Assembly: GCA_049424145.1 (NCBI GenBank)
Contig: JBMSSC010000047.1
Coordinates: forward strand, 1 to 18,112
DNA: 18,112 nucleotides
Direction of reading: 5' to 3'
Origin: Bdellovibrionia bacterium
Lineage (GTDB): Bacteria > Bdellovibrionota > UBA1018
Part shown: one piece after another, positions 1 to 18,112 of the stretch
Position numbering within the stretch: the first letter of the stretch is position 1
Layout of the letters: each line of letters begins with the position of its first letter
Translations under genes and position numbers: made by a program
The notes under the pieces: model-generated
Told to the model about the DNA's origin: nothing
The model's input: the letters and a program-made list of their open reading frames with translations, nothing else
Databases searched by the model: none

Positions 1-124
1 TAACTCCTGAAAGTTTGTTCAGGAGCGATTCGGACATGAATCGCCTTCGGGGAATTTCCCGCATTCACGCCGGAGAGGATGTCAAATTTTTGAGTTTGAT
101 CCCTCTTCAGAGCGATCAGCGGAC

Positions 125-361
125 GTGAGTGTTGAAGTTTTTAATTCGTTTGCCGATGAGTTTGTCAAAGGATGCAAAAAAAAGATGCCTCAGATCACCT
201 TGAATCCAAAATCTGAAGAACGACGAGTAAAAAAGAGAGCTGTGTTTTCTGTGACTAAGTCCTTGATTTTATGGCTGATGCTCATTTCGGGAATTGTCGT
301 TGCCACCTATCAGATTCGATCCCATGGCCCTGAGATGAACTATTCCATTCACTCGTCTTAA
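125..361 (+). CDS. possible small membrane protein (hypothetical)
   Basis: 78-aa ORF with a basic patch (RRVKKR) followed by one hydrophobic segment (SLILWLMLISGIVVATY). Its GTG start overlaps the TGA (126-128) of a frame that is open from the window edge. No recognisable family; start uncertain. Confidence 0.35.
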   Translation: MSVEVFNSFADEFVKGCKKKMPQITLNPKSEERRVKKRAVFSVTKSLILWLMLISGIVVATYQIRSHGPEMNYSIHSS

Positions 362-708
362 AAGAAGGTTTTCTTTTCTTTCTTTTTTCCCGCTTTTACC
401 CCTCTCCTTTTTTTATCAAATACGCCGTAAAACTCGCCCGTTCAGGGGCGAGATATGAGGCGTCTGCACGTTAGTGCGGTGTCTGCTGCTGCTCTATGTA
501 TTGCTTGATGACTTCCAAGGGGGCACCCCCACAAGAGCCTGCGAAATAGCTCCCACTCCAAAGAGAATCCATCCAGATAGATTTGTGCAAGGTTGGGAAT
601 TGCTGCTTCCGGACATGGCGAGAAGATACGCATTTGAGGCTGTTGACTCGTGTTTTTAGGGCGGGGAGGGCGTCAACGCTTCTCAGTTCCCCTTTGTCTT
701 CATGGATC

Positions 709-763
709 TGTCTAATGATTCAACACAGTCTTGTTTAGTGATCACACAGTGTCTCCACGGACA
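709..763. promoter_or_regulatory. candidate enhancer (bEBP upstream activating sequences) for the sigma54 promoter
   Basis: TGT-N11-ACA at 709-725 and 732-748 (imperfect tandem copies TGTCTAATGATTCAACACAGT / TGTTTAGTGATCACACAGT, 23 bp apart), plus TGTC-N6-GACA at 750-763. These lie about 95-150 bp upstream of the predicted +1. Confidence 0.45.
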
Positions 764-831
764 GTGCTCTGTTTTTCTTGAAAACCCAATAAAATCCAGG
801 CCTTCACCCTGTGTGGCCGAAATAACGCACC

Positions 832-848
832 TTGGCATCTGGGTTGCA
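832..848 (+). promoter_or_regulatory. sigma54 (RpoN) -24/-12 promoter
   Basis: TTGGCATCTGGGTTGCA versus consensus YTGGCACGNNNNTTGCW, with exact GG (834-835) to GC (846-847) spacing. Intergenic and oriented toward the ORF at 954; predicted +1 near 859. Confidence 0.7.
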
Positions 849-953
849 CATATGGGGTTTATCTGAGAGTTGCAGTAAGAACTCAGGGCTCTCAGAGGAG
901 TCTGCTTGAGCAGACGCCATGAAATGAAAAAGGATCAGGAAGGAAAAGTAGTT

Positions 954-1184
954 ATGAAAAAGCAAATTTTGGCTGTAGTCAGTGTATCGATGGTCATCTC
1001 TCAATTGGCTTGGGCAAGTGTTTCCTCTGGGCTTACGGGTGAGACCAAAATGCGGGATTTAGATGCCGGAAGCTTCAAGTGTGAGTTCCATAAAGGGGTG
1101 AAGAACTTGGCCTCTTCCTCTTCGTCTTCGATTGAGTCATCCCGCGTGAGTGACGGAAGTTCAAAATCCGGTGTTGCTCGTTAA
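954..1184 (+). CDS. small secreted protein (76 aa, Sec signal peptide, Ser-rich tail)
   Basis: ATG at 954 is preceded by AGGAAGGA. MKKQILAVVSVSMVISQLAWA is a typical signal peptide with an A-W-A cleavage site. The mature part (about 55 aa) has one Cys and a poly-Ser tract. This start is preferred over the ORF track's TTG at 906. Confidence 0.75.
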   Translation: MKKQILAVVSVSMVISQLAWASVSSGLTGETKMRDLDAGSFKCEFHKGVKNLASSSSSSIESSRVSDGSSKSGVAR

Positions 1185-1495
1185 TTTCCTCTTGGGTCGG
1201 ATGAGGAATGGATCCTCTGGATCAGGGACTTGAGCTTTTGCTTCTCTTGGGAATGAAACTCCTCCACGGGTGGAGAGAAATGGGGTTTTTTAAAAAATCC
1301 CTGTTTGGCCTCCTTCGAGAGTTTCTGAGCCCAGTGTTGGAGGGATTCAAAGGTTTCAGAACGCTCGGCGTGTGCCATTTGAATTTTCACTTGATCGGAA
1401 ATCGTTCGTCCCCTCCATTGGAGGGCATTTCCTAGGACCAAGATCAGTAGACTCATCACGGTGATTCGGATGAGAAACTGGATGAAGCGAAGCAT
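1181..1495 (-). CDS. hypothetical protein with N-terminal membrane anchor (104 aa)
   Basis: Strong SD AGGAGGAAAGGAG (complement of 1502-1514) lies just upstream of the ATG at 1495. MLRFIQFLIRITVMSLLILVLGNAL is a signal-anchor helix followed by a charged, probably helical region. Confidence 0.8.
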   Translation of the reverse strand: MLRFIQFLIRITVMSLLILVLGNALQWRGRTISDQVKIQMAHAERSETFESLQHWAQKLSKEAKQGFFKKPHFSPPVEEFHSQEKQKLKSLIQRIHSSSDPRGN

Positions 1496-1701
1496 AGGAG
1501 ACTCCTTTCCTCCTGAGAGATGAAGCCCTGAGCTCAGCAGAAGGGCATGGGCTTGGGGGGTGAAAGCCACCGACTGCAGGTGGGCTTGGGCTTATGTTTT
1601 CAGTGTCTCATACTCCAGGTAGGTTGCAAGCCTGGGCTGAGAGCCCCTTGGGCCAAGGCAGGCCCAAAAGCGTGAGGTAGAATCAGAGAAGTCTGAGTGG
1701 A

Positions 1702-2106
1702 CTAAGGAGCTTTTGCAGCTCCCCGCTTTAAAGCCGTCTGCTCGAGGCTACAGACGCGATCCAGCGTTTTGAGGACTTCCTCGGAGTCAAATGGTTTGAG
1801 GATGAAGTCCTTGGCGCCAACGCCAATGGCTTCCATCACCAGGTTCTCCTGTCCCATGGCTGAAATGATCACGACCTGAGCGTTTTTATTCACTTTGATG
1901 ATCCGCTTGGTGGCTTCAATTCCGCTCATCTTCGACATCACTATATCCATCGTGACTAAGGAAGGCATGAGTTTCTCGTAAAGTACAACGGCCTCTGCCC
2001 CATCGGAAGCTTCTCCGATGACCTGATAGTGAGCTCGGGTGAGAATCTCAATTAAGGTTTTTCGAACATACGCGATGTCATCGACGACGAGAACGGTTTT
2101 TGCCAT
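1702..2106 (-). CDS. single-domain response regulator receiver, CheY-like
   Basis: VLVVDD acidic pocket, phosphoacceptor Asp in TMDIVM, conserved Ser in IISAMG, and KPF motif. No output domain. Confidence 0.93.
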   Translation of the reverse strand: MAKTVLVVDDIAYVRKTLIEILTRAHYQVIGEASDGAEAVVLYEKLMPSLVTMDIVMSKMSGIEATKRIIKVNKNAQVVIISAMGQENLVMEAIGVGAKDFILKPFDSEEVLKTLDRVCSLEQTALKRGAAKAP

Positions 2107-2130
2107 ATTCTCTATTTTACAGACTTCTGT

Positions 2131-3399
2131 TTAGGTTTGAATTTTTTTAATTAAGACAGTTTCAATTTGTCTTGGAGTGGCTTTTTGAATCGTGAATCGA
2201 TAAGACCCGGCTGGAGTGTCAAAAAAAAGTTCGTCCCGAGTGTCTGGGATTCGGCCAAACTGTTGAAGAAGAAATCCTCCCAGCGTCTCATAGTTTCCCT
2301 GAGGGATCTCAAGCTTTAGGATTTCATTGATTTGGCTGATCTCCATCCGAGCCTGAACGCTCCAGGTTGTGGCATCGACTTCTTTGTAAGGAACTGACTC
2401 ATAATCGTACTCATCGGAAATCTCCCCTACGATCTCCTCAACAATGTCCTCAAACGTCAAAATTCCAACAGCGCCTCCGTGTTCATCCACAACCACGAGC
2501 ATGGAGCTATCTTCCTCTTTCAGTTCTTGAATTAAGTCGTCAAGAAACTGAGTTTCTGAAACGTAATGGGCAGGTGTGATGTAAAGACGAATGGATTGAT
2601 TGAGGTCTGATGCGGCAAGCAGATCCTGGGACTCTAGGATACCAATGATATTGTCAATTCTCTCTGAGTAAACCGGCATTCGAGAGTGGCGGTGGCGTTC
2701 GAATTTTTCAAGGGCTTCTGTGACCGTGGCAGAATCTTCGATTGCATCCACCTTCACCAGGGGGATCAGTGCATGGCGTGCCTCGGTGGATCGAAAGTCC
2801 AAGATGCGTTTGATCATTCTTTTTTCAGTGGAGGTGATGTCGGTCTCTTCTTTGGAATAGGAGAGCAGGGAGCGGATCTCATCGCGTGAGTTTTTTCTTT
2901 TTCCCGACAAGAGGGCTTCAATGGGACCTACGATCCGAGATAAACTCGTCGTGTAAGATCCTAAAAGTCGAGTGAAGGGGTAGAAGACCCAATACGCCCA
3001 GTTCACTGGGATGGCAAGGTGGGGCGCAAGCTGGGTTGCGTTTCTCTGAAAGAGGGTTTTTGGAATGAGCTCGCCTAAGATGACCACGAGGGGAGAGGTG
3101 ATGAGAATGGCCAAAAGGTTAGCGTGTCTCACTTGTTTTTCAATGAGATAAAAAGCAATGAAGGCCGAGTTGCCAATGATGCACAGATTGGTCATGAATA
3201 AGGTTGTGGCAAAGACTTTTTCAGGCCGACTCGCCAAATGTAAAGCTAAGGCGGCTTTAAAATTTCCTTTCTTAGAAAGGGCGTTGAGTTGAATCTTATC
3301 AGCCGATAAGAGAGCGATCTCGGCGCCCGAGAAAAACCCTTCAATCAAAAGCAGAGGCAAAGTGCCTAAGGCGACGGGTAAAATTGAAGTGAGATTCAT
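2131..3399 (-). CDS. CNNM/CorC-HlyC family transporter-associated protein (DUF21 TM + 2 CBS + C-terminal CorC_HlyC domain)
   Basis: EGFFSGAEIALLS and ILGELIPKT (DUF21/CNNM); HSRMPVY and VVDEHGGAVGILTFEDIVEEIVGEISDEYD (CBS pair); YETLGGFLLQQFGRIP (CorC_HlyC). Confidence 0.92.
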   Translation of the reverse strand: MNLTSILPVALGTLPLLLIEGFFSGAEIALLSADKIQLNALSKKGNFKAALALHLASRPEKVFATTLFMTNLCIIGNSAFIAFYLIEKQVRHANLLAILITSPLVVILGELIPKTLFQRNATQLAPHLAIPVNWAYWVFYPFTRLLGSYTTSLSRIVGPIEALLSGKRKNSRDEIRSLLSYSKEETDITSTEKRMIKRILDFRSTEARHALIPLVKVDAIEDSATVTEALEKFERHRHSRMPVYSERIDNIIGILESQDLLAASDLNQSIRLYITPAHYVSETQFLDDLIQELKEEDSSMLVVVDEHGGAVGILTFEDIVEEIVGEISDEYDYESVPYKEVDATTWSVQARMEISQINEILKLEIPQGNYETLGGFLLQQFGRIPDTRDELFFDTPAGSYRFTIQKATPRQIETVLIKKIQT

Positions 3400-4481
3400 T
3401 CGAGCCCCTGGGCAGAGGGTTCAAAATCATCCTCAAATAACTCTTCAAATAGGGTGTCAAGAATGTCGCTCATGGTGATGACTCCGGTGACTTCTTTGTG
3501 ATGATTTCTCACAATCGCCATGTGGATTTTATTTTGTTTAAATTTTTTGAATAAGTCATTCAGACTGATTTTTTGGTGAACAAAAAACGGTTTTCTCATA
3601 ATCGTAGAAATCGTGTTACTTCCGCTCTCAGGAGAAAGCTTTAATCGAAGGAGGTCTTTGGAGTAGAGGATGCCAACCACTTCTTTTCGGTGAGGACCTG
3701 ACCCCATCACAGGAATTCGGGAGTAGTGGTGTGCTCGGACCACTTCGAGGGCACTTTTAATGGTCATTTGAGAGGGCAGATGAAGGACCTGATGGATCGA
3801 TGTGGCTACGTCTTCAACGGTTGCATGATCCAGCTCAAAGACATTGCGGATCAGCTTGAGTTCGTTTTCTTGGATGTCCCCCTCTTTTCTCCCTTCTTCC
3901 ACCAAAATGAGAAAATCGGATTCTTTTAAGAGGGTCCGACTCTTTTTTGATCCGGGAAGATCCGGGTCAACCAAAACGGGAGGCTCTTGGGTGTGTGGAA
4001 TCAGGTGAATGATTCGTTTTAAGAGAAATCGAATGGGCCGAAACAGGGTGTAAATGGCGCTGAGGGATCCTGCCGTTGCTGTGACGACCAATTGGTTCAT
4101 GCGAGCAGCGATGACTTTCGGGGTCGCCTCACAGAGAAATAGAACGAGCGGTGTGGTGACGCAGACGCCAATGACAGTCTCAAACGCCCAGTTGGGGAGG
4201 AATTGAAGAAAACCAGGGGTTTTCAGATCCCATCGATTCACCACTTGGGCAATGATCGAGGAGACGGAGATATTGATCAATTCATTGAGGACGAGGATTG
4301 TAATTAAAACGCCCCCTGGGTCACCCAGGAGGCGTTTGATATGTCGATGGACGGATTTGAAGTTTTCCCTTAAAAATCGGACCTGAAATCGAGTCAGGCT
4401 AAACAGGGCCACTTCTGAGGCGGACAGATAGGCCGAAAGAGCAATCAGTGTGACACAAGCCAGAAGCTCGAAGGAAGTCAT
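3396..4481 (-). CDS. CNNM/CorC-HlyC family protein (DUF21 TM + 2 CBS, no C-terminal CorC domain)
   Basis: SAYLSASEVALFSL, LITILVLNELINI, FLCEATPKVIA; HYSRIPV, HMAIV..GVITMSDIL. Its stop overlaps the next gene's start (ATGA). Confidence 0.9.
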   Translation of the reverse strand: MTSFELLACVTLIALSAYLSASEVALFSLTRFQVRFLRENFKSVHRHIKRLLGDPGGVLITILVLNELINISVSSIIAQVVNRWDLKTPGFLQFLPNWAFETVIGVCVTTPLVLFLCEATPKVIAARMNQLVVTATAGSLSAIYTLFRPIRFLLKRIIHLIPHTQEPPVLVDPDLPGSKKSRTLLKESDFLILVEEGRKEGDIQENELKLIRNVFELDHATVEDVATSIHQVLHLPSQMTIKSALEVVRAHHYSRIPVMGSGPHRKEVVGILYSKDLLRLKLSPESGSNTISTIMRKPFFVHQKISLNDLFKKFKQNKIHMAIVRNHHKEVTGVITMSDILDTLFEELFEDDFEPSAQGLE

Positions 4482-4499
4482 ACTTCTGTTTTCGCATGT

Positions 4500-6953
4500 T
4501 TAAGCCGCTTTATCAAACCCAGGTCGAGTGAGAGTGGGAGGCTTCTTTTTTGCTCGGGGAGAGAGGCTTTTCTCTTCTTTCCCTGTTACCTTCTTCTCTG
4601 CGCGTTTGATTTTGGTCGCAAGAACTACGTTTAAGACCTCATCAATCGTTTTCACAGGGATGAAAGTGAGCTTGCCACGGTACTCTTCAGGAATATCCTC
4701 TAAGTCCTTCTTGTTTTTCTCAGGGATGATGATGGTCCGAATTCCATGGCGCATTGCTGCCAGCGCCTTTTCCTTCAGTCCACCGATGGGCAGAACTCGT
4801 CCCGTTAGCGTGATCTCACCGGTCATGGCAACATCTTTGCGAATCGGGATTCCCGTCAGTCGGGAGATGATCGCTGAGGCCATGGTGATGCCGGCTGAGG
4901 GGCCATCTTTTGGCACCGCGCCTGCAGGAAAGTGAACGTGAATGTCAATGTTGGCAAAGAGATCTTCGTCAATATTGAAATCCCGAGCGCGTGAGCGGAT
5001 GAGGCCTAAGGCCGCTTGACCCGACTCTCGCATGACATCTCCCAATTGCCCGGTGAGAAGCATGCCGCCTTTGCCCTTCATGGTGGTGGACTCCACGTAG
5101 AGGATCTCTCCGCCCACTGAGGTCCAGGCAAGACCCGTTGCAATTCCCACTTCATCTTTCTCCTGTTCATCTTCACGAACATACGGAGCGGGTCCTAGGA
5201 ACTTATAGGTTTGCTCTTGGTTCACGACCGTTTTCTCGGTCTTCCCTTCAGCAACCAGTCGAGCGGTCTTCCGACAAATCGTCGCAATGTTTCGCTCCAA
5301 GTTTCTCAGGCCTGCCTCTCGGGTGTACTGAGAGACGATGGTCTTAATCGCTTCATCGGTGACCTCAATCTGACCCTCTTTGATCCCGTTTTCGCTCGTC
5401 TGCTTGGGGACTAGGTACTTCCGAGAGATGAAGAACTTCTCTTCTTCGGTGTAGCCCGAGAGCTGAATGACTTCCATTCGGTCTCTTAACGCGGAGGGAA
5501 TGGTCTCCAGCATGTTGCAAGTCGCAACGAACATCACATTGGAGAGGTCAAAAGGTACGTTTAAGTAGTGGTCCCGAAACGAGTAGTTCTGCTCAGGGTC
5601 CAAGACTTCAAGCAAGGCTGCTGATGGGTCCCCTCGAAAGTCACTTCCCAACTTGTCGATTTCATCGAGGATAAACACAGGGTTATTCGTTCCCGCCTGT
5701 TTGAGTCCCTGGATGATTCGTCCAGGAAGCGCACCGACATAGGTTCTTCGATGACCTCGAATTTCAGCTTCGTCCTTCACTCCGCCTAAGGAGACTCGGA
5801 CAAACTCCCGGCCTAAGGCTCGAGCAATGGATCGACCCAGCGATGTTTTTCCCACTCCAGGAGGTCCTGCAAAGCAGAGCAGTGGCCCCTTCATTTTATC
5901 TTTGAGCTTTCTCACGGCCAGGTACTCAATGATTCTCTCCTTAATTTTTGAGAGATTATAGTGTTCCTCGTCCAGGATGTTTTTGGCCCGGGTCAAATCC
6001 ATATTATCGACCGTTTGTTTGCTCCAAGGAGTATCCAAGAGCCAGTCAATATAGGTTCGTAACATGGAGGCTTCTGATGCATCGGGATGCATCCGTTCCA
6101 ATCGCCCGAGTTGTTTTCGGGCTTCTTGTTCCACTTCAGGCGGCATTTTTGCGTTCGCCACCTTCTCTTTTAATTCATTGATCTCCTCGCCTTTTACGTC
6201 CGTATCGCCTAGTTCGTTCTTAATGGCTCGGATCTGCTCCCTTAAGAAGTACTCTTTTTGAGACTTCGTCATCTCATCTTTGGCCTGGGATCGAATTTTT
6301 GCCTGGATGGAGAGCACTTCGATTTCTTTTTCCAAAATATCGTGGATCTTCTTTAATCGAGCATGAGGATCGATGGTTTCTAAGATTGCTTGAGCATCAG
6401 AGACGCGCATGCCTAAATTAGAGGCAACTAAATCGGCGAGTCGGCCTGGGTCAGTGATATCATCTAAAACCATCAAGATATCTGGGGTGAGAATTTTACC
6501 CAGTGCAATGACCTTTTCCAGTTGCTCACGGACGCTCCTCATTAAAGCTTCGCTCTCGGAGTAATCTGCAATGGCAGGTTCATTGATCTTATCGATCTTC
6601 ACTTCAAAGTAAGGCTGAATCTGACTGAACTCTTCAATATTGGCTTTGCAAAGACCCTGCGTCAGAATCTTGATCCTTCCGTCTGGAAGTTTTCTCATTC
6701 GCATGATCATGGCCACTGTGCCGGTTCGATAAATCCCCTCAGGATTCGGGTGCTCATCGGAGATCTCTTTTTGCGACGATAAGAGGATCAAACGATCCGT
6801 TCGTGCAAGGCTTTCTTCGACGCTCCTGATGGAGGTATTTCTACCCACAAAAAGAGGGATTATCATATACGGGAATACTACAATATCTCGTACGGGTAAC
6901 AGGGGGAGCGTTTTTGGAATCTCAATCTGTTCGCCGTCGTAATTAGTTACCAT
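4500..6953 (-). CDS. lon: ATP-dependent protease La (LonA)
   Basis: LPLLPVRDIVVFP N-domain, Walker A GPPGVGKTS, RRTYVGALPG pore loop, Walker B ILDEIDK, catalytic Ser in PKDGPSAG and Lys in IGGLKEK. SD AGGAGG at 6960-6965. Confidence 0.99.
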   Translation of the reverse strand: MVTNYDGEQIEIPKTLPLLPVRDIVVFPYMIIPLFVGRNTSIRSVEESLARTDRLILLSSQKEISDEHPNPEGIYRTGTVAMIMRMRKLPDGRIKILTQGLCKANIEEFSQIQPYFEVKIDKINEPAIADYSESEALMRSVREQLEKVIALGKILTPDILMVLDDITDPGRLADLVASNLGMRVSDAQAILETIDPHARLKKIHDILEKEIEVLSIQAKIRSQAKDEMTKSQKEYFLREQIRAIKNELGDTDVKGEEINELKEKVANAKMPPEVEQEARKQLGRLERMHPDASEASMLRTYIDWLLDTPWSKQTVDNMDLTRAKNILDEEHYNLSKIKERIIEYLAVRKLKDKMKGPLLCFAGPPGVGKTSLGRSIARALGREFVRVSLGGVKDEAEIRGHRRTYVGALPGRIIQGLKQAGTNNPVFILDEIDKLGSDFRGDPSAALLEVLDPEQNYSFRDHYLNVPFDLSNVMFVATCNMLETIPSALRDRMEVIQLSGYTEEEKFFISRKYLVPKQTSENGIKEGQIEVTDEAIKTIVSQYTREAGLRNLERNIATICRKTARLVAEGKTEKTVVNQEQTYKFLGPAPYVREDEQEKDEVGIATGLAWTSVGGEILYVESTTMKGKGGMLLTGQLGDVMRESGQAALGLIRSRARDFNIDEDLFANIDIHVHFPAGAVPKDGPSAGITMASAIISRLTGIPIRKDVAMTGEITLTGRVLPIGGLKEKALAAMRHGIRTIIIPEKNKKDLEDIPEEYRGKLTFIPVKTIDEVLNVVLATKIKRAEKKVTGKEEKSLSPRAKKKPPTLTRPGFDKAA

Positions 6954-7069
6954 CCCAGGCCTCCTCAGGTTCTCATTCCGAATCCATCAATCAGTTGCTC
7001 TGAGATCCATTCGGCGGAAACTAAAAAGGCCTTTAGCGATAATCTTTTGGCAGTCGAGGTGGCGTGGGT

Positions 7070-7441
7070 CTAGGCGTAGATTTTCTCTTTATGCTCTTGC
7101 TTCTCTTTACAAGAAACACAGAGAGTAGAGACTGGACGAGCCTCTAGGCGTCTGGGTTCAATCTGCTCCTCGCAGTCTTGACAGATGCCAAACGTCCCGT
7201 CATCCATTCTCATGAGTGCTTCATCAATCTTCGAGAGCAGCTGGCGCTCTCGGTCTCTGAGTTTGAAGATCAAGTTTTGATTGATTTCGCTTGCCGCAAG
7301 ATCCGTTTCATCGGGAAGATCGTCGATGGATAGGGTTAGGTCATTTTTTAAGGAGTTCTTCGTATTATTTAAGATGCGTTGTTTTTCTTCAATCAGTAGC
7401 CGCTTGTATTTCAGGATCGTTTTTGGATCGAGTGTACTCAT
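7070..7441 (-). CDS. dksA: DksA/TraR family RNA polymerase-binding protein with C4 zinc finger
   Basis: Coiled-coil tip DETDLA (DxxDxA), KIDEALMRMDDGTFGICQDC...IEPRRLEARP..LCVSCKE. ATG at 7441 follows the SD-like GAAGGGGG (123 aa). Confidence 0.92.
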   Translation of the reverse strand: MSTLDPKTILKYKRLLIEEKQRILNNTKNSLKNDLTLSIDDLPDETDLAASEINQNLIFKLRDRERQLLSKIDEALMRMDDGTFGICQDCEEQIEPRRLEARPVSTLCVSCKEKQEHKEKIYA

Positions 7442-7513
7442 GATGTCCCCCTTCAAAAGTGAAATTCAGCCCCAACATCCTTAAGTTGAAGATTCTCTTA
7501 TGGATCTTCCGTT

Positions 7514-7543
7514 TTGACAACTGATTTTATAAGAAGATATAAG
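7514..7543 (+). promoter_or_regulatory. candidate sigma70 promoter for glmU-glmS
   Basis: TTGACA (7514-7519)-N18-TATAAG (7538-7543) in an AT-rich stretch. This would give a 5' leader of about 320 nt. Confidence 0.45.
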
Positions 7544-7700
7544 ACAGCAGTTGACTGAGAAGAGTGGCCGAGAGGAGAAAAATGGAGATCGCTCGCCTGG
7601 GGCTTGCCCCTGGTTCCGTTTTCAAGGAGCCTTGGGGCCTTCTTGTTTGCGTTCCAATTGCCCAAGGGCTATACCCATCAGTACGGTACAGTCCAGCAGA

Positions 7701-7756
7701 AGGTTTCAGAAACTTGGCCTTCCCGTGAGTTCTGGTTTACAAGTTTCTAGAAACTT
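7701..7756. repeat. pair of related palindromes (candidate operators)
   Basis: Perfect 16-bp palindrome AAGTTTCTAGAAACTT at 7741-7756 and near-copy AGGTTTCAGAAACTT at 7701-7715. Confidence 0.55.
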
Positions 7757-7869
7757 CGCCCACGGAACTGTGGGAAAAGGCACGTGAGAGACGAAATGAG
7801 ATGGAATGAGGGAGTCATTTCTAAAATCGCAACCTCTCAGAAGCTCGAATCCAAGGTGAGGACGTCACG

Positions 7870-9339
7870 ATGATGGAGAAACAAGGTCGATCTGTGGGTG
7901 TCATGATTTTGGCAGCAGGCTCTGGCAAGAGAATGAAGTCTGCGCTTCCTAAGGTTCTTCATGAGATCGGGGGAAAGCCGCTTCTGTATTTTGTTCTCCA
8001 AGCGGTCCGTCAATCTCTTCCTTGGGCAAAAGTCGCACTCATTGTGGGCTATGGGCGTGAGCAGATCGAAAGTTATGTAAAAAATGAGCCTGAGTGGAGG
8101 GGGATGGACATTGAGTTTATTCTTCAGCCCAAGCAATTAGGCACAGGTCACGCTGTGGCTTGCGCTTTGAAGTCAGTCTGGGCAGAACGCCTTGCTCAGG
8201 CTTCCGCCTCAGTTTTGGTTCTTCCGGGAGACCAACCCCTCATTACAGCGGATCTGATCGAAAAACTCGTGGAACCCTTAAAGCGAGGGGAGGCTCTGCG
8301 GCTTCTCACCTGTGAATTAGAGAATCCCACGGGCTATGGACGAGTGATCCGTCGGGGGAAAGCAGGCAGTGTCCTTCGAATTGTTGAGGAAAAAGACGCC
8401 ACCGTGAAAGAAAAGCAGATTCACGAGGTGGCTAACTCCATCTATTTTTTCTCCCTGAGTTTTCTCAAGCAAACCATTGGTAAGTTAACCAATCAGAATG
8501 CTCAGGAAGAGTATTACTTGACGGACCTCATTTCCCTGGCCAGCCGAGCTAAGAAGAAAATTCCAGTTTTAAAGTGGCAGAACTCTGAGGATTTAAGAGG
8601 CGTCAATGACCCGTGGCAGTTGGCTCAAGCTCAGGCGATCCTCAATCAAAGAACCCTGTTTTATTGGTCTCAAAGGGGGGTTCGTTTCTTAGATCTCGCC
8701 TCAGTTCGAATCGATGCTTCGGTGGAGCTCGATGATGGGGTTGTCATTCACCCGGGAGTGATTCTCACGGGCCAAACCCGGATCAAAAGTCACTCCACTT
8801 TGGGTCCTTACGTGATCCTTCATGATGTCGAAGTGGGGAGTGGGGTTTTTATCAAAGCCGGGAGTGTGGGCGAGAAGTCAAAAATTGGGGATCACTGCCA
8901 AGTAGGTCCTTATGCCCACCTGAGAGCAGAAAATGAGATTGGATCCCAGGTGAAAATTGGAAACTTCGTGGAGTTGAAGAAAACGAAACTCGGTAACTCC
9001 ACCAGTGTTGCCCATCTGTCTTACTTAGGAGATGCAGAAGTGGGCAAGCGTGTGAATATTGGATGCGGGTTTGTGACCTGCAATTACGATGGACGAGTGA
9101 TTCAGGGTCAGCGAAAGCATCGAACTCTGGTGGAAGATGATGCGTTTGTCGGAAGTGATTGCCAAGCGGTTGCTCCGGTTCGAATTGGACGAGGAGCTTT
9201 TATTGCCTCAGGATCCACCATCACCGAAGATGTTCCCGCTGACGCCCTGGCCATTGCGCGCAGTAAACAGGTGAACAAACCAGGGTATGTCGAAAAATTG
9301 AAGGGAAAAAAAGGAGCAGGCTCATGTGTGGAATCGTAG
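7870..9339 (+). CDS. glmU: bifunctional UDP-GlcNAc pyrophosphorylase / glucosamine-1-phosphate N-acetyltransferase
   Basis: ILAAGSGKRMKSALPKVLH, QLGTGHAV, GYGRVIR, RIVEEKDA, EYYLTD, GVND; hexapeptide repeats with GNFVELK, HLSYLGDA, NIGCG, TCNYDG. Start at 7870 or 7873. Confidence 0.98.
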   Translation: MMEKQGRSVGVMILAAGSGKRMKSALPKVLHEIGGKPLLYFVLQAVRQSLPWAKVALIVGYGREQIESYVKNEPEWRGMDIEFILQPKQLGTGHAVACALKSVWAERLAQASASVLVLPGDQPLITADLIEKLVEPLKRGEALRLLTCELENPTGYGRVIRRGKAGSVLRIVEEKDATVKEKQIHEVANSIYFFSLSFLKQTIGKLTNQNAQEEYYLTDLISLASRAKKKIPVLKWQNSEDLRGVNDPWQLAQAQAILNQRTLFYWSQRGVRFLDLASVRIDASVELDDGVVIHPGVILTGQTRIKSHSTLGPYVILHDVEVGSGVFIKAGSVGEKSKIGDHCQVGPYAHLRAENEIGSQVKIGNFVELKKTKLGNSTSVAHLSYLGDAEVGKRVNIGCGFVTCNYDGRVIQGQRKHRTLVEDDAFVGSDCQAVAPVRIGRGAFIASGSTITEDVPADALAIARSKQVNKPGYVEKLKGKKGAGSCVES

Positions 9340-11225
9340 GCTACGTGGGAAGTAGAAAAGCCAGTGATATTTTACTCGATGGGCTGAAGCGTCTAGAGTA
9401 TCGGGGCTATGACTCAGCTGGTATTGCTCTTTTAGTCGATGGGAAAATTCAAATTCAAAAGTCTGAGGGGCGTTTGACCGAGGTTCAAAAGCTCTTTGAG
9501 CAGCGGCAAGAGCAACTCGGTCAGTCCACCTGTGGCATCGGTCATACCCGTTGGGCCACCCATGGCAAGCCCACGACTCAAAATGCGCACCCCCATCAAA
9601 CCGGGCACGTCGTTTTAGTTCACAATGGGATTATTGAAAACTACCTGAGTATTCGTCAGGACCTCATGAAACGAGGACACGCACCCCAATCGGAGACCGA
9701 TAGTGAGCTCTTTGGTTTCCTGGTGTTAGAACAGATGGAAGAGGGGTTCTCGCTGGCTGAAGCAGTGAGGCGAAGTTTTTCAGGGATTCAAGGCCAATGC
9801 AGTGTGGTGGTGATGTCGGAAAAAGAGCCAGGGGTCGTGGTCGGGGTCCGAAATGGCTCTCCTTTAGTGGTGGCTTTAGATCCTCAGGGTGGGGTGGTTT
9901 TTGCCAGTGATGCGCAACCCCTGGTGGCCATGACTCGAGATGTTTTTTTTCTCGAGCACGGAGATTTAGTGGTCGCAACGGCTTTAGGTCTCCAGTTTAG
10001 GGATTTAGAATCGGGCAAAGAAGTCGAGCGGCGCTCGACTCAGTTGGACTGGTCGCTCGATAAAATTGAACGGGGGGGCTACCCGCACTACATGCTCAAA
10101 GAAATTGAGGAGCAGCCCGTCGCTTTAGTGGATACGCTCAATGGGATTTTAGATCGAGCCAAGAATGAGATTTTCTCGTTTGCTGAGCATCCCGGAACCG
10201 TCATTTTAGAAAAAGCCCAGCAATTGGTGTTCGTGGCCTGTGGAACCTCCTGGCATGCCGCTTTATTGGGGAAGTACTGGATTGAACAATTGGCAGGGGT
10301 CCCTGTGAGTGTGGAGTTGGCCAGTGAGTTTCGCTACCGAAAGGCCGTGTGTCCTCCAGGTACTGTGATTCTTGGGATCTCTCAATCGGGGGAAACGGCA
10401 GATACTCTGGCTGTTTTAAGGGATATGAAGGCTCAGAAAATTCCTACCCTGGGGATTTCAAACGTTCGGGGGAGTTCCATTTCGCGGGAGGCGGATGCCG
10501 TTTTTTACACTTCTGCTGGGCCTGAGATTGGCGTTGCCGCAACCAAAACGTTCATCTCTCAGCTCCTCTTGCTTTTTTTGATTGCAGGTTTCTTGGGGAA
10601 TAAAAAAACCAAGGGTCAGTCCCTGAGCGTGAAAAGCAAGGAGCCTGAGTTTGAGGACCTTTTTGATCAGCTCATTCAACTGCCTCATCTCATGGCCTTA
10701 GGACTGGATTCCGACCCTGCGAAAAAAGGGTCCATGGCTCAGTCCATTATTCGAATCACTCGAGAGTTAGGCCCAGTCAAAGGGTTTTTCTTCATTGGAC
10801 GGGGCTATTCCTTTCCCGTGGCGTTGGAGGGAGCTCTCAAACTGAAGGAAATTGCCTATGATCATGCCGAGGGATATGCCGCAGGAGAGCTCAAGCATGG
10901 TCCCATTGCCATGATTGATGACTCCATGGTGGTGGTGGTCTTGGCTCCTAAGGATTTCTGGCGTGAAAAGACGGTCTCCAATCTCCAGGAAGTCAAAGCC
11001 CGCGGCGCCCGGATTCTGGGCGTGGGGGATTCCAAAGACTTTGATCTGAAGAGCTTATGTGATTTTTGGGTTCCACTGCCTGAGGAAACACGCGGCTTAA
11101 ATCCCCTGTTTTTGCCTTTCCTCTTAACTCCCGTGGTTCAGCTCTTAAGCTACCATCGAGCGGTTTTAAAAGGTACGGACGTGGATAAGCCCAGGAATCT
11201 CGCCAAAAGCGTCACGGTGGAATAA
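9324..11225 (+). CDS. glmS: glutamine--fructose-6-phosphate transaminase (isomerizing)
   Basis: MCGIVGY with the N-terminal nucleophile Cys, LEYRGYDSAG, GHTRWATHG, SQSGETADT, EGALKLKE, ELKHGP, and C-terminal PRNLAKSVTVE. Overlaps glmU by 16 nt. Confidence 0.99.
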   Translation: MCGIVGYVGSRKASDILLDGLKRLEYRGYDSAGIALLVDGKIQIQKSEGRLTEVQKLFEQRQEQLGQSTCGIGHTRWATHGKPTTQNAHPHQTGHVVLVHNGIIENYLSIRQDLMKRGHAPQSETDSELFGFLVLEQMEEGFSLAEAVRRSFSGIQGQCSVVVMSEKEPGVVVGVRNGSPLVVALDPQGGVVFASDAQPLVAMTRDVFFLEHGDLVVATALGLQFRDLESGKEVERRSTQLDWSLDKIERGGYPHYMLKEIEEQPVALVDTLNGILDRAKNEIFSFAEHPGTVILEKAQQLVFVACGTSWHAALLGKYWIEQLAGVPVSVELASEFRYRKAVCPPGTVILGISQSGETADTLAVLRDMKAQKIPTLGISNVRGSSISREADAVFYTSAGPEIGVAATKTFISQLLLLFLIAGFLGNKKTKGQSLSVKSKEPEFEDLFDQLIQLPHLMALGLDSDPAKKGSMAQSIIRITRELGPVKGFFFIGRGYSFPVALEGALKLKEIAYDHAEGYAAGELKHGPIAMIDDSMVVVVLAPKDFWREKTVSNLQEVKARGARILGVGDSKDFDLKSLCDFWVPLPEETRGLNPLFLPFLLTPVVQLLSYHRAVLKGTDVDKPRNLAKSVTVE

Positions 11226-11255
11226 GATTTTTGAGCTTCCCAGAGGGGCTCTTAC
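11190..11255 (+). other. attTn7-type site (glmS 3' end), apparently unoccupied
   Basis: The PRNLAKSVTVE-coding end of glmS is the known TnsD recognition region. No TGT-initiated Tn7 end or tns genes follow it. Confidence 0.5.
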
Positions 11256-11316
11256 CAGAACACCTCAAGTCTCCGGGTTGACTTTGGTTTTGAGTTAATT
11301 CGAGCTGCGATAGGCC

Positions 11317-11378
11317 TGTTTTTATTGTTTTTATTTAAAGTATAAAAAGTTGACTATCTGCATTTTATCAGGTAATTT
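11317..11378 (+). promoter_or_regulatory. candidate sigma70 promoter with AT-rich UP region for the 11404 gene
   Basis: TTGACT (11350-11355)-N17-TAATTT (11373-11378). Upstream is a tandem TGTTTTTAT x2 (11317-11334); downstream are SD GGAGG (11392-11396) and ATG 11404. Confidence 0.6.
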
Positions 11379-11403
11379 CGCCGGGTCTGATGGAGGAAGT
11401 TCA

Positions 11404-12657
11404 ATGATTTTTTGCCAAGATCGATGCAGGGGAAAAAAAAGAAACCCTGGACTCATCGGAGTCCTAGGGGTCTTTTTGGGGCTACTTTTGCCTCAGTCCA
11501 GTCGTGCCGTCTCTCAAGATCGATCCTCCCTAAAAATTGGCGATCTTGTTTTTTACATGGATTCGCTGGGTAAAGCAGAACACGTCGCTTTGTTTGCAGG
11601 CTTTGATCCGGAGGAAGAGATTCCTCAAGTGATCCATGCGGTCGCAGAGCCCCATTTTAAGGTCATTTCCACTCAGTTAAGGCCCTCTGAGATTCCCTAT
11701 GTGATTTATCGGAATAAAAATCGCGCCTTATCACTTTTTGCCTATGCTTTAATGGAGTCCTGGGAGGCTGGGGGCGTTCCCTATGATGAGAAAGCTTCAG
11801 AGCTCATGGATCAATTTCGAGACCATCGGGAATTTGCTCACCCGGTGGAGGGTACGGAGCGTTTGTATGAGTACGCTCGTCAGATGAGTGTGCCTAATTT
11901 TTACCGAAGAATTAAGTTTGCAGCCCGTCGAGGCGCGAGTCCTGTATTGCCTCCTGATCAGCGGATGGGGAGCATGGGGCGCGGCCTGAGATGTGATGAG
12001 GCGGTCATTTTGGCTTATCAGATCGAAGAGTTGGCGGATGTGGTTTTAAACTTGTTTCAGTGGGCATCACGAGTGCCTTGGGTTTCAGATAAGTACCTAG
12101 ACGAAGAGGTGTTAAACGACCCGTCGATTGCCCGTTTTGTTTCCCAAGAGTATCGAGATTACCTCAACCGACTCAACTCCAAAGAAGAGTACCCGCTTGT
12201 GGAGTCTAAAAAACGGTTAAATGCCCCTCATCAGAAGTTTCACCCCTCAATTTATGCTTGGAATTTCGAGAAGTTTGGGTCGATTGAAGAGTTTGCTCAG
12301 AATTTTGATACCTCCCTCCCATTGGATGCAAAAATTACAAATCCCGACGTTCTTCTTCATCACCTGAGGCAAGATCCTCAGCACTGGGTCAGTGTGGGTG
12401 AGGTTCTGATTGAGCCCTATCGGAACTCGCCTGAGCGCAAGCTCAAGTGGAAGAACCATCTGGATGAGCTTGATGAGGCCTCAAAGAGTCTTCAGCAAGT
12501 TCTGGTGCTCTTAGTGCGGGATCGGGCCACTCAAGCGGCAAAATCCGATTGGACCGCTCAAGACTTCAAGCGTCCTTACCCTCGAGCCCCGCTGCCGGCT
12601 GAGTTTGACTCGCCTCGGGGTGTCACCTTTCATCGAAGGACGTTTTCCTTCCAATAG
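11404..12657 (+). CDS. exported protein, putative circularly permuted NlpC/P60 (YiiX/YebB/LRAT-like) papain-fold enzyme (417 aa)
   Basis: Signal peptide (basic RGKKR, hydrophobic LIGVLGVFLGLLL, SRA cleavage). Motif order is LKIGDLVF...EHVALF (H60)...VIHA (H78)...VPYD...GLRCDEAVILAYQ (C197)...ITNPD. The CDS itself is very likely real; the family call is inferred from motifs. Confidence 0.7.
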   Translation: MIFCQDRCRGKKRNPGLIGVLGVFLGLLLPQSSRAVSQDRSSLKIGDLVFYMDSLGKAEHVALFAGFDPEEEIPQVIHAVAEPHFKVISTQLRPSEIPYVIYRNKNRALSLFAYALMESWEAGGVPYDEKASELMDQFRDHREFAHPVEGTERLYEYARQMSVPNFYRRIKFAARRGASPVLPPDQRMGSMGRGLRCDEAVILAYQIEELADVVLNLFQWASRVPWVSDKYLDEEVLNDPSIARFVSQEYRDYLNRLNSKEEYPLVESKKRLNAPHQKFHPSIYAWNFEKFGSIEEFAQNFDTSLPLDAKITNPDVLLHHLRQDPQHWVSVGEVLIEPYRNSPERKLKWKNHLDELDEASKSLQQVLVLLVRDRATQAAKSDWTAQDFKRPYPRAPLPAEFDSPRGVTFHRRTFSFQ

Positions 12658-12733
12658 CAGAGGCCGATTTTTCCCTCCGGTAGCGCGGGATCTTGCTAGA
12701 AGATCGCGCTCTTCTATGCGAGAAAGGGGGGGA

Positions 12734-15052
12734 ATGATGGATTTACGCTCGGGGCTGAATGAGCCTCAACGAGAAGCAGTGCTTACAACAGAGGGTCCTT
12801 TATTGGTTTTAGCGGGTGCGGGGGCCGGAAAAACCAAAATGCTGACCTCTCGAATCTCCTATCTGATTGACTCTTGTCGAGTGCCTCCGGCTCAGATTCT
12901 GGCTTTGACCTTCACCAATAAAGCGGCAGGTGAGATGAAAGAGCGAGTGGAGAGGATTCTCCGCGTGAGCGAAAGCTCCGCATTGGGATCGCCTGAGATC
13001 GGGACATTCCACTCCTTTTGTATTCGCTTACTGCGGCGAGAGCTTCCTCATACGCCTTTTACTCGCTCCTTTGTGATTTATGATGACTCGGATCAACTGA
13101 GCCTGATTAAGAGCGCCATGCAGAAGCTCAGTATTGATGAGAAGAGTTTTAGTCCCAAAGCCATTCAAGCCAAGATCAATCGAGCCAAGTGTGATGCCTT
13201 AGGTCCTGATGAGATTTCGGCTTCTCCGATGGATCTTTTTGCCCGACAAATGAAGCGAGTCTATGAGCAGTATCAGAAGGATTTATTCGCCAATCAGGCC
13301 CTTGATTTTGGTGAGATCCTTTGCTTGACGTATCGCCTTCTGCGAGATCAGCCTGAAGTTCGGCAGAAGTATCAGAGATGGTATCGCTACATTCACGTCG
13401 ATGAGTACCAAGACACCAATCGAGCCCAGTATTTGCTCCTTTCTCTGTTAGCCTCGCCCATTCATGGTGGACACCAGAATATCTGCGTCGTCGGGGATGA
13501 AGATCAGTCGATCTATAAATGGCGAGGGGCGGATATCCATAATATTTTAGACTTTGAGAAGGACTACCCTGGGGCCAAAATCGTCAAGCTCGAGCAGAAT
13601 TATCGATCCACGCAAACCATTCTAAAAGCAGCGGGAGTGGTGATTCGAAACAATCAGTCTCGAAAAGACAAGACACTTTGGACTGAAAATGAGCCTGGAT
13701 CAAACCTCATTTGCGCGCAATTGGCTGACGAACGTGCGGAAGCGGAGATGACGATTGCCGAGATCCAGCGATTGGCCTTGGATCAGAGTCGCTCGTTTGA
13801 TGAGTTTGCCATCTTTTATCGGACCAATGCTCAAAGTAGGCCTTTTGAAGATGTCCTCAGGCGCGAGAAAATTCCCTATCAGATCGTAGGCGGTCTTCGC
13901 TTTTATGATCGGAAAGAAATTAAAGATCTGTTGGCCTACTTCAAGCTCATCGCCAACCTCTCCGACTCGGTCAGTTGCAAGCGTGTGATCAATGTCCCTG
14001 CCCGTGGCATTGGAAAAACCACTTTGGAGCGTCTGGAGGATTTTTGGAACTCCCAGACTTCATCCGGTTCTCTTTCCTATTGGGAGGCCTTGGTTTCAGC
14101 CACTCAAGATAAACAAGTGGCCTCGGCCGCTGTGGCAAAGAAGCTCAATGGGTTTGTGCAGATGGTTCAGCTCTTCGTGCAGAAGCAGCCCGAGCTCTTG
14201 CTCTCGGAACTCTATCACCTGATTTTGGATGAAACGGGGTATGTACGAGAACTGAAAAAAGAAGGCACGGAAGAGGCCACCGCTCGCATTGAGAACTTAG
14301 AAGAGCTCAATACCTTGCTTTTGGAGTTTGAAGAGGAGATTTTAGAGAAAACCCAAGAGCAGCACCGCCTGGAGAAGAAAAAAGAGCTGCTATTTCTTTT
14401 CATCGAGCAGACGGCCTTGGCCTCAGACGTGGATCAACTCTCCTCCGACCAAAGTTCAGTGAAACTCATGACCTTGCATTCTTCCAAGGGACTGGAGTTT
14501 CCCGTTGTCTTTATGGTCGGCATGGAAGAGGGTCTGTTTCCCTCCGTTAAACCTTGGGAAGAAACTCCTGAAGAGGATCTAGAGGAAGAACGCAGGCTTT
14601 GTTATGTGGGCATGACCCGTGCTCGTCAGGTTTTATATCTGATGAGTGCCACGATTCGACGCATTTGGGGCAATATCAGTTATCAGGAGCCTTCCCGGTT
14701 TTTAGCTGAAATCCCGCCTGAGTGCCTCGAGATGAGAAATGGCTCGGCTGCCTTAGGCTCCCGGTTCTCGCGCTTAGGTTCCTCTCGACATTGGGGAGGC
14801 TCAGAGTCGTTTGAGGACTCATCGAAAGTGATTGCTCGCATCGGTCCTCAGGGCTCAGTGGTTCGGCTATCCCACCGGTCTGAAGCCGCAACGAGTGATT
14901 GGGTGGGACGAGCCATGAATCATCCTGAGTACGGTCCTGGAACCATCGTGTCCAGCGAGGGCAGTGGTGAGGATCAAAAAGTCACGATTCGATTTTCAGG
15001 TCGGCAGTTGAAGAAGTTCTTACTGCGCTACGTGTCCAGTTACTTAGAGTAG
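12734..15052 (+). CDS. pcrA: SF1A DNA helicase PcrA/UvrD
   Basis: LNEPQREAV Q-motif, AGAGAGKT Walker A, TFTNKAA, VDEYQD, VGDEDQSIY, EQNYRST, YRTNAQSR, MTLHSSKGLEF, EERRLCYVGMTRA, and C-terminal Tudor-like HPEYGPGTI..VTIRF..KKF. Start is ATG 12734 or 12737 after a G-rich SD, not TTG 12605. Confidence 0.96.
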   Translation: MMDLRSGLNEPQREAVLTTEGPLLVLAGAGAGKTKMLTSRISYLIDSCRVPPAQILALTFTNKAAGEMKERVERILRVSESSALGSPEIGTFHSFCIRLLRRELPHTPFTRSFVIYDDSDQLSLIKSAMQKLSIDEKSFSPKAIQAKINRAKCDALGPDEISASPMDLFARQMKRVYEQYQKDLFANQALDFGEILCLTYRLLRDQPEVRQKYQRWYRYIHVDEYQDTNRAQYLLLSLLASPIHGGHQNICVVGDEDQSIYKWRGADIHNILDFEKDYPGAKIVKLEQNYRSTQTILKAAGVVIRNNQSRKDKTLWTENEPGSNLICAQLADERAEAEMTIAEIQRLALDQSRSFDEFAIFYRTNAQSRPFEDVLRREKIPYQIVGGLRFYDRKEIKDLLAYFKLIANLSDSVSCKRVINVPARGIGKTTLERLEDFWNSQTSSGSLSYWEALVSATQDKQVASAAVAKKLNGFVQMVQLFVQKQPELLLSELYHLILDETGYVRELKKEGTEEATARIENLEELNTLLLEFEEEILEKTQEQHRLEKKKELLFLFIEQTALASDVDQLSSDQSSVKLMTLHSSKGLEFPVVFMVGMEEGLFPSVKPWEETPEEDLEEERRLCYVGMTRARQVLYLMSATIRRIWGNISYQEPSRFLAEIPPECLEMRNGSAALGSRFSRLGSSRHWGGSESFEDSSKVIARIGPQGSVVRLSHRSEAATSDWVGRAMNHPEYGPGTIVSSEGSGEDQKVTIRFSGRQLKKFLLRYVSSYLE

Positions 15053-15058
15053 GTCGAT

Positions 15059-15110
15059 AAAAAAGGAAAATAGAGGGCCTCCGTTTGGGGTGATCGGCTT
15101 TCCTTTTTTT
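15059..15110 (+). terminator. possible intrinsic terminator after pcrA
   Basis: 11-bp inverted repeat AAAAAAGGAAA (15059-15069) / TTTCCTTTTTT (15099-15109) encloses a small GC hairpin and ends in a T run. A second hairpin, ACCACCCTC/GGGGGTGGT, lies at 15134-15156. Confidence 0.4.
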
Positions 15111-15199
15111 CTTCCGTTTGAACCCAATGTTTCACCACCCTCCTTGAGGGGGTGGTTAGCGCTTGCCTTCCGGATTTGAGAGCGTTAAAGGGAAGAGGG

Positions 15200-15507
15200 T
15201 GCTTCGATCAAGCAGGTGCAAGGTTCCCACGTGAGCGAAAGATCGCGCAAAACTGATGTGGGGCAAAACCTGTCAAAGCACAAATAAGGTTCAGGAAACT
15301 GGGCGCCTCGTGAGTTCGAGATGACCCATTCCTAAAAAAGTCACCCACGGAAGGTGGGAAAGTGCGCGCGGAGGGCAGGATCGGGCAATTTGAGGATGAA
15401 ATATTCCGAAAATTGTACGCCCGAAGAAACGCGAACCGGGATAATCTCCGGGAAGCTCTGGTCTTGATTCCAGAGAGCCCTTCACAGGAAGTAAAAGGAA
15501 ATTTCTT
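15200..15507 (+). ncRNA. candidate structured RNA / cis-regulatory leader of gatCAB (family unassigned)
   Basis: Eight consecutive or nested stem-loops separated by A-rich linkers, with several G-U pairs that favour the + strand. Details are under findings. Confidence 0.5.
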
Positions 15508-15807
15508 ATGAGCGACCTCAATGCATCTCTCACCGAGCGCGTGGCTCACTTGGCTAAGCTCTCGGTTTCTCCCTCAGAAGTTCAGACCTTCACGCAGCAG
15601 TTGGACGTGATCCTCTCCTATGTTCAAACGTTGCAATCTGTTCCAACCGAAGGCGTTGAGCCGATGACCCATCCGTTTGAAATGGCAGCCTCACTTCGTG
15701 AAGACGTGCCCGAGGTCTCTCCCACAGATGAGAAGGGTGGACCCAAGGTTTTAACCCATGCTCCGGATGTGCTCTATCATGGGTTTAAAGTCCCTCCGAT
15801 TCTCTAA
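15508..15807 (+). CDS. gatC: Asp-tRNA(Asn)/Glu-tRNA(Gln) amidotransferase subunit C
   Basis: RVAHLAKL...QLDVILSYVQTL..VPTEGVEPMTHP...LRED...AP....FKVPPIL; directly upstream of gatA. Confidence 0.96.
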   Translation: MSDLNASLTERVAHLAKLSVSPSEVQTFTQQLDVILSYVQTLQSVPTEGVEPMTHPFEMAASLREDVPEVSPTDEKGGPKVLTHAPDVLYHGFKVPPIL

Positions 15808-15885
15808 CCCCAGAGGCAACGTTCATCTGGGTTCTCGCGGAATTCGAGTCGAGAATCCACTTCATCCCCTTTGACAGGAGTTTTT

Positions 15886-17370
15886 ATGGCACCCGCTCTT
15901 TTTAATGAAAAATATAAGACCATTCAGGACATCCATGATGCGTTTGATCAAAAAGTCCTCTCCCCCGTGGAGCTCACCCAGGATTACTTAAGTGCGTGTC
16001 GATCCAGTTCGCTTGGGGCTTTTCTTGAGATCTGTGAGTCCCGCGCCTTGAATCAAGCGAAGTTTGCCGAGCAAATTCTGTCCCGTGAGGGTCAAGTCCC
16101 TCGAGAGCGCTTTCCCCTCCTGGGCATTCCTCTGGGGATTAAAGATAATTTGACCATCGATGGAGTCAAAACCACCTGTGCCTCCAAGATGTTGGAGAAC
16201 TACATTCCTCCTTACACGGCCACCGCCGTTGAGCGCTTGGAGAAGGCCGGAGCCATCTCCCTAGGAAAGCTCAATATGGATGAGTTTGCGATGGGCGGAT
16301 CCAATGAGAATTCCGCATTTGGCCCAGTGAAGCATCCCAAGCACTTGGACCGGGTTCCGGGAGGATCCAGTGGTGGGTCCGCTGCGGCTGTGGGTGGACA
16401 TCTGTGTGTGGGCGCTTTGGGCTCGGACACCGGGGGATCCATTCGGCTGCCAGCCAGCTATTGTGGCGTGGTGGGTGTGAAGCCCACCTATGGAAGAATC
16501 AGTCGCTATGGGCTGGTGGCCTTTGCCTCCTCCTTGGATCAGGTGGGTCCTTTAACTCACACCGTGGAAGATGCCGCTCTTTTAACCGACGTGATGTCAG
16601 GGTTTGATCCCAAAGACGCAACCTCGGCTCCCTACGAGCCCTTAAAAAGCTTTTCGTATTTAAGTTCCCTGAAGAAAAATCCTCTGGACTTGAGTCAAGT
16701 CAAGTTTGGTGTGCCCAAAGAGTACCTAGTCGGAGGCTTGGCCCCAGAAGTTGAGCAATCGGTTGAACAGGCGATTCACCGCTTGGAGTCCCTGGGTGCT
16801 AAGCGAGTTCCCGTCTCTCTACCCCACACCCCGTATTCGGTTGCCGTCTATTACTTGGTTGCCGTCAGTGAGGCCTCCAGTAACTTGGCTCGCTTTGATG
16901 GGGTGCGCTTTGGCGTGCGCCCAAAAGAGGCAATTGAAGCTCAGGATTTAACGGCCTTTTACGAGGCCGTTCGAAAAGGGTTTGGACCTGAAGTGAAACG
17001 CCGAATTATTTTAGGAACCTTCGCGTTGTCCAGCGGGTACTCGGAGGCTTATTACCGCAAAGCATGTCAAGTCCGGCGCCTGGTGAAGCAGGATTTTGAT
17101 CAGGCCTTCCGTCAGGTGGATCTCATCGTCGGTCCCGTGGCTCCCACCACTGCGTTTCGATTGGGCGAGAAGATCCAGGATCCTCTGAAGATGTACTTGA
17201 ACGATATTTTTACAATCCCAGCTAACTTAGCTGGATTGCCGTCCATGAGTATTCCTTGTGGCCAAGATGCATTAGGGCTTCCCATCGGTTTTCATATGAT
17301 GGCTCCTGCGTTTCAAGAGGAGCGAATGTTTGCCATTGCCCAAAGGCTCTCTCAGGCGTTTCAGCATTAA
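15886..17370 (+). CDS. gatA: Asp-tRNA(Asn)/Glu-tRNA(Gln) amidotransferase subunit A
   Basis: Amidase signature: [40 protein letters not shown]; also [29 protein letters not shown] 15886 follows SD AGGAG (15876-15880). Confidence 0.98.
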
Positions 17371-17392
17371 AATCGAAGGAGGTTTTTCATCG

Positions 17393-18112
17393 ATGCATCC
17401 AGAATTTGAAGCCGTCATCGGATTAGAAGTTCACTGTCAGCTCTCCACTCAGACGAAGATCTTTTGTGGTTGTCGGGCTCGATTACCCGATGGAAAGTCC
17501 GTTGCTGATGTGGACGTCAATAGCAACACCTGCCCTGTTTGCGCCGGGCACCCCGGGACTTTGCCTGTTTTAAATAAAAAAGTCGTTGAGTTTGCAATTC
17601 GAGCAGGCCTGGCTACGCATTGCCAGATTCAATTAAACACCACCTTTGCCCGTAAGAACTACTTTTATCCCGATTTGCCCAAAGGGTATCAGATCAGTCA
17701 ATTTGATCGGCCCATCTGTGAGAACGGATGGCTGGAGATTCAGACTGAAGGAGGACCCAAGCAAGTTCAGATTCAACGAATTCATATGGAAGAGGATGCG
17801 GGAAAAAACGTTCATATGGCTGGGTTTTCTCTCGTCAATTTGAATCGTGCCGGTGTTCCGTTGATTGAAATCGTCAGTGCTCCGGATTTAAAAACACCGG
17901 AGGAGGCAGGAGCCTACTTGCGTGCTCTGCATGCCGTGGTCACTTATTTAGGTATTTGTGATGGAAATATGCAGGAGGGGAATTTTAGGTGTGATGCCAA
18001 TGTGAGTGTCATGCCCAAAGGCTCCAAGCAATTTGGAACGCGCGCGGAGATTAAGAACGTGAATTCGTTCCGATTCGTTGAAAAAGCCATTGAGTATGAA
18101 GTCTCGCGCCAG
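17393..18112 (+). CDS. gatB: Asp-tRNA(Asn)/Glu-tRNA(Gln) amidotransferase subunit B (5' part; runs off the window)
   Basis: Not in the ORF track. SD AAGGAGG (17376-17382), ATG 17393. Translates as [22 protein letters not shown]...[15 protein letters not shown]...[17 protein letters not shown]...IHMEEDAGK...[23 protein letters not shown]...EIKNVNS. Confidence 0.98.

Follow-up and report, generated by a model that had tools for sequence, protein, structure and literature searches.

The closest described systems belong to the IS200/IS605 insertion sequences. For ISDra2 of Deinococcus radiodurans, the passages of Karvelis et al. (2021; PMC8612924) on the guide RNA describe a reRNA of about 150 nt, which originates from the tnpB 3' end together with the right end of the element and carries at its end a guide of about 16 nt taken from the flank. 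The same passages report insertion 3' of TTGAT, without target duplication and on the lagging strand. PATE-like elements have no gene, and the part of Meers et al. (PMC10055086) dealing with them states that they often encode omegaRNAs, with TnpB needed in trans.

The element studied here occupies positions 15118 to 15485 of the window, i.e., the whole stretch of 18,112 nt that was analysed, and is very probably a PATE-like IS200/IS605 mini-transposon carrying the scaffold of a TnpB omegaRNA (reRNA). An element of this kind is already known (Meers et al., PMC10055086), and the module it carries is the guide-RNA part of TnpB insertion sequences. With the PATE-like elements of Geobacillus stearothermophilus, as far as they are portrayed in that part of the report, it has in common the lack of a gene, hairpin-bearing ends, many copies and a TnpB guide-RNA scaffold at the right end, and like them it would have to be served in trans by TnpA and TnpB. 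Unlike them, it is known from sequence, resides in an uncultured Bdellovibrionota host in whose assembly a cognate TnpB was not found, and contains an extra covarying module of about 110 nt (hairpins H2 and H3) found only in its own genome. With the reRNA of ISDra2, as set out in the passages cited, it shares a scaffold of about 150 nt that ends at the right end and is followed by a putative flank-derived guide; in autonomous relatives of the window element the scaffold likewise overlaps the 3' end of tnpB. The left-end motif is TTGAA or TTGAT here and TTGAT in ISDra2, with no target duplication in either. The likeness is one of layout; the TnpB clade is distant, and the transposon-adjacent motif (TAM) here is a predicted one. 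Unlike in ISDra2, the scaffold in the window stands without a tnpB gene.

Position and boundaries of the element

The spacer between pcrA and gatC measures 455 nt (15053-15507), of which 368 nt belong to the element. The features of the locus and of a second copy in the window are listed below, where R1 and R2 are the models of the last 150 nt and of the middle module, respectively.

12605-15052, plus strand: pcrA/uvrD-type helicase gene, the upstream neighbour (Pfam UvrD-helicase, UvrD_C, PcrA_UvrD_tudor)
15118-15122, plus strand: TTGAA, candidate target motif or TAM just 5' of the left end, by analogy
15123-15485, plus strand: body of the very probable protein-less IS200/IS605-type (PATE-like) element, from blastn pieces in the own genome
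15134-15156, plus strand: left-end subterminal hairpin, ACCACCCTC / CTTGA loop / GGGGGTGGT, from the DNA fold
15221-15271, plus strand: middle module hairpin H2 (AGGTT/AACCT, CCCACGT/ATGTGGG, GCGA/TCGC)
15293-15333, plus strand: middle module hairpin H3, with inner CTCG/CGAG
15336-15485, plus strand: core of the TnpB omegaRNA (reRNA) scaffold, very probably, up to the right end of the transposon (R1, 163.5 bits)
15456-15475, plus strand: right-end subterminal hairpin CTCTGG/CCAGAG (93% of cells paired)
15476-15485, plus strand: 10-nt tail AGCCCTTCAC, 3' of the right-end hairpin
15486-15505, plus strand: predicted guide segment (16-20 nt of flank, by analogy), which holds the gatC Shine-Dalgarno sequence AAGGA
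15508-15807, plus strand: gatC (Pfam GatC)
15871-17370: gatA (Amidase), 3' of gatC
7649-7894, plus strand: a further copy of the element, decayed, between dksA and glmU (R2, 35 bits at 7649-7752; R1, 28 bits at 7751-7894)

A sequence-only reading of this DNA had delimited a structured RNA at 15200-15507, and all 30 strings that it named were found where it had placed them (30/30). The alignment of copies redraws the unit as 15118-15485. The last stem of that reading, AGGAAGT/ATTTCTT (15486-15507) around the gatC ribosome binding site, thereby falls outside the repeat into locus-specific flank, which from 15486 onward reads AGGAAGTAAAAGGAAA...; in the minimum free energy (MFE) fold, a weak local hairpin outside the conserved unit has the gatC Shine-Dalgarno sequence in its loop. 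Between the pcrA stop and the element (15053-15117), the arms AAAAAAGGAAA...TTTCCTTTTTTT enclose a loop of about 30 nt, which was not called a terminator by the scan. The left hairpin was considered as a terminator and rejected, a T-run being absent on both strands. The ORFs overlying the window element are only mechanical minus-strand frames, whose coding potential was rejected.

A dispersed repeat family in the host genome

The stretch 15118-15485 belongs to a family of dispersed repeats, each about 370 nt long, with about 15 loci of 72-84% identity in its own genome. A blastn search with the spacer returned 11 further pieces of 71-84% identity in this genome, projecting onto window positions 15118-15486, and no match in 40 related genomes. 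The covariance model R1, built from an alignment of the last 150 nt in nine copies (A2), matched 14 loci in the own genome at E ≤ 3.2e-5, four of which are more decayed than the others (on C2, C38 and C64 and at window 7751-7894). The decayed copy of the window at 7649-7894 has a dksA-like gene (7073-7456, minus strand) on one side and glmU (7870-9339) on the other, and its modelled 3' end runs into the called glmU start. Every copy is intergenic, and the neighbours are housekeeping genes with no relation to one another (tex, an ABC-F gene, smpB, ssb, atp genes, queC, hsp20 and others). Since single-base indels distinguish the copies, they have no conserved reading frame.

The 3' end common to the copies is sharp: the sequence ...GAGAGCCCTTCAC (window 15485) ends in TTCAC, and the flanks beyond it are unrelated. 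The terminal TTCAC is present in 12 of 18 aligned module sequences, including all three that are linked to TnpB. At the other end, TTGAA or TTGAT opens the conserved part in six of the eight copies with a readable 5' end; elsewhere, the left edge is TTTGAAC at the tnpA-tnpB element of genome G406 and TTGAA at a copy in genome G071. The element has imperfect, subterminal hairpins at both ends and no terminal inverted repeats. At the position of the left-end hairpin, copies C33, C84 and C19 have hairpins with other stem sequences, and the left-end hairpin of the window copy resembles the right-end hairpin of the element in genome G096. Duplicated bases were looked for by eye in the flanks of ten copies and none were seen.

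In the likely source run, the read depth is 46-51 inside the element as opposed to 5-6.7 in its flanks. Several copies are situated at contig ends, and C94 and C162 probably represent two halves of one copy. On contig C6, a pair of inverted copies (39247-39485, plus strand, and 41079-41231, minus strand, the latter with only its 3' 150 nt kept) flanks a single RCC1-repeat gene (about 39694-40896).

Conserved and covarying structure of the RNA module

The folding energy of the plus strand is -106.3 kcal/mol (z -2.52; two of 100 shuffles as good), while the minus strand reaches z = -3.97. As the plus strand folds only modestly better than shuffled sequence and the minus strand scores lower still, the energy by itself says little and leaves the choice of strand undecided. 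A better-than-shuffled z-score, which the sequence-only reading had named as a check, was thus obtained to a modest degree, and its choice of strand gained nothing from it. The strand is indicated instead by the wobble pairs, as that reading had argued: the aligned modules contain 63 G-U cells and 37 A-C cells, and this excess also agrees with the orientation of tnpB.

The structure that had been paired by eye was mapped onto 12 aligned copies, in which 74.6% of the cells are paired compared with 31-51% for slid partners. Most of the helices proposed at that time recur in these copies, namely CTCTGG/CCAGAG (93% paired), CCCACGT/ATGTGGG (89%), CCGGG/TCCGG (88%), GCGA/TCGC (86%), GGAGGGC/GCCCTTC (82.5%, with no pair changed on both sides), CCCAC/GTGGG or H4 (82%), CTCG/CGAG (81%) and AGGTT/AACCT (78%). 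The stem AATTT/AAATT is partly conserved (69%). The outer part of H3, AGGAA..TGGG/CCCA..TTCCT, is paired to 69% in the register given by eye and to 87.5% in that of the other copies, from which the window copy is shifted by one base, and is therefore conserved only after this shift. Three stems were not maintained across the copies: TGCTT/AAGCA or H1 (40%), GTGC/GCAC (47%) and CGGGC/GCCCG (54%).

RNAalifold on all 12 rows gave one helix only, the partial copies being gappy, and full copies were used instead. For the last 150 nt (A2, nine copies), the structure derived with RNAalifold is paired in 88.6% of the cells, with seven pairs changed on both sides, compared with 22-47% in slid controls. 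Over 18 module sequences (A5), pairing reaches 85.9% of the cells, and changes on both sides affect 31 of 40 pairs and 66 cells; none of 500 shuffles scored as high and slid partners were paired to 26-44%. A5 is an alignment fitted to the model and so leans towards the structure of the latter, but its margin over the controls is still large. The central proposal of a structured plus-strand RNA is borne out by these conserved, covarying helices.

The middle module with H2 and H3 was aligned separately (A6, eight copies), giving 87.5% of cells paired, 13 cells changed on both sides and none of 500 shuffles at its covariation score. In these copies, 85-97% of the H2 cells are paired with three pairs changed on both sides, and the corresponding figures for H3 are 87.5% and 81% with two such pairs. 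Model R2 of this module matched only in the own genome and neither in the tnpB-linked loci nor in G071, and the 5' half of the element was absent from the same loci and from G071 in searches with nhmmer and R2, save for part of the left end in locus L043. That the middle of about 170 nt, with H2 and H3, covaries but has no match in the TnpB-linked loci counts against the reading as a TnpB-related element.

Association of the module with tnpB in related genomes

Outside the own genome, R1 matched three of 115 genomes of the same order (G096, G102 and G071), all of one family. The match in G096 (68 bits) shares its strand with a 394-aa TnpB ORF, overlaps the final ~150 nt of this ORF and reaches 18 nt beyond the stop codon; the ORF has the domains OrfB_IS605 and Cas12f1-like TNB. 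In G102, the match (83 bits) lies directly 3' of the TNB domain of a TnpB ORF. This ORF (locus L041, G102:C235, 676-2586, minus strand) is open through the omegaRNA region into a uracil-DNA-glycosylase (UDG) domain (residues 499-609), an arrangement that resembles an in-frame insertion immediately upstream of a UDG gene. G071 contains two protein-less copies.

When 401 genomes of the phylum were searched with a profile of the TnpB proteins from G096 and G102, six homologue loci were obtained in this sample and no match in the own genome at E ≤ 1e-40. Of these six, R1 run without filters matched just one, the closest, in G406, as a weak match of 15 bits (E 0.002-0.005). Its position coincides exactly with the 3' end of a TnpB ORF of 464 aa, and its last letters are GTTCAC. 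Beside this tnpB is a divergent IS200/IS605 Y1 tnpA gene of 161 aa, and beyond tnpA the left end shows TTTGAAC followed by a hairpin resembling the right-end hairpin. Locus L048 has a decayed tnpB homologue gene with module remnants recognisable by eye only, and the remaining four loci gave no R1 match. A contig scan with the TnpB alignment added no new case, as its two loci were the query's own contig and one identical to L042. The independent TnpB-linked cases thus number only three. The proteins of G096, G102 and G406 pass the NCBIfam model guided_TnpB (RNA-guided endonuclease TnpB) with 190-232 bits against a cut-off of 100, and in all three the module match overlaps the tnpB 3' end on the same strand (3/3). 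Since the last 150 nt of the element match this tnpB-overlapping RNA module both in sequence and in a covarying fold, a PATE-like mini-transposon with an omegaRNA scaffold is the very probable identity of the element.

Searches of Rfam yielded no match at the gathering score in the whole window, in agreement with the earlier remark that no family was recognised. At E ≤ 10, two sub-threshold matches were obtained over 14950-15650. One lies on the minus strand at the left hairpin, concerns the L2-Alphaproteobacteria leader and was taken as chance. The other is RF03015 Transposase-2 at 15426-15479 with 14.8 bits (25.3 bits in the best copy, C6:35677-36041), against a gathering score of 42.7. The likeness concerns the last ~54 nt of the element, with GAAaCGCGAAC followed by two hairpins; however, the match spans one third of the module and, being below the gathering score, makes it no member by the Rfam rule. 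The literature search returned no description of the Transposase-2 motif, and the passage found in PMC5737381 is unrelated. The novelty proposed from sequence therefore holds with respect to Rfam families at threshold, but not with respect to class, as the module belongs to the known guide-RNA part of TnpB insertion sequences. The fallback of that reading, a stand-alone ncRNA, came close, since a structured RNA is present on the plus strand; its very probable identity is that of a mobile-element omegaRNA scaffold.

Transposases, promoter and age of the insertion

No cognate TnpB was found in the 95%-complete assembly of 193 contigs, where the best tblastn match to the G102 and G096 proteins has 25% identity over 183 aa. 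As repeats often remain unassembled, the absence of a TnpB from the genome is not established by this result. Among the TnpB-like loci of the own genome, none has the module on the right strand. The genome contains five Y1_Tnp matches, of which only that on C10 is intact (121-aa ORF), and the resident Y1 TnpA genes have 29-39% identity to the TnpA of G406 over the main aligned stretches. A decayed Y1 transposase pseudogene precedes the copy on C2, which is 190 nt downstream of it. In the window itself, one of the five matches, a fragment of a Y1 (IS200-type) transposase, is present at 486-659 on the minus strand (Pfam Y1_Tnp positions 65-121, 50.8 bits, 82-aa frame).

The promoter scan called no plus-strand site inside the element, and a weak candidate noted by eye, TTGCCT-17-TAAAGG, was rejected, since it is not conserved in the second subfamily. 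As the element has no convincing promoter of its own, its transcription would probably be read-through from pcrA.

A gatC match was obtained in 24 relatives, and in 12 of them the locus also encodes a pcrA C-terminus, upstream of gatC and on the same strand. The pcrA-gatC spacers of these 12 are approximately 64, 660, 492, 813, 56, 0, 28, 1002, 18, 11, -10 and 14 nt, so that the spacer is at most 64 nt in eight of the 12, as opposed to 455 nt in the window. The contigs of four DNA runs yielded no empty site, as they contain no joint that skips the element, and the single joint seen (15213 to 15304, with 91 other letters) is another copy. For this reason, we infer the exact left boundary and the TAM. 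The junction between element and gatC is also bridged by contigs of two other studies, one of them from a relative that is about 86% identical, which shows that the insertion is not recent.

Alternative explanations

Co-option by the host comes next in probability, although we regard it as unlikely. The orphan elements would then act as structured 5' leaders or intercistronic modules that influence stability, processing or promoter activity independently of TnpB. The missing cognate TnpB in the assembly fits this idea, as do the positions of the copies: at least 10 of 14 loci have the orientation of the gene that follows, and in eight of 14 an ORF of at least 80 aa begins 3-30 nt past the end of the copy on the same strand, although these downstream ORFs are mechanical calls. 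The same is found for six of ten well-kept copies, which precede gatC, smpB, an integrase gene, the gene of an AMP-binding enzyme, an ORF before atpB and an unknown 147-aa ORF. However, an orientation bias is expected from strand-specific insertion at the replication fork, as described in the passages of PMC8612924 on insertion, and the short spacers of a compact genome force closeness to start codons. Short spacers, a bias of strand, or selection for transcripts that read through the copies could bring about their closeness to co-oriented starts; since no promoter of the element was found, selection for being transcribed can also explain the co-orientation. Co-option is further favoured by the covariation of the genome-specific H2/H3 module and by the gatC insertion in contigs of other studies, one about 86% identical, but covariation can date from the spread of the family with a TnpB.

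The main proposal of the sequence-only reading, that gatCAB has a cis-regulatory leader of its own (riboswitch- or T-box-like and sensing tRNA or Gln/Asn), is now highly improbable. It drew on the structured element directly upstream of gatC on the same strand, the lack of an Rfam family at threshold and the Shine-Dalgarno sequence in the loop of a weak local MFE hairpin. That hairpin is outside the conserved unit, and the element is also found at about 15 loci beside unrelated genes. In the three of 115 other genomes of the order that have the module, it never adjoins gatC, and the pcrA-gatC spacers of eight of the 12 relatives, at -10 to 64 nt, are far shorter than that of the window. The claim of a gatCAB-specific leader is abandoned on these grounds.

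The guide of an IscB omegaRNA is at its 5' end. An origin from another mobile system (IscB omegaRNA, IS110 bridge RNA, a group II intron fragment or a retron ncRNA) would likewise produce a multi-copy structured RNA with sharp ends, but it is just as improbable as the gatCAB leader: here the variable segment is 3' of the scaffold, all three protein-linked relatives (3/3) adjoin TnpB, and in G406 also a Y1 TnpA, and Rfam gave no match to the HEARO, group II intron or retron families.

Least probable of all, to the point of being negligible, is an sRNA titrating CsrA/RsmA, which had been offered as an alternative on account of 11 GGA triplets and to which the csrA gene of the own genome and a GGA in one conserved hairpin loop (CCCAC-GGAAG-GTGGG) could be added, but the triplets, although correctly counted, are not enriched (mean 8.9, sd 2.3 in mononucleotide shuffles, 25% of which reach 11), no Csr/Rsm RNA family was matched even at E up to 10, and the conservation is explained by the link to tnpB.

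Proposed mechanism and implications

As a PATE-like mini-transposon, the element would have been pasted in single-stranded form by a Y1 TnpA acting in trans, 3' of TTGAA and 22 nt upstream of the gatC start. The role of TTGAA as the TAM is proposed by analogy with TTGAT of ISDra2, as given in the passages cited from PMC8612924. Transcription of the plus strand would yield the scaffold RNA, and gatCAB is probably transcribed through the element. The 16-20 nt at the 3' end of this RNA (AGGAAGUAAAAGGAAA...) would be flank sequence and may serve as the guide; this assignment of the stretch past 15485 follows the reRNA layout of ISDra2 in the same passages (PMC8612924). After excision, a cognate TnpB in trans could cut the empty donor joint, consisting of TTGAA and the guide sequence, and the element would be restored by recombination. 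Since the assembly contains no cognate TnpB, the window copy is probably an orphan or a relic today.

For the host, the finding removes a false lead, as there is no new riboswitch-like leader for tRNA-dependent amidation, and it describes an element family that persists in a genome where no cognate TnpB was found. If co-option were true, TnpB omegaRNA scaffolds would have been domesticated without their nuclease and would set the expression or stability of essential genes. For annotation, the element family is of practical help, because its repeats break metagenome-assembled genomes (MAGs) and mimic novel ncRNAs. Above all, the analysis documents a family of TnpB guide-RNA mini-transposons in the Bdellovibrionota with defined ends, a likely TTGAW target motif and a covariance model, R1, that links the element to tnpB genes in relatives, and it adds a natural pairing of scaffold and TnpB to the catalogue of compact RNA-guided nucleases.
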